Positions 1 to 64,000 of a stretch of DNA of 64,000 nt are shown here, piece after piece. Positions within the stretch are counted from its first letter, which is position 1; the number at the start of each line of letters is the position of its first letter. Source of the stretch: Acidimicrobiia bacterium. GTDB lineage: Bacteria; Actinomycetota; Acidimicrobiia; IMCC26256; JACDBD01. The stretch lies in NCBI GenBank assembly GCA_051002235.1, contig JBPCMN010000042.1:2903-66902 (forward strand), given 5' to 3'. The position numbers and the translations under genes were made by a program. The notes beneath the pieces were generated by a model, which searched no databases, was not told where the DNA came from, and was given only the letters and a program-made list of their open reading frames with translations.

Positions 1-273
1 GCGCAGGCGCTGGAGCGTCCAGTCGCCGGCGCGCTCGACCGTGGTCGGCTCCCCCGGCAACGGGATGATCGAGCCGAACGACTCCTGGGTGCCGGCGAAC
101 TCGAAGTTGGTGATGTAGTGCTCGACGCCGTCGTGATGGGCAGCGAGTGTGGTGGTGCGCACGAGCTGCACGGCGCCGTTGGCCGCCACCAGGCTTCCGC
201 ACGCCCACGCCGTCGACGCGGTGGCGAGCACGGACACCACCACCAGGACGGCGAACGCGGAGATCCGACGCAT
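1..273 (-). CDS. secreted protein, N-terminal fragment (gene continues past left edge); DUF2330-like
   Basis: Not in ORF track (no in-window stop). ATG at 273 with AAGGGGGA SD upstream. Translates MRRISAFAVLVVVSVLATASTAWACGSLVAANGAVQLVRTT..., a signal peptide plus mature domain. G/C-ending codons. Confidence 0.5.
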   Translation of the reverse strand, partial: MRRISAFAVLVVVSVLATASTAWACGSLVAANGAVQLVRTTTLAAHHDGVEHYITNFEFAGTQESFGSIIPLPGEPTTVERAGDWTLQRLR

Positions 274-345
274 GAGGTCCCCCTTCTCACGGGATGCGAT
301 TCGGGGGTTGGACGCTGCGGGGGGCGGGCCCGGTTCCCGGGAATC

Positions 346-1197
346 TCAGCGGGCGCGCGGCCCGGACCCGTAGTCACCGAAGGGGTCGTCGCGCTCGCGT
401 ACGGCGTCGCGGAACCCGACCTCCTGGGCCCGGGCCACGAAGTCGAGGCCCTCCTGGGTGTGGCGGGCGATGCCGTCGAAGAGGACGCCGAGGGTTCGGC
501 TCGACGCCAGGCCCTGGTTCTCGACTGTTTGATTGCAGAGCAGCTTGAGCATGACGAGCTGGGTGGTCGGGACCTGCGCCATCCGCCGGGCGAGGTCGAA
601 CGCGTGGTCCTGGAGCTGATCGTCGGGGACGGTCTCGAGGACGAGCCCGATGCGGGCGGCCTCGGGCGCGGGGATCTCGTCGCCGGTCAGGAGGTAACGC
701 TTCGCCCGCTCGAGACCCATCCGGTGCACCCACATCGCGGTGGTGGGCGTGCCCCAGACGCGCGACGGCGGGTATCCGAAGGTCGCGCCCTCGGCCGCGA
801 CGATGATGTCGGCGCACAGGACCATGTCGGTGCCGCCGGCGATGCACCACCCCTGCACCGCGGCGATGGTCGGCTTCGACGCGTACCAGAGCTTCATGTA
901 GGTGGCGACGAACCGGTTCATCATCCGGTAGTCGGCCACCGAGTCCCACACCCGATCGGTGCCCTCCCACGCCTGGGCCGCGGTCGACCAGTCGAGCCCG
1001 TAACCCGAGCAGAACGCCGGCCCCTCGGCCCGCAGCAGGATCACCCGCACCGCGGGGTCAGCGTCGTGGACCTCGATGGCGTCGGCGAGCTCATCGCGGA
1101 GCGCGGGCGTGATGGTGTTGTACTCGTCGGCGCGGGTGAGCCAGATCGAGCCGACGCCGTCCTCGACCTCGGTGCGCAGCGTCGTGTACTCGGACAT
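346..1197 (-). CDS. enoyl-CoA hydratase/isomerase (crotonase) family protein
   Basis: ORF 346..1293 trimmed to ATG 1197 (MSEYTTLRTEVEDGVGSIWLTR...). Crotonase-like motifs VILLRAEGPAFCSGYGLD and GWCIAGGTDMVLCADI. Confidence 0.85.
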   Translation of the reverse strand: MSEYTTLRTEVEDGVGSIWLTRADEYNTITPALRDELADAIEVHDADPAVRVILLRAEGPAFCSGYGLDWSTAAQAWEGTDRVWDSVADYRMMNRFVATYMKLWYASKPTIAAVQGWCIAGGTDMVLCADIIVAAEGATFGYPPSRVWGTPTTAMWVHRMGLERAKRYLLTGDEIPAPEAARIGLVLETVPDDQLQDHAFDLARRMAQVPTTQLVMLKLLCNQTVENQGLASSRTLGVLFDGIARHTQEGLDFVARAQEVGFRDAVRERDDPFGDYGSGPRAR

Positions 1198-1213
1198 GCC
1201 GGCGGCGGCGCGC

Positions 1214-1786
1214 TTACTCGTCGACGCCGAAGTTGAGGTAGTAGCGCGACGGGGTGGGCCCCCGCTGCCCCTGGTATTTCGACCCGGTGGCATCGCTGCC
1301 GTACGGCACCTCAGCCGGGGTCGTCATCTTCAGGAACGAGATCTGGCCGATCTTCATGCGGGGATAGAGCGCGATCGGCAGGGTGGCGACGTTGGAGAGC
1401 TCGAGCGTCAGGTGGCCGTTGAAGCCGGCGTCGACGAAACCCGCGGTCACGTGGGTGAGGAGCCCGAGGCGCGCCAGTGACGACTTGCCGTCGAGGCGGG
1501 CGACCAGGTCGTCGGCGATCTCCACCCGCTCGTAGGTCGACGCGAGGACGAACTCGTTGGGATGGAGGATGAACGCCCGCTCGTCGGCGACTTCGACCAG
1601 CTCGGTGAGGTCTTCCTGCGGCTCCTTCGGGTCGATGAACGGCGTCGTGTCGTTGCGGAACACCCGGAAGTACTTGTCGATGCGCAGGTCGACCGACGAC
1701 GGCTGGATCGACGTCTCGTCGAGTGGGTCGATGACGATCCGCCCGGCGGCCAGTTCCTTGCGGATCGTCACGTCCGACAGGATCAC
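1214..1786 (-). CDS. dcd: dCTP deaminase
   Basis: ORF 1214..1822. GTG 1786 ([36 protein letters not shown]...) aligns with the Dcd family N-terminus. Confidence 0.9.
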
Positions 1787-1829
1787 GGCGGCGAGGTTAT
1801 CGGCCCCCTTTGGTACCCTCACCGGCTCC

Positions 1830-1900
1830 GCGGGTGTAGTTCAGAGGTAGAACATCAGCTTCCCAAGCTGAGAACGCGGGTTCGATTCCCGTCACCCGCT
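1830..1900 (+). tRNA. tRNA-Gly (anticodon CCC), no encoded CCA
   Basis: Cloverleaf by eye: acceptor GCGGGTG/CACCCGC, D arm GTTC..GAAC, anticodon stem TCAGC/GCTGA with loop TTCCCAA, T arm GCGGG-TTCGATT-CCCGT, discriminator T. Confidence 0.9.
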
Positions 1901-1906
1901 CTCGCC

Positions 1907-2446
1907 ATGAGCCTCAAGGCGCGACTCGACGAGCGGTGCGGGAGCGAGCTCGACCTCGTCAAGACGGTGCTCGCGGTGAGCCGGATTCCGTACGGACGGC
2001 CGAGCGTCCTCACTCCCGACGCAGTGCTCGACGAGTGGCACGGGACGTGCTCCACCAAGCACCTGCTCCTGGCCGAGATGGCCCGCGAGGAGTGGCCGCG
2101 CACCGGACCGGAGCTCTGGCACCGCCCGTATCTCGTCACCCGCGAACTGGCCCGGGAGCGCTGGGGGTCAACGGTCGCCGAGACCGTTCCCGAGGACGGC
2201 CTGGTCGACGTGCACACGTTCGCCACGCTCGAGGTCGACGGACGGCGGGTGAACGTGGACGTGACGTTCCCGCTCGCGGGCTGGGACGGACGCGCTGACG
2301 TCCCACTCGCCTGCGGGGACGGTGACCACCACCCTGCCGGCGACGACCCGCTCGCCACCAAGGCCGACCTCGTGCGGCGGCATTGCGATCCGGAGATCCG
2401 CGAGCCGTTCCTCGCCGCCCTCGCAGCTGCGGAGGTCCGCGGCTAG
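1907..2446 (+). CDS. hypothetical protein (possible Cys/His/Asp papain- or transglutaminase-like fold)
   Basis: ORF 1562..2446 trimmed to ATG 1907, because the upstream part reads through the tRNA. Strong GC3 bias. Motifs GTCSTKH and DVHTF...VDVT suggest a Cys-His-Asp triad; that is inference only. Confidence 0.6.
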   Translation: MSLKARLDERCGSELDLVKTVLAVSRIPYGRPSVLTPDAVLDEWHGTCSTKHLLLAEMAREEWPRTGPELWHRPYLVTRELARERWGSTVAETVPEDGLVDVHTFATLEVDGRRVNVDVTFPLAGWDGRADVPLACGDGDHHPAGDDPLATKADLVRRHCDPEIREPFLAALAAAEVRG

Positions 2447-2458
2447 ATTTCCCGGCAG

Positions 2459-2860
2459 ATGCCGACATTTCGGCCGGGACAGGCCGCAGAACTGCTCGGC
2501 GTGAGCGTCGACACGGTGCGGCGCTGGGCCGACAGCGGCAAGCTGCCCACCCACCGCAGCGAGGGTGGCCAGCGGGTGATCGACGGTCCCGACCTCGCCC
2601 GCTTCCTCGCCGCCGCGCCGCACGCGCCCGAGCCCGAGGTGATCGTCGGCCGGTCGGCCCGGAACCGGCTCCCCGGGATCGTCACCCGGGTGGAGAAGGA
2701 CAAGATCACCGCCCTGGTCGAGATCCAAGCCGGACCGCACCGGGTGGTGTCGCTCATGACGCGCGAGGCCGCCGACGAGCTCGAGCTCGCGCCCGGTGAC
2801 CTCGCGGTCGCGGCCGTGAAGGCCACCAACGTGGTCGTCGAGGTGCCGCGCCGATCGTGA
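2459..2860 (+). CDS. molybdate-responsive regulator, MerR/excisionase-type HTH fused to TOBE/Mop domain (ModE-like)
   Basis: N-terminal HTH LLGVSVDTVRRWADSGKL. C-terminal TOBE-like NRLPGIVTRVEKDKITALVEIQAG...AAVKATNVVV. GTGA overlap with modA. Confidence 0.75.
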   Translation: MPTFRPGQAAELLGVSVDTVRRWADSGKLPTHRSEGGQRVIDGPDLARFLAAAPHAPEPEVIVGRSARNRLPGIVTRVEKDKITALVEIQAGPHRVVSLMTREAADELELAPGDLAVAAVKATNVVVEVPRRS

Positions 2861-3621
2861 CGAGAAGGATTGCGGCCGCCTGCGCCGCGGTGGTCGCGGC
2901 CGCGGCCTGTGGCGGTGACGACGGTCGAGGCAACGACGGGGGCCGACTGTCCGGCACCGTCACGGTGCTGGCGGCGGCGTCGCTGACGGAACCATTCGAG
3001 CAGCTCGGCGACGACTTCGAGGCCGAGCACCCCGACGTCGACGTCGAGTTCAGCTTCGCGGCGTCGTCGGAGCTCGTGGTCCAGATCGAGCAGGGTGCTC
3101 CGGCCGATGTGTTCGCGTCCGCCGACGAGTCGAGCATGCAGAAAGTCGTGGACTCGGGCGATGTCGCCGCGGAGCCCGCGATCTTCACCCGCAACCGGCT
3201 CGCGATCGCGGTCGAGGAGGGCAACCCCCGTGACATCGACGGGCTCGCGGATCTGGACGAGCCCGGCCTCGTCGTCGTGTTGTGCGCGCAGCAGGTACCG
3301 TGCGGGAAGTTCGCCGACAAAGCACTGGCGAACGCGGGCGTGTCGGTCACGCCGGCGTCGCGCGCCGAGAACGTCAAGGCGGCGCTCACGCTGGTCGAGC
3401 TGGGCGAGGCCGACGCCGCCATCGTCTACGCGACCGACGTGCTGGCCGGTGGCACGGTCGAAGGCGTCACGATCCCCGACGACGAGAACGTGATCGCGGC
3501 GTACCCGATCGCCCCGTTGGCGGAGGCCGGCAACCAGGCGGCCGCCCGGCCGTTCGTGCGCTTCGTGCGCTCGGCCGAGGGCCAGCGGGTGCTGCGGGAG
3601 TTCGGGTTCCTCCCACCGTGA
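2857..3621 (+). CDS. modA: molybdate ABC transporter substrate-binding protein
   Basis: 254 aa with a lipoprotein-like N-terminus (AAACGGDDG). ModA-like body (VTVLAAASL...ADVFASAD...AIVYATDV). Position before modB/modC. Confidence 0.9.
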   Translation: MTRRIAAACAAVVAAAACGGDDGRGNDGGRLSGTVTVLAAASLTEPFEQLGDDFEAEHPDVDVEFSFAASSELVVQIEQGAPADVFASADESSMQKVVDSGDVAAEPAIFTRNRLAIAVEEGNPRDIDGLADLDEPGLVVVLCAQQVPCGKFADKALANAGVSVTPASRAENVKAALTLVELGEADAAIVYATDVLAGGTVEGVTIPDDENVIAAYPIAPLAEAGNQAAARPFVRFVRSAEGQRVLREFGFLPP

Positions 3622-4451
3622 CCGCCGCCCGCCGCCGACCCGGTCAGGTCCCCTTCCTCCTCGTGGTGCCGGCGGGGCTGGCGCTGGTCGCGTTCTTCAT
3701 TCTGCCCACGATCGGGCTGGTCGAGCGCACGCCCTGGACCGACCTCTTCGGGCTGCTCGGCGAACCGTCGGTGCGCGAAGCATTGCGCCTGTCGCTGGTG
3801 TGCTCGCTGTCGGCGACCGCTCTGTCGGTGGTGCTGGGCGTCCCCCTCGCCTGGCTGCTCGCCCGGGCGCCGCTCCCCGGGCGCGGCGTCGTACGCGCCC
3901 TCGTCCTGCTGCCGATGGTGCTCCCGCCGGTCGTGGGCGGCGTCGCCCTGCTCCTCGCGTTCGGTCGGCGCGGTCTCGCGGGGCAATGGCTCGAGCAGTG
4001 GTTCGACCTCCGGCTGCCCTTCACCACCCCGGGCGTGGTCCTGGCCGAGACCTTCGTGGCGATGCCGTTCCTCGTCATCACGGTCGAGGGTGCGCTGCGC
4101 TCGCTCGATCCCCGCTACGAGGACGCTGCGGCCACGCTCGGCGCCAGCCGGCTCACCGTGCTGCGCCGGGTGACCCTGCCGATGATCAGGCCCTCGCTCG
4201 TGGCCGGCGCGCTGCTCACGTGGGCCCGCGCCCTGGGAGAGTTCGGCGCGACCATCACCTTCGCCGGCAACTTCGAGGGTCGCACCCAGACGATGCCGTT
4301 GGCGGTGTTCATCGCCCTCGAGACGAACCCGGCCGCCGCCATCGCCCTGAGCCTGGTGCTCCTGGCCATCTCGGTCACCGTCCTCGCGGTCGTCGGCGGT
4401 CGGGTCTTCGGGGGTCGGCGCGCGCCGGCGGCGCAGCCGGTGCCGTTGTGA
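3618..4451 (+). CDS. modB: molybdate ABC transporter permease
   Basis: GTG 3618 overlaps the modA stop (GTGA). Multi-TM protein with permease EAA-type loop (EDAAATLGASRLTVLRRVTLP). The long upstream part of ORF 3282.. was rejected. Confidence 0.9.
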   Translation: MTAARRRPGQVPFLLVVPAGLALVAFFILPTIGLVERTPWTDLFGLLGEPSVREALRLSLVCSLSATALSVVLGVPLAWLLARAPLPGRGVVRALVLLPMVLPPVVGGVALLLAFGRRGLAGQWLEQWFDLRLPFTTPGVVLAETFVAMPFLVITVEGALRSLDPRYEDAAATLGASRLTVLRRVTLPMIRPSLVAGALLTWARALGEFGATITFAGNFEGRTQTMPLAVFIALETNPAAAIALSLVLLAISVTVLAVVGGRVFGGRRAPAAQPVPL

Positions 4452-5506
4452 CGCTCGACACCCACGTCCGGCTCCGACTCGGCGCGCTCGAACTCGACCT
4501 CGAGCTCACGGCGCCGCCCGGTGAGCTGGTCGTGGTGGTGGGCCCCAACGGCGCGGGCAAGACCACGCTGTTGCGCGCCCTCGCCGGCCTCCAGCCGCTC
4601 GACGCCGGGCACGTGACCCTCGACGGCGTCGCGCTCGACGACGCCGATGCGGGGGTGCTGGTACCGCCCGAGCGCCGCCCGGTAGGGATCGTGTTTCAAG
4701 ACGGGCTGCTCTTCCCCCACCTCAGTGCACTCGAGAACGTCGCCTTCGGTCTGCGCAGCCGGGGTGTCGGGCGCGGTGAAGCCCGTCGGCAGGCCGCCGG
4801 CTGGCTGCGACGGGTCGGCCTCGCCGGTCGGGAGCACGTCCGTCCCGGCGAGCTCTCCGGCGGGCAGGCGCAACGGGTGGCGCTCGCCCGGGCGCTGGCT
4901 CCGCAGCCCCGGCTGCTGCTCCTGGACGAACCGTTGGCGGCGCTCGACGCGACCACCCGGGCCGAGGTCCGGCGCGACCTCCGTCGTCACCTCGACTCGT
5001 ACGACGGCGTCCGGATCCTCGTGACCCACGATCCGCTCGAAGCGCTCGTGCTCGCGACCACGATCGTCGTCATCGAGGACGGTCGAGTGGTCCAGTCGGG
5101 CCCACCGGACGAGGTGCGAGGGCGGCCACGGTCCCGCTACGTCGCGGATCTCGTGGGCGTGAACCTGCTGGAGGGGACGGTCCGCGGCCACGACGTCGTG
5201 CTCCGTAGCGGGGCGCGGCTGACGGTCGCGGACGTGCCGTCGCCGGGCGACGTGCTCGCGGTCCTGCACCCCCGGGCGGTCGCGCTCCATCGCGGGGAAC
5301 GACCCGCCGGCAGTCCGCGCAACGTGTGGGAGGGGACCGTCGGCGCGCTCGACTTCGAGGGCGACCGGGTGCGGGTGCGGCTCGAGGGCCCCGTTCCGCT
5401 GGTCGCGGAGGTGACCCCGGCGGCCGTCCACGACCTTGGCGTCGAGGAGGGGAGCACCCTCTGGGCGTCGGTGAAGGCGACCGAGATCGCGGTGTACCCG
5501 GCGTAG
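4448..5506 (+). CDS. modC: molybdate ABC transporter ATP-binding protein
   Basis: GTG 4448 overlaps the modB stop. Walker A GPNGAGKT, signature LSGGQAQR, Walker B LLLLDEP, C-terminal TOBE-like domain. Confidence 0.9.
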   Translation: MTLDTHVRLRLGALELDLELTAPPGELVVVVGPNGAGKTTLLRALAGLQPLDAGHVTLDGVALDDADAGVLVPPERRPVGIVFQDGLLFPHLSALENVAFGLRSRGVGRGEARRQAAGWLRRVGLAGREHVRPGELSGGQAQRVALARALAPQPRLLLLDEPLAALDATTRAEVRRDLRRHLDSYDGVRILVTHDPLEALVLATTIVVIEDGRVVQSGPPDEVRGRPRSRYVADLVGVNLLEGTVRGHDVVLRSGARLTVADVPSPGDVLAVLHPRAVALHRGERPAGSPRNVWEGTVGALDFEGDRVRVRLEGPVPLVAEVTPAAVHDLGVEEGSTLWASVKATEIAVYPA

Positions 5507-5537
5507 AGCTCAGCCTTCCCGCTCTCGGCGCTTCGCC

Positions 5538-5771
5538 TCAGCCGGCCAGCAGCGAGCCGACCCCCCAGACCATGACGACAAATCCGAGCGCCATGTACAC
5601 GACGGTGCGCGCCACCGGTGCCTCCGGCAAGTCGGCACTTCGCGGCTTTCGCCCCACCGGTGTTGCCTGGCGGTCACGCCGGCGACGCACCAGCGCCACC
5701 AGGTTGCCGATGAACAGGGCCGCGCCGACCGCCGCGATCACCTCGAGCAGCAGCTCGTCGTAGAAGCTCAT
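5538..5771 (-). CDS. small membrane protein (2 TM)
   Basis: ORF 5538..6071 trimmed to ATG 5771. MSFYDELLLEVIAAVGAALFIGNLVALV...VVYMALGFVVMVWGVGSLLAG has two hydrophobic helices. Confidence 0.45.
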   Translation of the reverse strand: MSFYDELLLEVIAAVGAALFIGNLVALVRRRRDRQATPVGRKPRSADLPEAPVARTVVYMALGFVVMVWGVGSLLAG

Positions 5772-5776
5772 TGCAG

Positions 5777-6325
5777 TTATCCCGGCTTCCACACCATCAA
5801 GGCGAGGATGAGCACGAGGTCGACGTTGAGGATCGCGCCGGCGAGCCCGACCCGTTTGGCGCGCTCCTGCATCTCCTGCACCTGCGGCGGCAGCGAGCTC
5901 GCCGGCGAAGGCGTAGCCGAGGGCTCGCCCGGCGGCGCGCCCATGTGGACGAGCTGCTCCATGAGCGAGTTCATGCGCCGGACGTTGGGGCGGAGAATGC
6001 CGTGGGCGACGCCCAGACCGACGACGTAGAGCACGATCGCGCCCCAGATCCAGGTGTCGCCGAACTCCCACACTCGGCTCCCACGATTTTCGCTGAACAA
6101 CACGAGGAGGATCCCGGTCACGAACACCCCGTAGATGAAGTACTCGGCGATGCTCGAGACCAGGTAGTTCGCCTGGGCGATGGCGAGGCCTTCGGCACCG
6201 CGGCGCCCCTTTGCCTGCCCTCCGTAGATGGCGTTGAGGAACGACGCACCGAACCCAACGATGGCCGCCAGGATGTGCACCAGCAGGATGAGCTTGTACG
6301 GACCGTCGAGATATGCCGCGAGCAC
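5777..6325 (-). CDS. integral membrane protein (DUF2269-like)
   Basis: 182-aa ORF with about 4 hydrophobic helices and GC3-rich codons. No enzymatic motif recognised. Confidence 0.6.
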   Translation of the reverse strand: MLAAYLDGPYKLILLVHILAAIVGFGASFLNAIYGGQAKGRRGAEGLAIAQANYLVSSIAEYFIYGVFVTGILLVLFSENRGSRVWEFGDTWIWGAIVLYVVGLGVAHGILRPNVRRMNSLMEQLVHMGAPPGEPSATPSPASSLPPQVQEMQERAKRVGLAGAILNVDLVLILALMVWKPG

Positions 6326-6381
6326 CGTGAACCTCCCCTGTCGCCCGGCCGCATGGTAGAGGCCTGTGCTACAACGCGCCC

Positions 6382-7041
6382 GTGCGGCTGCTGATCGCGT
6401 GGTGCTCGGTCGAGTACGAGGGCCGCCTCGGCGCCCGACTCCCCCCGGCGCTGCGTCTCGTCATGCTCAAGTCCGACGGTTCCATCGCGGTGCACTGCGA
6501 CGCCAAGGCGTACAAGCCGTTGAACTGGATGAGCCCGCCCTGCACGATCCGGGAAGAGGAGGGCGCGATCACGGCGGTGACGGCCGGGGGCGAGCGGCTC
6601 ACGATCGAGCTACACGAAGTTGTCCACGACCACACCGTCGATCTCGGCGACGACCCCGGCCTGGCCAAGGACGGTGTGGAGACCGAGCTCCAGCAGTTGA
6701 TCGCGGCGCGGGTGCAGGCGCTGCGCGCCGACCTGCGCCTCGTGCGCCGCGAGTACCCGACCGACATCGGCCCCGTCGACCTGCTGTGTCGCGACGGCGA
6801 CGGCCGGGCGGTGGTGGTCGAGGTGAAGCGGGTCGGCGAGATCGCCGGGGTCGAGCAGCTGCTGCGCTACCAGCAGCGCCTCGACGGGGACTCCTCGCTG
6901 GCGCCGACGCTCGGGATGCTGGTGGCGACCCGCATCAAGCCCCAGGCGCGCGTGTTCGCCGAGAGCCGCGGCGTCGAGTGCGTCGAGGTCGACCTCCAGG
7001 AGCTGCGGACGGGCGCACCCGTCGACCCTCGCCTCTTCTGA
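6382..7041 (+). CDS. nucS: endonuclease NucS (EndoMS), non-canonical mismatch repair
   Basis: 219 aa. MRLLIAWCSVEYEGRLGARL...PVDLLCRDGDGRAVVVEVKR matches the NucS/EndoMS family (N-terminal DNA-binding domain plus RecB-like nuclease). Confidence 0.9.
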   Translation: MRLLIAWCSVEYEGRLGARLPPALRLVMLKSDGSIAVHCDAKAYKPLNWMSPPCTIREEEGAITAVTAGGERLTIELHEVVHDHTVDLGDDPGLAKDGVETELQQLIAARVQALRADLRLVRREYPTDIGPVDLLCRDGDGRAVVVEVKRVGEIAGVEQLLRYQQRLDGDSSLAPTLGMLVATRIKPQARVFAESRGVECVEVDLQELRTGAPVDPRLF

Positions 7042-7061
7042 CCTTTCTGGGCTCAGTCGTC

Positions 7062-7841
7062 TCAGTCGCGGTCGAACCGGGGCTTGCGCTTCTCGAGGAA
7101 GGCGGCGAAGCCCTCCTGGGCATCGGGTGACGTTCCCGCCCGCGCCATCACGTCCATGGCGTAGCGGTAGGCATCGGTCTGGGGCAGCTCGATCTGCGCG
7201 TAGAAGGCCTGTTTCCCCAGCCCCTTCGACGTCGCGCTCCCGCGGGTGGCCCGGCGCAGCAGCTCGATCGTCGCCTCGTCCAAGTCGGGCTCGGGCACGA
7301 CTTGGTTGACCAGACCCCAATCGGACGCGGTGGCGGCGTCCACGGTGTCGCCGGTCATCGCGAGCTCCAGCGCCCGCTTGCGCCCCACGTTGCGGGCAAC
7401 CGCAACCAGGGGCGTGTGGCAGAACCACCCGCCCTTCCCCCCCGGGATCGCGAACGCGGCGCTGTCGGCGGCGACCGCGAGATCGGCGGTGGCAACGAGC
7501 TGGCACCCGGCGGCGGTGGCGAGGCCGTGCACCCGGGCGACGACGGGTTGGGGGATGGACTGCATGGTCGTCATCAGCTCGGTGCACGCGGCGAGCAGCG
7601 CCTGCAGCGCGTCGAGATCGGCACCGGCAAGGTCGGCGAAGTCGTGGCCGGCGGAGAAGACCGGCCCGTTACCGGCGAGGATGACGCCGCGGGCGTCGCT
7701 GTCGCCCGTGGCCTGGAACCCGGCGGTCAGCTCGCGCATCAACTCGAGCGACAGCGCGTTGCGCCGCTCGGGGCGGTTCATCGTGATGGTGGTGAAGCCC
7801 GCTTCGGACTTCACGATCACGTCGTCGCTCACCGCGTCCAC
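7062..7841 (-). CDS. enoyl-CoA hydratase/isomerase family protein
   Basis: 259 aa. Crotonase motifs ITMNRPERRNAL, VILAGNGPVFSAGHD and GLATAAGCQLVATADLAVA. Confidence 0.85.
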   Translation of the reverse strand: MDAVSDDVIVKSEAGFTTITMNRPERRNALSLELMRELTAGFQATGDSDARGVILAGNGPVFSAGHDFADLAGADLDALQALLAACTELMTTMQSIPQPVVARVHGLATAAGCQLVATADLAVAADSAAFAIPGGKGGWFCHTPLVAVARNVGRKRALELAMTGDTVDAATASDWGLVNQVVPEPDLDEATIELLRRATRGSATSKGLGKQAFYAQIELPQTDAYRYAMDVMARAGTSPDAQEGFAAFLEKRKPRFDRD

Positions 7842-7866
7842 GGTAGCGCCGTGCTCCTACTGCTGA

Positions 7867-9258
7867 TCAGTCGCGGGCCATGTTGGCGAACTTGGTGAGG
7901 TGGTCTAGGAAGGCCAGGCGCGTGGAGCCGGTCGGACCGTTCCGGTGCTTGGCCACGATGATCTCGGCGGTCCCCCGCTGGTCGGACTCGGGGTTGTACA
8001 GCTCGTCGCGGTAGATGAAGCACACGACGTCGGCGTCCTGCTCCAGGCCTCCACTTTCGCGAAGGTCGGCGAGCATCGGACGCTTGTCCTGGCGGTACTC
8101 CAGTTGCCGGTTCAACTGCGACAGCGCCATCACCGGGCAGTCGAGCTCACGGGCGAGGATCTTGAGGCCCCGCGAGAGCTCCGACACCTCGACCTGGCGG
8201 TTCTCGGCGGTGCGGCGCACGCCGGTGCTCATGAGTTGGATGTAGTCGACCACGATCATGCCGAGGTCGCCGTGACGGGCCTTGATGCGCCGGGCCTTGG
8301 CCCGCATCTCCATCACCGTGCAGTGGGGGTTGTCGTCGATGAAGAGCGGGGCCTCGGCGAGACGCCCAACCGCGTGGCTCAATCGGGTCCAGTCGCCCTC
8401 GGGGATGTTGCCGGTCCAGAGCTTGCGGGCCTCGACCCGGGCCTCACCGGCGAGGAGTCGCTTGGTGAGCTCGAGGTTGCCCATCTCCATCGAGAAGAAG
8501 ATCGTCGGGCGATGGCTCACGAGCGCGGCGTTGGCCGCCGCGCCCAGCGCGAACGACGTCTTGCCCGCCCCCGGTCTCGCCGCCACGATCACGAGGTTCG
8601 ATGGCTGCAACCCGAGCAGCAGGTCGTCGAGCTCGTGGTACCCGGTCGGGACACCGGTCACGTCGGTGTCGCGCCCGTACATCGACTCGAGCTGGTCGAG
8701 CGTCGTCTGGAGCGATTCGGAGATGGGAGTCAGCGACTCGGCGACACGCCGCTCGGCCACCTCGAACACGAGCGACTCGGCCCGGTCGAGCGTCTCGGTC
8801 ACGTCGTCGGGCGCCTCGTACCCCATCTCGGCGATGTCGCCCGCGACCGCGATCAGCCGGCGCAGCAGCGCCAGCTCGCTGACGATGGTGGCGTAGTGCC
8901 CGGCGTTGGCCGACGCCGGCGTGCCCGCCTGGATCCGCAACAGCGTCGCCTTGCCGCCGAGCGCATCGAGCAGCTCGGACTTCCGGAGCTCCTCGGCCAC
9001 GGTGACGGGATCGACGGGCTCGCCCTGGCCGTACAGGGCCATGACCGCTTCGAAGATGTGGGTGTGGGCGGGCTTGTAGAAGTCGGTCGAGTCGACGCGC
9101 GCTTCGACCGCGGCCGTGATCGCGTCGCGCGACAACAGCATCGCGCCCAGGAGCGACTCCTCGGCCTCGAGGTTGTGGGGCGGGACGCGACCACTCGAAC
9201 GTCGGCGACCCTCCTCGAGCAACTGGACCACGCCGCTCCCTTCGACCGTGCCGTTCAC
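7867..9258 (-). CDS. dnaB: replicative DNA helicase
   Basis: 463 aa. PPHNLEAEESLLGAML N-terminal domain, Walker A AARPGAGKTSF, DLGMIVVDYIQLM. No intein insertion. Confidence 0.95.
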   Translation of the reverse strand: MNGTVEGSGVVQLLEEGRRRSSGRVPPHNLEAEESLLGAMLLSRDAITAAVEARVDSTDFYKPAHTHIFEAVMALYGQGEPVDPVTVAEELRKSELLDALGGKATLLRIQAGTPASANAGHYATIVSELALLRRLIAVAGDIAEMGYEAPDDVTETLDRAESLVFEVAERRVAESLTPISESLQTTLDQLESMYGRDTDVTGVPTGYHELDDLLLGLQPSNLVIVAARPGAGKTSFALGAAANAALVSHRPTIFFSMEMGNLELTKRLLAGEARVEARKLWTGNIPEGDWTRLSHAVGRLAEAPLFIDDNPHCTVMEMRAKARRIKARHGDLGMIVVDYIQLMSTGVRRTAENRQVEVSELSRGLKILARELDCPVMALSQLNRQLEYRQDKRPMLADLRESGGLEQDADVVCFIYRDELYNPESDQRGTAEIIVAKHRNGPTGSTRLAFLDHLTKFANMARD

Positions 9259-9506
9259 CCCGCCGTCACCCTCCGGCTACCGGCGTAACGGCTTGGCATC
9301 GTCGCACCGGCGGGATGGGGATCGTAAGTGGGACAACCCGGTTTCTCACTGTGCACTCACTGTGGAATTCACCGCCGGTGCTCCCCAGGCCCTGTGCACT
9401 ACTCCCGGTATTGAACCCGGGGGGTGTGACAGTTATCCGGGTGGGCGTCAGCTATCGCGCGAAGGCGCCGGTCAGCCGAGTGCTTCGCCGAGTGATCTGG
9501 GTCGAG

Positions 9507-9953
9507 CTAGTCGGCGACGACCTCGACCGGAATCTGAACCACGACGTCGGGGTGGAGTCGCAGCGGGACCTCGGCCGGGCCCAGTGCCTTGAGCGGCTCG
9601 GGCATGGAGAGATGACGACGGTCGATCTCGACGCCGACCTGGGCCTGGACCGCGTTGGCGACATCGGTGCTGGTCACAGAGCCGAACAGTCGACCGCCCT
9701 CGCCGGCGCGCGCGGGGATCTTGATCCGGCGACCGGTGAGCTGGTCGGCGAAGGCCTGGGCCGCCTCGCGGTCGCGCGCGTCGCGCGCCGCCCGGTTGCG
9801 CCGCATGGCTTCCGCCTGCTTGACCGCACCCTTGGTGGCACGGATGGCGAGTCCGCGGGGAACGAGATAGTTGCGGGCGTATCCGTCGGACACTTCGAGC
9901 AGGTCACCCTTGTTCCCGAGGGTTTCGACGTCGGCACGCAGCACGATCTTCAT
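9507..9953 (-). CDS. rplI: 50S ribosomal protein L9
   Basis: [36 protein letters not shown] is a canonical L9 N-terminus. ATGA overlap with the rpsR stop. Confidence 0.95.
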
Positions 9954-10537
9954 TCGCTCGCCTCGCCGGCTTCCACCGCGTCGGCTTCCACTGTCGCGTC
10001 GGGCACAGGCGCGTCGGGGGCTGTCGAGTCAGGCGGCGCGCCGTTCTCAGGCGGCGATTCGATGTCGGTCGCGACCGCGTCGACGCCGATCGCCTCGACC
10101 TCGGCAACCTCGACGTCGTCGGGTACCGGCGGCGGGCCCGCGGGCTCGGCCGGCGGTCCCATGCCGGCCATCGGGTCGCGCAGGATGTCGCGGTCGTCGC
10201 GGTCGCCGCGGTCGCCGCGGTCGCGTCCGCGACCGCCCTTGCTGCGCTGGGTCACCTGCCGCACGGCGTACGGCAAGAGCGCCATCTCGCGGGCCACGCG
10301 GATCGCCCGGGCCACCGCCCGCTGCTGCTGGGCCGAGTTGCCGGTCACGCGCCGGGCGCGGATCTTGGCCCGCTCCGACATGAAGCGGCGCAGCAGGTTG
10401 ACGTCCTTGTAGTCGATCCACTTGATGCTGTCGGTGTTGAGGATCGACACCTTCTTCTTGGGGATCCGGCGCCGGTCGCGCTCCGACTCGCGCTTCCCCC
10501 CCTTGCCGCCCTTGCGCCGCTCGCGATCCTTTGCCAT
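9950..10537 (-). CDS. rpsR: 30S ribosomal protein S18 with ~100-aa C-terminal low-complexity extension
   Basis: S18 core is about aa 25-93 ([26 protein letters not shown]...MALLPYA). It continues in frame for ~100 aa ([15 protein letters not shown], then an acidic Pro/Ala/Asp/Glu tail) up to a stop overlapping the rplI ATG. Confidence 0.9.
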
Positions 10538-10650
10538 CCCTATCTCTTCCGCCTCGCTCGCTGCGGCGCAGGGTACCTACGCCGCGGACGCCCGCTCGGA
10601 CGCCAAGTTCCACGCGACTGCGTCTGTTCTGCCGCTTGCACGAGGAGCAC

Positions 10651-11163
10651 CTAGAAGGGCTCTTCGCCGAAGTCGTCGTAGCTCTGGCCGGAGCCGGAGC
10701 CGGAACCCTGGGAGGCGGGCTGGGGGCGGGACTCGCCCCCACCCCCTCCCTGGCCGCCCGATCCGCCGTCGCCGCCGCCCCCGAAGTCGCCGCCGCCTCG
10801 GCGGTCGTTCTTCTTGATCTCGGCCGTGGCCCAGCGCAGGCTCGGTCCGACCTCGTCGGCGACGATCTCGATGACGCTGCGCTTGTCGCCGTTCTCGGTT
10901 TCCCAGGAACGCTGCTCGAGCCGGCCGGTGACGACGACGCGGGCGCCCTTGGCGAGCGACTCGCTGGCGTTGTCGGCCATCTCGCGCCAGCAGACCACGT
11001 TGAAGAAGGAGACCCGCTCCTCCCATTCGTTCGTCTGCCGGTTCATCCAGCGTCGGTTGACGGCCACGCCGAAGCTGGCGTTGGCCTGCCCGCTGGGCGT
11101 GTAGCGCAACTCCGGGTCGCGGGTCAGGTTGCCCACGATCGTGACGTTGTTTCCGTTGGCCAT
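10651..11163 (-). CDS. ssb: single-stranded DNA-binding protein
   Basis: OB fold NVTIVGNLTRDPELRYTPSG..., Gly-rich linker, acidic tip DDFGEEPF. Confidence 0.95.
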   Translation of the reverse strand: MANGNNVTIVGNLTRDPELRYTPSGQANASFGVAVNRRWMNRQTNEWEERVSFFNVVCWREMADNASESLAKGARVVVTGRLEQRSWETENGDKRSVIEIVADEVGPSLRWATAEIKKNDRRGGGDFGGGGDGGSGGQGGGGGESRPQPASQGSGSGSGQSYDDFGEEPF

Positions 11164-11189
11164 GGTGGTTCCTCCCTATGCGTTCTGGC

Positions 11190-11525
11190 CTATGCGTCCG
11201 CCACGCCGGTGCTCGCGGTCTTCGGGGGTCCGTAGACCTCCTTGGGAATCCGCAACACCTTGTGGCGGATGACCTCGTCTGCCAGGGAGAGCACCCGGTG
11301 CAACTCGTCCATCGCCGGAGGCTCGGCCATCGCCTGGAGCACCACGTAGTAGCCCTCCTGGCGGTGGTTCACCTCGTAGGCGAAGCGCCGCTTCCCCCAG
11401 TAGTCGACGTAGCCGGGCTCGGCGCCCTTCGACTCGATCAACTGGGTGTAGCGGCCGACCGCGGCCCGGATCGTCTCCTCTTCCAGGTCCGCGTCGAAGA
11501 TGATCATGACCTCGTACGGCCTCAT
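11190..11525 (-). CDS. rpsF: 30S ribosomal protein S6
   Basis: ORF 11190..11576 trimmed to ATG 11525. MRPYEVMIIFDADLEEE...YWGKRRFAYE is the canonical S6 start. Confidence 0.9.
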   Translation of the reverse strand: MRPYEVMIIFDADLEEETIRAAVGRYTQLIESKGAEPGYVDYWGKRRFAYEVNHRQEGYYVVLQAMAEPPAMDELHRVLSLADEVIRHKVLRIPKEVYGPPKTASTGVADA

Positions 11526-11701
11526 GCCGTACCTCCTTCGGACCGCAGACTGGCTGCGGGCTCCCCGCCCGACCACCTCCCCGGACTGGCCGGCGGGACG
11601 GCGACGAAGAGCAGGATCGGTTGTCGATCGAACGCTTCAGGCTAGCCGAAAGCGCCTCCGACACGACCTATCGAGTCGAGCATACCGACGGGTTGTGACA
11701 A

Positions 11702-12241
11702 CTACGAGGGGCAACCGCCGAGCGATCCGGTGGGCAGTTCACCCCGGAGCGTCTCGAGACCGAAGCGGTAGCGGTCGTCGGCGGAGTACAACGGGCAGTC
11801 GGGGCCGCCCCGCGGACAGGGCTCCATCTCCGTGCGGTCGACGAGCTCACCGTCGCGGGCGTACCAGCCGATGTCGAGAGGGACGGTCACGTACGACATC
11901 GTGTAGCCCGACGTCGAGTCCGACTCGTTGACGAAGAGCATGCCGTCGTACCCACCGAGCTCGGGATGGCCCCGCAGGCCCTGGCCGCGCTCGGCCTCGC
12001 TGTCGGCGACAACGACGCGCAGGCAGTCGTCACCCACCGCGAGCGCGACCTCGGTGAGCGCCGTGAAGGGCGCATCCGCCGGTCGGGGGGCATCGAGGAC
12101 AGCCGCGATGTCGGCGGCGGGCGGTGGAGCCGATTCCGACGAGTCGAGGAGCGCGAAGACCATCACCCCCGCGCCCGCGACCACCAGGCAGAGACCAACC
12201 AGCAGCCCGAGCCGCGGCGCCCGGTCAGGCGTTGGCACCAT
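11702..12241 (-). CDS. DUF192-like exported protein
   Basis: ORF 11702..12352, probable start ATG 12241 before the TM helix LGLLVGLCLVVAGAGVMVFAL. C-terminal DGMLFV...YTMSYVTVPLDIGWY resembles DUF192. Start uncertain. Confidence 0.55.
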   Translation of the reverse strand: MVPTPDRAPRLGLLVGLCLVVAGAGVMVFALLDSSESAPPPAADIAAVLDAPRPADAPFTALTEVALAVGDDCLRVVVADSEAERGQGLRGHPELGGYDGMLFVNESDSTSGYTMSYVTVPLDIGWYARDGELVDRTEMEPCPRGGPDCPLYSADDRYRFGLETLRGELPTGSLGGCPS

Positions 12242-13085
12242 GGAGGCCGAGGGCGTCGGCGACGTCGTCGGCCAGGTGGTACGTCTCCTCGCTGGCCGGG
12301 AACCGCCCCGACCGCACGTCCTCGGCGAACCGGGCGACCGCCGACGTCGCATCGGCCTTGAGCGACGCGTAACGGCGCACGAACTTGGGCGTCAGCCGGT
12401 CTTCGAGCCCGAGCACGTCGTGGTACACGAGCACCTGGCCGTCGCAGTGGCGGCCGGCGCCGATCCCGATCGTGGGCACCGGTACCGCGTCGGTCACCAG
12501 GCGGGCAACGGCGTCGGGCACGCACTCGAGCACGATCGCGAAACAGCCCGCCTCGGCGAGGGCGACCGCGTCGTCGACGATGGCCTGGGCCGCCTCGAGC
12601 TGCTTGCCCTGGACCTTGAACCCGCCGAGGGCGTGGATCGACTGGGGCGTGAGGCCGAGATGGCCCATGACCGGGATCTCGGCGTCGAGGATTGCGTGGA
12701 CCGCGTCGAGGCGCTTGCGGCCGCCCTCGAGCTTCACCGCGGCGGCGCCGGCACGGATCAGCGCGGCGGCGTTGCGGACCGTGTCCTCGCGCGAGAGGTG
12801 GTAGCTGAGCCAGGGCAGGTCACCGATCAGGAGGGCGCGGGGCTTCGCCCGGGCGACCGCGGCCACGTGGTGGGCCATCTCGTCGGTCGTCACCTGGAGG
12901 GTGTCCTCGTGGCCGAGGACAACCATGGCGAGGGTGTCGCCCACCAGGATCATGTCGACCCCGGCGCCGTCGGCCACCCGGGCCGACGGGTAGTCGTAGG
13001 CGGTCACCATGACCAGGGGCGGGCCGTCGCCCTTGCGGGCACGGATGTCGGGCGCGCTGACCGGGCCCGTCGGAGCAACAGTCAT
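12225..13085 (-). CDS. panB: 3-methyl-2-oxobutanoate hydroxymethyltransferase
   Basis: ORF trimmed to ATG 13085. LVMVTAYDYPSARVADGAGVDMILVGDTLAMVVLG and GIGAGRHCDGQVLV are typical PanB motifs. Confidence 0.9.
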   Translation of the reverse strand: MTVAPTGPVSAPDIRARKGDGPPLVMVTAYDYPSARVADGAGVDMILVGDTLAMVVLGHEDTLQVTTDEMAHHVAAVARAKPRALLIGDLPWLSYHLSREDTVRNAAALIRAGAAAVKLEGGRKRLDAVHAILDAEIPVMGHLGLTPQSIHALGGFKVQGKQLEAAQAIVDDAVALAEAGCFAIVLECVPDAVARLVTDAVPVPTIGIGAGRHCDGQVLVYHDVLGLEDRLTPKFVRRYASLKADATSAVARFAEDVRSGRFPASEETYHLADDVADALGLHGANA

Positions 13086-13237
13086 CTCCGGACCTCCGCC
13101 GTCCGGGGCACACACGGCTCCCGGCAGCGAGGCCAGATTACCCCCCTTATAGCCTCGCTCGCTGCGGGCCGGGATACCCGGTCCGCGGGCCCTCGCTCGG
13201 GGCGCCAAGTTCTCTCGAGTCGATTAGGAAGGCGCCT

Positions 13238-13426
13238 GTGAGCGATCGGGTGTGCGAGAACTGCGCGTTCCCGGACGAGGAGCTCGTGCTGGTGCGCCGG
13301 GTCTACCTGACCCCGGAGGCATGGGACCGGCCCGCCTCGGCGCGAGTGGTGGAGGAGGCCGAGCTGTGGTGCGTGTCATGCCGGTCGCACTACCCGAACG
13401 AGCCCGTCGGGGATGGGGACGACTGA
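13238..13426 (+). CDS. small zinc-ribbon-like protein (CxxC...CxxC)
   Basis: GTG 13238 preceded by AGGAAGG. 62 aa with CENC...CVSC pairs. GC3-rich. Confidence 0.5.
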   Translation: MSDRVCENCAFPDEELVLVRRVYLTPEAWDRPASARVVEEAELWCVSCRSHYPNEPVGDGDD

Positions 13427-13456
13427 CGAAGCTGCCATCAGGCCCAGAAAGGCGAC

Positions 13457-13822
13457 TCAGACGGCGTGGCGTCGACCCAGGAGATAGCGGCGATCGAGGT
13501 GGTTCCAGGAACAGTCGAGGCACACCTCGACCACGTAGCACGCGAACTCGTCGTGGGTCGCGCCGAGCTTGGCCAGCTCCCGCTCGTGGGAGATGCAGCG
13601 TCCGTTGGCCCCCTTGAGCTTGTCGCCGTAGACGTAGGAGACCAGGCGGACGTTCTCGAGACCGCACACGGGACAGGCGCGACCGGCGTCCTCGCCCACG
13701 TGGCGCCCCGCCCGGAGGAGCTCGGGGTGGGCATCGCACACGTCGAGTCGGGTCAGCGTCCCGCGGCGGAAGTCGCGGATCACGGCCCGACGGGCCAGGG
13801 CGTAGTCGACGTGCCCGGGCAC
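13457..13822 (-). CDS. conserved actinobacterial protein (DUF5318-like), Cys-rich
   Basis: 121 aa with CPVCG and CLDC motifs. Divergent from PadR-ino1, as in other actinobacteria. The family name is from memory. Confidence 0.6.
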   Translation of the reverse strand: MPGHVDYALARRAVIRDFRRGTLTRLDVCDAHPELLRAGRHVGEDAGRACPVCGLENVRLVSYVYGDKLKGANGRCISHERELAKLGATHDEFACYVVEVCLDCSWNHLDRRYLLGRRHAV

Positions 13823-13957
13823 GGCACGGAGTGTAGGAGCCGAGCCGCGCGTCTTCGCTCGCCTCGTGCCACCGCCGTTGCTTGCGTGAACAACCGCTGA
13901 ACGAAGTGGGCCTTGACGGGGGCGCCCGGTGGGAGCATAATGCCGCTCCGTTGTTGT

Positions 13958-13981
13958 TCCGATATATCGGACCGATATAAT
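13958..13981 (+). promoter_or_regulatory. putative PadR operator overlapping a TATAAT -10 box; near-leaderless padR promoter
   Basis: Perfect 14-bp palindrome TCCGATATATCGGA (13958-13971). CCGATATA repeated at 13972-13979. TATAAT at 13976-13981, 8 nt before the padR GTG (13990). Only AT-rich patch in this region. Confidence 0.45.
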
Positions 13982-13989
13982 AGGCGGTT

Positions 13990-14616
13990 GTGGTGCTCGA
14001 CCTCGCCATTCTGGGTCTGCTCAAGGAGCAGCCCCTGCACGGCTACGAGCTGAAGAAGCGACTGGGCGACACCCTCGGGTTCCTCGGGGGGGTCTCGTTC
14101 GGCTCGCTGTACCCCGCGCTGCGCCGGCTCGAGGACGAGGGGTCGATCGAGAGCGCCGACGGCGCCGGCCCGTCCCTCGGCCCGGTGCCGATGCCGGCCA
14201 CCGGGTCGGTCAGCGGCGAGGTCACCGTGGGCCGGATTCGGCGTGGCGCCCGCGCCGGGCGGCGCACCCGCAAGGCCTACCGGATCACCGACCGGGGCGA
14301 CGCCCGCCTACGGGAGCTCCTGGTGGAGGACGCGCCCGCCGGCAACGACGAGCGCGTCTTCGCCCTCAAGTTCGCCTTCTGCCGTCACCTCCCCCGCGAG
14401 GCCCGCCTCGAACTGCTCCAGCGCCGCCGGGCCGATCTCGGCGAGCGACTCGCCCGGGCCCGGGAGGCCGAGCCGCCCCGCGCCGACCGCTACACCCGCT
14501 CCCTCGTGGAGCACCGCACCGAGTCCATCGAACGCGACCTCGAGTGGGTCGACGAGCTGATCACCGCCGAGAGGCGTCAACTTCCCCGCGAGACACCGGA
14601 AGGAGCCACAGCATGA
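13990..14616 (+). CDS. PadR family transcriptional regulator
   Basis: [47 protein letters not shown] is a PadR winged helix. ATGA overlap with ino1. Confidence 0.85.
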
Positions 14617-15689
14617 GTGGCAAGGAGATTCGACTGGCCATCGCCGGCGTGGGCAACTGCGCCAGCAGCCTCGTGCAGGGCGTGGAGTACTACCGCGCCG
14701 CCGATCCCGACGAGCGAGTGCCCGGCCTTATGCACGTCGTCCTGGGCGGGTACCACGTGAGTGACGTGAACTTCGTGGCTGCCTTCGACGTCGACGCCAC
14801 GAAGGTCGGGCTCGACATCGGCAAGGCGATCTTCGCCGGCCAGAACAACACCATCCGCTTCGCCGACGTCGACGACGTCGGGGTGGAGGTGCAGCGCGGA
14901 CCGACGTTCGACGGGCTCGGCCTCTACTACCGCGAGACGATCGAAGAGTCGTTCGCCGAGCCGGTCGACGTGGCCCAGGTCCTGCGGGACACCCGGGCCG
15001 ACGTGCTGGTGAGCTACCTGCCCGTCGGGTCCGAGGAGGCGCAGCGGCACTACGCCCAGGCGTGCCTCGACTCCGGTGTCGCCTTCGTCAACGCGATCCC
15101 GGTGTTCATCGCCAGCGATCCGGAGTGGGCGCAGCGCTTCACCGACGCCAAGGTTCCGATCGTGGGCGACGACATCAAGAGCCAGGTGGGCTCGACCATC
15201 GTCCACCGCATTCTCACCCGTCTGTTCGAGGACCGGGGCACCGAGCTCGACCGGACCTACCAGCTCAACTTCGGCGGCAACATGGACTTCAAGAACATGC
15301 TCGAGCGCTCACGGCTCGAGTCGAAGAAGATCTCGAAGACCCAGGCCGTCACCAGCCAGATGGAGCACCCACCCGAGAACGGGACCGTGCACATCGGCCC
15401 GTCCGACCACGTGCCCTGGCTCGAGGACCGCAAGTGGGCCTACGTGCGACTCGAGGGCCGCAACTTCGGCGACGTCCCCCTCAATCTCGAGCTGAAGCTC
15501 GAGGTGTGGGACTCGCCCAACTCGGCCGGCGTGATCATCGACGCCGTCCGCTGCGCCAAGCTCGCCCTCGACCGCGGCGTCGGCGGGCCGCTGCTCGGGC
15601 CGTCGGCCTACTTCATGAAGTCGCCACCGGTGCAGTACCGCGACGAGGAAGCCCACAGGATGGTGGAGGCGTTCGCGGCCGGCGAGTAG
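14613..15689 (+). CDS. ino1: myo-inositol-1-phosphate synthase
   Basis: ORF trimmed to ATG 14613. [22 protein letters not shown] and [15 protein letters not shown] are typical of actinobacterial Ino1. Confidence 0.9.
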
Positions 15690-15725
15690 GGCCGGGCCCC
15701 GCGTTGGCAACCCTACGATGACGCT

Positions 15726-16433
15726 ATGAGCAACACGGAGAGTTGGGATCGCATCGCGGCCCGCACGCGCAGCGACCCCCCGAACGACGTGATCCGCTAC
15801 GGGCCCGACGGGCCCACCGAGAACCAGCTGCGCCTGATCGGGGACGTGGCCGGCAAGCGGGTGCTCGATCTCGGGTCGGGGCCGGGCCCGGCTGCCATCG
15901 TCATGGCCAAGCAGGGCGCGTTCGCGATCGCGGTCGACGCCTCCGCCGCCCAGCTCGAGCGGGGACAACAGATCGCCGCCCGCGAAAAGGTCCGCATCGA
16001 ATGGCACCAGGGGGATCTCGCCGACCTCGCGTTCCTGCGCGCCGACTCGATCGACCTGGCGTTCAGCGGGTTCACGATCTCCGAGGTGGGCGACCTCGGC
16101 CGGCTGTTCCGCCAGGTGCACCGGGTCCTTCGGCCCCACGCGGTGTTCGTGTTCTCGTACGAGCACCCGATGGCGCTGTGTATCGGACGCGAGGCGCCGT
16201 CGAGCCCCACGTCGTCGCCGCGACCGGCGGTCCTCGAGTCGTACTTCGGCGAGGAACCGCTCGTCGTCGAGCGAAACGGCGAGCCCATCGTCGTGTACCA
16301 GCGCACGATCGCCGACGTGTTCGCGGCCCTCCGGTGGGCCGGGTTCCGGGTCGAGGTGATCGTGGAGCCGAAGCCGCGGCGGGGCGAGGTGCCCGAGATG
16401 ATCGTGTGGCGCGCCCGCAAGGAGGGGATCTAA
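15726..16433 (+). CDS. class I SAM-dependent methyltransferase
   Basis: SAM motif I VLDLGSGPGPAAIVMA, plus a later DLAFSGFT motif. Confidence 0.8.
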   Translation: MSNTESWDRIAARTRSDPPNDVIRYGPDGPTENQLRLIGDVAGKRVLDLGSGPGPAAIVMAKQGAFAIAVDASAAQLERGQQIAAREKVRIEWHQGDLADLAFLRADSIDLAFSGFTISEVGDLGRLFRQVHRVLRPHAVFVFSYEHPMALCIGREAPSSPTSSPRPAVLESYFGEEPLVVERNGEPIVVYQRTIADVFAALRWAGFRVEVIVEPKPRRGEVPEMIVWRARKEGI

Positions 16434-16485
16434 CTCTTCTGGTCGCGCTCGCTTCGCTCGCCGCTCCCGCACGCCTCTAGTCGCC

Positions 16486-16512
16486 GAGGGGGCCGGGGGA
16501 CCCGGCCCCCTC
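16486..16512. terminator. bidirectional stem-loop between convergent genes
   Basis: Perfect 12-bp stem GAGGGGGCCGGG / CCCGGCCCCCTC with a 3-nt loop, lying between the methyltransferase (+) and cca (-) stops. No U-tract. Confidence 0.5.
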
Positions 16513-16537
16513 GTGGGCCGATGGCAGCTCCTCGCTC

Positions 16538-17938
16538 CTAACCGACCGGTTCGATCCCCCGCTCGGCGGCCCAGGCCCGCAGCCGCTCGTAGGCGTCGGC
16601 CTCCTCGATCGGGCCCTCGTCGAGGCGGGCCTCGAGCAGGAAGTCGAGGGCCTCGCCGACGAGCGGCCCGGGTGGGATCCCGAGGAACGCCATCACCTGG
16701 CGGCCGTCGAGGGGCGGGCGGATGCGGTCGAGCTCCTCCCGTTGGCGGAGCTCGGCGATGCGGGCCTCGAGCTCGTCCATGCGCCGGCTGAGAGCGCGCG
16801 CCCTCGCCTGGTTGCGGGTGGTGCAGTCGCAGCGAACGAGCTGGTTGAGGTCGTCCAGCAGCGGGCCGGCGTCGCGTGCGTACCGGCGGACCGCCCGGTC
16901 GGTCCAGCCCATGGCGTAGGTGTGGATCCGCAGGTGGAGGTAGACGAGGCGACTCACGTCGTCGACGATCTGGCTCGGGTACCGCAGCGCCCGCAGTCGC
17001 TCCTCCGCCATGCGGGCGCCGACGACCTCGTGGTGATGGAAGCTCACGCCTCCGGGCCCGATCGAGCGCGTCTTGGGCTTGCCGATGTCGTGGAGCAGCG
17101 CGGCCAGCCGTACCCGCAGGTTCCTGTGGTCGGTGTTGCGGACGACCGCAATCGTGTGGGCGAGGACGTCCTTGTGCTGGTGGATGGGGTCCTGCTCGAG
17201 CCGCATGGCGTTGAGCTCGGGCACGAACTCGTCCGCCAGCCCGGTGCCGGCGAGCAGCCAGAGGCCCGCCGACGGGTCCTCGACGTGGACCAGCTTGGTC
17301 AGCTCGTCGCGGATCCGCTCGGCGCTCACGATCTCGAGCCGCCCGTGCATCTCCTCGATGGCGTCGACGACGGCGCGCTCGGGCTCGAGGCCGAACGCGG
17401 CGACGAAGCGCGCCGCCCGAAGCATCCGCAGCGGGTCGTCGAGGAATGCCACCTCCGGCGTGAGCGGCGTGCGCAGCCGCCGCGCCGCCAGGTCAGCCGC
17501 GCCGTCGAACGGGTCCAGCAGCCGGGGCTCGGGGAGCTCGAGCGCCATCGCGTTGATGGTGAAGTCGCGTCGGGACAGGTCGGTTTCGATGTCGTCGGCG
17601 AACTCGACTTCGGGCTTGCGGCTCTCGGGCCGGTAGACCTCGGCCCGGAACGTGGTGATCTCGAAGCGGATCCCGTCACGCTCGGCGCCGACCGTCCCGA
17701 ACCGCTTGCCCTGCAACCACACGTGGCCGGCCCAGTCCGACACGATGCGCTCCACCTCGTCGGGCCGGGCGTCGGTGGCGATGTCGACGTCGTCAGAAGG
17801 CTGGTCGAGGAGCGCGTCGCGGACCGTGCCCCCGATGAGATAGGAGCGGTGCCCGGCGGCCGCGAATCGCTCGGCCAGCTGCTGGACGGGCGAGCCGCGA
17901 TCGAGCAGGGGGCGCAGACGCGCCGGGACGGGTGCCAC
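16538..17938 (-). CDS. cca: CCA tRNA nucleotidyltransferase (PcnA-like) with HD domain
   Basis: Pol-beta head GGTVRDALLDQPSDDVDIAT, RDFTINA, HD motif LLHDIGKP. Confidence 0.85.
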   Translation of the reverse strand: MAPVPARLRPLLDRGSPVQQLAERFAAAGHRSYLIGGTVRDALLDQPSDDVDIATDARPDEVERIVSDWAGHVWLQGKRFGTVGAERDGIRFEITTFRAEVYRPESRKPEVEFADDIETDLSRRDFTINAMALELPEPRLLDPFDGAADLAARRLRTPLTPEVAFLDDPLRMLRAARFVAAFGLEPERAVVDAIEEMHGRLEIVSAERIRDELTKLVHVEDPSAGLWLLAGTGLADEFVPELNAMRLEQDPIHQHKDVLAHTIAVVRNTDHRNLRVRLAALLHDIGKPKTRSIGPGGVSFHHHEVVGARMAEERLRALRYPSQIVDDVSRLVYLHLRIHTYAMGWTDRAVRRYARDAGPLLDDLNQLVRCDCTTRNQARARALSRRMDELEARIAELRQREELDRIRPPLDGRQVMAFLGIPPGPLVGEALDFLLEARLDEGPIEEADAYERLRAWAAERGIEPVG

Positions 17939-18060
17939 GTCGCCATTCTCCCCCGCAGGGGGTGGATGGGGGTCGTGAATGAAGCGCGAGCATCCGCGCG
18001 ATCCGCCCAGTCCTTGGATACCTTCGACGCTGCGACGCGTTCGATCAGGCGGAGGATCGG

Positions 18061-18351
18061 ATGAGACGGTGCGGACGGCCGGGCTGCAACGAGCCCGCGA
18101 CGGCGACGTTCACCTTCAGCAGCCGGCACCAGTCGGTCTGGCTCGACCATCTCGGCCAGACCAATGCCTCCGCCGGCCACCTCTGCCAGCGGCACGCCGA
18201 CGCCCTGGCGCCGCCGAGAGGCTGGGAGCTCCACGACCGCCGCGACCTCGCCCGGGTCATCGAGCACGCGGCCGAGCCCGAGCCCGAGATCGACGAGTCC
18301 CGCACCCCGTTGCTCGCCCGCGCGTTCCGCGGTGCCCGCCGCGCCAGCTGA
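18061..18351 (+). CDS. DUF3499-like protein
   Basis: CGRPGCNEPATATFTF...HLCQRHADALAPPRGWEL resembles the actinobacterial DUF3499 pattern. Family name from memory. Confidence 0.6.
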   Translation: MRRCGRPGCNEPATATFTFSSRHQSVWLDHLGQTNASAGHLCQRHADALAPPRGWELHDRRDLARVIEHAAEPEPEIDESRTPLLARAFRGARRAS

Positions 18352-18408
18352 CCGAAACCCGACGGCCGGGCCGAGAAGCCCGGTGCTACGTTCGGATCGG
18401 AAGGCGGC

Positions 18409-18915
18409 GTGATGGACCTGAGCTCAGGCGAGACCTGGCGCTGGATCTGGCTTCTTGCAGCGGCGGGGTTCGCCGCCGGCGAGATCGCGGTGGCCGGCAC
18501 CTTCTTCCTCTTGTCGTTCGCCATCGGTGCCACCGCCGCCGCTGTTGTCGCGTTCGTCGGTGGCGGCGTGATCGCCGGGTGGGTCGCGTTCGTCGCCGTC
18601 TCCGGCGCCAGCCTGGCCGTCCTCTTTCCGCTCGGCCGCCGCCTCGACGCCCGCAATCCGACGCCACAGGTCGGCGCGCATCGATGGGAAGGGCAGATCG
18701 CGACCGTGCTGCAAGACATTCCCGCCGGGCTGCACGAGAGCGGGGCCGTGCGCATCGATCGGGAGGAATGGCGGGCCGAGAGCACCAACGGCTCGCCGGT
18801 TCCCGCGGGGACCCGGGTCGTGGTCGCTCGCGTTGCCGGGACGAGGCTCGTGGTGATACCGCATCCGATCGAGGTGGCGCCCCCACGGACCTCGGGACCT
18901 TCCCGGTCCGCCTGA
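18409..18915 (+). CDS. NfeD family membrane protein
   Basis: N-terminal TM helices plus a C-terminal OB-like [14 protein letters not shown]...[16 protein letters not shown]. Lies immediately upstream of an SPFH gene. Confidence 0.75.
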
Positions 18916-18937
18916 TCGGCGTCGAGAGGAGGCTCAC

Positions 18938-19888
18938 GTGGCTGCCGTGCTCGTCCTGGCCGCTCTCGCATTCGTACTGTTCCTGCTGGCGGCGAGCGGT
19001 GTCCGGATCATCCGGCCCTACCAGCGAGGCCTCGTCGAGCGCCTTGGTCGCTACAAGGCGACGCTGGACCCGGGACTGCGGCTGATCCTCCCGTTCATCG
19101 ACCGGCTCGTGAAGGTGGACATGCGCGAGCAGGTCACTGACGTACCACCGCAGGAGGTGATCACCTCTGACAACGTGGTCGTGTCGGTCGACGCGGTCAT
19201 CTACTACGAGGCGACCGACCCGCAACGGCTCGTCTACAACGTGGCGAACTTCCAGCTGGCGGTGACCAAGCTCGCGCAGACGAACCTGCGCAACGTCGTC
19301 GGCGACATGCAGCTCGATGACGCCCTGACCTCGCGCGACGTCATCAACACGAAACTCCGCGAGATCCTCGACGACGCCACCGACAAGTGGGGCACCCGGG
19401 TGGTCCGGGTCGAGATCCAGCGCATCGACCCGCCACCCGACGTCGTGGACTCGATGCACCACCAGATGAAGGCCGAGCGCACCCGCCGTGCGGTCGTGAC
19501 CGAGGCGCAGGGCATGCGCGAGGCGGCGATCACGAAGGCCGAGGGTGACAAGCAGGCGGCCGTGCTGGAGGCGACGGGCCAGGCCGAGGCCGTCCAGCGC
19601 CTCGCCGACGCCGAGAAGTACCGCCAGATCGCGGTGGCGGAGGGCGAGGCCGACGCGACCCGCAACGTGTACCGCGCCATCCACGAGGGCGACCCCAGTC
19701 CCGACCTGGTCGCGATCAAGTACCTCGAGGCGCTGCGGGTGATCGCCAACGGGCAGGCGACGAAGATCTTCCTGCCCACCGAGCTCAGCGGCCTGTTCGG
19801 CGCCGCCGGCGGGCTCGCAGAGATGCTGCGCAGCGACGGGCAGTCAGCCGAGCCGCGGGCGCCCGAGGGTCAGCCCGCGTCGACCTGA
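18938..19888 (+). CDS. SPFH/band-7 (stomatin-like) protein
   Basis: N-terminal TM helix, then [16 protein letters not shown]...[17 protein letters not shown], a PHB domain with a coiled-coil tail. Confidence 0.85.
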
Positions 19889-20889
19889 CCGCTCGACCAC
19901 AGGCGGCGCGCCGCGTCGACCACGTCGACGCCGGGCCCGCCCGCGGTCGGCGACTCGGATGCAGGCGGTGACGCGCCGACCAGCGCCGGCAACGTGGCCG
20001 CGACCGACGCTCGGACCGCTTCGAGGTCGTAGCCGCCCTCGAGGAACGCGATCAGTCGTCCCGCGGGGGCGAGCTCGGTCATACGCGTCGCCAGCGCGCC
20101 GTAGTCGCCGGCCGAGAGGCCGAGCCCGGTGAGGGGGTCGGCGCGGTGGGCGTCGAACCCGATCGAGACCAGCAGCCAGCCGGGCGCGAAACCTTCGATC
20201 ACGGGCGAGATGACGTCGTCGAGCGCGCGCAGGTAGACGTCGCCGGTAGCACCGGCGGGCAAGGGAAGGTTGCAGGTGGTGGCCGCGCCCGATCCCGCGC
20301 CGGTCTCGTCGAGGCGCCCGGTGCCGGGATAGAGGGGCCACTCGTGCAACGACACGTAGAGCACGCGCGGGTCGGCGTAGAACGTCTCCTGGGTCCCGTT
20401 GCCATGGTGGGCGTCATAGTCGACGACGCAGACGCGCTCGCCCGCGGTCGCCAGCGCCGCCGCGGTCACCGCCACGTTGTTGACGAGGCAGAAGCCCATG
20501 GGGGCGGTCGGGCGGGCGTGATGGCCGGGCGGGCGGACCGCGAGGAACGCGGCGTCGCCCTCGCCCCGCGAGAGTGCGTCCGCCGCTCCCAGCCCCGCGC
20601 CCGCCGCCCGGAGCGCCGCCGCCCACGAGCGGACCGAGACGGCAGTGTCGAGGTCGAGCGAGCCGCCGCCCGATTCGCACAGCGTTCGGATGCGCTCCAG
20701 GTGCTCGGGGGTGTGCACCCGCTCGAGCTCGGCGGCGGTGGCGTCGCGGGGCGGGAGCGCCCGCACATCGCCATCGAGCCCTGCGTCGGCGATACCGGCC
20801 TTCACTGCGTCCAGCCGGGCGGGGCGCTCGGGGTGGCCGCGACCGGGATCGTGCTCACCGAAGACCGCGTCCTGGGCGACGAGCAGCAC
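19870..20889 (-). CDS. histone deacetylase-family (class II-like) deacetylase
   Basis: [25 protein letters not shown] and GGYD motifs of the arginase/deacetylase fold. Confidence 0.85.
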
Positions 20890-20933
20890 GCGTCGGAGCG
20901 TACCGGCCGTCTGCCGGTACGCTCGGCCGCGGA

Positions 20934-21644
20934 ATGGTGACCGAGACCCTGCGCTGGCGGGGCGGCTGGGCCCGGATCGCCCCCTGGCCGGGCGACGAGC
21001 GCGACGTCGCCCACCTCACGGTCGGAAGCGACGCCCCTCCTCCCGACGAGGTCGTCGACCGGTGCCTCGCGCGTCTGCGCCATGCCGGCTACGGGGGAGT
21101 CGTGACCAACGCCCTGACTGCGGCCGACTCGATGCCCTTCGTCGACGCCGGCTTCCGGGTGCGGGAGCGCCTCCACCTCCTCGACCACGACCTCGGCTGC
21201 GTTCCCGTGCCGGCCGGGGTCAGCGCGACCCGCCGGGCCCGGCGCTCCGACCGCCCCACGGTCTTGGCCGTCGACCGCCGGGCCTTCGACGCCTCGTGGC
21301 GTCTCGCCGGGCCCGACGCGCTCCAGGACGCGGTGCGCGCGACCCCCATCGCCCGGTTCCGCGTCGTCGACGACGGCGACGACGCCGGCGTGGTCGGGTA
21401 CGCGATCACCGGGCGGGCCGGTCCCCAGGGCTACCTCCAGCGGGTAGCGGTCGCGCCGGCGGGCCGCCGGCGGGGTTGGGGCCGGGCCCTGGTCGCGGAC
21501 GGGCTCCACTGGCTCCGGTTTCGGGGCGCGGCCCGCGTGCTCGTGAACACCCAGCTCGGCAACGAGCCCGCCCTCGCGCTGTACGAGTCGTGCGGCTTCC
21601 GGCGGCTCCCGATCGGGCTGAGCGTGCTCGCGCGGCCGTTGTGA
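20934..21644 (+). CDS. GNAT family N-acetyltransferase
   Basis: ORF 20574.. trimmed to ATG 20934. C-terminal GNAT core QRVAVAPAGRRRGWGRALV...ALALYESCGF. GTGA overlap with the next gene. Confidence 0.75.
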   Translation: MVTETLRWRGGWARIAPWPGDERDVAHLTVGSDAPPPDEVVDRCLARLRHAGYGGVVTNALTAADSMPFVDAGFRVRERLHLLDHDLGCVPVPAGVSATRRARRSDRPTVLAVDRRAFDASWRLAGPDALQDAVRATPIARFRVVDDGDDAGVVGYAITGRAGPQGYLQRVAVAPAGRRRGWGRALVADGLHWLRFRGAARVLVNTQLGNEPALALYESCGFRRLPIGLSVLARPL

Positions 21645-23689
21645 AGCGGACCGCGCCGCGCGCCGCCCGGGCGGCGCTGGCCGCGGCCGTGGTGGCCGGA
21701 CTCGCGGGATGGACCAGTCCCGTCGCCGCCGGGGGCGGGGACGACCCGCCCCCGACAACGGGAGCCGAGTCCGAGGCCGAGGCCGCGTTCGAGCTCGTCG
21801 GTCTCGACCGCTCGTGGCTGGCCCCCGGCGAGGTCGCCAACGCCGTCGTCCGGGTGGCCGGCAGCCAGGCCGTGGATGTCAACGTGGTGGCGCACCAGGT
21901 GATTGACTCGCGCACCGAGTTCGAGGAGACCCTGACCGGCGATGGTCTCGGTTCGGTGGCGGATCAGGTCTCGTTCCCACTTGCCGCGCTCCCCTCGTCG
22001 GAGGCGGGGACGGTCGTCCTCCCCCTCGGGATCCAGGATCCCGCCGCGCTGCGGGACCCGGCCCGGCTCCAGCTCAGCCGCACCGGCATCTACCCGATCG
22101 AGCTCGAGCTGCGCGACGCCGAAGGCAACGCGCTGGCGGAGTTCGTCCTGCCGCTCGTGGTCGTGGCGCCGGGGCCGGCCGGGACCCCGACGGTGGGCGA
22201 GAAGCTGCGGGTGGCGTGGGTCTGGCCGCTGGTGGCGGACCCCGCGATCCTGCCCGACGGCAAGCCCGACGCCGAGGTCGTCGCCGAGCTGGCGGCCGCG
22301 GGCCGCCTCGGCGTCCAAGCCGACGCCCTCGCCGGCGCCCCCGACATCCCGGTGACGCTCGCGCCCGGTCCGGAGACGCTCGAGGCGTGGACGGGCCTGG
22401 CGCGCCAGGACGAGTCGCTGGCTCCGAGCCTGGCCTCGGTGCAGGCCGCGCTCGGAACGAACCAGGTGCTCTCCGGGCCCTACGTCCCGATCAACATCCC
22501 CTCGCTCATCGCCGGCGGCTTCGGCGCCGAGGTCGGGGCCGAGCTGGCGCGCGGGAACGAGACGCTCGGCTCGCTCCTCGGCACCCGCCTCGACCCCCGC
22601 ACCGCCCTGCCCGGCCCGACCGACGCGGCTTCGTTCGTGGCGTTGCGCGACGGCAACGTCGACCGGCTGATCGTCGACGGCGACGCGCTGGTCCCGATGG
22701 ACTCGCGGCTCACGCCGGCCCAGCCGGTCGCGCTCGAGCTCCAGGGACGGGTCGCGACCGCGGTCGTCTCCGACCCCGGGCTGGGCGCCCCCCTCACCGC
22801 CGACCTCTCGCCCGCGCTCCGCTCCCAGCAGTTCCTGGCCGGGCTGGCGATGGTCGCGCTCGAGCAGCCCAACGTGGTCCGGGGCGTCGCGGTCGTGAAC
22901 CCCCGCGGCTGGGAAGCCCCCGCCCCGTTGCTCGACGCCGCGCTCGCGGGCCTGCGGGGGCACCCCCTCCTCGACCCCGTCGTCGTCGACCAGTTGCTCG
23001 ACCAGGTGCCGCCCGCCACCGGCGATGACGGCGCGCCGGTGGTGCGCGAGCTCGAGCCCTACGCTCCCCCCGCACCGCCGGTGACGCCGGCGACCTTCCT
23101 CGACGCCGCCGGCCGGCTCGGCGGGCTCCGGTCGCTGATCGGCCCGGGCGATCTGCGCATCGCCCGCGGGGACAAAGCGCTTCGGATCGCGCTGTCGTCG
23201 GCGTGGGTCGGCGGTGCCGGTCGGCTCCGGGCGCAGGCCGAGCTCGGGGTGATCGACCAGTCGATCGACGAGGTGCTCTCCCGGATCCGCGTCCCCGTCG
23301 GGAGCACGGTCACCCTCACGGCGCGGAAGGGCAAGATCCCGGTCACGTTCCTCAACGAGACGGACCGGACCATTCGGGTCAAGGTCACGCTCGAGAGCGA
23401 CAAGCTCTTCTTCCCCGACGGCGCCGAACGCGAGGTCGAGCTCCCGCCCCGCAACACGACGGTCGGGTTCACGGTCGAGTCGCGCGCATCGGGCACGTTC
23501 CCCCTCGTGCTCACGGTGACGTCGGTCGACGAGAAGTTGGTCATCCAGTCGACCCGGGTGCGGGTTCGGTCGACGTTCGTCAGCGGCGTGGGCGTGTTCC
23601 TCACGGTCGGCGCCGCGCTCTTCCTCGCAATGTGGTGGCTGCTCCATTTCCGCCGCCGGCGGCGTCACGCCCCCGAGGCGGCCACATGA
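21641..23689 (+). CDS. large exported protein with C-terminal TM anchor (Rv3909-like, precedes murJ)
   Basis: ORF 20645.. trimmed to GTG 21641. Signal peptide AARAALAAAVVAGLAGWTSPVAA, C-terminal TM GVFLTVGAALFLAMWWLL followed by RRRRRH. Synteny with mycobacterial Rv3909-mviN. Confidence 0.7.
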   Translation: MKRTAPRAARAALAAAVVAGLAGWTSPVAAGGGDDPPPTTGAESEAEAAFELVGLDRSWLAPGEVANAVVRVAGSQAVDVNVVAHQVIDSRTEFEETLTGDGLGSVADQVSFPLAALPSSEAGTVVLPLGIQDPAALRDPARLQLSRTGIYPIELELRDAEGNALAEFVLPLVVVAPGPAGTPTVGEKLRVAWVWPLVADPAILPDGKPDAEVVAELAAAGRLGVQADALAGAPDIPVTLAPGPETLEAWTGLARQDESLAPSLASVQAALGTNQVLSGPYVPINIPSLIAGGFGAEVGAELARGNETLGSLLGTRLDPRTALPGPTDAASFVALRDGNVDRLIVDGDALVPMDSRLTPAQPVALELQGRVATAVVSDPGLGAPLTADLSPALRSQQFLAGLAMVALEQPNVVRGVAVVNPRGWEAPAPLLDAALAGLRGHPLLDPVVVDQLLDQVPPATGDDGAPVVRELEPYAPPAPPVTPATFLDAAGRLGGLRSLIGPGDLRIARGDKALRIALSSAWVGGAGRLRAQAELGVIDQSIDEVLSRIRVPVGSTVTLTARKGKIPVTFLNETDRTIRVKVTLESDKLFFPDGAEREVELPPRNTTVGFTVESRASGTFPLVLTVTSVDEKLVIQSTRVRVRSTFVSGVGVFLTVGAALFLAMWWLLHFRRRRRHAPEAAT

Positions 23690-23702
23690 CCCCACCCGGC
23701 GC

Positions 23703-25394
23703 ATGACGGCGGCCGGCGCCGCCGGCCGAACCGCAGGCGGCCGGACCGAAGCCCGCGCATCCCGCCGACTCCTGCGATCGAGCGCGATCGTCGGCGTGGG
23801 CACCGCGCTGTCGCGCGTAACCGGCTTTCTCCGCGTCGCCGCGATCGCCTACTCCCTCGGCGGCGCCACCGTCGCCGGCGTGTACAGCTACGCCAGCCAG
23901 ACCCCGGCGATGCTCTACGAGCTGCTCCTCGGCGGCGTGCTCACCGCCACGCTCGTGCCGCTCTTCGTGCGCCAGGTCGAGCAGCGCGACGACCGGGCGA
24001 CCAGCGCGGTGTTCACGGTCTCGGCGGTAGCGCTCCTCGGGCTGACGGTCGTGGGCGTGCTGATCGCCCCGTGGATCGTCGACCTGTACACCCTGCGCGT
24101 CAGCGGCGCCGACCGCGAGGCGCAACAGCAGCTGGCCACCGACCTCCTCCGGCTGTTCATGCCGCTGATCTTCTTCTACGGGATGGTCGCGCTGGCGACC
24201 GCGCTCCTGAACGCCCGCCGCCGGTTCACGGCCGCGGCCCTCGCACCGATCCTCAACAACATCGTGGTGATCGCGATCTTCCTCGCGCTCCCCCGTATCG
24301 CCGACGAGCCGTTCACCCTCGACCGGGTGCGGCACGACACCGGGCTCGTCCTGCTGCTCGGGCTCGGAACGACCGCCGGGCTCGCCGCGGTCGCGCTCGT
24401 CCTGGTGCCGGCGCTCACCCGGGCCGGTGCCCGCATCCGGTTCGTCCTCGACCTCCGCCACGCGGCGGTGGCCACGATGATGCGGCTGTCCGGGTGGACG
24501 GTGGGCTACGTCATCGCCAACCAGATCGCCCTGTGGGTCGTCCTCGTGCTCGCCAACGACGTGAACGGCGGCCCGTTCCTCTACCTGAGTGCGTACGCCT
24601 TCTTTCAGCTGCCGCACGGGCTGCTGGCGGTGTCGCTGATGACGACGATCGCGCCCGAGATGGCGAGCGCGGCCGGGCGCGGCGACATCGCCGGGCTCCG
24701 GGAGCGCCTGTCGTTCGGGCTCCGCATGACGATCCTGGCGGTGCTGCCGGCGGCGGCGGCGTTCGTCGGGCTGGCCCGTCCGATCGTGGTCGCGCTGCTG
24801 GAGCGGGGTGCGTTCACCGCCGCCGACTCCGCCGTCACCGCCGACACGATCGCGTGCTTCTCGGTCGGGTTGGTGCCGTTCTCCGTCTACCTCTTCTCCC
24901 TGCGCGCCTTCTACTCCCTGCAGGACACGCGCACGCCGTTCCTGCTCAACTGCTTCGAGAACGCCGCCAACATCGCGCTGGCGATCCCGCTGTACCTGTG
25001 GCTCGGCATCCCCGGCCTCGCCTTGTCCTTCGCGGGGGCGTACGCCGTCGCCGCGGTCGTGACGCTGGCAGTGCTGCGCCGGCGGCTGGGCCGGTTCGAC
25101 GGGCGCCGGATCCTCGACACGACCGCTCGGGTGCTGGCCACGGGCCTGGTGGTCGCGGCCGCCACCGGGGCGGTCTCGCGGGCCCTGGGTTGGGAGACGA
25201 CCGGCCGGGCCGTGCTCACGACCGCCGTGGGCCTCCTCGCGGCGATCGCGGCATGTGCGGCGGGCTTCGTCGCGCTCCGGGTTCCCGAACTGGCCGACCT
25301 GCGGGCCCTGCTCCCGGGCCGGTTCTCCGGCCGGCGCGGCAGCGAAGGCCTGCCCTCGGAGGTTCGAAGCCAGGGGTTCGCGCGGGAGCAGTGA
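23703..25394 (+). CDS. murJ: lipid II flippase MurJ (MviN)
   Basis: 563 aa, about 14 TM. N-terminal SAIVGVGTALSRVTGFLRVAAIAYSLG is typical MurJ. No fused kinase-like domain. Confidence 0.9.
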   Translation: MTAAGAAGRTAGGRTEARASRRLLRSSAIVGVGTALSRVTGFLRVAAIAYSLGGATVAGVYSYASQTPAMLYELLLGGVLTATLVPLFVRQVEQRDDRATSAVFTVSAVALLGLTVVGVLIAPWIVDLYTLRVSGADREAQQQLATDLLRLFMPLIFFYGMVALATALLNARRRFTAAALAPILNNIVVIAIFLALPRIADEPFTLDRVRHDTGLVLLLGLGTTAGLAAVALVLVPALTRAGARIRFVLDLRHAAVATMMRLSGWTVGYVIANQIALWVVLVLANDVNGGPFLYLSAYAFFQLPHGLLAVSLMTTIAPEMASAAGRGDIAGLRERLSFGLRMTILAVLPAAAAFVGLARPIVVALLERGAFTAADSAVTADTIACFSVGLVPFSVYLFSLRAFYSLQDTRTPFLLNCFENAANIALAIPLYLWLGIPGLALSFAGAYAVAAVVTLAVLRRRLGRFDGRRILDTTARVLATGLVVAAATGAVSRALGWETTGRAVLTTAVGLLAAIAACAAGFVALRVPELADLRALLPGRFSGRRGSEGLPSEVRSQGFAREQ

Positions 25395-25464
25395 GCGTCC
25401 CGCAGGGCGGCCGCCGGCCAGCCCGGTCGAGGATGGCCCGGCGGGCGAGGCGAGGCGCCCAGGA
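25393..25464 (+). repeat. 72-nt conserved intergenic element, copy A (upstream of degV)
   Basis: 69/72 identical to 55620-55691, with the first 52 nt perfect. Starts inside the murJ stop codon and ends 58 nt before the degV GTG. Confidence 0.75.
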
Positions 25465-25522
25465 AAGGTGTAACGATTCCGGTCTGGTCCCGGTCCGATC
25501 CGGAGCCAGAGAGGGGGGCTTC

Positions 25523-26359
25523 GTGGGTGTTCGAGTCGTCACCGACAGCGCATGTGACCTGCCCGAGGACCTCGTCGCCAAGCTCGACATCGAGATCGTC
25601 CCGCTGACGATCCGGTTCGGCAGCGACGAGCTCGTCGACCGGCGCGAGCTCTCGACCGACGACTTCTGGCGCCGCCTGGGCGAATCGCCGGTGCTGCCGG
25701 AGACGTCGGCCCCGTCGGCGGGCGCGTTCGAGGAGACCTTCCGGGCACTCGCCGACGGTGGCGCCGACGGGATCGTGTGCATCAACCTCTCGTCAAAGCT
25801 CTCCGCGACGATGCAGGCGGCCCAGGTCGCGGCCAAGGCGGTGCACGACGACTGCCCGGTCGAGGTGATCGACTCGCTCCACGTCTCGATGGGTCTCGGC
25901 AACCTCTGCATCACCGCCGCCAGGAGCGCGGCCGAGGGCGCCTCGCTCGAGTCGATCGTGGCGACGGTGCTCGACCAGCGCGAGCGCACCAAGCTCTACG
26001 GCACGCTCGATACGCTCGAGTTCCTCAAGAAGGGTGGCCGGATCGGCAACGCCCGCGCCCTGCTCGGGTCGATGCTCGCGATCAAGCCGGTCGTCGAGTT
26101 CAAGGACGGCGTCGTCGAGGAGGCGGGTAAGGTCCGCACCCGTTCCAAGGCGCTGCGCCTGCTCGTCGACAAGGTGAAGGAGGGCCCGGTCGAGAACCTG
26201 GCCGTCCTCCACGGCAACGCCCCCGACCTCGGCGAGCTCCTCGGCATGCTGAATCCGCTGGTCTCCCGGGACGAGATCGTCGTCGGCCAGATCGGTCCGG
26301 TCATCGGCACGCACGCCGGGCCCCGCGTCATCGGCGTGACCTTCCAAACCGGCACCTGA
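25523..26359 (+). CDS. DegV family fatty-acid-binding protein
   Basis: ORF 24071.. trimmed to GTG 25523 (SD GAGAGGGGGG). VRVVTDSACDLP...ETSAPSAGAF...GPVIGTHAGP are DegV hallmarks. Confidence 0.85.
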   Translation: MGVRVVTDSACDLPEDLVAKLDIEIVPLTIRFGSDELVDRRELSTDDFWRRLGESPVLPETSAPSAGAFEETFRALADGGADGIVCINLSSKLSATMQAAQVAAKAVHDDCPVEVIDSLHVSMGLGNLCITAARSAAEGASLESIVATVLDQRERTKLYGTLDTLEFLKKGGRIGNARALLGSMLAIKPVVEFKDGVVEEAGKVRTRSKALRLLVDKVKEGPVENLAVLHGNAPDLGELLGMLNPLVSRDEIVVGQIGPVIGTHAGPRVIGVTFQTGT

Positions 26360-26396
26360 CGGAATTACGCCGAGCCCGGACGGGTAGCGTCGGGCG

Positions 26397-27911
26397 GTGC
26401 CCGAGACCGTCGCCCCCGGCCGAGTCCTCGGCGGTCGCTACCGCCTGGACCACGAGCTTGCGCGCGGCGGCATGGCGGCCGTGTGGGTGGCCGAAGACCC
26501 GCTCCTCTCACGCCGCGTCGCGGTGAAGATCCTGCACCCCGAGCTCGGGGTCAACGAGGCGCTGCGGGCGCGCTTCCGCCACGAGGCGGTCGCGGCGGCG
26601 AAGCTCAGCCACCCCGCGATCGTCGCCACCTACGACACCGGCGACGACGACGGCACCGCCTACATCGTCATGCAACTCGTCGAGGGTCCGACGCTGCGTC
26701 GCATGCTCGACGCCCGCGGCGCGCTCCCGGTCGGCGAGGCCGCCGACATCGCCAGCCAGGTCGCCGAGGCGCTGGACCACGCCCACCGCAACGGCCTGGT
26801 GCACCGCGACATCAAGCCCGCGAACGTGCTCATCCCGCCCGACGGCCAGGTGAAGGTGACCGACTTCGGGATCGCCAAGGCCAGCGGGGGGGAGGACCTG
26901 ACCAGCACGGGCGCGGTCATCGGTACCGCCCGCTACCTCGCCCCCGAGCAGGTCAACGGGGACGCGGTCGACGGCCGCGCCGACGTGTACGCGCTCGGCC
27001 TCATCCTGTACGAGATGCTCACGGGAACGCTGCCCTTCCGCGGCGACAGCGAGATCGCGACCGCGATGGCCCGCCTCACGACGGTGCCCGACCCGGTACG
27101 CGACCTCCGGCCCGAGGTGCCGCCCATGCTCGACGCGGTGGTGAGCCGGAGCCTCGCCCGTGACCCGGAGCAGCGCTTCCCCTCGGCGCGGGCCCTGCAC
27201 GACGCCCTCGACCCGGCGCGCGACTCGACGCCGCCCCCGCGCTCGGCTCCGGCGCTCGCCGGGCCCGCCGACCACACCGTCGGGATCGACCGGACCGACG
27301 CGGAGGCGCTGGGCCCCCCGCCGACCGACGCCCGGGTCGTGACCCGACGCCGGAGACCGCGTGCCGCGCTCGCATTGCTCGTGGTCGCGGCGGTCGTGGT
27401 CGCCGGCTACGTCGGGGTGCGTGCCCTCTCCGGCGGCGACGACAACGGCTCGGGCGGCGGTACCACCACCGAGGATGCCGCGAAGCTCACGGTCGTCAAC
27501 GTCGCCGACTTCGATCCCGACGGTGACGAGCAGGAGAACGGGGACACCGCCGTCCAGGCGACGGACGGCAACCCGGGAACGGTCTGGTCGACCGAGCGCT
27601 ACAACAACCGCGACTTCGACGAGCCGAAGCAGGGCGTGGGGCTCATCCTCGAGCTCGACGGCGACCGCGCCGTCGGCAAGGTCGAGGTGGCGGCGGACGA
27701 CGAGGACTGGAACGGCGAGATCTACGTGGCCGCCGCCTCCGGGGCCGCGCTCGCCGACTGGGGTACACCGGTCGCCCAGGGAGCGAACCTCGGCCGGCTC
27801 GCCTCGTTCGACGTCAGCGAGGGAGCGCGGGGCCGGTTCGTGCTGGCGTGGATCACCCGGCTCCCCGCCGACGGCAAGCTCGGTATAGCCGAGGTGACGA
27901 TTGGCGGCTGA
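26397..27911 (+). CDS. Ser/Thr protein kinase with TM helix and extracellular beta-sandwich (discoidin/CBM-like) domain
   Basis: VAVKIL, HRDIKPANVL, DFGIAK and LAPEQ give an intact Hanks kinase. TM ALALLVVAAVVVAGYVGV. C-terminal domain includes NPGTVWSTERY... Confidence 0.85.
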   Translation: MPETVAPGRVLGGRYRLDHELARGGMAAVWVAEDPLLSRRVAVKILHPELGVNEALRARFRHEAVAAAKLSHPAIVATYDTGDDDGTAYIVMQLVEGPTLRRMLDARGALPVGEAADIASQVAEALDHAHRNGLVHRDIKPANVLIPPDGQVKVTDFGIAKASGGEDLTSTGAVIGTARYLAPEQVNGDAVDGRADVYALGLILYEMLTGTLPFRGDSEIATAMARLTTVPDPVRDLRPEVPPMLDAVVSRSLARDPEQRFPSARALHDALDPARDSTPPPRSAPALAGPADHTVGIDRTDAEALGPPPTDARVVTRRRRPRAALALLVVAAVVVAGYVGVRALSGGDDNGSGGGTTTEDAAKLTVVNVADFDPDGDEQENGDTAVQATDGNPGTVWSTERYNNRDFDEPKQGVGLILELDGDRAVGKVEVAADDEDWNGEIYVAAASGAALADWGTPVAQGANLGRLASFDVSEGARGRFVLAWITRLPADGKLGIAEVTIGG

Positions 27912-28518
27912 GCGCCGCGCCGTTCCCCGCGTCGCGCCCACCGCCCCCGGCGACGCCCCCGACGACCTGCTCGCCACCGCCGCTGCCGCCGGTGATCGGC
28001 GCGCCCTCGAGCATCTCCTCGACCGGCACGCCGACCGCATCCACGCCGTCTGCCGGCGGGTTCTGGGCCCGTCGGAGGACGCCCTCGACGCGACCCAGGA
28101 GGCGATGATGGCGATTGCCCGAGGGATCGGTCGCTTCGACGGCCGCTCCGCGTTCACGACCTGGCTGTACCGGGTCGCGACCAACGCCGCCCTCGACGAG
28201 GGTCGCCGCCGCAGCCGTCGGCCCCAACCAGTCGAGACCCTGCCGGAGCCTCGCGACATGTCCGAGTCGCCGATCGACACGCAAGTCGGGGCCCGCATCG
28301 ACGTCGACGCCGCCCTGGCGCTCCTCCCCGAGGACTTCCGGGTCGCGGTCGTGCTGCGGGACCTGTGTGACCTCGACTACGCCGAGATCGCGCGGGTGCT
28401 CGACGTGCCCCCGGGCACGGTCCGGTCGCGCATCGCCCGCGGTCGGGCGGCGCTGGCCGAGCTCCTGGGGAACCACGGGCCCGCCGCCGACCGTCCAACT
28501 GGGGAAGCACTCACATGA
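27901..28518 (+). CDS. ECF (sigma-70 family) RNA polymerase sigma factor, SigM-like by synteny
   Basis: Region 2 FTTWLYRVATNAALD, region 4 DLDYAEIARVLDVPPGTVRSRIARGR. The only canonical start is TTG 27901, overlapping the kinase 3' end by 11 nt. Confidence 0.85.
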   Translation: MAAERRAVPRVAPTAPGDAPDDLLATAAAAGDRRALEHLLDRHADRIHAVCRRVLGPSEDALDATQEAMMAIARGIGRFDGRSAFTTWLYRVATNAALDEGRRRSRRPQPVETLPEPRDMSESPIDTQVGARIDVDAALALLPEDFRVAVVLRDLCDLDYAEIARVLDVPPGTVRSRIARGRAALAELLGNHGPAADRPTGEALT

Positions 28519-29186
28519 GCGAAGGGCCCATGCCCCCCGACCGTCCGACGGACGACCCTCCCAACGACGACGACGCGCGCGACGAGCGCCTGGCGGCGCT
28601 GCTCGAGGTCCCGCCGCTCGACGACCTCACTCGCCGGCGGTTGGTGCGCCGCGCCCTCGACGAGCCCGGCGCGGTTGTTGGGGACATGGCCGCGCGCCGC
28701 CGGCAGCTGGTGGGCGCGCTCGGCGTCGCGGCTGCGGCCGTCGTCGTCGTAGTCGCGGGCGCGGTGGTGCTGCGCGCCGGCGACGACAGCGGCGACACGA
28801 CCGCGGCCCGATCCGCGGACGAGGAGCCTGCCGAGAACGGTGGCGCGAACGAGGCGGCAGCCGCGCCAGGCGCATTCGCCGACCTCGGCGAGGTGTCGGA
28901 TCCCGCGGTCCTCCGCGAGCAGTTGGGCGCGCTGGCCGCGGCGCCCGAACCGCGGGGCGAATCCGAGGGCGACACCCAGGAGCGGGCTGCCGGCGGCGCC
29001 GCGGTGCCGGCCGGGTGCCTGACCGTGCTCGAGCAGGCGGGGGCAGGGTCGCCCACCCTCGTCGCCGGTGGGACCTACCAGGGCGCGCCCGCGCTCGTGC
29101 TCGTGGCGCCGAAGGGCGGGATCGACCTGGCGTTCGTGCTGGACGCGTCCACTTGTGAGCTGCGGTCCAAAGTCCCGCTCGTGTGA
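28515..29186 (+). CDS. putative anti-sigma factor (single TM)
   Basis: ATGA overlap with the sigma gene. Cytoplasmic N-terminus, TM LVGALGVAAAAVVVVVAGAVVL, extracytoplasmic C-terminus. Call rests on position and topology only. Confidence 0.5.
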   Translation: MSEGPMPPDRPTDDPPNDDDARDERLAALLEVPPLDDLTRRRLVRRALDEPGAVVGDMAARRRQLVGALGVAAAAVVVVVAGAVVLRAGDDSGDTTAARSADEEPAENGGANEAAAAPGAFADLGEVSDPAVLREQLGALAAAPEPRGESEGDTQERAAGGAAVPAGCLTVLEQAGAGSPTLVAGGTYQGAPALVLVAPKGGIDLAFVLDASTCELRSKVPLV

Positions 29187-29219
29187 CGGTTCGGCCGCCG
29201 CGGGTACGCTCCCTCGGTC

Positions 29220-29519
29220 ATGAATGGCGAGCGGGACTGGACGGTCGACGCGGTCGACCGCATCGAAGAGGTCGTGGCCACGGTCCGGGACAAGACCGTG
29301 GTCCCGGCCCAGAACGTCACCAAGGCGGTCGTCTACGGGTTGCTCACCGCCTTCTTCATCGCCACCGCGGGGACGTTGTTCAGCATCGCCGTGTTCCGGG
29401 CCCTCGAGTCGTACCTCCCGGGCGAGGTGTACTGGGCCTACCTGGTGCTGGGCGGAATCTTCGTGCTCGCCGGTGCGTTCTGCTGGGCACGGCGCTTCGC
29501 GAAGCCCAAGGCGGGCTGA
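29220..29519 (+). CDS. small membrane protein (2 TM)
   Basis: 99 aa with helices AVVYGLLTAFFIATAGTLFSIAVF and WAYLVLGGIFVLAGAFCW. Confidence 0.5.
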   Translation: MNGERDWTVDAVDRIEEVVATVRDKTVVPAQNVTKAVVYGLLTAFFIATAGTLFSIAVFRALESYLPGEVYWAYLVLGGIFVLAGAFCWARRFAKPKAG

Positions 29520-29537
29520 GCGAGCCCGAGGAGCACC

Positions 29538-30494
29538 ATGCCCGAGGAACGCGAGCTCGTCATCGTCGGGTCCGGTCCCGCCGGCCTCACCGCCGCCCTC
29601 TACGCGGCCCGGGCCAACCTCGAGCCGGTGGTCATCGAGGGCCTCGAGGCCGGCGGCCAGCTGATGCTCACGTCCGACGTCGAGAACTACCCCGGGTTCC
29701 CCGACGGGATCCTCGGCCCCGAGCTCATGACCAAGTTCCGGGAGCAGGCGGGCCGCTTCGGCGCCGAGTTCGTGACCGCCGACGCCGACCGGGTCGACCT
29801 CTCCTCGTCGCTCTTCGGCGCCTGGGTGGGGGAGACCGAGTACCGGTCGCATGCCCTCATCGTGGCCACCGGCGCGTCGGCGCGAATGCTCGGCCTGGAG
29901 TCGGAGAGCGCGCTGCTGGGTCACGGTGTCTCGACCTGCGCGACGTGTGACGGGTTCTTCTTCCGGGAGAAGCCGATCGCGGTGGTCGGCGGCGGCGACT
30001 CCGCGGTCGAGGAGGCCATCTTCCTGACCAAGTTCGCGACCAAGGTGACGATCGTCCACCGGCGGGACGAGCTGCGGGCATCGAAGATCATGCAGGAGCG
30101 CGCGTTCGCGAACTCGAAGATCGAATTCCGCTGGAACTCCGTGGTCGAGGAGGTTGTCGGCAACGGGCGCGTCGACTCGCTGAAGCTGCGCGACACGGTC
30201 ACCGACGCGCCGTCGGAAATGGCGGTGCAAGGGCTGTTCGTGGCCATCGGCCACGACCCCAATACCAAGTTGTTCGAGGGTCAGCTCGAGATGGACGAGA
30301 ACGGCTACCTCTCGCTCCCGCATGCCGGCTCGACCCGGACGTCGATCGAGGGCGTCTTCGCCGGCGGCGACGTCGCCGACGCCGTGTTCCGTCAGGCGAT
30401 CACCGCCGCCGGCACCGGCTGCATGGCCGCGATGGAAGCGGAACGCTGGTTGGAGGCCAAGAAGCACGCCGAAGCAACCGCCGCCGCCACCTGA
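29538..30494 (+). CDS. trxB: thioredoxin-disulfide reductase
   Basis: [15 protein letters not shown], redox [21 protein letters not shown] site. Confidence 0.95.
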
Positions 30495-30517
30495 ATCGGA
30501 CATGGGCTGACCGGAAT

Positions 30518-30543
30518 GGTCCAACCCGGGTCGGGGTTGGACC
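30518..30543 (+). other. stem-loop in trxB-trxA spacer
   Basis: Perfect 10-bp stem GGTCCAACCC / GGGTTGGACC with a 6-nt loop. Sits 24 nt after the trxB stop and 50 nt before the trxA GTG. Confidence 0.4.
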
Positions 30544-30592
30544 CATCGGTACACTCATCCCGCCCAACCGGGCCGCCCCGAAAGGAACCCCT

Positions 30593-30922
30593 GTGGGAGA
30601 CGACCTCATCACCGTGACCGACGCCACCTTCGACGAGTCCGTCGGCGGCGCCGACACGCCGGTCCTGGTCGACTTCTGGGCGGAGTGGTGCGGCCCGTGC
30701 AAGATGATCGCCCCCGTCCTCGAGGAGATCGCGTCCGACCACAAGGGCCAGATCGCGATCGCCAAGCTCAACGTCGACGAGAACCCCGAGACCGCGCGCC
30801 GCTTCGACGTGATGAGCATCCCGACGCTGATGGTCTTCAAAGGCGGGGAGCCGGTGAAGCGCCTCGTCGGGGCCAAGGGCAAGGGACAGCTCCTGCAGGA
30901 CCTGGCCGAGTTCATCGGTTGA
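30593..30922 (+). CDS. trxA: thioredoxin
   Basis: WAEWCGPCK active site. 109 aa. SD GAAAGGAA. Confidence 0.95.
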
Positions 30923-30941
30923 CCGGGCCGCCGGGCTCCCG

Positions 30942-31937
30942 GTGATCGTCCCGGTCGAGCTCCGGCGCGGCCATCGCGGCGAGGCCGTCCGGGACCTCCA
31001 GCTCCGCCTCCAGGCGTTGGGCTTCGACGTCTCCGCCGACGAGCTCGGGCGATTCGACGACTCGACCGACACCGCCGTTCGGGCGTTCCAGGCGAGCAAG
31101 GGGCTCGTCGTCGACGGCGTCGGCGACAGCGAGACCTGGGGCGCGCTGGTCGAGAGTGGGTTCGCGCTCGGCGACCGCATGCTCTACGCCCGCCGGCCCA
31201 TGCTGCGGGGCGACGACGTCGCCGACCTCCAGCGCCGCCTGAACGCGCTCGGCTTCGACGCCGGGCGCGAGGACGGGATCCTCGGCGACCAGACCGCGAC
31301 CGCCCTGTCGGAGTTCCAGCGCAACGCCGGCCTCGCGACCGACGGGATCTGCGGGCCGGCCACGGTCGCCGGGCTCACCCGGCTGGGCGCCCTCGCCGCC
31401 GGCTCGGTGGCCAGCGTGCGCGAGCGGGAGGCGCTCCGGCGGGGCCCCCACCGGCTCGGCGAGCGCCGCGTCTACGTGCTGGCCGCTCCCGGCCTCGAGG
31501 CGCTCGGCGATGCCGTGACCCGCGGCCTGCTCGGCGCCGGGGCCGACGCAGTGCTCGACACCACCGGTGGCGACGACTCGGCCGTGGCCGCGGCGGCCAA
31601 CCGGTTCGAGGCCGACCTCTTCCTCGGCCTCCGCCCCGGCGCCGACGCCGAGTGCCGGTGCACGTTCTTCGCCGCCGGCAGCTTCCGCTCCGAGGCCGGC
31701 TTCCGGGTGGCCACCGCCGTGCAGGAAGAGCTGGCCGGCCTGCTCCCGGGCGCCGACGCCGCCGGCCGGGCCTACGGGCTCCTGCGCGAGACCCGCATGG
31801 CCGCGGTCGTGTGCGAGCTCGTGGAACGGGGCGACGTCGCCGCGATGCGGCGCTTCGTCACCCGGGCCGGCGACGTCGGACGGGCGATCGTGGACGGAGT
31901 GCGTCGGGGCGTCGAGCGCCCGCCCGACGACGAGTAG
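30942..31937 (+). CDS. cwlM: CwlM-like protein: two PG-binding-1 repeats plus degenerate amidase_3 domain, no signal peptide
   Basis: Two repeats (GEAVRDLQLRLQALGF...DGVGDSETWGAL and GDDVADLQRRLNALGF...DGICGPATVAGL). C-terminal amidase_3-like fold ends ...LLRETRMAAVVCELV. Synteny after trxB-trxC. Confidence 0.7.
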   Translation: MIVPVELRRGHRGEAVRDLQLRLQALGFDVSADELGRFDDSTDTAVRAFQASKGLVVDGVGDSETWGALVESGFALGDRMLYARRPMLRGDDVADLQRRLNALGFDAGREDGILGDQTATALSEFQRNAGLATDGICGPATVAGLTRLGALAAGSVASVREREALRRGPHRLGERRVYVLAAPGLEALGDAVTRGLLGAGADAVLDTTGGDDSAVAAAANRFEADLFLGLRPGADAECRCTFFAAGSFRSEAGFRVATAVQEELAGLLPGADAAGRAYGLLRETRMAAVVCELVERGDVAAMRRFVTRAGDVGRAIVDGVRRGVERPPDDE

Positions 31938-31967
31938 CCGGCCGGCGGCCAGCAGACTCGAAAAGAC

Positions 31968-32870
31968 TCAGCCCGTCATGCGGCGGTAGATCCGCTCGAG
32001 GTCCCCGAGGTCGGAGAACTCGATGGTGACCTTCCCCCGCTTGGCGCCCATGGTGACGCGCACCCGGGTCTCGAGGTGCTCGCCGAGGAGCTCCTCCAAC
32101 TCGAGCAGGCCCGGCGGCCGCAGCCGGCCGCCCTTGCTCCTCTTCGAGGGCCCGTTGCCGTTGGTGCCGGTCTCGCTGTGCCCGCGGACGACGTCTTCCA
32201 CCTCGCGCACCGAGAGGCGATCGTCGACCGCGCGCCGGGCGAGCTCCTCCTGGAAGGCGCGGTCGGGCGTGCCCAACAGCGCCCGGGCGTGGCCGGCCTC
32301 GATCTTGCCCTCGCGCAGGAGGCGCTGGATCCCCGGCGGCAGCTGGAGCAGTCGCAGCATGTTGGTGACGGTCGCCCGGCTGCGGCCCACTCGTGACGCG
32401 ACGCGCTCGTGGGTGAAGCCGAAGTCCTCGATGAGCTGCTGGTAGGCGGCCGCCTCCTCGAGCGCGTTGAGATCGTCGCGGTGGAGGTTCTCGACCAGCG
32501 CCTGCTCCAACGCCGACGAGTCGTCGCTGGTGCGCACGAGCGCGGGGATCATCTGGAGCCCGGCGCGCCGGGCAGCGCGCCAGCGGCGCTCGCCCGCGAT
32601 CAGCTCGTAGCTGCCCTCGCCGTCGGCGCGCACCAGCACCGGCTGGAGCAAACCGACCTCGCGGATCGAGTCGGCGAGCTCGCCGAGCGCGGACTCGTCG
32701 AAGTGGCGGCGGGGCTGGAACTTGTTCGGCCGGATCGACGCGATCGGCAGTTCCTGGAGACCGCCGGCGGCCGCGGCGGCGGTACCCGCCTCGGCCCCAC
32801 CGGGCGGGATGAGCGCGCCGAGGCCCTTACCGAGACCGCCGCGTCGCGCCACGACTGACCTCCTCGGCAA
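31968..32870 (-). CDS. parB: chromosome partitioning protein ParB
   Basis: GGLGKGLGALI N-terminal box, ParB box LLQPVLVR, HTH region. Start is TTG 32870 or GTG 32852. Overlaps the parA 3' end. Confidence 0.9.
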   Translation of the reverse strand: MPRRSVVARRGGLGKGLGALIPPGGAEAGTAAAAAGGLQELPIASIRPNKFQPRRHFDESALGELADSIREVGLLQPVLVRADGEGSYELIAGERRWRAARRAGLQMIPALVRTSDDSSALEQALVENLHRDDLNALEEAAAYQQLIEDFGFTHERVASRVGRSRATVTNMLRLLQLPPGIQRLLREGKIEAGHARALLGTPDRAFQEELARRAVDDRLSVREVEDVVRGHSETGTNGNGPSKRSKGGRLRPPGLLELEELLGEHLETRVRVTMGAKRGKVTIEFSDLGDLERIYRRMTG

Positions 32871-33873
32871 GCGCGCGGTAGGCCTTGGCCCCTCGCGACG
32901 TCGGATCGAACACGATGATCGGCTGCCCGAACGACGGCGCCTCCGACAGCCGCACCGTGCGGGGCACGACCGTCTCGTAGACCTTGGGCCCGAAGTGCGA
33001 CCGCACCTCGGCCGCGACCTGGTCGGCGAGCTTGGTGCGGGCGTCGTACATGGTCAGCACGATGCCCCGGACGTCGAGCGTCGGGTTCAGATTGCCTCGC
33101 ACCATCCCGACGTTCCGCAGCAGCTGACCCAGGCCCTCGAGCGCGTAGTACTCGCACTGGATCGGGACGATCACGTCGTCGGCGGCCGCGAGCCCGTTCA
33201 CCGTCAGCAAACCGAGCGACGGAGGACAGTCGATGAGCACGATGTCGTAGTCGTCGCGGACGTCATTGATGGCCTTGCGCAGCTTCAGCTCGCGACTCAT
33301 CACGGGAACGAGCTCGATCTCGGCGCCGGCGAGTTCGATGGTCGCGGGCGCGACGAAGAGGTTCTTGAGGCTCGTCGGCTCGATGCAGTCGTCGAGGCCG
33401 ACGTCGTTCATGACCACGTCGTAGACCGAGGTGTCGAGGTCGCGCGGGTTGACGCCCAACCCGGTGCTGGCGTTGCCCTGAGGGTCGAGGTCGACCACGA
33501 GGACGCGGAAGCCGGCCTCGGCCAGCGCCGAACCGAGGTTCACCGCCGTCGTCGTCTTGCCCACGCCGCCCTTCTGATTGGCGATGGCCAGGACCCGCGG
33601 GAGCTCGAGCGGGCCGGGGTCCTCATGGGCGCGCTCGAGGATCTGTCGGGTGGGAGCGTCGGCCGCCTCGAGCGGCGGGGACTCGAACTGGGGGACCCCC
33701 CGGCGCTGGTCCGCTGAGTCCGAGGCCTCGACCTCGACTCCCGGTTGAGGGTTGGCCTGGCCCGAGCCCGCGTCCGCGCCGTTGCCCTCGGAAGCCTCGT
33801 TCGAGTCGCGCCGACGGAGGGACGCGAGCGCTCGCCGTCCCCGCCGTCTCAGGTCGTTGTCGGCGCGTGCCAT
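32827..33873 (-). CDS. parA: chromosome partitioning ATPase ParA/Soj (N-terminally extended)
   Basis: Deviant Walker A IANQKGGVGKTTTAVNLG. About 95-aa N-terminal extension. Exact start uncertain. Confidence 0.9.
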   Translation of the reverse strand: MARADNDLRRRGRRALASLRRRDSNEASEGNGADAGSGQANPQPGVEVEASDSADQRRGVPQFESPPLEAADAPTRQILERAHEDPGPLELPRVLAIANQKGGVGKTTTAVNLGSALAEAGFRVLVVDLDPQGNASTGLGVNPRDLDTSVYDVVMNDVGLDDCIEPTSLKNLFVAPATIELAGAEIELVPVMSRELKLRKAINDVRDDYDIVLIDCPPSLGLLTVNGLAAADDVIVPIQCEYYALEGLGQLLRNVGMVRGNLNPTLDVRGIVLTMYDARTKLADQVAAEVRSHFGPKVYETVVPRTVRLSEAPSFGQPIIVFDPTSRGAKAYRALAEEVSRGATRRSR

Positions 33874-33989
33874 CCGGCTGATCCGGTCCCCTCGCTCGCG
33901 ACGGTCCTATGTTCGTCTACTGGCGCTCCGGCGTCAAGTAGGGGTTCTGACGGTAGGCTGTGACTGAGGGTGACTGATAGAGGACTGGA

Positions 33990-34003
33990 GTTCAACGTGG
34001 AAC
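33990..34003. other. parS-like near-palindrome
   Basis: GTTCAACGTGGAAC against the parS core GTTTCACGTGAAAC gives 11/14. Located in the rsmG-parA spacer. Confidence 0.3.
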
Positions 34004-34034
34004 GGTGCTGCCGCCGGGCGGGGACCGGCGGCGA

Positions 34035-34050
34035 TGTTTCACGGTGAACA
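34035..34050. other. parS-like site (perfect left half)
   Basis: TGTTTCACGGTGAACA against TGTTTCACGTGAAACA gives 13/16. Left half is perfect and the right half is shifted. Directly after the rsmG stop. Confidence 0.35.
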
Positions 34051-34052
34051 CC

Positions 34053-34661
34053 TCACCAGAGGGGGCGTTTGGCCGGGATACCGGTCCGGCGGGGCCAGGT
34101 GTCGGCGGGCGGCTCCGCCAGCTCCAGGACGGCGATCGTGGCTCCGGCCGTGCGGCGGATGGTCGGACTGGACATCCCGAGGTCAGCCAGCCCAGCGGGG
34201 TCCCATCGTTCTCCCTGCGACGCGGGCGGCTCGCTCGCGACCAGCCTGCCGCCCGGGTGCAAGAAGCCCACCGCGCATTCGGCCGTGACCGCCGCGGAGC
34301 CGAACGAGCGGGCGACGACCAGCCCGAAGGCTCCCCGCATCTCCGGCTGCCGGGCGAGTTCCTCCGCTCGGCCAGCGACCACGTCGACGCGGTCCCCCAG
34401 GGCCAGCTGCGCGACCGCCTGCTCCAGGAAGGCCTGCGCCCGCCGGTGGGAGTCCAGGAGGGTGGCTCGAGCGTCGGCCCAGTCGAGCGCCAGCACCAGG
34501 CCGGGGATTCCACCGCCCGAGCCCAGGTCCAAGAACGATTCCGGCGCGGGCCCGATCATCTCGCCGAGGGCGCGCGAGTGTCGGACCTGCTCCTCGACGG
34601 GGCCGGGGCCGAGGAGACCGCGCGTCCGTGCCTCCTCGAGGACGTCGCGGAGGCTCGTCAC
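34053..34661 (-). CDS. rsmG: 16S rRNA (guanine527-N7)-methyltransferase
   Basis: FLDLGSGGGIPGLVLAL SAM motif. GidB family size and position. Confidence 0.9.
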   Translation of the reverse strand: MTSLRDVLEEARTRGLLGPGPVEEQVRHSRALGEMIGPAPESFLDLGSGGGIPGLVLALDWADARATLLDSHRRAQAFLEQAVAQLALGDRVDVVAGRAEELARQPEMRGAFGLVVARSFGSAAVTAECAVGFLHPGGRLVASEPPASQGERWDPAGLADLGMSSPTIRRTAGATIAVLELAEPPADTWPRRTGIPAKRPLW

Positions 34662-35552
34662 CTACGCCGGCCGGATGACGACCCGGCGGCGGGGCTCCTC
34701 GCCCTCGGAGCCAGTGGTGACCCCGTCCATCTCGGCGACGGCGTCGTGGGCGACCTTGCGATCGGAGGCCGACATCGGCTCGAGCGCCTGCTCCTGCCCG
34801 CTCTCGAGGACCTTCTGGGCGAGCTCCCGGGTGAACTCCGAGAGGGCCTGGCGGCGCTTGGCGCGGTAGCCACCCACGTCGACGTTGATCCGGGCGCCAT
34901 GCCCGCCGGTGTGGCGTTGGACGACCGTGCGGACGAGCTCCTCTATGGCACTCAGCGTGGCGCCCCGGGGCCCTACCAGCAGCCCGAGATTGTCGCCGGC
35001 CACGTCCACGAGGATGAACTCGTCGTCCTCGATCCGCGCCTCCACCTGGGCACTGGCCCCGAATGCCTCGAGCAGTCCCCTCGTGAAGCCCGCAGCCGTC
35101 TCGGCCTGCTCTTCGATCGGGATGTCCGACTCCTCCACCGTCGCTCCCTCGTCCGTGGCGACACCGGTCGCCCGCTCCTCCGCCGGTCGCCGTGGCCGGC
35201 GCCGACGCTGTCTCGACCCACTCGAACGGCGGCCGCCGCCACCTCCCGACGTAGCGGGGGCATCGCCCCCGTCCCCGTCACCGCGGCCCCGACCCCGGTC
35301 GCGTCCTCCGCCTCGCCCCGGGGCCTGCCGGGGACGACGCTCCCGCCGGCGCCGATCCCCGGGCTTCTCCCGCGAGATCGGCTTGACCCGGGCCCGGATC
35401 CGGGCCTCCCGGCCCCCGAGCCGGCCGAGCAGCCCGCTCTTGGGCTCGTCCACGACCTGGTACTCGAGGTCCTCCTCGGCTACCCCCAGCTCATCCAGCG
35501 CGGCTTCAACCGCTTCCTCGAGCGTCCGGCCCGTCGTCTCGACCCATTCCAT
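34662..35552 (-). CDS. jag: Jag/KhpB-type RNA-binding protein (Jag_N, KH, R3H)
   Basis: MEWVETTGRTLEEAVEAALDELG is Jag_N. Arg-rich linker, then C-terminal KH/R3H (LEPMSASDRKVAHDAV). Confidence 0.85.
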   Translation of the reverse strand: MEWVETTGRTLEEAVEAALDELGVAEEDLEYQVVDEPKSGLLGRLGGREARIRARVKPISREKPGDRRRRERRPRQAPGRGGGRDRGRGRGDGDGGDAPATSGGGGGRRSSGSRQRRRRPRRPAEERATGVATDEGATVEESDIPIEEQAETAAGFTRGLLEAFGASAQVEARIEDDEFILVDVAGDNLGLLVGPRGATLSAIEELVRTVVQRHTGGHGARINVDVGGYRAKRRQALSEFTRELAQKVLESGQEQALEPMSASDRKVAHDAVAEMDGVTTGSEGEEPRRRVVIRPA

Positions 35553-36653
35553 CTACCGCTTCCGCTTCTTGTTGCGCTTCCGCCGAGCCTGGTTGGAGCG
35601 GGTGCCCCCGCCCCCGCCCGACGGCCTCCCGGCCGAGGACGCCGGCGCCGGCTTCGCCTGCTTGGCGGCCGGGGCCGGGCGGGCGGGACCCGGCTCGCCG
35701 TTCGGTGCCGCGGGCAGACCGAAGAGCCCCCGCAATCGCCCGCCCCCTGAAGACGCGGGCGTTCGCGCCGGGGCAGGTGGTTCCGCCGCCGCCGGCTCTT
35801 CGGGTGTCACCACGGCGGGAGCCTCGGCCGCGGGCCTCGACTCCACGTCGATGGCCTGCGCCGGCGGCTTGGCCCCACCGCTCTTCTTCGCCGCCTGCTG
35901 CTCGCGGTGGGGCAGGTGGATCTTGCGGAAGATGACCTCCTGCTGGCCCAGGCGCCAGACGTTGCTGACCAGGAAGTACACGCACAAGCCGGCTGGGAAA
36001 TTCAGGGAGATGACGCCGAAGACGATGGGCAGCACCCTCCCGATCATCTGCATCTGGGCGTTGGCTCCGCCCTTGGGCGTCGTCCGTTGGGTCTGACGCG
36101 ACTGGAACAGGCCGGTCAGGACGATCAGGGCAACCAGCACGAAGTAGGGCGCGACGGTGAAGAACCCGCCCTCGGCGTTCAGCGGCGTGACCGAGAGGTC
36201 CATGCCGAGGAACTCGAGGTGCCGGGGGAAGCCGTCGGCGGCCCCACACTCCTTGACCGTCTCGTGCCGGCCACAGAGGTCTCGGAACAGGTCGGAGCTT
36301 TCGGGAATGTTCTTGTAGGTGCTGCGCAGCACGGAGAAGAGCGAGATGAAGACCGGGAACTGCGCCAGCAGCGGCAGGCAGCCCCCGAGCGGGTTGACCT
36401 TGTTCTCCTGGAACAGCTTCTGCTGCTCCTCGACCATCTTCTGTCGGTCGCCCTTGTGCTTGGCCTGGATCTTCTTGAGCTCGGGCTGGACCTCCTGCAT
36501 CGCCAGCATCGAGCGGGCCTGCTTGGCGGTGAGCGGGAACAGCAGCAGCATCACCGTGGCCGTGAGCAGGATGATCGCCACGCCCAGGTTCGGCACCACC
36601 CCGTAGAAGAACGCCAGCAGCCAACCGATCAGGTCGTACAGCGGGTCGAGCAT
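35553..36653 (-). CDS. yidC: membrane protein insertase YidC
   Basis: YidC/Oxa1 core (AIILLTATVMLLLFPLTAKQ...NPLGGCLPLLAQFPVFISLF) with a basic C-terminal tail. Confidence 0.9.
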   Translation of the reverse strand: MLDPLYDLIGWLLAFFYGVVPNLGVAIILLTATVMLLLFPLTAKQARSMLAMQEVQPELKKIQAKHKGDRQKMVEEQQKLFQENKVNPLGGCLPLLAQFPVFISLFSVLRSTYKNIPESSDLFRDLCGRHETVKECGAADGFPRHLEFLGMDLSVTPLNAEGGFFTVAPYFVLVALIVLTGLFQSRQTQRTTPKGGANAQMQMIGRVLPIVFGVISLNFPAGLCVYFLVSNVWRLGQQEVIFRKIHLPHREQQAAKKSGGAKPPAQAIDVESRPAAEAPAVVTPEEPAAAEPPAPARTPASSGGGRLRGLFGLPAAPNGEPGPARPAPAAKQAKPAPASSAGRPSGGGGGTRSNQARRKRNKKRKR

Positions 36654-36654
36654 C

Positions 36655-36924
36655 TCAGCCTGCTCCCAATCTCGAGGGCGGCGTCAGCGAACGTATGTTC
36701 GCCTCGGGAACGGGGTCGGGCCCGTACCCGCCCCACGGATGGCAGCGCCCGATCCGCCGCGCCGCCAGCCACGAGCCTCGCCGAGCGCCGTGGCGCTCCA
36801 GCGCTTCGAGGGCGTACTGCGAGCACGAGGGCTCGTACCGACAGCGCGGCGCGAGGTTCGCGCTCACCAGGCGCCAGCCCCGGATCGGGACCATCAGCAG
36901 GCGGGCCGGCCGCGTCGCCCTCAC
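36655..36924 (-). CDS. yidD: membrane protein insertion efficiency factor YidD
   Basis: [15 protein letters not shown]...[16 protein letters not shown] overlap with the rnpA stop. Confidence 0.9.
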
Positions 36925-37385
36925 GTGCCCTCCTCCCGAACCGACCGGATCAGGCCACCGACGGCGTCGCGCAGTGATGCGAACGACACCGTTGCCGCCT
37001 CCCGCCCCCCGCCGAAGAGATAGGCGCCGCCCACCAGCTCGTCCCGGTGGGCGGCCACCGCGGCCCGCAGCCGGCGCCGGACCCGGTTGCGGATCACGGC
37101 GTTCCCGCTCGAGTGGGCGGTCGCGACGGCGAGGCGGGGAGGCGAGGCCGGGTCGCCGGGAACGAAGCGCAGCGTGACGACGCCCCCGGAGCGGCGGCGC
37201 GCTCGGGCGAGGGCGTCGAAGGTTGCACGGTCGCGGACGGACCGGATCAGGCCGACAGCCGGGCGCGGCCCCGTCGGCGCCGGGACTTGATGACGGCCCG
37301 ACCGCCGCGCGTCCGCATGCGGGTGCGGAAACCGTGGGTCTTCTTGCGCTTGCGGTTGTTGGGTTGGAACGGGCGCTTCACGCAT
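36921..37385 (-). CDS. rnpA: ribonuclease P protein component (maximal ORF; conserved core 36921..37250)
   Basis: Core [14 protein letters not shown]...[17 protein letters not shown] (RNR motif). No ATG/GTG/TTG in frame between the core and ATG 37385, so the canonical ORF overlaps all of rpmH out of frame. The alternative start is CTG 37250. Confidence 0.7.
37247..37381 (-). CDS. rpmH: 50S ribosomal protein L34
   Basis: Not in ORF track (44 aa). GTG 37381 to TGA 37247 encodes [53 protein letters not shown] lies 6 nt upstream. Confidence 0.9.
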
Positions 37386-37450
37386 GGCCTCCTCGCGGCG
37401 CCGGTCCGTGGTGACCCGAGGTGGGGGTCTCAGCGGTTGCGGACCGGAAC

Positions 37451-37755
37451 GGTGGATTCTACGGGCGGTTCGCGGGCGCTCGCAACGCGCCTCCCGGTCG
37501 CCCGCCGCGCCCGGTTTCCCCCGCGGCTACCGACCGTTGGTTGTGGACGCCTCCACTCGGACGCGGTTTTCGGCACGAACGCGCCCCTTGTCGCCGTGTC
37601 CGCCCGGTGCTACGTTCCGCGTTCTCGCCCGACGCCTCGGCCTCGTTCGGGCGCACTTCCCCGAGAGCCCAGCTCGACCAGGCCGCGCCAGCCGGGCGGA
37701 GGGGGCAACCGGCCCGCTCCATGTTCTTCCACACCTGTGGATGTTCCTGTGGACA
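37451..37755. promoter_or_regulatory. dnaA upstream region with DnaA-box-like sites
   Basis: GGTGGATT (37451-58), TTGTGGAC (37541-48), CTGTGGATG (37735-43) and CTGTGGACA (37747-55). The last two overlap the candidate dnaA start codons. Confidence 0.5.
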
Positions 37756-39152
37756 GTCGAGACCTGGGCGCGACAGCGGCCGATGACATCTGGGAGCAGG
37801 CCGCCGCGGTCCTCCGCGACCGCCTCGAGGACGGCGCGTGGAACACCTACTTCCACGGGGTCCGCTCCTTCGGGTTCGACGGCGATCGGCTCACGCTGGG
37901 CGTCCCCAGCACCCTGGTGGCGGAACGCATGCGTACCGCCTACGTCCCGCTGGTCAGCGAGGTCCTCGCCGAGGTGGTCGGCCACAAGGTCGACGTCGAC
38001 CTCGTCGTCGACACGGCCGAGCGGGACGACGAGCTGATCCGGCCGCCGGAACCGGTGCGCGTGCCCGCCACCGACCCGGGAGCCACCGACGCCGACCGGG
38101 GCATCTGGGCCTCGGGCAAGCTGATCCCCCGCTACACGTTCGACCAGTTCGTGATCGGAGCCAACAACCGCTTCGCCCACGCCGCCGCCCTCACCGTCGC
38201 CGAGGCCCCCGGTCGCTCCTACAATCCGCTGTTCATCTACGGCGTTGCCGGCCTGGGCAAGACCCACCTCCTCCACGCCGTCGGCCATCACGTCAAAACC
38301 GTGTACCCGACCAAACGCCTCCGCTACGTCTCGACCGAGACGTTCATGAACGAGTTCATCGACGCCATTCGCTCGAAGACCATGCCCGTGTTCAAGCGTC
38401 GGTACCGCGACCTCGACATGCTCCTCATGGACGACATCCAGTTCCTCGAGCGCACCCAGGAGCTCCAAGAAGAGTTCTTCCACACCTTCAACCAGCTCCA
38501 CGGCGACGGCGGCCAGATCGTCATCTCCTCCGACCGGGCACCGAAGTCGATGGACACCCTCGAGGACCGGCTCCGCAGCCGGTTCGAATGGGGCCTCAGC
38601 ACCGACATTCAGCCCCCCGAATTCGAGACCCGCTTGGCGATCCTGCGCAAGAAGGCGGAAGCCGAGCACTTCGACGCGATTCGCGACGATGTACTCGCTT
38701 TCATCGCGACCAACATCACCGACAACGTCCGCGAGCTCGAAGGCGCCCTCATCCGGGTGGCGGCGTTCGCCAAGCTCAACCGCGCGAGCGCCCTCTCGGC
38801 CGAGGTCGCCCACCAGGTCCTCGCCGACCTGCTCCCCCCGAAGAAGCCCCGGGTGATCACCCCCGAGCTCATCCTCGACGAGACCGCTCGCATGTTCGGC
38901 TGGACGATCGAGGACCTCTGCGGCAAGAGCCGACGACGCCCCCTCGTGACCGCCCGCCAGATCGGGATGTACGTGTTCCGGGAGTTGACCGATTACAGCT
39001 ACCCCCGGATCGCCGAGCAGTTCGGCGGCCGCGACCACACGACCGTCATGTACGCCGTCGACAAGATCAAGAAACAGATGCCCGAACGCACCGCGATCTT
39101 CACCCAGGTCAACGATCTCATCACCCGGATCAAGCTCGGCACCAGTGGATAA
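37737..39152 (+). CDS. dnaA: chromosomal replication initiator protein DnaA
   Basis: ORF 37047.. trimmed to GTG 37737 (or GTG 37749). Domain I DIWEQAAAVLRDRL, Walker A GVAGLGKTHLLHA, sensor motifs, C-terminal DHTTVMYA HTH. Confidence 0.95.
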   Translation: MDVPVDSRDLGATAADDIWEQAAAVLRDRLEDGAWNTYFHGVRSFGFDGDRLTLGVPSTLVAERMRTAYVPLVSEVLAEVVGHKVDVDLVVDTAERDDELIRPPEPVRVPATDPGATDADRGIWASGKLIPRYTFDQFVIGANNRFAHAAALTVAEAPGRSYNPLFIYGVAGLGKTHLLHAVGHHVKTVYPTKRLRYVSTETFMNEFIDAIRSKTMPVFKRRYRDLDMLLMDDIQFLERTQELQEEFFHTFNQLHGDGGQIVISSDRAPKSMDTLEDRLRSRFEWGLSTDIQPPEFETRLAILRKKAEAEHFDAIRDDVLAFIATNITDNVRELEGALIRVAAFAKLNRASALSAEVAHQVLADLLPPKKPRVITPELILDETARMFGWTIEDLCGKSRRRPLVTARQIGMYVFRELTDYSYPRIAEQFGGRDHTTVMYAVDKIKKQMPERTAIFTQVNDLITRIKLGTSG

Positions 39153-39395
39153 GGCTGTGGAAGCCTGGGGAGTCCACCGGGGATCGGGGGAGAACGACCC
39201 CCTTCCCCACGTCCTTCCACCGCTCCCTGTGGACAACGGTGGAGAACCGGTGGACTGGGATCGTCGGTCCCACCAGCCCCGGGACCGGGTTCTCCCCAAT
39301 CCACAGGCCCTATTACTACGGCTATCTACTATCAGTAGTTCTCCGTAGGGCAAGATCAGCACGACCGACCACACTCCTCGAGGGAGGACCACCGG
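39144..39395. other. oriC (dnaA-dnaN intergenic origin): DnaA-box cluster plus AT-rich unwinding element
   Basis: Perfect TTGTCCACA (reverse strand) at 39228-39236. Degenerate boxes at 39144-52, 39156-63, 39170-78, 39238-46, 39249-57 and 39297-305. AT-rich 39311-39340 (10/30 GC) contains palindrome CTACTATCAGTAG. Confidence 0.7.
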
Positions 39396-40493
39396 GTGAA
39401 GTTCCGTTGCGAGCGCGACACCCTCGCCGATGCCGTCGCCACCGCCCAGCGCGCGGTCGCGGCCCGGCCCGGGGCGCTTCCGGTGTTGTCGGGTCTGCGG
39501 CTAGGGCTCGGGGCCGACGGGGTGGAGCTGGTGGGCTCCGACCTCGAGCTCACGATTCGGGTCCAGGCGCCGGCCAACGTCGAGGGCGAGGGGAGCGCGG
39601 TCGTCCCTGCCCGGTTGTTGTCCGACATCGTGCGCAAGCTGGAGGCCGGTCAAGTCACGGTCGAGTTCGGTGACGAGGACGCGCGCATCGCAGGGGGCCG
39701 AGCCAACTTCGCGTTGCGGACGCTGCCGGCGTCCGACTTTCCGCGGCTTCCGGAGGTCGCGGGCGCCGGTGTCCGGGTCGAGGCAGGCGCGCTGGCGGAG
39801 GCCCTCCGACAGGTGGTGCCGGCGGCTTCCCGCGACGACGCCCGGCCGATCCTGACCGGAGTGCTGCTCACCGCGTCGGGCGAGGGCCTGCGGTTGGTGG
39901 CGACCGACTCCTACCGGCTCGCGGTCCGCGACCTCAAGGGAGTCACCCAGTTCCTCGAAGAAGGCCAGAAGGTGCTCGTGGCGGGGCGGGGACTCGCCGA
40001 GGTGCAGCGCCTCCTCGGCGGCGGTGAGATCGAAGTGGTCCTCGGCGACCGCGAGGTGGTGTTCCGGGTCGGCAAGACCGAGGTCACCGCCCGGCTCATC
40101 GAGGGCGACTTCCCCAACTACGAGCAGCTCATCCCGAGCGGGTACCCCAACCGGCTTACGGTCAGCCGGGATGTGCTCCACGCCGCGGTCGAGCGCGTCC
40201 GGCTCGTCGGTCAAGGTCGCGACACCGCGCCGATCCGGCTGGCGATGACGGCCGAGGGCCTGGAGCTCTCGGCGGTCGCCCAGGACGTCGGCGAGGCCCA
40301 CGAGGCGGTCGAGGCCAAGTACGAAGGCACCGACCTGACGGTGGCGTTCAACTCGCAGTTCCTGCTGGAGGGGATCGACGCCGCCGGCGCACCCGAGATC
40401 GTGATCGAGTCGATCGACCCGTTGAAGCCGGCCGTGCTGCGCGGCGACAACGCCGACTTCCTATACTTGTTGATGCCGGTCCGCATCTCCTGA
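39396..40493 (+). CDS. dnaN: DNA polymerase III beta sliding clamp
   Basis: MKFRCERDTLADAVATAQRAV... has the three-domain beta-clamp length (365 aa). SD GAGGGAGGA. Confidence 0.95.
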   Translation: MKFRCERDTLADAVATAQRAVAARPGALPVLSGLRLGLGADGVELVGSDLELTIRVQAPANVEGEGSAVVPARLLSDIVRKLEAGQVTVEFGDEDARIAGGRANFALRTLPASDFPRLPEVAGAGVRVEAGALAEALRQVVPAASRDDARPILTGVLLTASGEGLRLVATDSYRLAVRDLKGVTQFLEEGQKVLVAGRGLAEVQRLLGGGEIEVVLGDREVVFRVGKTEVTARLIEGDFPNYEQLIPSGYPNRLTVSRDVLHAAVERVRLVGQGRDTAPIRLAMTAEGLELSAVAQDVGEAHEAVEAKYEGTDLTVAFNSQFLLEGIDAAGAPEIVIESIDPLKPAVLRGDNADFLYLLMPVRIS

Positions 40494-40512
40494 ATCTCCG
40501 GGGCGGCGCCGC

Positions 40513-41637
40513 GTGAGAGTCACCGAGCTGGCCCTCACCGACTTCCGTTGCTACCGCTCGGCCCACCTCGTCCCCGCCCCCGGCGTGACCGTGATCGTCG
40601 GGGCCAACGGCCAGGGCAAGACCAGCCTGCTCGAAGCGGTGGGATGGGCCGCGACCGCGCGGTCGTTCCGGCGCGTGCCGGACGCGGTGCTCGTGCGCGC
40701 CGGCTGCGATCAGGCGATCCTGCGCGCCGAAGTGGAGGATGACGGCCGGGCTCAACTGCTCGAGGCCGAGGTGCGCGCCCAGGGCCGCAACCGGGTCCGG
40801 CTCAACCGCCACCCGGTGGCGCGGACCCGCGACCTCCTGGGCCTGCTGCGGGTCACCGTGTTCGGGCCCGACGACCTCGAGCTGGTCAAGGGCGGCCCGG
40901 CGGCGCGGCGGGGCTATCTCGACGACCTGCTGGTGGCCATCACCCCCCGCTACGAAGCCGCCCGGTCCGACTTCGAGCGGGTGCTTCGGCAACGCAACGC
41001 GCTCCTCCGCCAGGGCGTCACCGGCGACGACGCGGAGCGGACCCTGGCGGTGTTCGACGACCAGCTCGTCGGCGCGGGCGGCGAGCTCGTCCGCGGCCGC
41101 CTCGGGCTGGTCGACCGGCTGACCGGGCCGATCGGCGCCGCCTACCAGTCCCTGGCGGGAGGCGCCGCCGAGGTCGGCGCCGCCTACGAGGCCGAGTGGG
41201 CGGAGGGGCCGGTCCCTCCCGGCGCGGATGCGCCCGCTCCCGACGAGGTGGAGGAGCTCCTCCGGGCTGCGCTCGTCGCGCGGCACCGCCAGGAGCGCGA
41301 CCGGGGCGTCACCCTGGTCGGGCCGCACCGGGACGAGTGGCGGCTGCACGTCGACGGGCTCGACGCCCGGGCTCACGCTTCCCAGGGCGAGCAGCGCACC
41401 CTGGCCCTCGCGCTGCGCCTGGCCGGTCACCGCGTGTGCACCGACCTCGTCGGCCGCGCCCCCGTCCTGCTCCTCGACGACGTGTTCAGCGAGCTCGATC
41501 CCCAGCGAGCGGAGGCGCTGGTCGCGCACCTGCCCGACGGTCAGTCCCTCCTCACGACCGCTTCGTCGGTCCCGAACGGGATCCGTCCCGAGCGTCGTCT
41601 CCGGGTCGGCGACGGTCGCGTCGAGGAGGACGAGTGA
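40513..41637 (+). CDS. recF: DNA replication and repair protein RecF
   Basis: Walker A GANGQGKTSLLEA, signature SQGEQRTLALALRLA, Walker B LLLDDVFSELD. Confidence 0.95.
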   Translation: MRVTELALTDFRCYRSAHLVPAPGVTVIVGANGQGKTSLLEAVGWAATARSFRRVPDAVLVRAGCDQAILRAEVEDDGRAQLLEAEVRAQGRNRVRLNRHPVARTRDLLGLLRVTVFGPDDLELVKGGPAARRGYLDDLLVAITPRYEAARSDFERVLRQRNALLRQGVTGDDAERTLAVFDDQLVGAGGELVRGRLGLVDRLTGPIGAAYQSLAGGAAEVGAAYEAEWAEGPVPPGADAPAPDEVEELLRAALVARHRQERDRGVTLVGPHRDEWRLHVDGLDARAHASQGEQRTLALALRLAGHRVCTDLVGRAPVLLLDDVFSELDPQRAEALVAHLPDGQSLLTTASSVPNGIRPERRLRVGDGRVEEDE

Positions 41638-41951
41638 ACGACCGCCCCTCCAACGACGAGCCGGCCCGTCTCCGCGACACGCTGGCCGCGGTCGGCGCCG
41701 ACCTGGGACTTCCCGCCCCCGACGCCCTCGCAGCGCTGGCGCTGGGCTGGCCCGAGCTCGCGGGAGCAGAGCTGGCCGCGCACTCGCGGGTGGGGTCCCT
41801 GCGCGAGGGGGTTCTGACCGTCGTCGTCGACGCTCCCGGGTGGGCGACACCCCTCCGGTACCTCCAGCCGAAGGTGCTCGAGCGCGCCGCCGCGGCACTC
41901 GGCGAGGGGGTGGTCCGCGGCCTCCGGATCCGGGTCGAATCCTCCGCCTGA
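41634..41951 (+). CDS. DUF721 protein (DciA-like, Rv0004 position)
   Basis: GTG 41634 overlaps the recF stop. 105 aa. LAAHSRVGSLREGVLTVVVDAPGWATPLRYL is typical DUF721. Lies between recF and gyrB. Confidence 0.75.
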   Translation: MNDRPSNDEPARLRDTLAAVGADLGLPAPDALAALALGWPELAGAELAAHSRVGSLREGVLTVVVDAPGWATPLRYLQPKVLERAAAALGEGVVRGLRIRVESSA

Positions 41952-42096
41952 CGACCCGCCCGAGGGGCCCGTCCTACGCGTCGTCGACACACCTGTCTGG
42001 TAAACTGAGAGCAACGGTTTTAGGGGCTCTGACCAGGGGTTTCACCCTGAATCCGACCCTCGTCGGGTCCGCCCCCCCGACCCCGTCGAGACGCCG

Positions 42097-45000
42097 GTGA
42101 ACGTCCCCCCGGGCGAGTCCTCCGGCCAGAGAAAAAGGCGTTCTCGCTTGGCTTACGCGGCAAAAGACATCACCGTTCTGAAGGGCCTGGAGCCGGTCCG
42201 CGAGCGCCCCGGGATGTACATCGGGTCCACCGGCCCGTCGGGTCTGCACCACCTCGTCTACGAGGTTGTGGACAACTCGATCGACGAGGCGATGGCGGGG
42301 TACTGCGACCGCATCGACGTGACACTGCTGGCCGACGGCGGCTGCCGGGTGACCGACAACGGCCGCGGGATCCCGGTCGACAACCACCGCGACTTCAAGA
42401 ACAAGTCCGCCGCCGAGGTGATCATGACCACCCTTCACGCCGGCGGGAAGTTCGGCGGTGAGGGCTACAAGATCTCCGGCGGCCTGCACGGCGTCGGCGT
42501 GTCGGTGGTCAACGCGCTCTCCGACAAGCTCGACCTCGAGATCCACCGCGACGGCGGTAAATGGGAGCAGCACTTCGCCAAGGGCGGGAAGCCCCAGGGC
42601 AAGCTGCAGAAGGTCGCGACCTCGAGGAAGAAGGGCACGACCGTCACCTTCTGGCCCGACCCCCGCGTCTTCGAGGAGACCGAGTTCCGGGCCCAGACCA
42701 TCCTCGAGCGCCTGCGCGAGATGGCGTTCCTCAACAAGGGCCTCGAGATCCGCTTCGTCGACGAGCGCCCGCGTCCGAGGCTCGAGCAGACCTACAAGTA
42801 CTCCGGCGGCGTCGTCGACTTCGTCAAGCACCTCAACGCGTCGAAGGACCCACTGTTCAAGCGGGTCATCGCGCTCGAGGAGTCCTCGGCGAGCGGCGAG
42901 GTCGAGATCGCGATGCAGTGGAACACCGGTTTCCACGAGGGCCTCCACTCGTTCGCCAACAACATCGCTACGACCGAGGGAGGCATGCACGAGGAGGGCT
43001 TCAAGAAGGCCCTCACCAACGCGGTGAACAAGTACGCCAAGGTCAAGGGGCTGGTGAAGGACAAAGACGTCCAGCTGCTCGGCGAGGACATCCGCGAGGG
43101 AATGACCGCGATCCTCTCGGTCAAGTTGCAGAACCCGCAGTTCGAGGGGCAGACGAAGTCGAAGCTCGGCAACACCGAGATGCGGTCGTTCGTCGAGAAG
43201 GCCACCAACGAGAAACTGGGGGATTGGCTCGAGGAGCACCCGCCCGAGGCGCGCCAGATCATGGTCAAGGCGACCCAGGCCGCCCGGGCGCGCATCGCCG
43301 CCCGCCAGGCCCGCGACCTCACCCGGCGCAAGTCCCTCCTCGACTCCTCGGCGATGCCAGGCAAGCTCGCCGACTGCTCGTCGAACGACCCGAGCGAGAC
43401 CGAGTTGTTCATCGTCGAGGGCGACAGCGCCGGCGGCAGCGCCAAGCGGGCGCGCGACCCGCGTATCCAGGCGATCCTCCCGATCCGGGGGAAGATCCTC
43501 AACGTCGAGCGTGCACGCATCGACAAGATGCTCAAGAACGAGGAGATCCAGGCGCTCATCACCGCCATCGGCACCGGCGTAGCCGAGGACTTCGACGGCG
43601 AGAAGGTCCGGTACCACAAGGTGATCGTGATGTCGGTCGAGGGTGACGAGCCCGTCCTCCTTACCGACGAAGAAGGCCACCTGGAGCTCGAGCCGATCGG
43701 TCGGGTAGTTGACGGCTGGCTCGCCGACGGGATCGACACCCCCGGCATCTCCGCGGTGAGCGTCGACAAGATCAGCAAGCGGTCGCGCGTGTCTCCGATG
43801 AAGAAGGTCATCCGCCACCACTACCGGGGCTGGATGCACACACTCAAGACCGCGTACGGCCGATCGATCTCCGTCACCGCCGGCCACTCGGTCTACGTCT
43901 ACGAAGCCGGACGCATCACCACCCGCCCGGTCGCCCAGCTCGGGATCGGGGATCTCGTCGTCGCCCCTCGAAGGCTTCCGCGCGCCGAGCATGAGATCAC
44001 CAGCCTCGATCTCTTGGAGCTCTTCGTCGTCAACGGGCTCGGGCGCGGCCTGCGGGTCGACGGCGAGTCCGTCCGCCGGCGAAACGCCGACAGAGTTGCG
44101 GCGCAATACCCCGCCGAGTTCCGCGTCGACGATCGGCGTATGCAGCTTCCCGTAGCGGAGTGGAGGCGGCTCGCGGCGCGGCGGCGGGCGCTGGGTATCA
44201 CCCAGCAGCAGATGGCCGAAGCGATCGGCCACCGCCAGGCCTGCACGGTCAGCGAGTTCGAGACCGGCCGAACGAGGCCGAGCCGGGCCGCCTTCCGCGC
44301 CTACCTCGCCGTCGTGGGTGAGGACATCCCGGAGGCGGCCTTGGAGGCTCCGTCACGACTCGAGCGCTGGACCGATGAATCCGACGGTTCACACAACGCG
44401 CGGTGGCGCCGCGCCGGGCACTCGTGCCGCATGGATGAGTTGACCGTGGACGACCTCGTCCTGCTCGATGGTGAGGTGGAGGTTGTCCCCCAAGCTCATC
44501 GCGACAGAGCGTTCGGGCGGCACCTCCCGATCACCGAGGAACTCTGCTACTTCCTCGGCTGGTACGCCGCCGAAGGAACTACTGCCCGTCGTTCGCAGGT
44601 GGCGCTGGCGCTGGGCGAGGAGGACGCTCGATACATCCCCTCGATCATCAGCGCTATTCAATCCGTGTTTGGCGAGAACCCCCGGCTGCACATCGATCGT
44701 CGGCACGCGCGCTCATGGAAGCTGTACTTCCATTCTCCGCTGGCGGCGCGCCTCGTCGTTGCTTTGGGGCTCGGCGGCCACGCCCACGAGAAGCGTGTGC
44801 CGAACCTCATGTTCAACGTCAGCACCAAGTGTCAGACCGCCTTCCTCGAGGGGCTCTATCTCGGGGACGGCTCGAAGGGGTGTCAAGAAGGACGAGTGGT
44901 GTTCTCGACGGTGGCAAGCGCCCTGGCTACCGGCATTCTGTACCTCCTTGGGCAACTGGGCATCACCGCTTCAAGGTTTGCGGCAGCGGTTCCGCCCACA

Positions 45001-45708
45001 AACAATTTGGCGTCGGCGCAGACGGTGTACACGGTCCAAGCGAGCGGGAAGGATCAGCTGCTCGAGCTCGAGAACGTCTGGCGACGGGCGCCGAATGCCG
45101 ACCGGATGCGGAAGTACGCGACGTCTGGCCGACGCGGGTGGTCGAGATGGGTGCCCATCAGCGACGATCTCATGGCGCTGCCGGTGCGCTCGAATGTCGC
45201 CCGTCCCTTCAATGGGGACGTCTACGACCTATCCGTGGCGGACGACGAGAACTTCGTGTGCGGTCATGGTGGCGGGGTGCTGGTAAAAAATACTGACGCT
45301 GATGTAGATGGCAGCCACATCCGGACGCTCCTACTGACGTTCTTCTTCCGTCAGCTCCAGAACTTGATCACGCAGCGCTGTATCTACATCGCGCAGCCCC
45401 CGCTCTACCGCGCCGACATCGGCAAGGAGCGCCACTACCTCAAGGACGACGCCGCGCTCCGAGCCTTCGAGGCCGACCACGAAGGGCGCAAGCTCGAAGT
45501 GATGCGGTTCAAGGGCCTGGGCGAGATGGACTGGGAAGAGCTCAAGGTCACGACCATGGACCCGGCGACGAGGACGCTCCTCCAGATCTCGGCGGAGGAC
45601 GCCGCCATCGCCGACGAGGTGTTCTCGAAGCTCATGGGCGAGGACGTCGAGACCCGCCGTCACTTCATTCAAGAGAACGCCAAGGACGTCCGCTTCATCG
45701 ACGCCTGA
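42097..45708 (+). CDS. gyrB: DNA gyrase subunit B, interrupted by a 553-aa intein (650 aa after splicing)
   Basis: GHKL ATPase (LHHLVYEVVDNSIDEA), Toprim (ELFIVEGDSAGGSA). The motif YHKVIVM | TDADVDGSHIRTLLLTFF is split by the insertion. Confidence 0.95.
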   Translation: MNVPPGESSGQRKRRSRLAYAAKDITVLKGLEPVRERPGMYIGSTGPSGLHHLVYEVVDNSIDEAMAGYCDRIDVTLLADGGCRVTDNGRGIPVDNHRDFKNKSAAEVIMTTLHAGGKFGGEGYKISGGLHGVGVSVVNALSDKLDLEIHRDGGKWEQHFAKGGKPQGKLQKVATSRKKGTTVTFWPDPRVFEETEFRAQTILERLREMAFLNKGLEIRFVDERPRPRLEQTYKYSGGVVDFVKHLNASKDPLFKRVIALEESSASGEVEIAMQWNTGFHEGLHSFANNIATTEGGMHEEGFKKALTNAVNKYAKVKGLVKDKDVQLLGEDIREGMTAILSVKLQNPQFEGQTKSKLGNTEMRSFVEKATNEKLGDWLEEHPPEARQIMVKATQAARARIAARQARDLTRRKSLLDSSAMPGKLADCSSNDPSETELFIVEGDSAGGSAKRARDPRIQAILPIRGKILNVERARIDKMLKNEEIQALITAIGTGVAEDFDGEKVRYHKVIVMSVEGDEPVLLTDEEGHLELEPIGRVVDGWLADGIDTPGISAVSVDKISKRSRVSPMKKVIRHHYRGWMHTLKTAYGRSISVTAGHSVYVYEAGRITTRPVAQLGIGDLVVAPRRLPRAEHEITSLDLLELFVVNGLGRGLRVDGESVRRRNADRVAAQYPAEFRVDDRRMQLPVAEWRRLAARRRALGITQQQMAEAIGHRQACTVSEFETGRTRPSRAAFRAYLAVVGEDIPEAALEAPSRLERWTDESDGSHNARWRRAGHSCRMDELTVDDLVLLDGEVEVVPQAHRDRAFGRHLPITEELCYFLGWYAAEGTTARRSQVALALGEEDARYIPSIISAIQSVFGENPRLHIDRRHARSWKLYFHSPLAARLVVALGLGGHAHEKRVPNLMFNVSTKCQTAFLEGLYLGDGSKGCQEGRVVFSTVASALATGILYLLGQLGITASRFAAAVPPTNNLASAQTVYTVQASGKDQLLELENVWRRAPNADRMRKYATSGRRGWSRWVPISDDLMALPVRSNVARPFNGDVYDLSVADDENFVCGHGGGVLVKNTDADVDGSHIRTLLLTFFFRQLQNLITQRCIYIAQPPLYRADIGKERHYLKDDAALRAFEADHEGRKLEVMRFKGLGEMDWEELKVTTMDPATRTLLQISAEDAAIADEVFSKLMGEDVETRRHFIQENAKDVRFIDA
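43633..45291 (+). mobile_element. GyrB intein with LAGLIDADG homing endonuclease and XRE-type HTH insert
   Basis: Block A SVEGDEPVLL, block B TAGH, LAGLIDADG motifs YFLGWYAAEGT and FLEGLYLGDGS, blocks F/G VYDLSVADDENFVCG...GVLVKN followed by T(+1). Confidence 0.85.
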
Positions 45709-45739
45709 GCGGGCGCGGAACACGAGGAGAATCACCGGC

Positions 45740-48208
45740 ATGCCGGACGACGGCGCACAGCAGACGCTGGGGAACGTCGAGCCCATCGAGCTTCAAGAGG
45801 AGATGGAGCGCTCGTTCCTCGACTACGCCGTCTCGGTCATCACCGCACGCGCCCTGCCCGACGCGCGTGACGGTCTCAAGCCGGTGCAACGCCGGATCCT
45901 GTACGGAATGTACGACCAAGGCCTGCGACCCGACCGGAAGCACAAGAAGTCGGCCTCGGCCGTCGGCGACGTCATGAGCAAGTACCACCCGCACGACAGC
46001 ACGGCCATCTACGACGCGCTGGCGCGCATGGCGCAGGACTTCTCGCTGCGAGAGCCCCTGGTCGACGGGCACGGGAACTTTGGCTCTCCCGACCCGAACG
46101 ACCGACCCGCGGCCGCGCGGTACACCGAAGCGCGGCTCGCGCCGCTGGCGATGGCGGTAGTAGGCGAGATCGACGAGGACACCGTCGACTTCGAGGACAC
46201 CTACGACGGCGAGAACACCGAGCCCTCGGTGCTGCCGGCCCGCTATCCCAACATGCTCGTCAACGGCGCCGGCGGCATCGCGGTCGGCATGGCCACCAAC
46301 ATCCCGCCCCACAACCTGGGCGAGGTGATCGACGCCGCCATCCACATGATCGACAACCCCGACGCCAAGCCCAAGGACCTGATGAACTTCGTGAAGGGCC
46401 CCGACTTCCCGACCGGCGCGCTGATCCTCGGCCGCAAGGGGATAGACGAGGCGTACAAGACCGGCCGCGGCTCCATCAAGATGCGCGCCGTCGCCGAGAT
46501 CGACGAGGGCGGCAAGCGCAACGAGATGCGCATCGTCGTCACAGAGGTCCCGTACCAGACGTCGGTCGAGGTGATCGGCCAGAAGATCGCCGAGCTCGTG
46601 AACGACCGCAAGATCGACGGTATCCGCGACGTGCGCAACGAGTCGTCGGGCGACACCACCAAGCTCGTCATCGAGCTCAAGCGCGACGCCAATCCGCAGA
46701 TCGTGCTGAACCAGCTCTACAAGCACACGCCGATGCAGGCGACCTTCTCGGCGCACATGCTCGCCCTGGTCGACGGCGTGCCCCGCCTGCTCTCACTCGA
46801 CCGGGCGATCGTCGTCTATGTCGCCCACCAGATCGAGGTCGTCACCCGCCGGACGCAGTACCGGCTCCGCAAGGCGCAGGAGCGCGAGCACATCCTCCAG
46901 GGCCTCGTCCGCGCCCTCGACATGATCGACGCGGTGATCGAGCTCATCCGGGGGGCGGCCGACGTCGACACCGCCCGCGCCGGGCTGATGGCCAAGCCGT
47001 TCGAGTTCACCGAGGTGCAGGCCAACTTCATCCTCGACATGCAGCTGCGCCGCCTCACCCAGCTCGAGGGTAGGAAGCTGCGCGACGACCTCGCCGAGAT
47101 CCAGGAGACAATCAAGGATCTCGAGTCGATTCTCAAGAGCAAGAAGAAGCTCCACACGGTCGTCAAGACGGAGCTCGGTGACATCCGCGACCAGTTCGCC
47201 ACCGAGCGGCGCACGAAGATCACGCGCGACACCGGCGACCTCGACGTCCTCGATCTCATCGACGACGAAGAGGTCGTGGTCGTGCTCTCGAAGAAGGGTT
47301 ACGTGAAGACGGTCGCGGCCGACTCGTTTCGGCGCCAGGGGCGCGGTGGGCGCGGGGTGGCGGCGGCGAAGCTGCGCGACGAGGATTATGTCGAGCACCT
47401 GCTCATCACGAGTGCCCACTCCTATCTGCTGTTCTTCTCCAACCGGGGCCGCGTCTACCGGCTGCGAGCCCATGAGATCCCGATGAAGGAGCGGACCGCG
47501 CGCGGCACCGCGATCGTGAACCTGCTCTCCCTCGGGGCCGAGGAGAAGATCCAGGCGATCATCGACACCCGGACATACGAGGACGGCGCCTATCTCTTCT
47601 TCGCGACGAAGAAGGGAATGGTCAAGAAGACCCGGATCACCGAATACGACTCGAGCATCCGCAGCGGCCTGAGGGCGATCAACCTCAACGCCGGCGACGA
47701 GCTCGTACGCGTGATCCAGACCACTGGGCGCAGCGACATCATGCTCGTGTCGCGCGAGGGCATGACGATCCGCTTCTCCGAAGGCGGTGTGCGCGCGATG
47801 GGGCGCGCGACCGCGGGCGTGCGGGGAATGAAGCTCAAGGACAAAGCCGATGCGGTCGTGGCGTGCTCCGTCGCCCGCAACGACGCCGTCATGCTGTTCG
47901 TGAGCTCGAGCGGTCACGGCAAGCGGACGAAGTTGAGCCTCTTCAAGTGCCAGAACCGGGGCGGAACGGGCGTCAGGGGCATGAAGATCACTGCCGCCCG
48001 GGGGGGCGTAGTCTCCGCCTTCACCGTGGGCCCGGACGACGAAATCTTGGTGATCTCGTCGGGCGGCAATATCATCCGCATGGAAGCCAAAGAGATCTCG
48101 GCCCAAGGGCGGGACGCGACCGGCGTTCGGGTGGCCCGCCTCGGCGATGGCCAATCCGTGGTGGCGGTGGCGCCCGTGCTCGAAGCCGATGACGGAGAGG
48201 ACACCTAG
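45740..48208 (+). CDS. gyrA: DNA gyrase subunit A
   Basis: [19 protein letters not shown], active-site [11 protein letters not shown]-terminal beta-pinwheel repeats. No intein. Confidence 0.95.
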
Positions 48209-48213
48209 CCCGC

Positions 48214-48849
48214 ATGGCGAGATCCCCCGGCGAGATGGACCCTCGCCCGACGCGACCGGTCGGGGCCGTGCCGCCCCCGGCCGAACGCGCCCCTGCGCCC
48301 GCGCCCGCACCCGAACCCGCGCCCGCGCCCGCGCCCGCACCCGAACCCGCGCCCGACCCGGACGGGGACTCGCGCCGCCCGCCGGCGCGCTCGCGCCAAC
48401 CGGTCAAGGCGGCGCCGCCGAAGCCGACCCGGGCGGACCGCAAGGCCGATCGCAACGCTCGTCGGGCGGCCAAGCCGGTCAAGCGCGAACGGCGGCTGCG
48501 TCACACGATCCAGAAGGTCGACCTCTGGTCGGTGATGAAGCTGTCGCTGTGCTTCTACCTCTGCGGGCTGGCGGTCACGCTCGTGGCGCTCGTCTCCCTC
48601 TGGCTCATCGCCGACGCCTTCGGCATCGTCTCCAACGTCGAGGAGTTCGTCGGTGACCTGCTGTCGTCGGAGGACTTCACCTTCCTATCGGGCGAGATGC
48701 TGCGAGGGGTGACGCTCGTCGGGCTGGTCGTCGTGATGCTCCAGGTCGTGGTCACGGTGATGTCGGCGGCGTTCTACAACCTGTTCGCGGAGCTGTTCGG
48801 CGGCATCGAGGTGACGGTCGTCGAGGAAGAGCCCGTCGCCCGTTCGTAG
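48214..48849 (+). CDS. DUF3566-like transmembrane protein (Rv0007 position)
   Basis: Pro/Ala-rich N-terminus, then IQKVDLWSVMKLSLCFYLCGLAVTLVALV...AAFYNLFAELFGGIEV. Directly after gyrA, as in mycobacteria. Confidence 0.75.
   Translation: MARSPGEMDPRPTRPVGAVPPPAERAPAPAPAPEPAPAPAPAPEPAPDPDGDSRRPPARSRQPVKAAPPKPTRADRKADRNARRAAKPVKRERRLRHTIQKVDLWSVMKLSLCFYLCGLAVTLVALVSLWLIADAFGIVSNVEEFVGDLLSSEDFTFLSGEMLRGVTLVGLVVVMLQVVVTVMSAAFYNLFAELFGGIEVTVVEEEPVARS
48295..48348 (+). repeat. in-frame tandem low-complexity repeat (PAPAPEP units)
   Basis: GCGCCCGCGCCCGCACCCGAACCC followed by GCGCCCGCGCCCGCGCCCGCACCCGAACCC. Coding, not CRISPR-like. Confidence 0.6.
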
Positions 48850-48900
48850 GTTGCGAGTACGCTCGCTCGCCGTGCCCGGCGCAGACCACAAACGTGGCGC

Positions 48901-48974
48901 GGGGCTATAGCTCAGTCGGTTAGAGCGCATCCCTGATAAGGATGAGGTCGGTGGTTCGATTCCACCTAGCCCCA
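48901..48974 (+). tRNA. tRNA-Ile (anticodon GAT), no encoded CCA
   Basis: Acceptor GGGGCTA/TAGCCCC, anticodon stem CATCC/GGATG with loop CTGATAA, T arm GGTGG-TTCGATT-CCACC. Confidence 0.9.
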
Positions 48975-48976
48975 CT

Positions 48977-49114
48977 GTGAAGACCTTCCGCCGTGGGTTG
49001 CTCGTCGCGCTAGTCGCGGTGCTGGTCGGCGGGTTCGTTCGTCTGCGAGGCAAGGGCGGGGTCCCGCCCACGAGCGGCGGCTGGCGGGAGCTCGAGGGTC
49101 CCGAGTTCCGTTGA
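48977..49114 (+). CDS. small membrane protein (45 aa), tentative
   Basis: Not in ORF track. GTG lies 2 nt after the tRNA-Ile end. VKTFRRGLLVALVAVLVGGFVRLRGKGG... GC3-rich. Stop overlaps the TTG start of the next gene (TTGA). Confidence 0.35.
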   Translation: MKTFRRGLLVALVAVLVGGFVRLRGKGGVPPTSGGWRELEGPEFR

Positions 49115-50118
49115 CGGCCGTCCTGCTGGTCGGCACGGGCGCCGTCGGTGTCTGCGCCGCTCGTCAGCTCGTCGACACGCCCGGGCTCGAACGGCTCCTG
49201 ATCGCCGGCCGCGACCACGCCCGGGTCCAGACCATCACGAACGCGCTGGGTGAGCGGGCCGAGCCGGCCCCGTTCGCGCCCGGCGACGCGCTTCCCGCCG
49301 GGGTCACCGCCGTCGCCACCGCCCTGCCGCCCGCGCTCGACGCCGCGGTCGCGGGCAGTGCGGTGGCCGCGGGTGTACCGGTCGCGTCGGTCGGCGACGA
49401 CGAGCACGCGGTGACCGCCCTGCTCGGCCTGGACGCCGGCGCCCGGGATGCGGGTATCGCGGTGGCGATCGGATGCGGGCTCGCACCTGGTCTCGCCGAC
49501 GTCCTCGCCCGCCATGCCGCCGGCGTGCTCGACCGGATCGACGAGGTGCACGTCGCCCGCTCGGGAGTAGCGGGGCCCACGTCGCGGGCCTCGCTTCGGA
49601 GGGCGCGGCGGGGCCGGCCGGCCGAGTGGCAGGACGGCGTCTGGCACCGGGAGCGGCGGGGTGCCGCTGAGCTCGTCTGGTTCCCCGACCCGGTGGGAGC
49701 GCGTGAGTGCGAGCCGGTCGCGGCGGGCACGGCGCTGCTGGTGGCTGAGTTCTCCGGTCTCCGCCGAGCGACGATGCGCTTCGACGAGCTCCCGCCGGCG
49801 AGCATCGCCGAGACTCTGACCCGGCGGCGCGCCGACGACAGCTGGGGCGCGGTGCGCGTCGAGGTCTGGGGGTGGCAGGGTCAGGTGCGCGCGCCGGTGG
49901 TATACGGCGTGATCGAGCGGACCGCGGTGGCAGCGGGAACGGTGCTGGCGGTGACCGCGGCGCGCCTCGCCGGCGCGCTCCCGACCCTCCCGCTGCGCGC
50001 CAGCCACGAGCACGGCGCGCAGGGTCTCGGCGCGCTGCTCGAGCCGCCACCGTTCCTGGCCGAGCTCGCCCGCCGGGGGGTCAAGGCCGCCGTGTTCGAG
50101 GGCGTGGCGGTTGCCTGA
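49111..50118 (+). CDS. saccharopine dehydrogenase-like NAD(P)-binding protein
   Basis: Rossmann start VLLVGTGAVGVCAARQL. 335 aa. Family assignment is by overall resemblance. Confidence 0.65.
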   Translation: MTAVLLVGTGAVGVCAARQLVDTPGLERLLIAGRDHARVQTITNALGERAEPAPFAPGDALPAGVTAVATALPPALDAAVAGSAVAAGVPVASVGDDEHAVTALLGLDAGARDAGIAVAIGCGLAPGLADVLARHAAGVLDRIDEVHVARSGVAGPTSRASLRRARRGRPAEWQDGVWHRERRGAAELVWFPDPVGARECEPVAAGTALLVAEFSGLRRATMRFDELPPASIAETLTRRRADDSWGAVRVEVWGWQGQVRAPVVYGVIERTAVAAGTVLAVTAARLAGALPTLPLRASHEHGAQGLGALLEPPPFLAELARRGVKAAVFEGVAVA

Positions 50119-50764
50119 GCTCCGTCTCGAGCGAGCCGTGCGGACCCTGCCGGTCGACGGCGACATCGAAGTGACGGTCGCATCGCTGCGAGCCCGAGTC
50201 CAGTGGGACAACGCGCGCTCGGGTGGCAGCCTCGGCCTCGGCCTCGCCACGCCACTGGCGGTACGGCCCCGGAGCGGGCCGGCATTGTCGGTGCGTTTGA
50301 CCGGACGAAGCGCCGCCGGGCTGGCGGCGGCAATGATCTGCCGAGGCGCCGCCGCGCCACCGAGAGGGGAGAACGACATGGACCAGCCCGAGCGGATCAG
50401 CTCGGTCGTGCCCAAGGTGGCCCAGTCCGACGAGATGGTGCGGACCTTCACCGCCGCCGCCACGGGGCAGGGAGTGGTCGGCGCCGCCACGACCGCCGGC
50501 GATCGAACGGCGGTGCCCCTGATCGAGACGATGTTCGCCGGCGGCTACGGCGGCGGGGGCGGCAGCGAGGGCGAGAAAGGGGACATCGGAGCGGGCGGCG
50601 GCGGCGGAGGATTCGCCCGCAGCCGGACCGTTGCGATTCTCGAGGTCGCGCCTGACGGCGTGCGGGTCAGGCCGGTCATCGACCAGACCGCGGTGATCCT
50701 CGCCGGGCTCGGTGCCGCGGTCGGCGTGCTCGGGGTGCTCCGGCGGGGTCGCCGCCGGCATTGA
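50111..50764 (+). CDS. GerW/YtfJ-like protein with C-terminal TM (possible internal start at 50378)
   Basis: C-terminal half TAVPLIETMFAGGYGGGGGSEG...GGGGGGFARSRTVAILEV resembles the YtfJ/GerW family. TTG 50111 overlaps the upstream stop. ATG 50378 has its own SD GAGAGGGGA. Confidence 0.5.
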   Translation: MPELRLERAVRTLPVDGDIEVTVASLRARVQWDNARSGGSLGLGLATPLAVRPRSGPALSVRLTGRSAAGLAAAMICRGAAAPPRGENDMDQPERISSVVPKVAQSDEMVRTFTAAATGQGVVGAATTAGDRTAVPLIETMFAGGYGGGGGSEGEKGDIGAGGGGGGFARSRTVAILEVAPDGVRVRPVIDQTAVILAGLGAAVGVLGVLRRGRRRH

Positions 50765-50807
50765 GTCGAAGGGGCGCGCCGCGCGTTCCCGTACCATCGC
50801 GAGTCAC

Positions 50808-50881
50808 GGGGACGTAGCTCAGTTGGCTAGAGCACCTGCTTTGCAAGCAGGGGGTCGTGGGTTCGAGTCCCATCGTCTCCA
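50808..50881 (+). tRNA. tRNA-Ala (anticodon TGC), no encoded CCA
   Basis: Acceptor GGGGACG/CGTCTCC, anticodon stem CCTGC/GCAGG with loop TTTGCAA, T arm GTGGG-TTCGAGT-CCCAT. Confidence 0.9.
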
Positions 50882-50980
50882 CCGACCGACGCCAGGCCGC
50901 GCCTACGGGAGGCGGATCTCGTGATCCCGTCGTCAGGCTCGGAGCTAGTGAACCGTGCTTGGAGCGGGCAGAGTCGTCGA

Positions 50981-51196
50981 CTACTGGGAGAGAGCCTCGG
51001 AGCCCTGGCTGTGGCGGCTGTCCTGGCGTCGAAGTGCCTGGTGGCGCTGGAGTCGGAGGTAGGCGGCGAGGACGACCGCCCGGTCGGCGGTCGGGGTCGA
51101 GCCTTCGTGCTCGATGAGTTGTTCGAGCGCGAGCGCGACCAGCGCCACATCCGGAGGTTCGAGATCGAGCCGGACCATCGGCCGGTTGGCGGTCAT
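50981..51196 (-). CDS. hypothetical small protein (71 aa)
   Basis: ORF 50981..51505 trimmed to ATG 51196, with a G-rich SD upstream. MTANRPMVRLDLEPPDVALVALALEQLIEHEG... GC3-rich. Confidence 0.4.
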   Translation of the reverse strand: MTANRPMVRLDLEPPDVALVALALEQLIEHEGSTPTADRAVVLAAYLRLQRHQALRRQDSRHSQGSEALSQ

Positions 51197-51264
51197 CGGG
51201 CCCCCCCCAAATCCGACAGATCGCCGCGAAGGGGGAGATTCTATACCTGGCCGCGGCCCGACCA

Positions 51265-52053
51265 TCAAGAGCGATCGGCCACTGAAAGCGGTCGGCCACG
51301 CGCGGCACGTCGGAGGCGTCGCCAAACGCGGCGCGCCGAGGCCAGGGCATAGGCGAGGCCCAGCACCACCCAGCCGCCGACCGCGTCGAGGAAGAAGTGG
51401 TTGCCGGTGACGACGGTGCAGAACAACTGGGCCGCCGGGTAAGCGACGAGCAGTGCCTTCGCCCACGGCCGGCGGACGAGCGGCCACAGCGCCAGCGCGA
51501 TCCAAGTCGACCAGCCGATGTGGAGGCTGGGCATGGCCGCGTAGAGGTTGTCGGCGCTGGGATCACGGCTCGCCTCGCCCAGCCCGAAGTACTCGACGCG
51601 GGTGTCGACGAAGCCGTAGCTCGCCGGCAGCAGGCGGGGTGGCATCAGGGGGTAGAGCCAGAACCCGGCCAGGGCCAGCCCCAGCATCACGATCAGGGTG
51701 TTGCGCCAGCGCACGTACCGTGCCGGCGCCTTGATGTAGAGCCACACCAGCGCGACCACCGGCATCACGAAGTGCACGCTGGCGTAGAAGATGTTCCAGA
51801 ACGAGATGAAGGCGCGATAGGGGAGGAACCACTCCTGGATGGTCTCCTCGTGATAGATGCCGAGGAGCCGCTCACCCCGGATCACCTGCCGGGCGTGGCG
51901 AAAGGCGTCGGCCTCGGAGCCGATGAGCTGGTCGCGGGCCCAGTCGTAGACAGTGGTGACGGCGCGGACCCCGATGATCTCGAGGACCCAGCCGAAGCGG
52001 ATCCGCCGGCTGCGCGGGGTGGGTGCGTCCGCCTCGAGCCGCCCGGGAGTCAC
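51265..52053 (-). CDS. PAP2-superfamily membrane protein (phosphatase / phosphoinositol-transferase-like)
   Basis: Multi-TM. C-terminal AAMPSLHIGWSTWIAL...VVTGNHFFLDAVGG resembles the PAP2_C motif. Start placed at GTG 52053 to avoid the divergent kinase gene. Confidence 0.65.
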   Translation of the reverse strand: MTPGRLEADAPTPRSRRIRFGWVLEIIGVRAVTTVYDWARDQLIGSEADAFRHARQVIRGERLLGIYHEETIQEWFLPYRAFISFWNIFYASVHFVMPVVALVWLYIKAPARYVRWRNTLIVMLGLALAGFWLYPLMPPRLLPASYGFVDTRVEYFGLGEASRDPSADNLYAAMPSLHIGWSTWIALALWPLVRRPWAKALLVAYPAAQLFCTVVTGNHFFLDAVGGWVVLGLAYALASARRVWRRLRRAARGRPLSVADRS

Positions 52054-52087
52054 CGCGGGCGAAAGTAGCCCCACGCAAGGTGGGAGA

Positions 52088-53797
52088 ATGGCTGGTCGGA
52101 AGGGTCCACGCCCGACATCTGGGGGAGCGATGGGGAGGGCAGCCCGGCGCGTCAGGTTGATGCTGGCGGTGGCGGTGGCGGTCGCGATCCCGTTCGCCCC
52201 CGGCCTCACCCGCGCCGAGCGGTTCGCGCTCGCCGGGCTCGTTCTCGGCTACGCGGCCCTGGCGGCGGTGTTCGACGAGATCGGGGCCCGCCGCACCCGC
52301 TTCCCGGCCACGCCCTTGAGTGCGCCGGCCGGCGTGGCCACGATCTTCGGGGCGACCCTCGTGCTCCCCGAGCTCCAGCCGGTGGCGCTCGTCTTCTACG
52401 TCGTCGCGGTGGCGTTCTACACCGCGATCGGCGGGATCCGGCTCGGGCTCGGTCTCGCCGCGGTCGCGGTGGGCGGTGCGGTCACCGCCCACCTCCTCGC
52501 CCCGAGCGACGAGCAGCTCGAGCCCCTCGCACTGGCGGCGTTCGCGGTGCTCCTGCCCGCGGTCGCGGCGGCCGCCGAGTTCCTGGCCCGGAGCCGGCGC
52601 CGCACCGCCGAGCGGCTGGCGCGGCTGCACGACGCGCTCCGAGCCGTGAGCGTCACCCCCGACCTTCAGGCCACCCTCGACTCGATCGCGGAGTCGAGCG
52701 CGGCAGCGGTGGGCGCGGCCGCCGCCGGCATCCTCCTGCGCGAGGAGGACCGGCTGGTTCCGGCCGCGTCCAGTTCCGGACGGCCCGAATGGATGAGCGA
52801 CGGCGCTCGCGACACCGGTCCGTTCGCGCGGGCGATGAAGCGCCGAGAGACCGTCGTCGCACCCGACGGACGTCGGTCTCTCGTGGCGGTGCCGCTGCGG
52901 GTGAGCGGTGAACCCATCGGCGTCCTGGCCGCCGCCTTCTCCGGGACGGGCGGCCCGGCCCGTGACGATCTCACGTTGCTCGAGACCTACGCGGAGCAGG
53001 CGGCACTGGTCATCGTGCAGGCCCAGGCGTTCGAGCGTGAGCGGCAGGCGGCCGAGCAGCTCGCCGAAGCGGACCGGCTCAAAGGCGAGTTCCTGGGCAT
53101 GGTGTCGCACGAGCTGCGCACGCCGCTTACCGTGGTGAAGGGTGTCGTCGACACCGTGCTCCTCCACTGGGAGCGCCTGCCCGACGAGCGTCGGCGCGAG
53201 CTGCTGGTCCGGGCATCCGGCAACGCCGACGAGCTGAACCGTCTGGTCGGCCAGCTGCTCGACTTCGCCCGCATTGAAGCCGAGCGGGTCCGTCTCGAAC
53301 CCGAGGTGCTGACGGTGCGGGTGTTGGTGGAGACGGCGCTGGAGCAGCTGGGGGCGGTGCTCGAGCGGCACCGAATCGAGGTCGACGTACCCGAATCGCT
53401 GGCGGTCATGGCCGATGCCGATGCCCTGGCCCACGTGCTGACCAACCTGCTCGTCAACGCGGCCAGGTTCGCGCCCCCCGGAAGTCTGATCATGGTGTCG
53501 GCCCGCGATGCCGATGACGAGGTGGTGATCTCGGTCGTCGACGAGGGGCCCGGCGTCGCGCCCGACGACCGTGAGCGCATCTTCGAGCGCTTCTACCAGG
53601 CGCCGGTTCACGCGTCGGCGCGCAAGGGGACCGGGATCGGGCTGGGCATCGCCCGGACCCTGGTCGAGCTGCACGGCGGCCGCATCTGGGTGGAGGGTCT
53701 GCCTGCCCCCGGCTCCACGTTCTCGTTCACGATGCCCGACGCCTCCGCATCCGACCGCGCTCCCGGCGCGACGCCAGCCGCGGCGGCCGGGGCATGA
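52088..53797 (+). CDS. sensor histidine kinase (multi-TM, GAF, HisKA, HATPase_c)
   Basis: ATG 52088 (SD GGGAGA). About 5 TM helices and a GAF-like middle. H-box MVSHELRTPL, N-box LTNLLVNAARF, G-boxes DEGPGV and GTGIGLGIA. Confidence 0.85.
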   Translation: MAGRKGPRPTSGGAMGRAARRVRLMLAVAVAVAIPFAPGLTRAERFALAGLVLGYAALAAVFDEIGARRTRFPATPLSAPAGVATIFGATLVLPELQPVALVFYVVAVAFYTAIGGIRLGLGLAAVAVGGAVTAHLLAPSDEQLEPLALAAFAVLLPAVAAAAEFLARSRRRTAERLARLHDALRAVSVTPDLQATLDSIAESSAAAVGAAAAGILLREEDRLVPAASSSGRPEWMSDGARDTGPFARAMKRRETVVAPDGRRSLVAVPLRVSGEPIGVLAAAFSGTGGPARDDLTLLETYAEQAALVIVQAQAFERERQAAEQLAEADRLKGEFLGMVSHELRTPLTVVKGVVDTVLLHWERLPDERRRELLVRASGNADELNRLVGQLLDFARIEAERVRLEPEVLTVRVLVETALEQLGAVLERHRIEVDVPESLAVMADADALAHVLTNLLVNAARFAPPGSLIMVSARDADDEVVISVVDEGPGVAPDDRERIFERFYQAPVHASARKGTGIGLGIARTLVELHGGRIWVEGLPAPGSTFSFTMPDASASDRAPGATPAAAAGA

Positions 53798-55143
53798 CGG
53801 CGATCATGCGACGCCTGGTGCCGGCGGCCGCGTTCACGCTCGTGGGCTTCGCCGCGCTGGCGAGCCCGGCCGCGACCGCGGCGCCGGCGGGCCCGCTGCC
53901 GCCGATCACGACCCCGCCACTCCCCATCCCCCTCCCGGTCAACCCCAACGAGCTGCTGGGCTCGGTCGGCGATGCCGTCGAGCAGCTCGTCGGCGGGATC
54001 CCCCTCCCCGGCGCCGCGCCCGCACCCGCCCCGGCTCCGGCACCCGCTCCGGGTCCGGCACCCGCTCCGGGTCCGGCCCCGGCCACCATTCCGCCGGCCG
54101 CGCCGCCGCCGGTACCGGCGGACACCGAGGCGGTCCCCGCGGACGGGCCAGCCGGACCCGACGCCGGACCGGCGGCGGGCGACGACGACTCCGGAGCCGA
54201 CGGCGGCCCCAGCTCGCTGCCGGCGCGGCTCGGTGCCGCCGCCGGGACGGGCGCCAACCTGCTGTTGCTGGCGCTGGGCCTCGGCCTCGCCTTGGTCGCC
54301 GCCAGCCCCCGCGGCCCGACCTACCGCCGGGCGCGACGCGAGGTGCTCGACCGGCTGGCGGACGCGTACGATCAACAGCACCGGGCGGCCGAGGAGCTCG
54401 CCGAGGCCAACCGGCTCAAAGGCGAGTTCCTGAGCATGGTCTCGCACGAGCTGCGCACGCCGCTGACCTCGGTCAAGGGTTTCGTCGACACCGTGCTCCT
54501 CCACTGGGACCGGTTCCCCGAGGAGCAGCGGCGCGAGCTCCTCGACCGGGCATCCGGGCGCGCCGACGAGCTGACCCGACTCATTTCCCAGCTGCTCGAC
54601 TTCGCCTCGATCGAAGCCGACCGGGTCGACGTCGACCTGCGGGTGCTGGACGTGCGCGAGCTCGTCGACGTGGTCATCGGTGACGTCGCCCCGGTTGTGG
54701 CCGACCACCGCATCGAGGTCGAGGTGACCGAGGAGCTCGTCATGACCGCCGATGCCGACGCGTTCTCACACGTCCTCGTCAACCTGTTGACCAACGCGGT
54801 GAAGTTCTCACCCGACGACAGCACCATCCGCGTCCAGGCCCGGGCCGAGCGCCACGAGGTCGTGGTGTCGGTCGCCGACCAGGGCACCGGCATCTCCGTC
54901 GAGGATCAGCGCCGAATCTTCGACCGCTTCTACCAGTCGGACGCATCCGAAGGCGACGGGAACGGGTCGCGACGCGGCACCGGCATCGGTCTCGCCATTG
55001 CCCAGCGCTTCACCGAGGTGCAGGGGGGGCGGATCTGGGTCGAGAGCGCGCCCGGGCAGGGCTCGACCTTCTTCTTCACTCTGCCGGTCGGTCGCGTCGC
55101 CGCCACTCGAGTGGTCGCGACCGCCACGCCGGCACCGGACTAG
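53794..55143 (+). CDS. sensor histidine kinase paralog (signal peptide, Pro/Ala-rich ectodomain, 1 TM, HisKA, HATPase_c)
   Basis: ATGA overlap with the upstream kinase. H-box MVSHELRTPL, N-box LVNLLTNAVKF, DQGTGI, GTGIGLAIA. The catalytic core is clearly paralogous to 52088..53797. Confidence 0.85.
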   Translation: MTAIMRRLVPAAAFTLVGFAALASPAATAAPAGPLPPITTPPLPIPLPVNPNELLGSVGDAVEQLVGGIPLPGAAPAPAPAPAPAPGPAPAPGPAPATIPPAAPPPVPADTEAVPADGPAGPDAGPAAGDDDSGADGGPSSLPARLGAAAGTGANLLLLALGLGLALVAASPRGPTYRRARREVLDRLADAYDQQHRAAEELAEANRLKGEFLSMVSHELRTPLTSVKGFVDTVLLHWDRFPEEQRRELLDRASGRADELTRLISQLLDFASIEADRVDVDLRVLDVRELVDVVIGDVAPVVADHRIEVEVTEELVMTADADAFSHVLVNLLTNAVKFSPDDSTIRVQARAERHEVVVSVADQGTGISVEDQRRIFDRFYQSDASEGDGNGSRRGTGIGLAIAQRFTEVQGGRIWVESAPGQGSTFFFTLPVGRVAATRVVATATPAPD

Positions 55144-55559
55144 TCGGCCCGCTCCTTGCGACGCACGAAAAACGTTCCCGTTCCCCGCGACACCAGCTCT
55201 CCCGCGGGGTCCCGTACCCACGACTCGAGGTAGGCGATCTGACGGGCGAGGCGGACGACCTCGCCCCGTACGGACAGCTCTGCACCGGCCTCGGCCGCCC
55301 GCATGGTCTCGTACTTGATGTCGAGCGTTGCCGCCCGATCCCCCGATTCGAGCGCGGCGTTGGTGGCGAAGTTCATCGCCGCGTCGTGGATCACGCCGTA
55401 CACCCCACCATGGACCGCGCCCAACGGGTTGCACGCGAGCTCGGTGGGCGTCCAGGTGGCGGTCGCCCACCCTTCGCCGTAGCCGTCGAAGGAGATCCCG
55501 AGCTGGGCCAGGAGGGGCATACCGCCGTCGCCGAGGGCGTTGTCCAGGTTGCGGGGCAC
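55140..55559 (-). CDS. PaaI-family hotdog thioesterase
   Basis: NPLGAVHGGVYGVIHDAAM... is a PaaI/4HBT-type motif. 139 aa. Confidence 0.8.
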   Translation of the reverse strand: MPRNLDNALGDGGMPLLAQLGISFDGYGEGWATATWTPTELACNPLGAVHGGVYGVIHDAAMNFATNAALESGDRAATLDIKYETMRAAEAGAELSVRGEVVRLARQIAYLESWVRDPAGELVSRGTGTFFVRRKERAD

Positions 55560-55619
55560 CGCTGGAGGCTAGTCAGAGGTGCCATCCACAGACGTGAGTC
55601 GTGCATTGCGCGGAGCGGC

Positions 55620-55691
55620 GAGCGTCCCGCAGGGCGGCCGCCGGCCAGCCCGGTCGAGGATGGCCCGGCGGACGAGGCGAGGCGACCATGA
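55620..55691 (+). repeat. 72-nt conserved intergenic element, copy B (upstream of thiolase)
   Basis: 69/72 identical to 25393-25464. Lies in the divergent paaI/thiolase spacer and ends 52 nt before the thiolase ATG. Confidence 0.75.
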
Positions 55692-55743
55692 GGACGGCAG
55701 GTATCCTGCCGCCGAGAGTGCGGCGAAAGAAGAGGAGCCCTCC

Positions 55744-56907
55744 ATGGCCACCGCGGTCATCGTTGATGCCGTCCGTACCCCCCTCGGGCGCCGCAACGGC
55801 AAGCTCAAGGACACCCATCCGGTCGACCTCGCCGCCCAGACGCTGCAGGCGATCGTCGAGCGCAACGGCGTCGACCCCGCGCTCGTCGACGACGTGATCA
55901 TGGGCTGCGTCATGCAGGTCGGCGACCAGGCCATCAACGTGGGCCGAAACGCCGCGCTGGCCGCCGGGTTCCCCGAGTCGGTGGTCGGCACCACCGTCGA
56001 CCGGCAGTGCGGGTCGTCGCAGCAGGCCGCCCACTTCGCCGCCCAGGGCGTCATCGCGGGCGCGTACGACGTGGTGATCGCGGCCGGTGTCGAGAACATG
56101 ACCCGCGTGCCGATGGGCGCGTCGGTGATCCCCGGGAGCCTCCCCTTCGGGCCCAAGATGATGTCCCGCTACCAGGACCCCGGCCTCGTTCCCCAGGGCA
56201 TCTCGGCCGAGCTGATCTCCGAGAAGTGGAACATCTCCCGGGAGGACAACGACCGGTTCTCGGTGGAGTCCCACCTGCGGGCGGCGCGCGCCACCGACGA
56301 GGGCCGCTTCGAGCACGAGATCGTCCCGGTCGGGGTGACGACCGAGGAGGGCAAGGAGGAGTTCAGCCGCGACGAGGGATTCCGGCCCGACACCTCGATG
56401 GAGAAGCTGGCGACCCTCAAGCCCGCGTTCAAGCCCGACGGCGTCATCACCGCGGCCAACTCGTCGCAGATCAGCGACGGCGCCGCCGCGGTGCTCGTCA
56501 TGAGCGAGGAGAAGGCCAGCGAGCTCGGCCTCACACCCAAGGCGCGCTTCCACGCGTTCGCCCTCGCCGGTGTCGACCCCGTCATGATGCTGACCGGCCC
56601 GATCCCGGCGACGACGAAGGTGCTCGAGCGGGCCAAGATGACCCTCGACCAGATGGATCTGGTCGAGATCAACGAGGCGTTCGCGCCGGTGGTGCTCGCG
56701 TGGGAGAAGGAGCACCACCCCGACATGAGCAAGGTCAACGTCAACGGCGGCGCGATCGCCATCGGCCACCCGCTGGGGTGCTCGGGCGCGCGCCTCATGG
56801 CGACGCTGGTGCACGAGCTCGACCGCACCGGCGGGCGCTGGGGCCTCCAGACCATGTGCGAGGGCGGCGGCATGGCCAACGCCACCGTCATCGAGCGCCT
56901 GGGGTAG
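55744..56907 (+). CDS. acetyl-CoA C-acetyltransferase (thiolase)
   Basis: ORF 55579.. trimmed to ATG 55744 (SD GAAGAGGAG). Active-site VDRQCGSSQQA and C-terminal NVNGGAIAIGHPLGCSGAR. Confidence 0.9.
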   Translation: MATAVIVDAVRTPLGRRNGKLKDTHPVDLAAQTLQAIVERNGVDPALVDDVIMGCVMQVGDQAINVGRNAALAAGFPESVVGTTVDRQCGSSQQAAHFAAQGVIAGAYDVVIAAGVENMTRVPMGASVIPGSLPFGPKMMSRYQDPGLVPQGISAELISEKWNISREDNDRFSVESHLRAARATDEGRFEHEIVPVGVTTEEGKEEFSRDEGFRPDTSMEKLATLKPAFKPDGVITAANSSQISDGAAAVLVMSEEKASELGLTPKARFHAFALAGVDPVMMLTGPIPATTKVLERAKMTLDQMDLVEINEAFAPVVLAWEKEHHPDMSKVNVNGGAIAIGHPLGCSGARLMATLVHELDRTGGRWGLQTMCEGGGMANATVIERLG

Positions 56908-56954
56908 CCCTGCTCTCGGACGCGCTTCGGATCGCCCTCGCGGTCTTCGCCGCG

Positions 56955-57158
56955 GTGACGATCTACGTGATCGGCGCCGGGATCCTGAAGAAGTTCAAGA
57001 TCGCGCCGCCCGAGGAGCCCGATCCGGCCGACCTACGGCCGGTCGACGCCCGGTTCCGGTGCGCAGTGTGCGGGGCCGAGGTGACGATGACCGTGTCGGC
57101 CACCGACGAGCCCGAAGCCCCCCGGCACTGCCGCGAGGACATGGTCCGCCTGCCTTGA
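56955..57158 (+). CDS. small TM plus zinc-ribbon-like protein, start uncertain
   Basis: Frame is open from the thiolase stop. The predicted TM (ALRIALAVFAAVTIYVIGAGIL) begins upstream of the first canonical start, GTG 56955. C-terminus has CAVCG...HC. Confidence 0.35.
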   Translation: MTIYVIGAGILKKFKIAPPEEPDPADLRPVDARFRCAVCGAEVTMTVSATDEPEAPRHCREDMVRLP

Positions 57159-57185
57159 TTTATTGGCTCTGACCTGCGCAAACGC

Positions 57186-57212
57186 GGGTTTTCCCCAGAT
57201 GGGGGATAACCC
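57186..57212. terminator. bidirectional terminator-like hairpin between convergent genes
   Basis: GGGTT-T-TCCCC-AGAT-GGGGA-T-AACCC: 10-bp stem with one T:T mismatch, in the low-GC 88-nt spacer before the crgA stop. Confidence 0.45.
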
Positions 57213-57246
57213 TGTGGGAAGTTACAGCAGTGGCATTTGCTGGCCT

Positions 57247-57477
57247 TTAGCGGAGGCGGGTCGAGAGGACGAAGCCGCCGGTGATGAGGCCGAGGCCGAC
57301 GAAGAGGAAGCTGTTGCTGGCCTCCCCGAAGAGCAGCTCGAGGTAGTTGAGGATCACCACCACGACGCCCGCCAGCATCATCGTGAACATCGTGGCCGGC
57401 ACCCACAGCTTGCTGGGCGGCGCCTTCTGCGGCGCCGGCGGCGTGTAGCGCGATCGCTTGCTCTTCGACGGGGGCAT
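57247..57477 (-). CDS. crgA: cell division protein CrgA
   Basis: ORF trimmed to ATG 57477. MPPSKSKRSRYTPPAP...WVPATMFTMMLAGVVVVILNY...FLFVGLGLITGGF is the two-TM CrgA pattern. Confidence 0.85.
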   Translation of the reverse strand: MPPSKSKRSRYTPPAPQKAPPSKLWVPATMFTMMLAGVVVVILNYLELLFGEASNSFLFVGLGLITGGFVLSTRLR

Positions 57478-57510
57478 CGGCGCGGAGGATAACCGTCGAG
57501 CGGATCGCCG

Positions 57511-58131
57511 ATGGCGCGTTACCGTGCGCTCGTGTCTGCGCGAGTGGTCGTGATCGACAACTACGACTCGTTCGTCTACAACCTTGTCCAGTACCTCGGC
57601 GAGCTCGGTGCCGAGCCGGTCGTGCACCGACACGACCAGGTGACGCTGGCCGAGCTGCGCGACCTCGCCCCCGACGCGGTGCTGGTGTCACCCGGCCCCG
57701 GCCGACCCGAGGATGCCGGCATCTCCAACGACGCCATCTGCGAGTTCGGTGAGCGGGGCGTGCCCGTGCTGGGGGTGTGCCTGGGCCATCAATGCATCGG
57801 CGCGCTCTACGGCGGCGACGTCGTGCGGGCGCCGCAGGTGATGCACGGCAAGACCTCGGAGATCAATCACGACGGGGCCGGCGTGTTCGCGGGTCTCCCC
57901 GACCCGATCACGGCCACCCGCTACCACTCGCTCGTCGTGGCCCGCGACACGGTCCCGCCCGACCTGGTGGTTAGCGCCGAGAGCGAGGATGGGTTGGTCA
58001 TGGGGCTGCGCCACCGCGACCTACCGGTCGAGGGCGTGCAGTTCCATCCCGAATCCATCCTCACCGAGTCGGGCCACGCGCTGTTGAAGAACTTCCTGAA
58101 CCAGGCCGGGGCTACGGCAGCGAAGCCATAG
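57511..58131 (+). CDS. trpG: glutamine amidotransferase, anthranilate/aminodeoxychorismate synthase component II
   Basis: VVVIDNYDSFVYNLVQYLGELG, catalytic GVCLGHQ, HPES. Start may be GTG 57532 or 57544 instead of ATG 57511. Confidence 0.9.
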   Translation: MARYRALVSARVVVIDNYDSFVYNLVQYLGELGAEPVVHRHDQVTLAELRDLAPDAVLVSPGPGRPEDAGISNDAICEFGERGVPVLGVCLGHQCIGALYGGDVVRAPQVMHGKTSEINHDGAGVFAGLPDPITATRYHSLVVARDTVPPDLVVSAESEDGLVMGLRHRDLPVEGVQFHPESILTESGHALLKNFLNQAGATAAKP

Positions 58132-58804
58132 TTCCGTGCACGGCGGCGAGGCCGTCGGCGACGAGCGACGCCAGCGCGTCGGCGTCGAGCGCACCGGCGG
58201 CGGCCGGCCCGGCGCGCAGCTGGGCCAGCACCCGGCCCCGCCGCTGGCGGAACGATCCCTCGAAGCGCGCCTGACGCGTCCGGCGCTCGCCATTGACCGG
58301 TCCGTGCGCGGTGCACTGCGGCGCCAGCGGACATTCGTCGCAGCGGGGGTCGCGCGGGCGGCAAACGAGCGACCCGAGGTCCATGAGCGCGAGGAGGCGG
58401 TCGCGCCCGCCCAACGGCCCACCGAGCTCGAGGGCGGAGGCCTCGGCTTCGCGCGGCGTGAGGCGACGGCCGGCGATCCGCTCGACCACCCGGCGGATGT
58501 TGACGTCGACCGCGACCACGTCGGCGTCGTCCGCCTGCGCCGCGACTGCCCCGGCGGTGTACCGGCCGACGCCGGGAAGGTCGGTGAGGTCGTCGGGCCA
58601 GCCCCGCGCGGTGATCACCACCGCCGCCTCCCACAGCCGCCGGGCCCGACGCGGGTACCCGAGGCGACCCCATGCCGCGATTACCGCGCCCGGCCCGGCG
58701 GCCGCCATCACCCCCGGATCGGGGAAGCGGGCGATGAACCCGGGCCAGGCCGCCGCGACCCGGGACACCTGCGTTTGGTGCAGCATCACCTCCGACACGA
58801 GCAC
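58112..58804 (-). CDS. HhH-GPD / 4Fe-4S adenine glycosylase (MutY-like, no NUDIX-like C-domain); homology extends upstream to ~58880
   Basis: SEVMLHQTQV, LPGVGRYTAGAV, Fe-S cluster CRPRDPRCDECPLAPQC. The conserved N-terminal LGHWYARHGRHALAWR is encoded upstream of the first start codon. Confidence 0.75.
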   Translation of the reverse strand: MLVSEVMLHQTQVSRVAAAWPGFIARFPDPGVMAAAGPGAVIAAWGRLGYPRRARRLWEAAVVITARGWPDDLTDLPGVGRYTAGAVAAQADDADVVAVDVNIRRVVERIAGRRLTPREAEASALELGGPLGGRDRLLALMDLGSLVCRPRDPRCDECPLAPQCTAHGPVNGERRTRQARFEGSFRQRRGRVLAQLRAGPAAAGALDADALASLVADGLAAVHGTMASLP

Positions 58805-58881
58805 GGGCCAGCGATCGCGGATCGCCCGCCAGGCGAGCGCGTGCCGGCCGTGGCGCGCGTACCAGTGTCCGAGTCGAGCGT

Positions 58882-60762
58882 CTACGGTGACTGCCCCACG
58901 ACGATCATCACCGTCGAGCCCTTCGGGGCCTGGCCACCCGACGGTGACTGCGCCGTGACCAGGCCGTTCTGCGCCGGCGCCGACGGGGCGAAGCTCGTGA
59001 TCACGTTGAACCCCGCGAAGATCAGCATGTCCTGGGCCGCCGCCTGGGTCTGGCCCACGGTATTGGGCACGTTGACCATCGACGGGCCGTTCGACACGTA
59101 GAGGATGAGCGCGGTGCCCTTGCGCTGCCGGGTGCCCTCGGCAGGATCGGTGCGGGTGGCGCGCCCGGCCGGGATCGTGTCGTGAGGCTCGGGCCGGACC
59201 GTCACCTCGAAGCCGGCGAAACGGAGGTTCGCCTCAGCCTGCGCCTGGGGCAGATTGGCCACGCCCGGGATGTCGACCGCCGGCTCCTTGGCCACGAACA
59301 GCGTCACCGGCGGCTGGCCGCTCTTGAGGACCTCGCCACCGGCGGGCGGGTCGGTCCGCAACACCTGGCCGGGAGGCTGCTCGCTCTCCTCCTCGGTGAC
59401 CACGATGCTCGCGGGCCCGGGCGCCAATCCCTTACTCCTGAGCTCGTTCTCGGCGTCGCCGCGCTGCTTTCCGACCAGGTTCGGCATCAGGAACTTCGAG
59501 GCGCTCACGGTCAGCTCGACCGTTCCGCCCTTCTTGAGCTTCTCGCCCGAGGCCGGATCCTGCCCCAGCACCTGGTTCTCGGCCTGGTTGCTCTCCTCGT
59601 CGTTGCGCTTGACCTCGAATCCCTTCGCTTCGAGGGCGAGCTTCGCCTCGTCGAAGGTCTGGCCGACGACGTCGGGAACGGCCACAGTCGGGGCGCTGCT
59701 GCCCCGTTCGGGTGTGAACACCCCCGTGATCAGGCCGATCATCGCCGCGATCAACAGGACCCCGAGGATGGAGGCCACGACCGCGCCGACCACCTTGCGG
59801 GAACTGCGGCGCGGGGCGTAGTCGCCGGGCGGATAGTCGCCCGTCGGCGGTACGGCCTGGGTCTGGGCCACCGCCTCACCCGTGGGGAGGGCGGTGACGA
59901 CGGCCGTGACCGGGGCGGCGCTCGGCGCCTTCCCCCGCCCGAACCGCACCAGGTCGTCGCGCAGGTCGTCGGCCGACTGGTAGCGGCTGTCGAGGTCCTT
60001 CGACATCGCCGACAGCACGATGCGCTCGAGGTCGTGCGGCACCGACGGCACCTGCTCGCTGAGCATCGGAGGCTCCTCGCGCACGTGCTTGTACGCGACC
60101 GCCACCGGGGTATCGCCGCTGAACGGCGGCTCCCCGCTCAACATCTCGTAGAGCACGACGCCGAGTGAGTAGACGTCGGATCGCCCGTCGACGGGCAGGC
60201 CCTGGGCCTGCTCGGGAGAGAAGTAGGTAGCGGTGCCCATGACCGCGCCGGTCTGGGTGAGGGCCTCCTTGGTGTCGGCCTGGGTGGCTCGGGCGATCCC
60301 GAAGTCGGTGACCTTGACCCGCCCGGTTTCGGTGAGCAGCACGTTGCCGGGCTTGATGTCGCGGTGGACGACGCCGCTGCGGTGGGCGAACGCCAACGCC
60401 TCCGCGATCTCGGCGCCGATCTCGGCGGACTGGGCGGGAGCAAGCGGCCCGTCGGCGTGGATGAGGTCGCGCAAGCTGCGGCCCTCGATGTACTCCATCA
60501 CGATGAAATAGGTGCCGCGCTCCTGGCCCCAGTCGTAGATGGCGACGATGTTGGGGTGGCTCAGGTTGGCGGCGGCCTGGGCCTCGCGCCGGAACCGCTC
60601 CACGAAGCTCGGGTCGCGGGCGAACTCGGGGAAGAGCACCTTGACCGCCACCAGCCGGTCGAGCAGCTGGTCGCGGGCGAGGTACACCTGCGCCATGCCG
60701 CCCCGGGCGATGCCGCGTTCGATCTCGTAACGGTCCGAGAAGCTGTTCGCGACCTCCGTCAT
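58882..60762 (-). CDS. pknB: Ser/Thr protein kinase PknB with four PASTA repeats
   Basis: VAVKVL, HRDIKPGNVL, DFGIAR, TM VVGAVVASILGVLLIAAMIGLI, then four PASTA-like repeats (VPDVVGQ..., MPNLVGK..., IPGVANL..., VPNTVGQ...). Confidence 0.9.
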   Translation of the reverse strand: MTEVANSFSDRYEIERGIARGGMAQVYLARDQLLDRLVAVKVLFPEFARDPSFVERFRREAQAAANLSHPNIVAIYDWGQERGTYFIVMEYIEGRSLRDLIHADGPLAPAQSAEIGAEIAEALAFAHRSGVVHRDIKPGNVLLTETGRVKVTDFGIARATQADTKEALTQTGAVMGTATYFSPEQAQGLPVDGRSDVYSLGVVLYEMLSGEPPFSGDTPVAVAYKHVREEPPMLSEQVPSVPHDLERIVLSAMSKDLDSRYQSADDLRDDLVRFGRGKAPSAAPVTAVVTALPTGEAVAQTQAVPPTGDYPPGDYAPRRSSRKVVGAVVASILGVLLIAAMIGLITGVFTPERGSSAPTVAVPDVVGQTFDEAKLALEAKGFEVKRNDEESNQAENQVLGQDPASGEKLKKGGTVELTVSASKFLMPNLVGKQRGDAENELRSKGLAPGPASIVVTEEESEQPPGQVLRTDPPAGGEVLKSGQPPVTLFVAKEPAVDIPGVANLPQAQAEANLRFAGFEVTVRPEPHDTIPAGRATRTDPAEGTRQRKGTALILYVSNGPSMVNVPNTVGQTQAAAQDMLIFAGFNVITSFAPSAPAQNGLVTAQSPSGGQAPKGSTVMIVVGQSP

Positions 60763-60827
60763 CGCGTCAAAACTCTACCTGTCGCCTCTCGCGATTCCCC
60801 GGAAGCGCGCTTCGCGACCGAGCGCGC

Positions 60828-62282
60828 TCATCGCAACAGCAGTTCCATCATCTGGCGGGCGAGCGGTGCCGCAACCCGGCCGCCGGTGGCGTCGCCACCC
60901 GCGCTGCCTCCCCCCTCGACGAGGACGGCCACGACGACCTGGGGATCCTCGGCCGGCGCGAACCCGACGAACCAGCTGTGGGGCGAGGTGATCTCGTTCT
61001 GGGCGGTGCCGGTCTTGCCCGCGACGGTGACCCCCGGGATCTGCGCCGCCTGGCCGGTGCCGGCCTGCACGACCGACACCATCATCCCCTTCACGGTCTC
61101 GGCGGTGCCGGCCGCCATTGCCGTCTTCCACGTTTCGTCGTCGAACGTGCGCACAGTCCCGCCCTCGGCGTCGGTTATCTCCGCCATCACATGCGGCTTC
61201 ATGATCTGTCCGTCATTCGCGACCGCCGCGCCGACCAGGGCGAGCTGGAGCGGGGTGGTGAACACGTCGCCCTGCCCGATGCCGGCGAACGCGAACAGGG
61301 GCTGGTTCTGCTGGAACGACCCCGCTGCCGGCCCTCCACTCGCGGCCGCGCCGGGCGAGAGGTCGAGCGGCGGCGACGAGCCGATCCCGAACGCCTCCAT
61401 CCCCGGCACGAAGCTGTCAGCGAGCTGGAGCCCGATGGCGCCGAAGGTGGTGTTGCACGACTGGCGGAAGCTCTCCGCCACCGTTCCGCCGCAGGTGAGG
61501 GTGGCGAAGTTCTTGAGCGTCGCGTCGGTCTGGGGCAGGTCGATCTCGCGCACCGCCGGGAACGGCGTGTCCGGGTTGACGACCCCGGCGTCGAGCGCGA
61601 CCGAGGTGGTCACGATCTTGAACGTCGAGCCCGGCGGGTAGCGCTCGCGGTACGCCCGGGCGAGGTCGGGCTTGTCGGGGTTCTGCTGGAGCTGCTCGCC
61701 GAAGAGCTGCACCGCGTCGGTGTCGTGCCCCGAGAACGGGCTGGGGTCGTACGACGGGTTGGAGTACATCGCGAGGATGGCGCCGCTGTCGGGGTCGAGC
61801 GCGACGACGGACCCCTTCTGGCCGCCGAGCAGGTCACGGGCGAGCGCCTGGGCCTCGGCGGTGACGGAGAGCACGACGGTGCCGGTGTTCTCCTTGCCGG
61901 CGAAGATGTCGCCGAGATTGCGCAGGTCGAGCTCGAGGTCGCGGCCGACGAGCTCGTCGTTGTAGGTGTTCTCGACCCCGGAGTTGCCGAAGACGAACGA
62001 CTGGTAGCCGACGATCTGGGCGAACAGGTCAGCCTGGGGGTACTCGCGCTGGAGGTCGAAGTCGTCGCCGTCCTCGTCCGGCACCGATTGGGCCACGACC
62101 TGCCCGTCGGCGGTCACGATGTCGCCCCGGGGACGCGAGAAGTCCCGGATCGCCTTGCGCACGTTGCGGGGGTCGTTGGCGAGCTCGTCGGCGTGGAAGA
62201 CCTGCAGATAGGTCAGCTGCCCGGCCAGGGCGAGGATCAGGGCGGTGCAGGCGAGCCCGACCCGGCGGATGGCGCGGTTCAC
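60828..62282 (-). CDS. pbpA: class B penicillin-binding protein (PbpA, transpeptidase)
   Basis: N-terminal TM, SxxK (PPGSTFK), KTGTAQ. Operon position between rodA and pknB. Confidence 0.9.
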   Translation of the reverse strand: MNRAIRRVGLACTALILALAGQLTYLQVFHADELANDPRNVRKAIRDFSRPRGDIVTADGQVVAQSVPDEDGDDFDLQREYPQADLFAQIVGYQSFVFGNSGVENTYNDELVGRDLELDLRNLGDIFAGKENTGTVVLSVTAEAQALARDLLGGQKGSVVALDPDSGAILAMYSNPSYDPSPFSGHDTDAVQLFGEQLQQNPDKPDLARAYRERYPPGSTFKIVTTSVALDAGVVNPDTPFPAVREIDLPQTDATLKNFATLTCGGTVAESFRQSCNTTFGAIGLQLADSFVPGMEAFGIGSSPPLDLSPGAAASGGPAAGSFQQNQPLFAFAGIGQGDVFTTPLQLALVGAAVANDGQIMKPHVMAEITDAEGGTVRTFDDETWKTAMAAGTAETVKGMMVSVVQAGTGQAAQIPGVTVAGKTGTAQNEITSPHSWFVGFAPAEDPQVVVAVLVEGGGSAGGDATGGRVAAPLARQMMELLLR

Positions 62283-62292
62283 GGTTGCATTC

Positions 62293-63630
62293 TCACTGGC
62301 GGACCGTGACCGCGGCCCGGCTCGCCTGCGTTTCGGCCCGCGCCGCGGTCTCGTCCGAGATGCGCAGTAGCAACGCCAGGATCACGAAGTTCGCGATCAA
62401 CGACGAACCGCCGTAGGAGATGAACGGGAGGGTGATGCCGGTCAGGGGGATCAACCGGGTCACGCCACCCAGGATGAGGAACGTCTGAACCCCGACGATC
62501 GCGGTCAACCCCGCAGCGAACAGCTGCGAGAAGGGGCGGTCGGCCTGGACCGCGATCCGGAAGCCGGTGCCGATGACCAACAGGAACGCGATCAGGATCG
62601 CGATGGTCCCGAGCAGGCCCACCTCCTCGCCGATGGCGGAGAACACGAAGTCGGTGGGCGCATTGGGGATCTTCTCGGGGCTGCCGAGCCCGAGCCCGGT
62701 GCCGGCGAAGCCGCCGGTCCCGAAGGCGAACAACGATTGGGTGATCTGGAACCCCTCGTCGCCGGCGACCGGCCACGGATTCTTCCAGGTCGAGATGCGC
62801 ACCTGCACGTGGTCGAACATCTGGTACGCGACCAGCGCGCCCGAGACGAACAGCCCGAGCCCGGCGAGCAGGTAGACCGCCCGCTCGGTCGCCATGTAGA
62901 GCATGGCCGCGAACACCGCGAAGAACAGGAGCGACGACCCCAGGTCCTTCTCCTGGACCATGACGATGATCGACACGCCCCAGGCGAGCAGGAGCGGCCC
63001 CAGGTGCTTGGGGTCGGGGAGCCGCATGCGGCCGAGACGGCGGCTGCCGGCGGCGAGCAGCTCGCGCTTGTCGACCAGATAGGCGGCGAAGAAGATCACC
63101 ACCAGGACCTTGGCGGCCTCGCCCGGTTGGAAGTTGATGGGGCCGAGCCCCACCCACAGACGGGCGCCGTTGATCTCCTGGCCGACCCCGGGGACGAGCG
63201 GCAACAGCAGCGCGCCCAGGCCGAGGACGAGGAACGTGTAGCGGTAGCGCTCCAGCGTGTTGACGCGCCGGACGAACATGAGCGTGAGCACGAACGCCCC
63301 GACGCCGAGCGCGATCCACAACGACTGGATCCGGGCGAGGTCGCGGTCGAGCCGGGAGATCGTGATGAAGCCGACGCCGTTGAGCAGCGCCACGATGGGC
63401 AGCAGCGTGCCGTCGGCTCGCGGCGCAAGGCGGCGCACCGCGAGGTGCGCGATCACGAGCAACCCGATGACCACGCCGAGGATCGCCCAGAGGTCGGGGG
63501 GCAGCTCGGGCCCGTCGGCCAGCAGCAGCAACACGTAGCCCCCGGCGGTGACGACGACCGCGAGGATGCTGAGCCACAACTCGGACGCGCGCCGGCGCAG
63601 GCCGGTCACGCTTGCGATCGCGGCGCTCAC
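62293..63630 (-). CDS. rodA: SEDS-family peptidoglycan polymerase RodA/FtsW
   Basis: ORF trimmed to GTG 63630, which overlaps the upstream stop (GTGA). 10-TM FtsW/RodA/SpoVE pattern (LPDPKHLGPLLL...TDFVFSAIGEE...GITLPFISYGGSS). Confidence 0.9.
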   Translation of the reverse strand: MSAAIASVTGLRRRASELWLSILAVVVTAGGYVLLLLADGPELPPDLWAILGVVIGLLVIAHLAVRRLAPRADGTLLPIVALLNGVGFITISRLDRDLARIQSLWIALGVGAFVLTLMFVRRVNTLERYRYTFLVLGLGALLLPLVPGVGQEINGARLWVGLGPINFQPGEAAKVLVVIFFAAYLVDKRELLAAGSRRLGRMRLPDPKHLGPLLLAWGVSIIVMVQEKDLGSSLLFFAVFAAMLYMATERAVYLLAGLGLFVSGALVAYQMFDHVQVRISTWKNPWPVAGDEGFQITQSLFAFGTGGFAGTGLGLGSPEKIPNAPTDFVFSAIGEEVGLLGTIAILIAFLLVIGTGFRIAVQADRPFSQLFAAGLTAIVGVQTFLILGGVTRLIPLTGITLPFISYGGSSLIANFVILALLLRISDETAARAETQASRAAVTVRQ

Positions 63631-64000
63631 GCCGGGGGCGGCGGGGGTGGGGGCACGGTGGTGGTGGTCGTCGTGGTGGTCGTCGAGCCGGCCGTCTCCC
63701 GGTCTTCGATCTTCTGGTCGAGCCGCTCGACGAAGGCGTCGGCCTTGTCGCGGGACGAGAAGCGCTTGCCGCCGTCGATGTCGTTGCGTTCGGCCTCGGT
63801 GAGATCGGCCACCTTGATCGGCGTCCGCTCTTCGAGCGTCGGGTCCCAGCCGAGCAGGCCGCCGGGCACGCCCTGGAACACGGTGACGCGGGCGCGGTCG
63901 ATGTCGACGAAGTACGTCCGGCGGGCGTACCAACCCACCGCGGTGAAGGCGAGGCCGAGGACGAGCACCACCGGGAGCACCCAGAGCAGCACCCGCGCGA
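63627..64000 (-). CDS. pstP: C-terminal part of PstP-like PP2C phosphatase (TM plus extracellular domain); continues past right edge
   Basis: TM VLPVVLVLGLAFTAVGWY, then an extracytoplasmic domain ending in poly-Thr/poly-Pro. Called mainly from synteny (pstP-rodA-pbpA-pknB). Confidence 0.55.
   Translation of the reverse strand, partial: ARVLLWVLPVVLVLGLAFTAVGWYARRTYFVDIDRARVTVFQGVPGGLLGWDPTLEERTPIKVADLTEAERNDIDGGKRFSSRDKADAFVERLDQKIEDRETAGSTTTTTTTTTVPPPPPPPA

Follow-up and report, generated by a model that had tools for sequence, protein, structure and literature searches.

Putative Thermus-type nesting of rpmH in rnpA, alongside a CTGA stop-start junction, in Acidimicrobiia

In Thermus, the rpmH gene is nested inside rnpA, and experiments are reported to have shown that both proteins are expressed (PMC9841429, citing Feltens, Gossringer, Willkomm, Urlaub, Hartmann 2003, PNAS 100:5724). 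The T. thermophilus starts read AUGGAUG, with GGAGG as the ribosome-binding motif (PMC9841429). A 2022 account knows of no other bacterial gene pair that uses one initiation site for two different frames (PMC9841429). Two other kinds of system are close to it. Ambiguous start sites of the form AUGUG or GUGUG are described in E. coli for pqiA, tamA and narQ (PMC9841429), and NUGA stop-start overlaps in M. tuberculosis work mainly by termination-reinitiation (PMC11260477, citing Huber et al. 2019, Nat Commun 10:4006).

Here we describe an rpmH-rnpA locus from an Acidimicrobiia bacterium, found in a stretch of 64,000 nucleotides that we call the window. An initial sequence-only reading had likened the locus to Thermus, and its account of the published work is correct in substance (PMC9841429). 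It also knew of no such arrangement in Actinomycetota, and our literature search likewise found no paper describing one. The best explanation, to which we give a probability of roughly 55%, is that the locus carries a Thermus-type nested start, new for Actinomycetota, which coexists with an older CTG stop-start restart.

Layout of the locus and what chance explains

The features of the locus, in transcription order and in window coordinates, are the following.

37456..37485, minus strand: promoter-like site TTGCGA-18 nt-TAGAAT, upstream of rpmH and rnpA (a consensus match only)
37388..37394, minus strand: Shine-Dalgarno sequence (SD) GAGGAGG, common to both starts, 2 nt before ATG 37385 and 6 nt before GTG 37381
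37383..37385, minus strand: ATG at -4 from the rpmH GTG, the one canonical rnpA start
37251..37385, minus strand: 45-codon N-terminal extension of the long RnpA, ending PAVG, encoded in the -1 frame of rpmH
37247..37381, minus strand: rpmH (ribosomal protein L34, 44 aa), from GTG 37381 to TGA 37247, wholly inside the long rnpA ORF
37247..37250, minus strand: CTGA junction, where the CTG is codon 46 of the long ORF, overlaps the rpmH TGA and is a candidate non-canonical restart codon
36921..37250, minus strand: RnpA core of 109 codons and a stop, which contains the RNR motif RNRVRRRLR and matches PF00825 at 4e-13
36921..36924, minus strand: GTGA overlap of the rnpA stop and the yidD start (YidD by PF01809)

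The rpmH gene, first proposed without any database search, holds with its coordinates, and its product matches Pfam Ribosomal_L34 (PF00468) over the full length, with a value of 3e-19 and profile positions 1-44 of 44. Its absence from the ORF track is probably just a matter of small size (44 aa), as the gene is listed once the minimum is lowered to 30 aa. Relative to rpmH, rnpA is read in the -1 frame, and the two genes are out of frame with each other. The rnpA frame is open on the minus strand from ATG 37385 to TGA 36921, giving 154 aa. From the upstream stop in the same frame, 148 nt before the rpmH start, down to GTG 37097, there is no ATG, GTG or TTG other than ATG 37385; GTG 37097 is codon 97 and falls within the RNR motif. 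This confirms that a single canonical rnpA ORF encloses rpmH out of frame. The start context is also as first described, GAGGAGG-CC-ATG-C-GTG, with one SD and two starts 4 nt apart. At the other end of rpmH, the TGA is overlapped by CTG 37250 and by the adjacent ATC 37247.

In terms of protein, Pfam Ribonuclease_P (PF00825) covers only residues 49-147 of the 154-aa ORF (profile 6-106 of 109). In the AlphaFold model the core has pLDDT above 90 and extension residues 1-45 have values of 40-58, and the N-terminal extension is predicted to be unstructured. A fold search with the core matches RnpA of B. subtilis, S. aureus, T. maritima and E. coli, at TM-scores of 0.7-0.8 normalised to the target. 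The extension has no counterpart in these solved structures, which are 109-119 aa long. A phmmer search of the 154-aa ORF against PDB gave no match at E <= 0.01. We found no clear amino-acid constraint on the extension, whose sequence follows the synonymous sites of rpmH.

Upstream, one promoter-like site was found against 0.0 expected (50 shuffles). It implies a putative leadered mRNA, with a 5' UTR of ~65 nt containing both start codons. The later junctions of the operon are TGAgATG at yidD-yidC and TAGATG at yidC-jag.

Two features of this layout have no bearing on nesting. The first is the open rnpA frame across rpmH. When L34 is re-coded synonymously with the codon usage of the window, the -1 frame is stop-free in 69% of cases (P = 0.69). 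An open frame is thus expected by chance and we rejected it as evidence, which goes further than the earlier view that it was weak. The second is the lack of ATG, GTG or TTG in the rnpA frame inside rpmH, previously considered the stronger argument. An NTG in the -1 frame needs a codon starting with TG, and L34 has neither Cys nor Trp; the missing start therefore follows automatically from the frame relation, and this argument was discarded.

The ATG upstream of rpmH among relatives

For comparison, we used 105 non-redundant Acidimicrobiia loci, found with peptide patterns from the RnpA core alone, which makes the set unbiased as to the extension. An ATG lies exactly at -4, in the rnpA frame, in 41 of the 105. 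Each of the 27 other offsets within 30 nt upstream of rpmH has an ATG in at most 1 locus. This concentration at -4, as seen in the aligned loci, is far beyond chance.

The 41 ATG-bearing loci differ from one another by 40-60% of their RnpA core residues. All of them keep the SD (41/41, positions -11 to -8 at 100%), and the UTR upstream of it has 0.6 bit per position or less. Either C or G separates the starts. One clade keeps the ATG while the three bases before it vary (ATC, AGC, AGT, ACG). The closest relatives of the window, at least 70% identical (P0001-P0012), all begin at the same Met. Two weaker counts point the same way. No stop is found before the core in the 41 loci, compared to 4 of the 48 tightly joined loci without ATG (p = 0.12). 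A canonical junction codon, GTGA or TTGA, is likewise seen in 0/41 versus 5/48 (p = 0.059). Conservation of this kind shows selective retention of the ATG at -4.

As for the rpmH sequence itself, the signs of a second constraint are slight. T-ending codons before AAN, AGN or GAN, which would place a stop in the rnpA frame, number 0/216 in ATG-bearing loci and 8/378 elsewhere (p = 0.056). The same depletion is seen where rpmH and rnpA are separate (2/95). Synonymous divergence of rpmH saturates at an equal level with and without the ATG, and only among a few close pairs do ATG-bearing loci show less of it (0.12 vs 0.24; 0.20 vs 0.34).

The presence or absence of the ATG requires at least 14 state changes by Fitch parsimony on a neighbour-joining tree, with a root that lacks it; since the tree is built on ~150 residues and is noisy, this number is an upper-leaning estimate of gains plus losses rather than a measurement. 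With several losses that left no canonical replacement, and with 15 loci that have no canonical start, lineages can evidently do without the ATG at -4 and make the essential RnpA by the junction route alone. In the alignment of relatives, which had been suggested as a check, the ATG at -4 in 41/105 loci and the absence of stops before the core in all 41 favour nesting; the repeated loss of the ATG and the equal synonymous variation at saturation count against it.

The CTGA junction and the ways of starting rnpA

RnpA could come from the junction only. In that case it would be solely a 109-aa protein, made by termination at the UGA followed by reinitiation at the CUG, with no dedicated SD. A low RnpA:L34 ratio would result from the weak codon; the ATG frame would be untranslated or quantitatively irrelevant, and the ATG would be kept for some other reason. 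Many observations at the junction fit this explanation.

In 89 of the loci the rpmH-rnpA junction is tight (41 with the ATG at -4 and 48 without), and in the other 16 the genes are separated. At tight junctions rnpA is always in the -1 frame of rpmH (89/89), and the rpmH stop is always TGA (89/89), compared to 9/16 where the genes are separated. The junction codon is CTG in 84/89, that is, in 41/41 loci with the ATG and 43/48 without. The C of CTGA is thus near-invariant, whereas internal Ala codons are GCC in 55-63% of cases. Lineages in which the junction position is certainly internal carry Q, P, K or H there. For a mere internal Leu, then, the conservation of this C in 41/41 ATG-bearing loci is unexpected.

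In five relatives this very codon is GTG or TTG (GTGA in L041 and L112, TTGA in L080, L105 and L108), and four loci have stops inside rpmH in the rnpA frame (L040, L064, L077, L080). The ATG at -4 is absent from all of these loci. Relatives with a normal junction start and with stops in the upstream frame had been proposed as an argument against nesting; they do occur in sister lineages, always where the ATG is lacking. Furthermore, 15 loci keep CTGA without any canonical rnpA start, and 3 of them have an in-frame stop inside rpmH. A Trueperaceae locus shows the same state, CTGA and no canonical start. In L034 and L098, rnpA starts with ATG-GCC-TGG (MAWRIRDR), an N-terminus equivalent to the junction codon. 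This codon also aligns with the usual N-terminus of the family, at Pfam profile position ~3 and at the first ordered residues of the model.

An SD-like motif (GGAG, GAGG, AGGA, AAGG, GGGG) 4-18 nt upstream of the junction codon was found in 0/89 loci, as expected of a coupled restart; the same motifs precede rpmH in nearly all loci. The GTGA at rnpA-yidD shows 4-nt stop-start coupling, as read from the DNA, elsewhere in the same operon, and NUGA overlaps do work by termination-reinitiation in M. tuberculosis (PMC11260477). In E. coli, RnpA is ~130-fold rarer than L34 (PMC9945441). Taken at the level of the aligned loci, the comparison shows that the C of CTGA is selectively retained and that some lineages are able to use the junction codon only.

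As a complete account of the locus, however, the junction on its own is rather unlikely. It leaves unexplained an ATG at exactly -4, in frame, in 41 deeply diverged loci amid a decaying UTR. An ATG with the same SD geometry is reported to be functional in Thermus, in the account given by PMC9841429, and any initiation at ATG 37385 must give the long RnpA, because no stop lies downstream. Mycobacteria rarely initiate at CUG (PMC11260477). Pipeline calls that begin at the CTG are a fallback and not evidence. We rejected database annotation as support for the CTG start, as GenBank-derived annotation likewise puts the T. aquaticus rnpA start at an internal CTG, contrary to the published nested start. 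Overall, of the two options first put forward for the window, nesting from ATG 37385 or a CTG start, the comparative data support both as real mechanisms in Acidimicrobiia, so both are plausible here.

It is very improbable that nothing special happens at this locus, with a GC-rich open frame that begins with an ATG by chance and a likeness to Thermus that is coincidental. The open frame (P = 0.69), the automatic absence of internal NTG and a predicted disordered, unconstrained extension would all agree with this. Against it stands the ATG at -4 in 41/105 loci, compared to at most 1 at any other offset. In addition, rnpA is universal and essential and must start somewhere, and ATG 37385 is its sole canonical start.

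Least probable of all is that rpmH ribosomes slip into the -1 frame no later than the UGA, then enter rnpA to give a low-frequency L34-RnpA fusion: the constant -1 relation at tight junctions, a minor frameshifted product at an AUGA overlap in mycobacterial reporters (PMC11260477) and one database protein called as an L34(1-32)-RnpA fusion (P0133) would fit, but P0133 is a single sequence with its frame switch at residue 32, most simply read as an assembly indel, an X-XXY-YYZ slippery heptamer is absent from rpmH and the junction (...CTG TCG GCC TGA), tRNA-Ala on GCC is unable to re-pair in the -1 frame (GGC or CGC), and lineages with GTGA, TTGA or a separate ATG indicate that a free RnpA N-terminus at this place is the norm.

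Under the preferred reading, a nested start beside the CTG restart, one leadered mRNA would carry rpmH-rnpA-yidD-yidC-jag. A single SD would serve two starts 4 nt apart, GTG 37381 for L34 and ATG 37385, in the -1 frame, for a 154-aa RnpA. Residues 46-154 of this long protein would be the normal RNase P protein, whereas residues 1-45 would be unstructured and arise simply because rpmH is read out of frame. The SD spacing, 2 nt to the ATG and 6 nt to the GTG, would hold RnpA far below L34. A 2-nt spacing is poor by E. coli standards, which counts against the nested start. The nested start would be superimposed on an older route, on which relatives still depend, in which ribosomes that end rpmH at the UGA begin again at the CUG that overlaps it (CUGA), yielding an RnpA of 109 aa. 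We infer both the use of the ATG in this organism and the share of each route.

A broader proposal is more tentative. The rnpA gene may use both routes at once, with two isoforms as a result (154 aa from the AUG and 109 aa from the CUG). The CUGA restart might be the sole initiation of an essential gene in many sister lineages within Acidimicrobiia and in one or more Trueperaceae, the weak codon would set RnpA:L34 at ~1:100, and Thermus-type nesting would be a recurrent, almost forced evolutionary outcome. If this is true, three conditions suffice for nesting: coupling of rnpA through NUGA, a -1 frame of rpmH that cannot contain NTG and that in GC-rich genomes is almost always open, and -4 as the first in-frame slot for an upstream AUG behind the SD.

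If the preferred reading is true, the locus would be a second, apparently independent origin of the arrangement in another phylum, which hints at a recurring way to make a rare and an abundant protein from one mRNA. The natural variants of Acidimicrobiia (ATG present or lost; CTGA, GTGA or TTGA; stops in the overlap) lend themselves to tests of how ribosomes partition between close starts and of how weak a codon can still serve for restart. As for annotation, rnpA calls disagree: Prodigal-type calls give 154 aa, GenBank records give 104-109 aa, and stumps of 72-85 aa are found elsewhere; RnpA is therefore mis-annotated across many genomes.

Comparison with known systems

The closest known system is Thermus. 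We read the T. aquaticus locus (L114) from its DNA as GGGAGGG-AA-ATG-G-ATG (GGGAGGGAA-ATG-G-ATG), with rnpA in the -1 frame of rpmH. In Thermus as in the window, rnpA encloses the whole of rpmH and is read in its -1 frame, the starts have the form AUG-N-NUG with 4 nt between them, and a single SD ends 2 nt before the first AUG. The extension peptide of T. aquaticus (...QDPRLPGPHEDPRR...) resembles that of the window, since both are the -1 reading of the conserved L34 gene. The differences are also clear. Thermus belongs to Deinococcota and the window to Actinomycetota (Acidimicrobiia), and the second start is ATG in T. aquaticus and GTG in the window. The rpmH stop of T. aquaticus is a TAG placed ~12 codons ahead of the RnpA core, whereas in the window rpmH ends exactly at the core, in the conserved CTGA. 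With its rpmH stop so far ahead of the core and no NTG at the junction, the nested start of T. aquaticus is obligatory. Among the sampled Deinococcota, nesting is found in Thermus only, and not in Meiothermus or three other loci. In Acidimicrobiia, by contrast, it is found in ~40% of the sampled species-level lineages, where it is known from sequence alone.

The NUGA systems resemble the window at the other end of rpmH. In both, the downstream gene lacks its own SD, and its first codon overlaps the UGA of the gene before it. The window also has GTGA at rnpA-yidD, and relatives have GTGA or TTGA at the identical rpmH-rnpA position. In contrast to these systems, the N of the window is C, which gives the non-canonical CUG; our literature search turned up no report of an essential gene with a conserved CUGA restart.

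Finally, the ambiguous start sites of E. coli share with the window one ribosome-binding region, close starts and two overlapping frames. These sites have a 2-nt offset, shared bases and short alternative ORFs. In the window, on the contrary, the starts are offset by 4 nt, and each frame encodes a conserved, essential housekeeping protein.

Anatomy of the overlap and what it gives by chance

The genes rpmH and rnpA overlap out of frame on the minus strand, downstream of a promoter-like site.

37381 (GTG) to 37247 (TGA), minus strand: rpmH, 44 aa, with a Pfam Ribosomal_L34 match over the whole profile (3e-19)
37385 (ATG) to 36921 (TGA), minus strand: long rnpA ORF, 154 aa, open frame
37485 to 37456, upstream of rpmH: promoter-like site TTGCGA-18-TAGAAT, 0 expected in shuffles

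We re-derived the coordinates, frames and start context (GAGGAGG-CC-ATG-C-GTG), and everything the sequence-only reading had stated as fact on the locus is correct. Its ORF list probably lacked rpmH merely because the gene is below the typical length cut-off. The promoter-like site predicts a single leadered mRNA that would hold both starts.

In terms of domains, the Pfam Ribonuclease_P match is restricted to residues 49-147 of the 154-aa ORF (profile positions 6-106 of 109). A codon-by-codon walk along the rnpA frame places the upstream stop 148 nt before the rpmH start, and ATG 37385 is the sole ATG, GTG or TTG ahead of GTG 37097, which is codon 97 of the long ORF and lies within the RNR motif. 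Near-cognate codons are limited to CTG 37250 and ATC 37247, which overlap the rpmH stop as CTGA.

Relative to rpmH, rnpA is read in the -1 frame, so that each codon of the overlap takes the third base of one rpmH codon and the first two of the next. A stop therefore needs an rpmH codon ending in T followed by AAN, AGN or GAN. With 71% GC and T at 4.7% of third positions such pairs are rare, and the -1 frame stayed open in 69% of 100,000 re-codings of L34 with the window's own codon usage. By the same offset, ATG, GTG or TTG needs an rpmH codon beginning with TG and, since this L34 has no Cys or Trp, the first possible NTG is the one formed by the rpmH TGA stop. The missing start codon, which had been taken as the stronger argument for nesting, follows automatically from the overlap and has no evidential weight.

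The following junctions (minus strand) are rnpA-yidD GTGA (36921-36924), yidD-yidC TGAgATG (36651-36657) and yidC-jag TAGATG (35550-35555), and the whole operon is packed tightly for coupling. There is a second in-frame ATG in yidD 10 codons downstream (LLMVPIRGW), and the Pfam match starts at residue 8.

On the opposite strand, a 217-aa ORF (37384-38037, plus) starts at an ATG that belongs to a near-palindrome (plus-strand GCATGG) spanning the nested start; it is probably a GC-rich artefact, as the region is not conserved in relatives. The dnaA ORF (37047-39152, plus; 701 aa from GTG 37047) runs back over rpmH and rnpA. Its real start should lie several hundred bases further in, because DnaA-like sequence begins only near ...DDIWEQAAAVLRDRL.

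States of the junction in relatives

Several hundred relatives came from protein searches that used either the whole ORF or the 109-aa core by itself, and the named records among them are Acidimicrobiia or Actinomycetota MAGs. One 151-aa RnpA (P0082) with an Acidimicrobiia-type extension, as the 45 residues ahead of the core are called here, is labelled in GenBank as 'Candidatus Nitrosopolaris sp.', an archaeon, and probably comes from a contaminating contig in that MAG.

The annotation of RnpA is inconsistent among relatives. Prodigal-type calls have 151-158 aa and start with M[RG]EA exactly 50 residues before RDRATF. GenBank records have 104-109 aa, and their starts fall on the junction codon or up to a few codons later, from the neighbouring Ile codon to the conserved RDR motif. 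Where the upstream Met is missing, callers extend far upstream (176-266 aa) or give stumps of 81-85 aa.

DNA loci were gathered with core-only patterns, RNR[VAI]RRRLRA and [IT][WR][RP][VI]RDRA[TS]F, chosen to avoid ascertainment bias. These yielded 41 species-representative genomes and 71 metagenome contigs; with duplicates and truncated loci removed and the window added, the final set has 105 loci.

Table. States of the rpmH-rnpA junction among the 105 loci
State A, 41 loci including the window: ATG exactly at -4 (4 nt upstream of the rpmH start) in the rnpA frame, open to the core
State B, 48 loci: tight junction as in A (rpmH TGA overlaps the first core codon), no ATG at -4
State D, 16 loci: spacer or other frame, ordinary starts

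Every state-A locus has a GTG start for rpmH and the junction GCC-TGA, that is, CTGA. State B is more varied: 12 loci have no canonical start between the upstream stop and the core (e.g. L013, L021, L037), 3 further ones (L040, L064, L077) have a stop within rpmH in the rnpA frame, in 28 the only start candidates lie scattered far upstream at inconsistent positions, and 5 have a canonical junction codon (GTGA in L041 and L112, TTGA in L080, L105 and L108). Two state-D loci (L034, L098) start rnpA with ATG-GCC-TGG-CGC-ATC (MAWRIRDR), an N-terminus equal to that of the junction codon.

Some start regions are unusual. In L063, a metagenome contig, an extra T in the rpmH start region (GAGGAGGCCATGCGTTGAAG) shifts the ATG out of the rnpA frame; a two-codon ORF (ATG-CGT-TGA) results and the rpmH start is then TTG. 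The sister locus, L045, carries ATGCGTG as usual; L063 has either lost the nested start naturally and recently, or contains a sequencing error. L060 has an ATG at -7 in the rnpA frame, in a clade otherwise without upstream ATG and with TTG as rpmH start. L105 combines TTG at -4 with its TTGA junction. As for TTG, it starts the highly expressed rpmH in L006, L013, L030, L053-L057, L059, L060, L071-L075 and L088, which form two groups on the neighbour-joining (NJ) tree (the main clade; L071/L072 and L075), mostly in the context AGGAGGCTCTTCG-TTG.

Evidence for the nested start and for the junction codon

The sequence-only reading had proposed to look for conservation of ATG-N-GTG in relatives, and ATG at -4 followed by GTG is indeed present in 41/105 loci. 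Every other offset from -30 to -3 has at most one ATG, and this distribution excludes pure coincidence. Within the 41 loci the SD and the ATG are fixed and a single C or G separates ATG from GTG, while positions -28 to -15 carry no more than 0.6 bit. In the clade of L002, L011, L047, L048, L052, L082 and L104 the triplet before the ATG is ATC, AGC, AGT or ACG, with the ATG constant. Across the 41 loci, core residues are 40-60% different and rpmH synonymous sites are saturated, so a neutral triplet would not have outlasted this divergence. A stop before the core is found in 0/41 loci with the ATG and 4/48 without it (p = 0.12), and a canonical junction codon in 0/41 versus 5/48 (p = 0.059).

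An ATG in such geometry can initiate, as both Thermus genes are reported to be efficiently expressed (PMC9841429). Ribosomes initiating at the window ATG meet no stop until the end of rnpA.

For the junction CTG, there are 15 lineages where rnpA, a universal gene, can start nowhere else and CTGA is nonetheless kept. Seven other loci carry GTG, TTG or an equivalent ATG at the junction codon, which matches in position the normal N-terminus of the Pfam family and the onset of ordered residues in the AlphaFold model. The rpmH stop is TGA in 89/89 tight junctions, compared to only 9/16 separated ones. The base before it is C in 41/41 state-A and 43/48 state-B loci, when only 55-63% of internal Ala codons of these rpmH are GCC and other third positions near the junction vary freely. 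A Leu requirement does not explain this C, since the position is Q, P, K or H where it is certainly internal.

An SD-like motif upstream of the junction was found in 0/89 loci, and before rpmH in nearly all. Mycobacterium tuberculosis has hundreds of gene pairs with NUGA overlaps, and the one tested works mainly by termination-reinitiation (PMC11260477). L34 is about 130-fold more abundant than RnpA in E. coli, and weak starts are typical of RnpA (PMC9945441). Restarting on a very weak codon would yield a sensible RnpA:L34 ratio.

In the AlphaFold model (60-sequence alignment), residues 1-45 have a pLDDT of 40-58, and pLDDT exceeds 90 from residue 47 onward. The core superposes on RnpA of B. 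subtilis, S. aureus, T. maritima and E. coli with 100-107 columns aligned; as these alignments span only the core (targets of 109-119 aa), the extension has no counterpart in the solved structures. Its sequence tracks rpmH third positions, with no clear constraint of its own. If made at all, the extension is best seen as a tolerated appendage, predicted to be disordered.

Two proposed routes to RnpA and the comparison with Thermus

A large part of the NJ tree (L34 and RnpA) contains ATG-bearing lineages in scattered positions, with non-ATG lineages both interspersed and basal. Parsimony gives a root without ATG and up to 14 changes on this noisy tree. Common descent, followed by repeated losses of the ATG, is suggested by the shared context GAGGAGGCCATG. 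Such losses came without compensation, so the junction route would pre-exist and suffice; the long retention of the ATG in other lineages argues that selection acts on it all the same.

For the window, two routes make the simplest reading: a Thermus-type nested start, which would give the 154-aa RnpA, and a CUGA restart, which would give the 109-aa form. The nested ATG and the junction CTG had been put forward as alternatives; each has comparative evidence in its favour. The geometry seems almost forced. NUGA coupling sets rnpA in frame -1 relative to rpmH, GC-rich DNA usually leaves that frame free of stops, and -4 is the earliest place behind the SD where an upstream AUG can be in frame with rnpA.

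A -1 frameshift from rpmH into rnpA, producing a fusion protein, is unlikely: a slippery site is absent and relatives possess canonical junction starts. One 152-aa call (P0133, from a 119,690-bp ENA contig) looks as such a product would, with L34 residues 1-32, a frame switch at residue 32 into the rnpA frame, and matches to both PF00468 and PF00825, but this single case is most simply a 1-nt assembly indel.

The literature search returned no paper linking rnpA with Acidimicrobiia, and none on such an overlap outside Thermus. The only bacterial case described so far is reported to be Thermus, where AUGGAUG and one GGAGG serve efficient expression of both genes (PMC9841429). The Thermus aquaticus locus (L114), retrieved via its L34 protein, has the sequence GGGAGGG-AA-ATG-G-ATG and, relative to rpmH, rnpA in frame -1; it equals the window in the 2-nt SD-to-ATG spacing, the 4-nt start offset and the frame. 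The GenBank-derived rnpA call at this locus (1317-1685, 122 aa) uses an internal CTG inside rpmH, with the nested ATG at 1197; even in the organism group with the demonstrated nested start, rnpA annotation cannot be relied on.

For the Deinococcota sampled, the two genes are separate in Meiothermus and in two further loci, with stops in the -1 frame. A Trueperaceae metagenome contig (L118, rpmH 901-1044) has no ATG at -4, a -1 frame open into rnpA, the junction CGC-TGA (CTGA) and no canonical start; only a 72-aa RnpA stump was called as a gene. CTGA without a canonical start therefore extends beyond Actinomycetota, and this state may be the precursor of Thermus nesting. Judging by sequence, the window would represent Thermus-type nesting in a new phylum, with a far wider distribution and, as its variant feature, a conserved CUGA restart site.

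Follow-up and report, generated by a model that had tools for sequence, protein, structure and literature searches.

The window analysed here, a stretch of 64,000 nucleotides, comes from an uncultured Acidimicrobiia bacterium and contains a gyrB reading frame of 1203 codons, and the question it raises is what the 553 residues lodged between Met512 and Thr1066 of its product are, and how an essential gene accommodates them. The frame matches the NCBIfam gyrB equivalog with 893 bits, split in two stretches, and its features are collected in Table 1. A sequence-only reading of the window had given the precursor as 1203 aa and the protein without the insert as 650 aa, and these sizes hold for a start at GTG 42097. 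The true start is probably TTG 42148, since a AGAAAAAGG stretch lies 9 nt upstream of it and the same start is shared by the 633-aa relatives and by the JGI gene call of a twin; the precursor then has 1186 aa and the mature GyrB 633 aa, and the coordinates of the insert are unchanged.

Table 1. Features of the gyrB precursor and its intein; positions are those of the window, and counts refer to 76 full-length copies at the same GyrB site.
Feature	Position	Strand	Basis or remark
gyrB precursor	42097..45708	+	ORF; NCBIfam gyrB; Pfam HATPase_c, DNA_gyraseB, Toprim, DNA_gyraseB_C
N-extein, GyrB residues 1-512, ends ...RYHKVIVM	42097..43632	+	Pfam Toprim residues 436-512; GC3 0.94
Intein, 553 aa, Ser1 ... 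Lys552-Asn553	43633..45291	+	Profiles, AF2 model, Foldseek; GC3 0.81
N-terminal Hint lobe	43633..44007	+	NCBIfam intein_Nterm residues 2-89, 34 bits (cut-off 24.5)
Block A Ser1	43633-43635	+	Ser in 76/76
NX motif Arg61-His62	43813-43818	+	Invariant in 76/76
Block B Thr82-x-x-His85 (TAGH, residues 82-85)	43876-43887	+	Thr82 75/76, His85 76/76
XRE/Cro-C1-type HTH domain, residues 178-234	44164..44334	+	Pfam HTH_31 30.0 bits (cut-off 27), HTH_3 25.0 (cut-off 23)
LAGLIDADG homing endonuclease domain	44524..45048	+	Pfam LAGLIDADG_3, Hom_end
LAGLIDADG motif 1 LCYFLGWYAAEG, residues 304-315, ends ...YAAEG	44542-44577	+	Acidic Glu314, 72/76
Endonuclease block D EKRVP	44788-44802	+	Lys387, Arg388, Pro390 nearly invariant
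LAGLIDADG motif 2 AFLEGLYLGDG, residues 403-413	44839-44871	+	Acidic Asp412, 75/76
C-terminal Hint lobe	45145..45291	+	NCBIfam intein_Cterm 18.4 bits (cut-off 15.6)
Block F, includes Asp532	45214-45255	+	Asp532 invariant in 76/76
Block G GGVLVKN	45271-45291	+	Lys552 (AAA, 45286-45288), Asn553 (45289-45291); Asn553 76/76
C-extein, begins Thr+1 (45292-45294), then Mg-binding DADVDG of Toprim	45292..45708	+	
Probable co-conversion tract	45292..45366	+	A/T-ending codons, low identity to intein-free relatives

The insert runs from Ser513 (SVEGDEPVLL) to Asn1065 (...GGGVLVKN) and is followed by Thr1066 (TDADVDG), and the boundaries first read from the letters are exact to the base. Taking it out restores ...YHKVIVM-TDADVDG..., and the prediction that an unbroken Toprim motif would result is borne out by a gap-free alignment of the spliced protein with solved GyrB structures over the junction (E 5e-63); intein-free relatives are likewise collinear with the spliced GyrB. 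The Pfam Toprim profile is interrupted at position 62 of 96, just before the DxD acidic residues, and because Toprim catalysis needs an intact motif, the unspliced GyrB cannot be active.

It might be supposed that the insertion does not splice at all and that this gyrB copy is a pseudogene or a product of misassembly, with a working gyrB at another place in the genome. The view is of a 64-kb window of a metagenome-assembled genome, and in one related contig (L086) divergence changes abruptly 165 nt upstream of the site, which could mark an assembly chimera. We consider this explanation scarcely credible, as the reading frame runs unbroken for 3.6 kb and retains all the splicing residues, the gene sits in the canonical origin cluster (dnaA-dnaN-recF-dciA-gyrB-gyrA), NCBI and JGI sources each yielded the identical protein in independent assemblies, and isolates of Herpetosiphon, Planktothrix, Microseira, and Calothrix have the same architecture in their genomes.

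The insert is a class 1 intein, with profile and sequence matches far beyond chance. Profiles for both intein ends exceed their cut-offs, Pfam Intein_splicing matches above its gathering score (E 1.2e-10), and the best PDB sequence match is PI-PkoII (E 7.6e-22). An AF2 model (pLDDT 90.6, pTM 0.85) has a Hint fold of two lobes with the endonuclease between them, and its top Foldseek matches are the PI-TkoII (E 5e-32), TliVMA, PI-PfuI, and PI-SceI inteins; the matches include full inteins, and mini-inteins that cover the Hint part, with rmsd 1.6-3 Å. All of the motifs recognised earlier (block A, the TAGH of block B, two LAGLIDADG motifs, and blocks F and G) were found, with VYDLSVADDENF and VLVKN both at the intein C-terminus. 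Ser1, the TxxH of block B, Asn553 followed by Thr+1, the Hint fold, and a restorable host protein are all as in class 1 inteins; the one feature missing is the penultimate histidine, which is common and not obligatory, and in its place is Lys552. Its absence does not exclude class 1, because other inteins splice without it (Chen et al. 2000; DnaE inteins, as cited in PMC4031507 and PMC5874633). Assignment to class 2 or class 3 (marked by Ala1 in place of an N-terminal nucleophile, or by the WCT triplet with Cys at position 4 of block F) is ruled out by Ser1 and by Asp532, which is present in 76 of 76 copies. Inteins with Ser1 and Thr+1 form a recognised subgroup that is free of cysteine and has its own NX histidine motif (PMC10189870), and the window intein has the features of this oxyester subgroup: Ser1, Thr+1, and Arg61-His62 before block B, the residues VIRHHY (60-63) corresponding to the NX motif.

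How unusual is this intein? A scan of species genomes for relatives gave 95 confirmed cases, of which 80 were retrieved, 76 of them full-length. The survey that the sequence-only reading had called for places this intein type in at least 95 other bacterial species. In 80/80 retrieved loci, from Cyanobacteria, Chloroflexota, Acidobacteriota, Actinomycetota, and other phyla, it lies immediately before (T/S/C)DADVDG, at the equivalent of VIVM|TDADVDG (site b here). The window intein is 39-62% identical to these relatives over the endonuclease together with the C-terminal Hint portion, and Ser1, Arg61-His62, His85, Asp532, and Asn553 are common to all 76 full-length copies. The window intein is therefore one more copy of a widespread type and fairly ordinary, and it leaves the current understanding of inteins unchanged.

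The junction residues had been described as non-standard, and this stands for inteins overall but not within the site family. Ser1, Lys552, and Thr+1 are minority states among inteins generally, and at the GyrB DxD site they are either the rule or a common variant: Ser1 is universal in full-length copies, and the +1 residue in the 80 retrieved loci is Thr in 74, Ser in five, and Cys in one. At the penultimate position the 80 loci have 64 His, 14 Lys, one Arg, and one Ala, and the 76-copy alignment has 59 His, 15 Lys, one Arg, and one Ala. Lysine turns up at eight or more points dispersed across the intein tree and occurs in cultured strains too, such as Microseira wollei NIES-4236. We sought a residue that co-varies with the His-to-Lys change and found none.

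GyrB inteins of the Ssp GyrB type had been offered as a comparison, and it is correct that GyrB inteins are catalogued elsewhere, but these occupy a different site. They share the host protein and the Toprim domain with the window intein, but they interrupt DSAGG|C...HN|SAKQGR (site a), about 73 residues upstream of VIVM|TDADVDG, have Cys1/Ser+1 junctions, and belong to an unrelated sequence family; the window intein is thus excluded as an allele of that type. We take the Synechocystis intein to sit at site a, consistent with which the site-a intein of one retrieved locus (L025) starts CFSGDTL. Site-a and site-b inteins occur in the same GyrB in 21 of the 80 loci (P0044 and P0100 among them). 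The Ssp GyrB type is widespread in cyanobacteria and has found biotechnological use (PMC3620165). The further statement that GyrA (45740-48208, 822 aa) and DnaB (7867-9258, minus strand, 463 aa) are intein-free here is confirmed, as neither contains one.

Between the Hint lobes the LAGLIDADG endonuclease already noted (Pfam LAGLIDADG_3 E 3.2e-7, 31 bits against a cut-off of 22.5) is indeed present, whereas an XRE-type HTH domain and the signs of recent horizontal acquisition had been overlooked. The HTH follows the Hint N-lobe and precedes the endonuclease, with helices in the model at residues 174-186, 191-197, 203-210, and 218-228, and XRE-HTH domains are also kept in relatives in GyrB, TopA, PGM, and FEN1. 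Foldseek additionally links the endonuclease to I-DmoI and I-Tsp061I, and its two LAGLIDADG helices each end in an acidic residue before Gly (Glu314, Asp412). With both of these retained, along with the block D Lys, the endonuclease probably works or did so recently, and the compositional and distributional evidence that follows points the same way.

This copy looks recently acquired. An intein-sized insert is missing from all of the 120 top-scoring GyrB clusters in the list (431-696 aa; 78-96% identical, apart from the 99% identical P0185, a fragment that ends before the site); the absence rests on clusters below about 96% identity, as the window's own protein cluster seems to be withheld from the similarity lists. 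The GC3 of the intein is below that of the N-extein (Table 1), of the C-extein (0.89), and of gyrA (0.92), and nearly all very high-GC hosts (extein GC3 about 0.9 or more) show the same lag. Against a background rate of 5.9% A/T-ending codons, A or T closes five of the six codons that open the C-extein (P about 4e-6), where three intein-free relatives have G or C, and seven of the first 25 (P about 5e-4). When the gene is compared with relatives that lack the intein, nucleotide identity reaches its minimum over the 60 nt that precede the site and the 120 nt that follow it, the dip before it being seen only against L083. This pattern suggests co-conversion of the start of the C-extein during homing. 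The copy offers a fairly clean picture of homing, with intein-free close relatives, a compositional lag, and a short conversion tract.

These observations also bear on the possibility that the intein splices but carries a dead endonuclease, as a fixed and vertically inherited passenger whose compositional oddities do not stem from recent homing. Deep groups in the intein tree largely follow host phyla, so that much of the family history appears vertical; some members have lost the catalytic acids (AGG and GHG in P0005, for example); and near-identical copies occur in at least three assemblies, seemingly of one population. We nonetheless regard this as unlikely for the window copy, which retains Glu314, Asp412, and the block D Lys, has no counterpart insert among the 120 closest GyrB clusters listed, lags its host gene in GC3, and is followed by A/T-ending codons that are missing in intein-free relatives, as co-conversion would leave. 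We note that the lower intein GC3 may owe something to causes other than recent import.

We favor the interpretation that this is a functional, mobile class 1 intein using oxygen rather than sulphur chemistry, inserted in the essential gyrB directly before TDADVDG, the metal-binding motif of Toprim, whose DxDxD it splits, and hold it to be very probably correct. Autocatalytic splicing is expected because the host gene is essential, the reading frame is intact, and the same type, Lys variants included, is found in cultured strains; we infer it, together with the roles of Lys552, the endonuclease, and the HTH, from sequence and model. The Hint domain would move the Met512-Ser513 bond onto the Ser1 hydroxyl, assisted by Thr82, His85, and the NX His62, and transesterification would pass the N-extein to the Thr+1 hydroxyl. 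Cyclisation of Asn553, with Lys552 replacing the penultimate His as a hydrogen-bond or charge donor, would then free the intein, and after an O-to-N shift the exteins would be joined by a normal Met-Thr bond in an active GyrB of 633-650 aa. The freed intein would act as a LAGLIDADG homing endonuclease, to which the XRE-type HTH most likely adds DNA contacts, cutting gyrB alleles that lack the intein at ...GTGATCGTGATG|ACCGACGCCGAC...; with the intein-bearing copy as repair template, the intein and a short stretch of flanking extein would spread.

Could the element instead be domesticated, with splicing gated (for example through the His-to-Lys change) for gyrase supply, or with the excised, HTH-bearing intein acting as a regulator? 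The insertion site, in a catalytic motif of an essential enzyme, is of the kind discussed for conditional splicing (PMC4760082), XRE-type HTH domains are typical of repressors and this one scores above the Pfam cut-offs, and family members differ at the penultimate position (His, Lys, Arg, or Ala). However, known redox switches are inapplicable because the splice junctions have no cysteines, HTH-like accessory domains of endonuclease inteins serve target DNA recognition (PMC8966425), and sporadic presence among close relatives fits a selfish element and not a conserved regulator; domestication thus seems to us highly improbable. The TliVMA intein has an HTH-like accessory domain that resembles 434 repressor and was shown to change the DNA sites cut (Beyer and Iwai 2022, PMC8966425). 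The window intein is similar in having an HTH-like domain attached to a LAGLIDADG intein, but in TliVMA the domain follows the endonuclease and precedes the C-terminal Hint lobe, whereas here the XRE HTH that Pfam recognises lies between the N-terminal lobe and the endonuclease.

Among known systems the best match to the mobile intein proposed here is PI-TkoII/PI-PkoII (Tko Pol-2, from the DNA polymerase of Thermococcus kodakarensis, PDB 2cw7), with the sequence and fold E values given above and a TM of 0.60. It is an InBase Ser1/(Ser,Thr)+1 intein with an NX motif ...ALIRH... and combines Hint and a LAGLIDADG endonuclease with additional domains, among them one described as HTH-like (PMC8966425), but it is archaeal, resides in a family B DNA polymerase, and is only about 19% identical to the window intein, whose residues 131-298, with the XRE HTH, have no sequence alignment to it. 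The cysteine-free class 1 inteins of Pasch et al. 2023 (PMC10189870) share Ser1/Thr+1, Arg/Lys-His before block B, and the block B His; that set comprises 58 InBase examples at 16 insertion sites, almost all archaeal or viral and none in GyrB, and a penultimate Lys is not part of its description. The family at this one GyrB site, bacterial and widespread, is thus missing from the InBase-derived Ser1 list.

The nearest non-GyrB relatives found are Toprim-DxD inteins of TopA and of topoisomerase VI subunit A, which are 25-32% identical and lie in other host enzymes, and which share Ser1, an N-terminal SVxxxEP, and a C-terminal HN|TD... or HN|SD.... The TopA copies (P0057, P0071, P0120) have the Hint-HTH_3-LAGLIDADG layout of the window intein and interrupt the Pfam Toprim profile where the GyrB copies do, at position 62, while the Top6A copy (P0020) splits TOP6A-Spo11_Toprim before TDGDP and has no HTH match. 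A more speculative reading, which we put forward tentatively and think somewhat doubtful, is that the intein in the window is a recent invader from a large bacterial clade, as yet undescribed, whose members are cysteine-free (Ser1/Thr+1, NX-His) and combine an XRE-HTH with a LAGLIDADG endonuclease. This clade may have moved repeatedly between unrelated enzymes, landing before short (Thr/Ser)-Asp or Ser-His active-site motifs (the Toprim DxD of GyrB, TopA, and Top6A, FEN-1, and the phosphoserine of phosphoglucomutase), and may have changed His to Lys many times, always with codon AAA. If so, Lys-Asn would be an alternative fully able to support Asn cyclisation in oxyester inteins, and the C-terminal segment might spread via recombination between intein copies.

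The natural His/Lys/Arg/Ala series in otherwise similar inteins offers a ready-made test of the role of the penultimate residue, and cysteine-free inteins are wanted for protein engineering under oxidising conditions (PMC10189870, PMC11923092). For annotation, only protein splicing makes gyrB intact and functional here. Gene callers break up genes of this sort or give them wrong labels; a public twin is recorded as "helix-turn-helix domain-containing protein, partial", and the gene calls of several relatives begin inside the intein.

The insert in the window's gyrB is a well-preserved member of a widespread, little-described family of GyrB inteins. Translation reproduces exactly the 1203-aa GyrB, the 553-aa insert and the 650-aa remainder described by the sequence-only reading, with the junctions ...DFDGEKVRYHKVIVM^SVEGDEPVLL... 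and ...ENFVCGHGGGVLVKN^TDADVDGSHIRTLLLTFFF... (^ marks a splice junction here and below), and the same 1203-aa protein is present in GenBank as MGI8796416.1, titled "MAG: DNA gyrase subunit B [Acidimicrobiia bacterium]". The gene lies within the usual origin cluster of dnaA, dnaN, recF, a DciA-domain gene, gyrB and gyrA. Its flanks are matched by the NCBIfam gyrB equivalog in two stretches (893 bits) and by Pfam HATPase_c, DNA_gyraseB, Toprim and DNA_gyraseB_C, and the spliced C-terminal part aligns with GyrB structures, those of Mycobacterium among them, with no gap across ...RYHKVIVMTDADVDGSHI... (E 5e-63). No inteins were found in the window's GyrA and DnaB, as had been supposed.

Genes of the window and parts of the GyrB intein (nucleotide positions are those of the window; residues are numbered from Ser1 of the intein)
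Feature	Position	Strand	Remarks
dnaB	7867-9258	minus	463 aa
dnaA	37047-39152		origin cluster
dnaN	39396-40493		origin cluster
recF	40513-41637		origin cluster
DciA-domain gene	between recF and gyrB		origin cluster
gyrB precursor ORF	42097..45708	+	1203 aa, from translation
intein insert	43633-45291	+	553 aa; remaining GyrB 650 aa
gyrA	45740-48208		822 aa, origin cluster
tRNA gene	1830-1900	+	
tRNA gene	48901-48974	+	
tRNA gene	50808-50881	+	
N-terminal Hint lobe	residues 1 to ~125		Ser1, Arg61-His62, Thr82-x-x-His85; sequence and model
helical region with XRE-type HTH	Pfam residues 178-234		sequence and model
LAGLIDADG domain	residues ~298-472		Glu314, block D Lys387, Asp412; sequence and model
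few helices	between LAGLIDADG domain and C-terminal Hint lobe		sequence and model
C-terminal Hint lobe	residues ~505-553		Asp532, Lys552, Asn553; sequence and model

The insert scores above cut-off with Intein_splicing (E 1.2e-10) and LAGLIDADG_3 (E 3.2e-7), and also with HTH_31, HTH_3 and the NCBIfam models intein_Nterm and intein_Cterm; among solved structures, the one closest to it in sequence is that of the PI-PkoII/PI-TkoII intein (E 7.6e-22). AlphaFold2, given 17 sequences, models the intein with high confidence (mean pLDDT 90.6, pTM 0.85), and in a Foldseek comparison with the PDB full endonuclease-bearing inteins rank first (PI-TkoII, E 5e-32, then TliVMA, PI-PfuI, PhoVMA and PI-SceI), with mini-inteins covering the Hint part second, and the free LAGLIDADG enzymes I-DmoI and I-Tsp061I, which cover the middle of the intein, third. 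The profile matches, the fold and the gap-free spliced alignment thus bear out the identification as an intein in GyrB; a non-intein domain insertion, the alternative that the sequence-only reading had allowed for, is ruled out by the residues and the fold, as is a class 2 or class 3 intein. By analogy, the XRE-type HTH most likely provides an additional DNA contact in homing, because HTH-like accessory domains of endonuclease-bearing inteins have been described, in one case with altered target choice (PMC8966425).

A word-indexed protein search with the intein gave only 20 matches, 19 of them GyrB fragments sharing these junctions and one the A subunit of topoisomerase VI. When the genomes of 185,579 species, one for each, were scanned with seven aligned sequences of the endonuclease and C-terminal Hint part, 95 relatives were confirmed. 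Site-b inteins, those inserted before the Toprim DxD motif, are abundant in public genomes. All 80 of the loci retrieved have the intein at this same position in gyrB, with the consensus ...Y(H/Q)(K/R)xxx(M/L)^SV(A/E)(G/P)(D/E)EP...(H/K)N^(T/S/C)DADVDG. The hosts include Cyanobacteria (Planktothrix PCC 11201 and PCC 9631, Microseira wollei NIES-4236, Calothrix NIES-4105, Laspinema, Coleofasciculus, Snowella and others), Chloroflexota (four Herpetosiphon species, Ktedonobacteria and Anaerolineae), Acidobacteriota, and Actinomycetota including Acidimicrobiia and Nitriliruptorales, as well as single genomes of Gammaproteobacteria, Desulfobacterales, Armatimonadota and Dormibacterota. Phage contigs showed no sign of a carrier, giving two weak partial endonuclease matches (35% over 68 aa).

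The sequence-only reading was right that the junctions have Ser1, a Lys-Asn C-terminus and Thr+1, but these are ordinary traits of this type of intein rather than non-standard ones, as their counts show. Ser1, Arg61, His62, His85, Asp532 and Asn553 are invariant in all 76 full-length copies (480-560 aa), and of the 80 loci 64 have His at the penultimate position, 14 have Lys, and one each has Arg and Ala, with Thr at +1 in 74, Ser in five and Cys in one. Ser1 with Thr+1 characterizes a cysteine-free class 1 subgroup in which a specific Arg/Lys-His NX motif is needed for splicing (PMC10189870), present here as Arg61-His62, and inteins lacking a penultimate His have long been known to splice (PMC4031507, PMC5874633). 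The Lys variants occur in at least eight separate places of a distance tree in which the inteins otherwise cluster largely by host phylum. No residue co-varies convincingly with the His-to-Lys change, the top candidate being position 70 (0.88 versus 0.39). We note that the Lys codon is AAA in all 15 variants, even at host GC3 above 0.95 (window 45286-45288, and L002, L003, L006, L010, L017, L019, L020, L023-L025, L027, L042, L066 and L075 among the loci of relatives), that the 3′ end usually reads GCA-AAA-AAT, and that this is the sole AAA among the 12 Lys codons of the window intein; one possible explanation is that the C-terminal segment is of common ancestry, spread by recombination between intein copies.

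The acidic residues of the endonuclease are also well conserved among the full-length copies, with Glu314 present in 72 of 76 and Asp412 in 75 of 76. In P0005, a metagenomic GyrB fragment with a Lys-Asn ending and Cys+1, both are gone (…YTAGG…, …LGHG…), and to judge from its sequence the endonuclease is probably dead, with the splicing residues retained. Splicing of the window copy would follow the standard class 1 pathway with oxyesters, namely an N-O shift at Ser1, transesterification to Thr+1 (Thr1066 of the GyrB precursor), cyclisation of Asn553 and an O-N shift, after which the LAGLIDADG enzyme would be available for homing. Because the insert lies between the DxDxD metal ligands and the Glu region of the Toprim domain, gyrase activity is impossible before splicing, which must therefore be efficient. 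We consider it very probable that this is a functional, mobile-type class 1 intein and, if so, it seems likely that its endonuclease is still active.

The Ssp GyrB intein of Synechocystis (CFSGDTL...GVFVHN), with which the sequence-only reading had compared the element, is presumably the counterpart of a different insertion point, site a (DSAGG^C), and the two sites are therefore distinct. Site a is also occupied in 21 of the 80 site-b loci (L008, L010, L014, L016-L018, L023-L025, L028, L040, L042, L043, L045, L054, L056, L057, L059, L064, L070 and L071). The site-a inteins are Cys1 elements of 153-482 aa, unrelated to the site-b type and located upstream of it (DSAGG^C...HN^SAKQGR), and precursors reach ~1800 aa. 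Two representatives from an exhaustive HMMER search, P0044 and P0100, likewise have two GyrB inteins each, a Cys1 element at VVEGDSAGG^C...FVHN^SAKQARD followed by one of the site-b type (...M^SVDGD...HN^TDADVDG). The haloarchaeal and cyanobacterial "gyrB" allele of PMC4071816 appears to be that of site a. As to whether site b was already known, the 58 Ser1/(Ser,Thr)+1 inteins compiled from InBase, at 16 insertion sites, are almost entirely archaeal and include none from GyrB (PMC10189870). The survey of Novikova et al. puts the bacterial GyrB inteins at 33, spread over Actinobacteria, Chloroflexi, Cyanobacteria and Proteobacteria (PMC4760082). In the literature searched, the per-site tables of that survey aside, we found no paper specifically on GyrB site b. 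Literature uses of "gyrB-a/b/c" were all unrelated.

The exhaustive search (2149 matches at E<1e-3) shows that the Ser1, Hint-HTH_3-LAGLIDADG design of the GyrB copy is shared by inteins in topoisomerase I (P0057, P0071, P0120; ...A^SVDYEEP...HN^TDPDREGE), in phosphoglucomutase/phosphomannomutase at the active-site TA^SHNP (P0070, P0081), and in FEN-1 (P0079; G^SVDH...HN^TDYNPGG), whereas the intein before TDGDP in topoisomerase VI A (P0020) has no detectable HTH. The Pfam Toprim profile is split at position 62 of 96 in both the GyrB and TopA copies, and these insertion points are homologous sites in different enzymes. The Ser1 relatives outside GyrB always directly precede a Thr/Ser-Asp or Ser-His active-site motif.

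That the window intein was probably acquired recently is supported by four lines of evidence. There is no intein-sized insert in any of the 120 best-scoring GyrB clusters listed (431-696 aa, most 633-634), which come largely from metagenome bins of Acidimicrobiia and show 78-96% identity to the N-extein, apart from a 99% identical fragment (P0185) that ends before the intein site. The intein has a GC3 of 0.81, and of 0.74-0.78 in its 3′ half, against 0.94 for the N-extein, 0.89 for the C-extein and 0.92 for gyrA. Nearly all very high-GC hosts (extein GC3 ~0.9 or more) have an intein GC3 0.07-0.23 below that of the flanking gyrB (L001-L004, L015, L030, L046, L047, L060, L061, L069, L076 and L077), whereas in hosts of low GC, cyanobacteria among them, intein and gyrB have about the same GC3. 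The first C-extein codons are ACT GAC GCT GAT GTA GAT, compared with ACC (GTC in L083) GAC GCC GAT/GAC GTC GAC in the intein-free relatives L083-L085 (~90% nucleotide identity); codons ending in A or T, 5.9% in the background, make up five of the first six (P ~4e-6) and seven of the first 25 (P ~5e-4). Identity to the relatives reaches its minimum around the site, over 60 nt on the 5′ side and 120 nt on the 3′ side, the 5′ dip being seen against L083 only. These codons look imported, a pattern that homing from a donor of lower GC would leave by co-conversion of the flanks. Even the nearest inteins sampled share no more than 55-68% identity with that of the window, and the donor is therefore unsampled.

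The fourth line is that the +1 residue can vary where no intein is present. The intein-free site reads ...AAGATCATCGTGATG^ACCGACGCCGATGTCGACGGC... in L084 and L085 and CTC^GTC in L083 (the counterpart of window 43630-43632 and 45292-45294), the closest intein-free relative, whose protein (...RIVIL^VDADVDG) carries Leu and Val at -1 and +1 and hence lacks the intein nucleophile. In M. tuberculosis GyrB the +1 residue is Ala, and Thr+1 is thus not required by GyrB itself; with the intein in place, this position is always occupied by a nucleophile (Thr, Ser or Cys).

L086, a public contig of a different assembly (GCA_013695115.1 JACDBD010000108.1), aligns to window 43014-48266, with its gene titled in GenBank 'helix-turn-helix domain-containing protein, partial'. 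It has three differences over 43467-48266 (4.8 kb, comprising the intein, the C-extein and all of gyrA) and 94 (21%) in the ~450 nt of 43014-43466, breaking 165 nt upstream of the intein site. We reject a long co-conversion tract as the cause because the near-identity continues through all of gyrA; the break then marks recombination, or else a chimeric end of the contig, within one population.

The true start of gyrB is probably TTG 42148 rather than GTG 42097, since purine-rich AGAAAAAGG lies 9 nt upstream of it and both the 633-aa relatives and the JGI twin gene call start at the equivalent codon; initiation there would give a precursor of 1186 aa and a mature GyrB of 633 aa. Besides tRNA, no Rfam family reaches its gathering score in the window. 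The dnaA frame is listed at 701 aa with its DnaA_N domain starting only at residue 247, and either its true start is well downstream, as is probable, or it has a long, unusual N-terminal extension.

Follow-up and report, generated by a model that had tools for sequence, protein, structure and literature searches.

The question raised by this locus is what a DNA-binding domain of the repressor type is doing inside a self-splicing intein. In a window of 64,000 nucleotides from an Acidimicrobiia bacterium (the whole stretch of DNA that was analysed), a gyrase B gene is interrupted by an intein, and an XRE/Cro-type helix-turn-helix (HTH) domain had been predicted from the sequence between its N-terminal Hint lobe and its LAGLIDADG core. 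The same prediction held this arrangement to be unusual, knowing of no XRE HTH module described as a source of extra DNA contacts in intein endonucleases, and proposed that it could either extend target recognition or let the excised intein enter a ‘second life’ in which it binds DNA or regulates.

The host gene, gyrB, is an open reading frame of 1203 aa with one intein inside (42097..45708, + strand), recognised from the ORF list, Pfam and NCBIfam. Its Pfam content consists of HATPase_c, DNA_gyraseB, a split Toprim and DNA_gyraseB_C, it scores 893 bits against the NCBIfam gyrB model TIGR01059, and it lies in the origin-region cluster dnaA-dnaN-recF-gyrB-gyrA. Extein continuity and an alignment with 79 homologues delimit an intein of 553 aa (43633..45291, +), running from Ser1 (SVEGDEP...) to ...GGVLVKN and inserted in the Toprim motif of GyrB (IVM|TDADVDG), with Thr as the +1 residue. 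Pfam Intein_splicing and NCBIfam intein_Nterm and intein_Cterm all score above threshold on it, and the residues of a class 1 intein are present, namely Ser1, T82-A-G-H85 (block B T-x-x-H), Asn553 and Thr+1. Ser1 is found in 78 of 79 gyrB intein homologues, and T, S or C stands at +1 in all 79. The window intein ends in K-N instead of carrying a penultimate His, as do 15 of the 79 homologues, the others ending in HN (61), RN (2) or EN (1); active inteins that lack this His are known, so that the K-N ending is compatible with class 1 membership. The gyrB frame runs unbroken across the intein, and the gene is normally essential, from which we infer that the intein probably splices. GC3 is 0.81 in the intein and 0.94 in the N-extein of gyrB, a difference that suggests horizontal arrival. 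Judged by codon list and GC3, the first ~25 codons of the C-extein (45292..45366, +) are also atypical for the genome (ACT GAC GCT GAT GTA GAT ... CTA ... CGT ... TTG), and may be a co-conversion tract left by homing. The intein-less gyrB homing site can be reconstituted as ...CGGTACCACAAGGTGATCGTGATG|ACTGACGCTGATGTAGATGGC....

Within the intein, the N-terminal Hint lobe (residues 1-120; 43633..43992, +) includes block B TAGHS, aligns with PI-PkoII residues 34-140 and is modelled with beta strands over residues 7-112, while the linker and C-terminal Hint lobe (residues 481-553; 45073..45291, +), with blocks F/G VYDLSVADDENFVCG...VLVKN, are placed by the PI-PkoII alignment and the AlphaFold2 model. 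The core of a single-chain LAGLIDADG homing endonuclease occupies residues 299-480 (44527..45072, +), as indicated by Pfam LAGLIDADG_3 above threshold and by alignment with the PI-PkoII endonuclease. Both LAGLIDADG motifs retain their catalytic acidic residue, E314 in motif 1 (LCYFLGWYAAEGT, ...GWYAAEG; 44542-44580, +) and D412 in motif 2 (FLEGLYLGDGS; 44842-44874, +), they sit where an endonuclease is canonically inserted in the Hint fold, and K387 is conserved as well. The best PDB matches of the full intein model are PI-TkoII (2cw7), TliVMA (7qss) and PI-PfuI (1dq3); PI-SceI and I-DmoI are also matched, the former weakly (TM about 0.39). The occurrence of inteins at the same insertion site in at least five phyla, the GC3 difference and the atypical C-extein codons are indirect signs that this endonuclease may home to the intein-less gyrB allele. 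A tblastn search of intein residues 121-480 against 50,697 phage records gave no match, and no phage source was found.

The HTH lies between these parts: the N-terminal Hint part precedes it, and the first LAGLIDADG helix (residues 302-314) follows. Translated in the gyrB frame, positions 44140-44325 (+) of the window read MQLPVAEWRRLAARRRALGITQQQMAEAIGHRQACTVSEFETGRTRPSRAAFRAYLAVVGED, with the peptide singled out in the original prediction at 44161-44319; the best domain boundaries are 44149..44322 (+), intein residues 173-230. The isolated 62-aa segment scores 34.7 bits against HTH_31 (E 2.2e-8) and 28.7 bits against HTH_3 (E 1.4e-6), and in the context of the whole 1203-aa GyrB the two models still reach 31.7 and 23.4 bits, above their gathering scores of 27 (HTH_31, PF13560) and 23 (HTH_3, PF01381). 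Both families were already present in precomputed domain lists. An AlphaFold2 model of the intein, built from 16 sequences, has a mean pLDDT of 91.4 and a pTM of 0.86, with pLDDT of 84-96 over residues 120-300, and a separate model of residues 120-300 reaches a pLDDT of 93.1. The HTH helices (174-186, 191-197, 203-210 and 218-228) are all modelled at pLDDT >90, the third (ACTVSEFE; 44239..44262, +) being the predicted recognition helix, with Gln202 just before it. In a Foldseek search of the PDB with the 120-300 model, the top 50 matches are almost all XRE-family HTH proteins (HipB, C.BclI, ClgR, DdrO, P22 c2 and 434 repressor), superposing at 1.1 A over 55 columns for P22 c2, 1.7 A over 55 for 434 repressor (1pra) and 2.0 A over 63 for HipB. 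TM scores (target) for the XRE matches are 0.6-0.76, with E-values of just 4e-3 to 0.1, kept modest by the shortness of the domain. Searched against PDB sequences, a profile of intein residues 121-298 retrieved XRE proteins alone (HipB at E 1.8e-5, P22 c2 and 434 Cro), all over profile positions ~33-133. By sequence and model, residues 173-230 are therefore a true XRE/HTH_3-type domain, as originally predicted, and Pfam and the AlphaFold2 model also bear out its placement between Hint lobe and endonuclease.

The domain is embedded in a larger module. The segment before it (residues 121-172; 43993..44148, +) is modelled as beta-alpha-beta-alpha-beta and is conserved across the gyrB intein family, and the one after it (residues 231-298; 44323..44526, +) is modelled as mixed beta/alpha and runs into the endonuclease. 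For neither flanking segment did the profile of 121-298 find a homologue among PDB sequences, nor did it show similarity of the module to ‘domain IV’ of PI-TkoII.

This architecture is not the rarity it had been taken for. In our scan, relatives of the intein were encoded in 391 species genomes, and the best 80 of these are all gyrB inteins at the same site, from Actinomycetota, Cyanobacteria, Herpetosiphon, Blastocatellia, Desulfonema and others. Among these best 80, HTH_3 was matched in 70 and HTH_31 in 66 (E<=0.01), so that HTH-bearing gyrB inteins span at least five phyla at ~40% identity; low-G+C cyanobacterial homologues match HTH_3 better than the window does (best E 1.8e-8). An identical domain order is found in inteins of topoisomerase I (TopA), FEN1 and phosphoglucomutase (PGM), in bacteria and archaea, and the TopA inteins related to the window intein sit in the equivalent motif of TopA. 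Five same-site gyrB inteins carry no HTH (P0047, P0057, P0061, P0066 and P0079) and another has a degenerate copy (P0036); the existence of same-site inteins without it indicates that the module is optional, as accessory domains behave. Nor is an HTH in an intein undescribed. In TliVMA and PI-TkoII the accessory domains have a likeness to HTH proteins, and 434 repressor was used for comparison (Beyer & Iwai 2022, PMC8966425), the TliVMA domain has been tested experimentally, and automated annotation already flags the HTH, the NCBI name for one intein-bearing TopA fragment being ‘helix-turn-helix domain-containing protein’. In our literature search on HTH or XRE domains in inteins, Beyer & Iwai 2022 alone was directly relevant; a large survey of inteins (PMC4760082) has GyrB inteins of Actinobacteria and Cyanobacteria among its entries, and HTH terms are absent from it. 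The HTH_3 match and fold are thus both there, and the architecture is largely a common one already.

Conservation of the HTH keeps pace with that of the endonuclease and the N-terminal Hint lobe. We obtained dN/dS values of 0.23 for the HTH, 0.24 for the endonuclease, 0.21 for the N-terminal Hint lobe and 0.23 for the post-HTH segment. W177, R184, A195, Q202, E210 and Y224 are invariant in all 80 of the best relatives, and S207 and P216 are each kept in 79. The catalytic set E314/D412/K387 is complete in 77 of the 80, window included. A high-scoring HTH next to a mutated catalytic residue was observed in L019, L067 and L079, and in P0005, where both acidic residues are lost; such cases could reflect recent inactivation of the endonuclease or a role independent of cleavage. 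Predicted recognition helices differ with the target gene (KQPITISHWE or RQACTVSEFE in GyrB, SQSNISEWE in TopA, SPTTIQRIE in PGM), which speaks for a role in homing, though these differences could represent phylogenetic distance instead of adaptation to the target. The DNA flanking the homing site, compared across 79 loci, is conserved, mainly because the Toprim motif is encoded there, and G+C content confounds links between flanking DNA and HTH variants.

What is observed of the HTH, then, is its identity, position, conservation and co-occurrence with an intact endonuclease. From these, and from the known accessory domains of other inteins, we consider it probable, if far from certain, that the HTH serves the LAGLIDADG homing endonuclease of the intein as an accessory module for DNA binding. 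In the proposed sequence of events, GyrB would be translated and the intein would splice itself out; the free intein would then bind the Toprim-coding site of a gyrB allele that lacks the intein, and the LAGLIDADG saddle would cut there. A rigid scaffold on the N-terminal side of the endonuclease core would hold the single XRE-type HTH in contact with flanking DNA. Such a contact would presumably add affinity, or lengthen or tune the recognised site, much as is seen with the DRR of PI-SceI and the HTH-like accessory domain of TliVMA. The pTM of the intein model and its pLDDT through residues 120-300 suggest a fixed arrangement, not a floppy tether. By analogy with the 434 and P22 repressors, Gln202 may make a base contact. 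Any DNA binding by the HTH, and any effect of it on cleavage, would follow from the same reasoning, and extended target recognition is in this sense the part of the original functional proposal that we retain as most plausible.

The comparison with archaeal inteins is the closest, and qualifies this reading. Like the archaeal accessory domains (ACDs) of TliVMA (7qss) and PI-TkoII/PI-PkoII (2cw7), the window HTH is a small helical addition of DNA-binding type to a Hint + LAGLIDADG intein, and PI-TkoII is the best PDB match of the window intein by sequence and fold. Archaeal ACDs vary among related inteins and can be exchanged between them (PMC8966425), and the window-type HTH is likewise absent from some same-site gyrB inteins. 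The positions differ, however: archaeal ACDs follow the endonuclease and come before the C-terminal Hint part, whereas the window HTH follows the N-terminal Hint part and precedes the endonuclease within a module of ~180 residues. The window HTH is accordingly a small, dispensable HTH-like domain outside the published ACD position (Beyer & Iwai 2022). Three other inteins (P0021, P0076 and P0171) do carry an XRE-like HTH in that position, after the endonuclease, and the post-endonuclease HTH region of one of them, the MCM intein P0076, matched P22 c2 weakly and gave no sequence match to the TliVMA accessory domain. Neither 2cw7 nor 7qss is among the top 50 Foldseek matches of the 120-300 module, and sequence similarity is confined to the Hint and endonuclease parts. 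The window HTH can be assigned by sequence to Pfam HTH_3/HTH_31, whereas PMC8966425 reports no such assignment for the archaeal ACDs, and the window intein family is bacterial and mesophilic while TliVMA and PI-TkoII are archaeal. The precedent is therefore published, and what is new here is the position of the HTH and its assignability to a sequence family. Deletion or swapping of the TliVMA accessory domain changed DNA cleavage, and the domain lowered specificity (PMC8966425), so that ‘extends recognition’ may be too simple a description.

Other known systems share parts of the arrangement. The DRR of PI-SceI (the yeast VMA1 intein) may be seen as analogous to the window HTH in being an extra region of DNA-contacting type N-terminal to the endonuclease core, and PMC8966425 summarises how it has been shown to extend the recognised site past the LAGLIDADG footprint. 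The DRR is the model of function that we follow here; in structure, PI-SceI does not appear in the top 50 Foldseek matches of the 120-300 module. With the XRE family (434 repressor/Cro, P22 c2, HipB, C-proteins and MBF1) the window HTH has in common the fold and the (T/S)(I/V)S..E.G...P signature. XRE proteins, however, are free-standing or N-terminal domains, mostly dimers on palindromic operators, whereas the window HTH is one copy nested in an enzyme, with no evident dimer partner. That a lone HTH could make only half-site contact counts against an accessory role in DNA binding. WhiA, like the window intein, combines a LAGLIDADG scaffold with an HTH, and its LAGLIDADG part is matched structurally (8dy9_I, 8dy7_I). 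WhiA is not an intein, however; its catalytic residues are gone, it carries an HTH of another type at the C-terminus, and its inheritance is vertical, whereas the window intein keeps its catalytic residues and looks mobile.

A purely structural role is unlikely, though it survives best among the alternatives to an accessory DNA-binding module. The HTH would then brace the endonuclease against the Hint part, or aid folding or splicing, and make no meaningful DNA contact. Its confinement between the conserved segments 121-172 and 231-298, the whole being confidently modelled as one compact unit, speaks for bracing, nested domains at the endonuclease insertion site are reported to stabilise the orientation of Hint subdomains in some inteins (PMC6801210), and purifying selection alone fits bracing and DNA binding alike. 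Invariance, however, extends beyond core positions to Gln202, where the recognition helix starts, and the close structural relatives of the HTH are all DNA binders. Same-site inteins without the HTH also exist, which indicates that gyrB inteins of this type can fold and splice with no such module.

The ‘second life’ of the original prediction fares worse, and we regard it as very unlikely. Here the excised intein, made 1:1 with GyrB, would bind operator-like sites (e.g. near the origin or gyrB/gyrA) and so influence transcription or replication. Repression is the typical work of XRE domains, the HTH persists in a few inteins whose catalytic residues are dead, and WhiA (PMC3240954) offers an example of a LAGLIDADG scaffold with an HTH that turned transcription factor. 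Against this stand the catalytic residues, intact in 77 of the best 80 relatives as suits an element that is mobile and has not been domesticated, the scatter of the family over distant phyla, the lower GC3 of the window intein than of its host gene (0.81 versus 0.94), and the occurrence of the module in inteins of unrelated host genes; each chain, moreover, has one HTH and no evident dimerisation element. We found no free-standing copies of the HTH module. The DNA from recF to gyrB, searched for palindromes resembling an operator, contains no more than weak and imperfect inverted repeats of the kind that a G+C content of 71% leads one to expect, and we rejected these as regulatory evidence for that reason.

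It is more doubtful still that the HTH makes splicing DNA-dependent. In that case it would bind DNA while GyrB is still an unspliced precursor, and gyrase maturation would be coupled to the state of the DNA. The RadA intein of P. horikoshii, for which splicing is reported to be conditional on ssDNA, the substrate of the host protein (PMC8987985), gives the idea a precedent, and the intein does interrupt an enzyme that handles DNA, in its catalytic Toprim motif, with related inteins in the equivalent motif of TopA. However, the module is also present in inteins of phosphoglucomutase, which has no DNA substrate, and its pairing with an intact endonuclease in 77 of 80 relatives offers a simpler explanation. 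Put more generally, there is a slim chance that the HTH reads DNA for the benefit of the host, through gated splicing of gyrase B (topoisomerase I in relatives) or as an excised-intein regulator, which would explain its persistence in some inteins with a dead endonuclease. Finally, chance resemblance in a coding region of high G+C is refuted: the window HTH is indeed very Arg/Ala-rich (WRRLAARRRALG...) and its full-protein HTH_3 score barely exceeds 23, but two Pfam models pass their thresholds, low-G+C cyanobacterial homologues score better, an independent family profile matches HipB and P22 c2, and the predicted fold superposes on XRE proteins at 1-2 A.

An HTH-bearing gyrB intein is not a new kind of system, and the question of what accessory domains do was raised earlier by archaeal structural work, on a few structures only. 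For annotation, the module accounts for some gyrase, topoisomerase and phosphoglucomutase genes labelled ‘helix-turn-helix domain-containing protein’. If the HTH is indeed an accessory DNA-binding module, this family would represent a natural and widespread fusion of a LAGLIDADG meganuclease to a well-understood, engineerable DNA-binding fold. Its hundreds of variants, several target genes and matched same-site relatives without the module would then form a ready comparative system, suited to asking what accessory domains contribute to the length and specificity of the targets that homing endonucleases recognise, and how they aid the movement of inteins to new sites.

The window contains a dnaA-dnaN-recF-gyrB-gyrA cluster, in which the gyrB open reading frame (42097–45708, forward strand, 1203 aa in the ORF list) encodes the usual GyrB Pfam domains, with the Toprim domain interrupted by an intein. 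Extein continuity sets the boundaries of this intein at 43633–45291 (forward strand, 553 residues), with junctions ...KVIVM/SVEGDEP...GGVLVKN/TDADVDGSHI... that put the insertion point directly before the Toprim DxD motif. Its splicing residues are Ser1, T82-x-x-H85, Asn553 and Thr+1 (intein numbering), Ser1 and Thr+1 being oxygen nucleophiles, while the penultimate residue (VKN/T, 45286–45294) is Lys as opposed to the canonical His-Asn. Among 79 relatives, this position is His in 61, Lys in 15, Arg in 2 and Glu in 1. The acidic residues of both LAGLIDADG motifs, E314 and D412, are retained together with K387, and by these sequence features the insert is an intein of class 1 in which a LAGLIDADG endonuclease is nested. 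An AlphaFold2 model of the whole intein, built from an alignment of 16 sequences (pLDDT 91.4, pTM 0.86), has endonuclease-bearing inteins as its best-matching known structures: PI-TkoII (2cw7, E 2e-31), TliVMA (7qss), PI-PfuI (1dq3), PhoVMA (7qst) and PI-SceI. Elsewhere in the cluster, the dnaA frame (37047–39152) is listed at 701 aa with its DnaA_N domain starting only at residue 247, and may have its true start well downstream or carry a long low-complexity N-terminal extension. Long antisense and other-frame ORFs overlapping gyrB (e.g. 752 aa, 41974–44232, reverse strand) are probably not genes but artefacts of the kind that DNA of 71% G+C, poor in stop codons, commonly produces.

Intein_splicing, LAGLIDADG_3, HTH_31 and HTH_3 each score above the Pfam gathering threshold in GyrB. 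The original prediction had placed an HTH_3/XRE pattern at 44140–44325; the in-frame translation contains the peptide it quoted, and this 62-aa segment alone is matched by HTH_31 (34.7 bits, E 2.2e-8) and HTH_3 (28.7 bits, E 1.4e-6). In the AlphaFold2 model, the helix-turn-helix (HTH; intein residues 173–230, window 44149–44322) has helices at 174–186, 191–197, 203–210 and 218–228, and sits between the N-terminal Hint strands and the first LAGLIDADG helix (302–314), as predicted. Residues 120–300, modelled separately (pLDDT 93.1), gave almost exclusively XRE-type proteins as top Foldseek matches in the PDB, including HipB, P22 c2, 434 repressor, C.BclI, C.AhdI, ClgR, DdrO and MBF1/EDF1. Target-relative TM scores were 0.6–0.76 and E-values 4e-3 to 0.1, modest because the domain is short; superposition gave an rmsd of 1.1 Å over 55 columns for P22 c2 repressor and 1.7 Å for 434 repressor. 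A profile of residues 121–298 from 16 diverse family members, searched against PDB sequences, found only XRE proteins (HipB at 1.8e-5, P22 c2, HigA, 434 Cro), solely at HTH positions. The flanks of the HTH within this module (121–172 and 231–298) are confidently modelled, but had no recognisable relative in profile or structure searches of the PDB. A sequence alignment with PI-PkoII covers the N-terminal Hint part and then the endonuclease and C-terminal Hint part, with no match at residues 131–298. Judged by sequence and predicted fold, the HTH is a true member of the XRE/HTH_3 family.

The architecture had been expected to be unusual, an expectation that its distribution contradicts. Used as a protein query, the intein had 21 matches, mostly GyrB inteins at 30–68% identity, and the HTH is kept in every one that spans the region. 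When one genome per species was scanned, 391 genomes proved to encode a relative. The best 80 of these are full-length matches (about 541–570 aa) at the same gyrB site, from Actinomycetota/Acidimicrobiia, many Cyanobacteria (Microcoleus, Oscillatoria, Coleofasciculus, Anabaena, Calothrix, Laspinema, Snowella), Herpetosiphon (Chloroflexota), Blastocatellia (Acidobacteriota), Desulfonema and Dormiibacterota. In a Pfam scan of 80 inteins (the window intein plus 79 from the genome scan; E≤0.01), Intein_splicing and LAGLIDADG_3 were found in all 80, HTH_3 in 70 and HTH_31 in 66. The gyrB intein of one metagenome-assembled genome (L006:3001–4655, contig CAWAJR010000005.1) is frameshifted, its match length not being a multiple of 3 and its translation holding 7 stops, so that the called protein (P0001) begins within it; either the assembly is wrong here or the copy is decaying.

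In 1.84 billion representative proteins, searched exhaustively with a profile, there were 496 matches at E≤1e-30. Among the best 150, the domain order N-Hint, HTH_3, LAGLIDADG_3, C-Hint is shared by inteins of topoisomerase I (P0059, P0064, P0123), of a FEN1/XPG nuclease (P0060) and of phosphoglucomutase-family proteins (P0071, P0090, P0108, P0124), with Patescibacteria, Nanoarchaeota and Thermoprotei among the named sources. These inteins belong to the same clade as the gyrB intein, with an S-V-D-x-x-E-P start. They lie at the equivalent Toprim DxD motif in TopA (...A/SVDYxEP...HN/TDPDREGE), in the active-site loop of phosphoglucomutase (...A/SVDG...HN/SHNP) and at HN/TDYNPGG in FEN1, which suggests that the clade jumped between similar motifs of different genes. 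The topoisomerase I fragment P0059 (MBU3956901.1) bears the NCBI product name 'helix-turn-helix domain-containing protein', an annotation artefact driven by its intein's HTH that probably recurs elsewhere. Five same-site gyrB inteins lack any HTH (P0047, P0057, P0061, P0066, P0079) and a sixth, P0036, has only a degenerate one. Since it occurs in many lineages and host genes yet is missing from some same-site inteins, the module can be called widespread, recurrent and optional.

HTH-like accessory domains of inteins are known. Those of TliVMA and PI-TkoII resemble helix-turn-helix proteins and have been compared with 434 repressor (Beyer & Iwai 2022, PMC8966425); deleting or grafting the TliVMA domain altered the set of cleaved sites, and this domain raised endonuclease promiscuity, while the DNA recognition region of PI-SceI is the classical added recognition region (PMC8966425). 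The original prediction was not aware of an XRE HTH module in such a role; the literature searched did not describe an HTH of XRE type for GyrB inteins, or for the N-terminal side of the endonuclease. Automated annotation already flags the HTH. By analogy, it may work in the manner of the published accessory domains; however, those lie after the endonuclease and ahead of the C-terminal Hint part, a position that the HTH of this intein does not share, and neither the top 50 Foldseek matches of the 120–300 model nor the 121–298 profile search showed similarity to the solved ones in the PDB. XRE-like HTHs do follow the LAGLIDADG domain, the published position, in the inteins of dCTP deaminase P0021, P0076 (Mcm by its source label) and P0171, the latter two with two tandem HTHs each.

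W177, R184, A195, Q202, E210 and Y224 of the HTH are invariant in all 80 inteins, and S207 and P216 are each kept in 79. Q202 directly precedes the predicted recognition helix and, by analogy with 434 and P22 repressors, would be a base-contacting position. Over 102 pairs with 0.15<dS<1.2 (Nei-Gojobori), the HTH had a dN/dS of 0.23, compared with 0.24 in the endonuclease; the Hint lobes came to 0.21 (N-terminal) and 0.13 (C-terminal). GC3 is 0.81 in the window intein, lowest in its endonuclease part (0.77), whereas the gyrB N-extein stands at 0.94 and gyrA and recF both at 0.92. The first ~25 C-extein codons (to 45366) include several that this genome seldom uses (ACT, GCT, GAT, GTA, GAT, CTA, CGT, TTG), and 43633–45366 is consistent with horizontal acquisition of the element and with a co-conversion tract.

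The evidence is best accounted for if the HTH serves the homing endonuclease as an accessory DNA-binding module, which would contact the DNA beside the LAGLIDADG footprint when the enzyme meets a gyrB allele that lacks the intein. The analysis establishes what the domain is, where it lies, that it is conserved and that it accompanies an intact endonuclease; from this we infer both DNA binding and an effect on cleavage. A purely structural brace, or an HTH that makes splicing DNA-gated, would be less economical: the module co-occurs with intact endonucleases (E314, D412 and K387 are all kept in 77 of the 80 inteins), recurs in inteins whose host genes are unrelated, among them that of a sugar-phosphate mutase, is patchily distributed across phyla and has one HTH copy per chain. 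The HTH also persists in a few inteins whose endonuclease is dead, so that a role independent of cleavage keeps a slight chance. The regulatory second life once proposed for the excised intein faces the same observations and, with no operator-like site evident upstream of gyrB, fares worse than the proposed extension of target recognition. The module is real and tidy, unsurprising to a specialist and useful as a comparative system.
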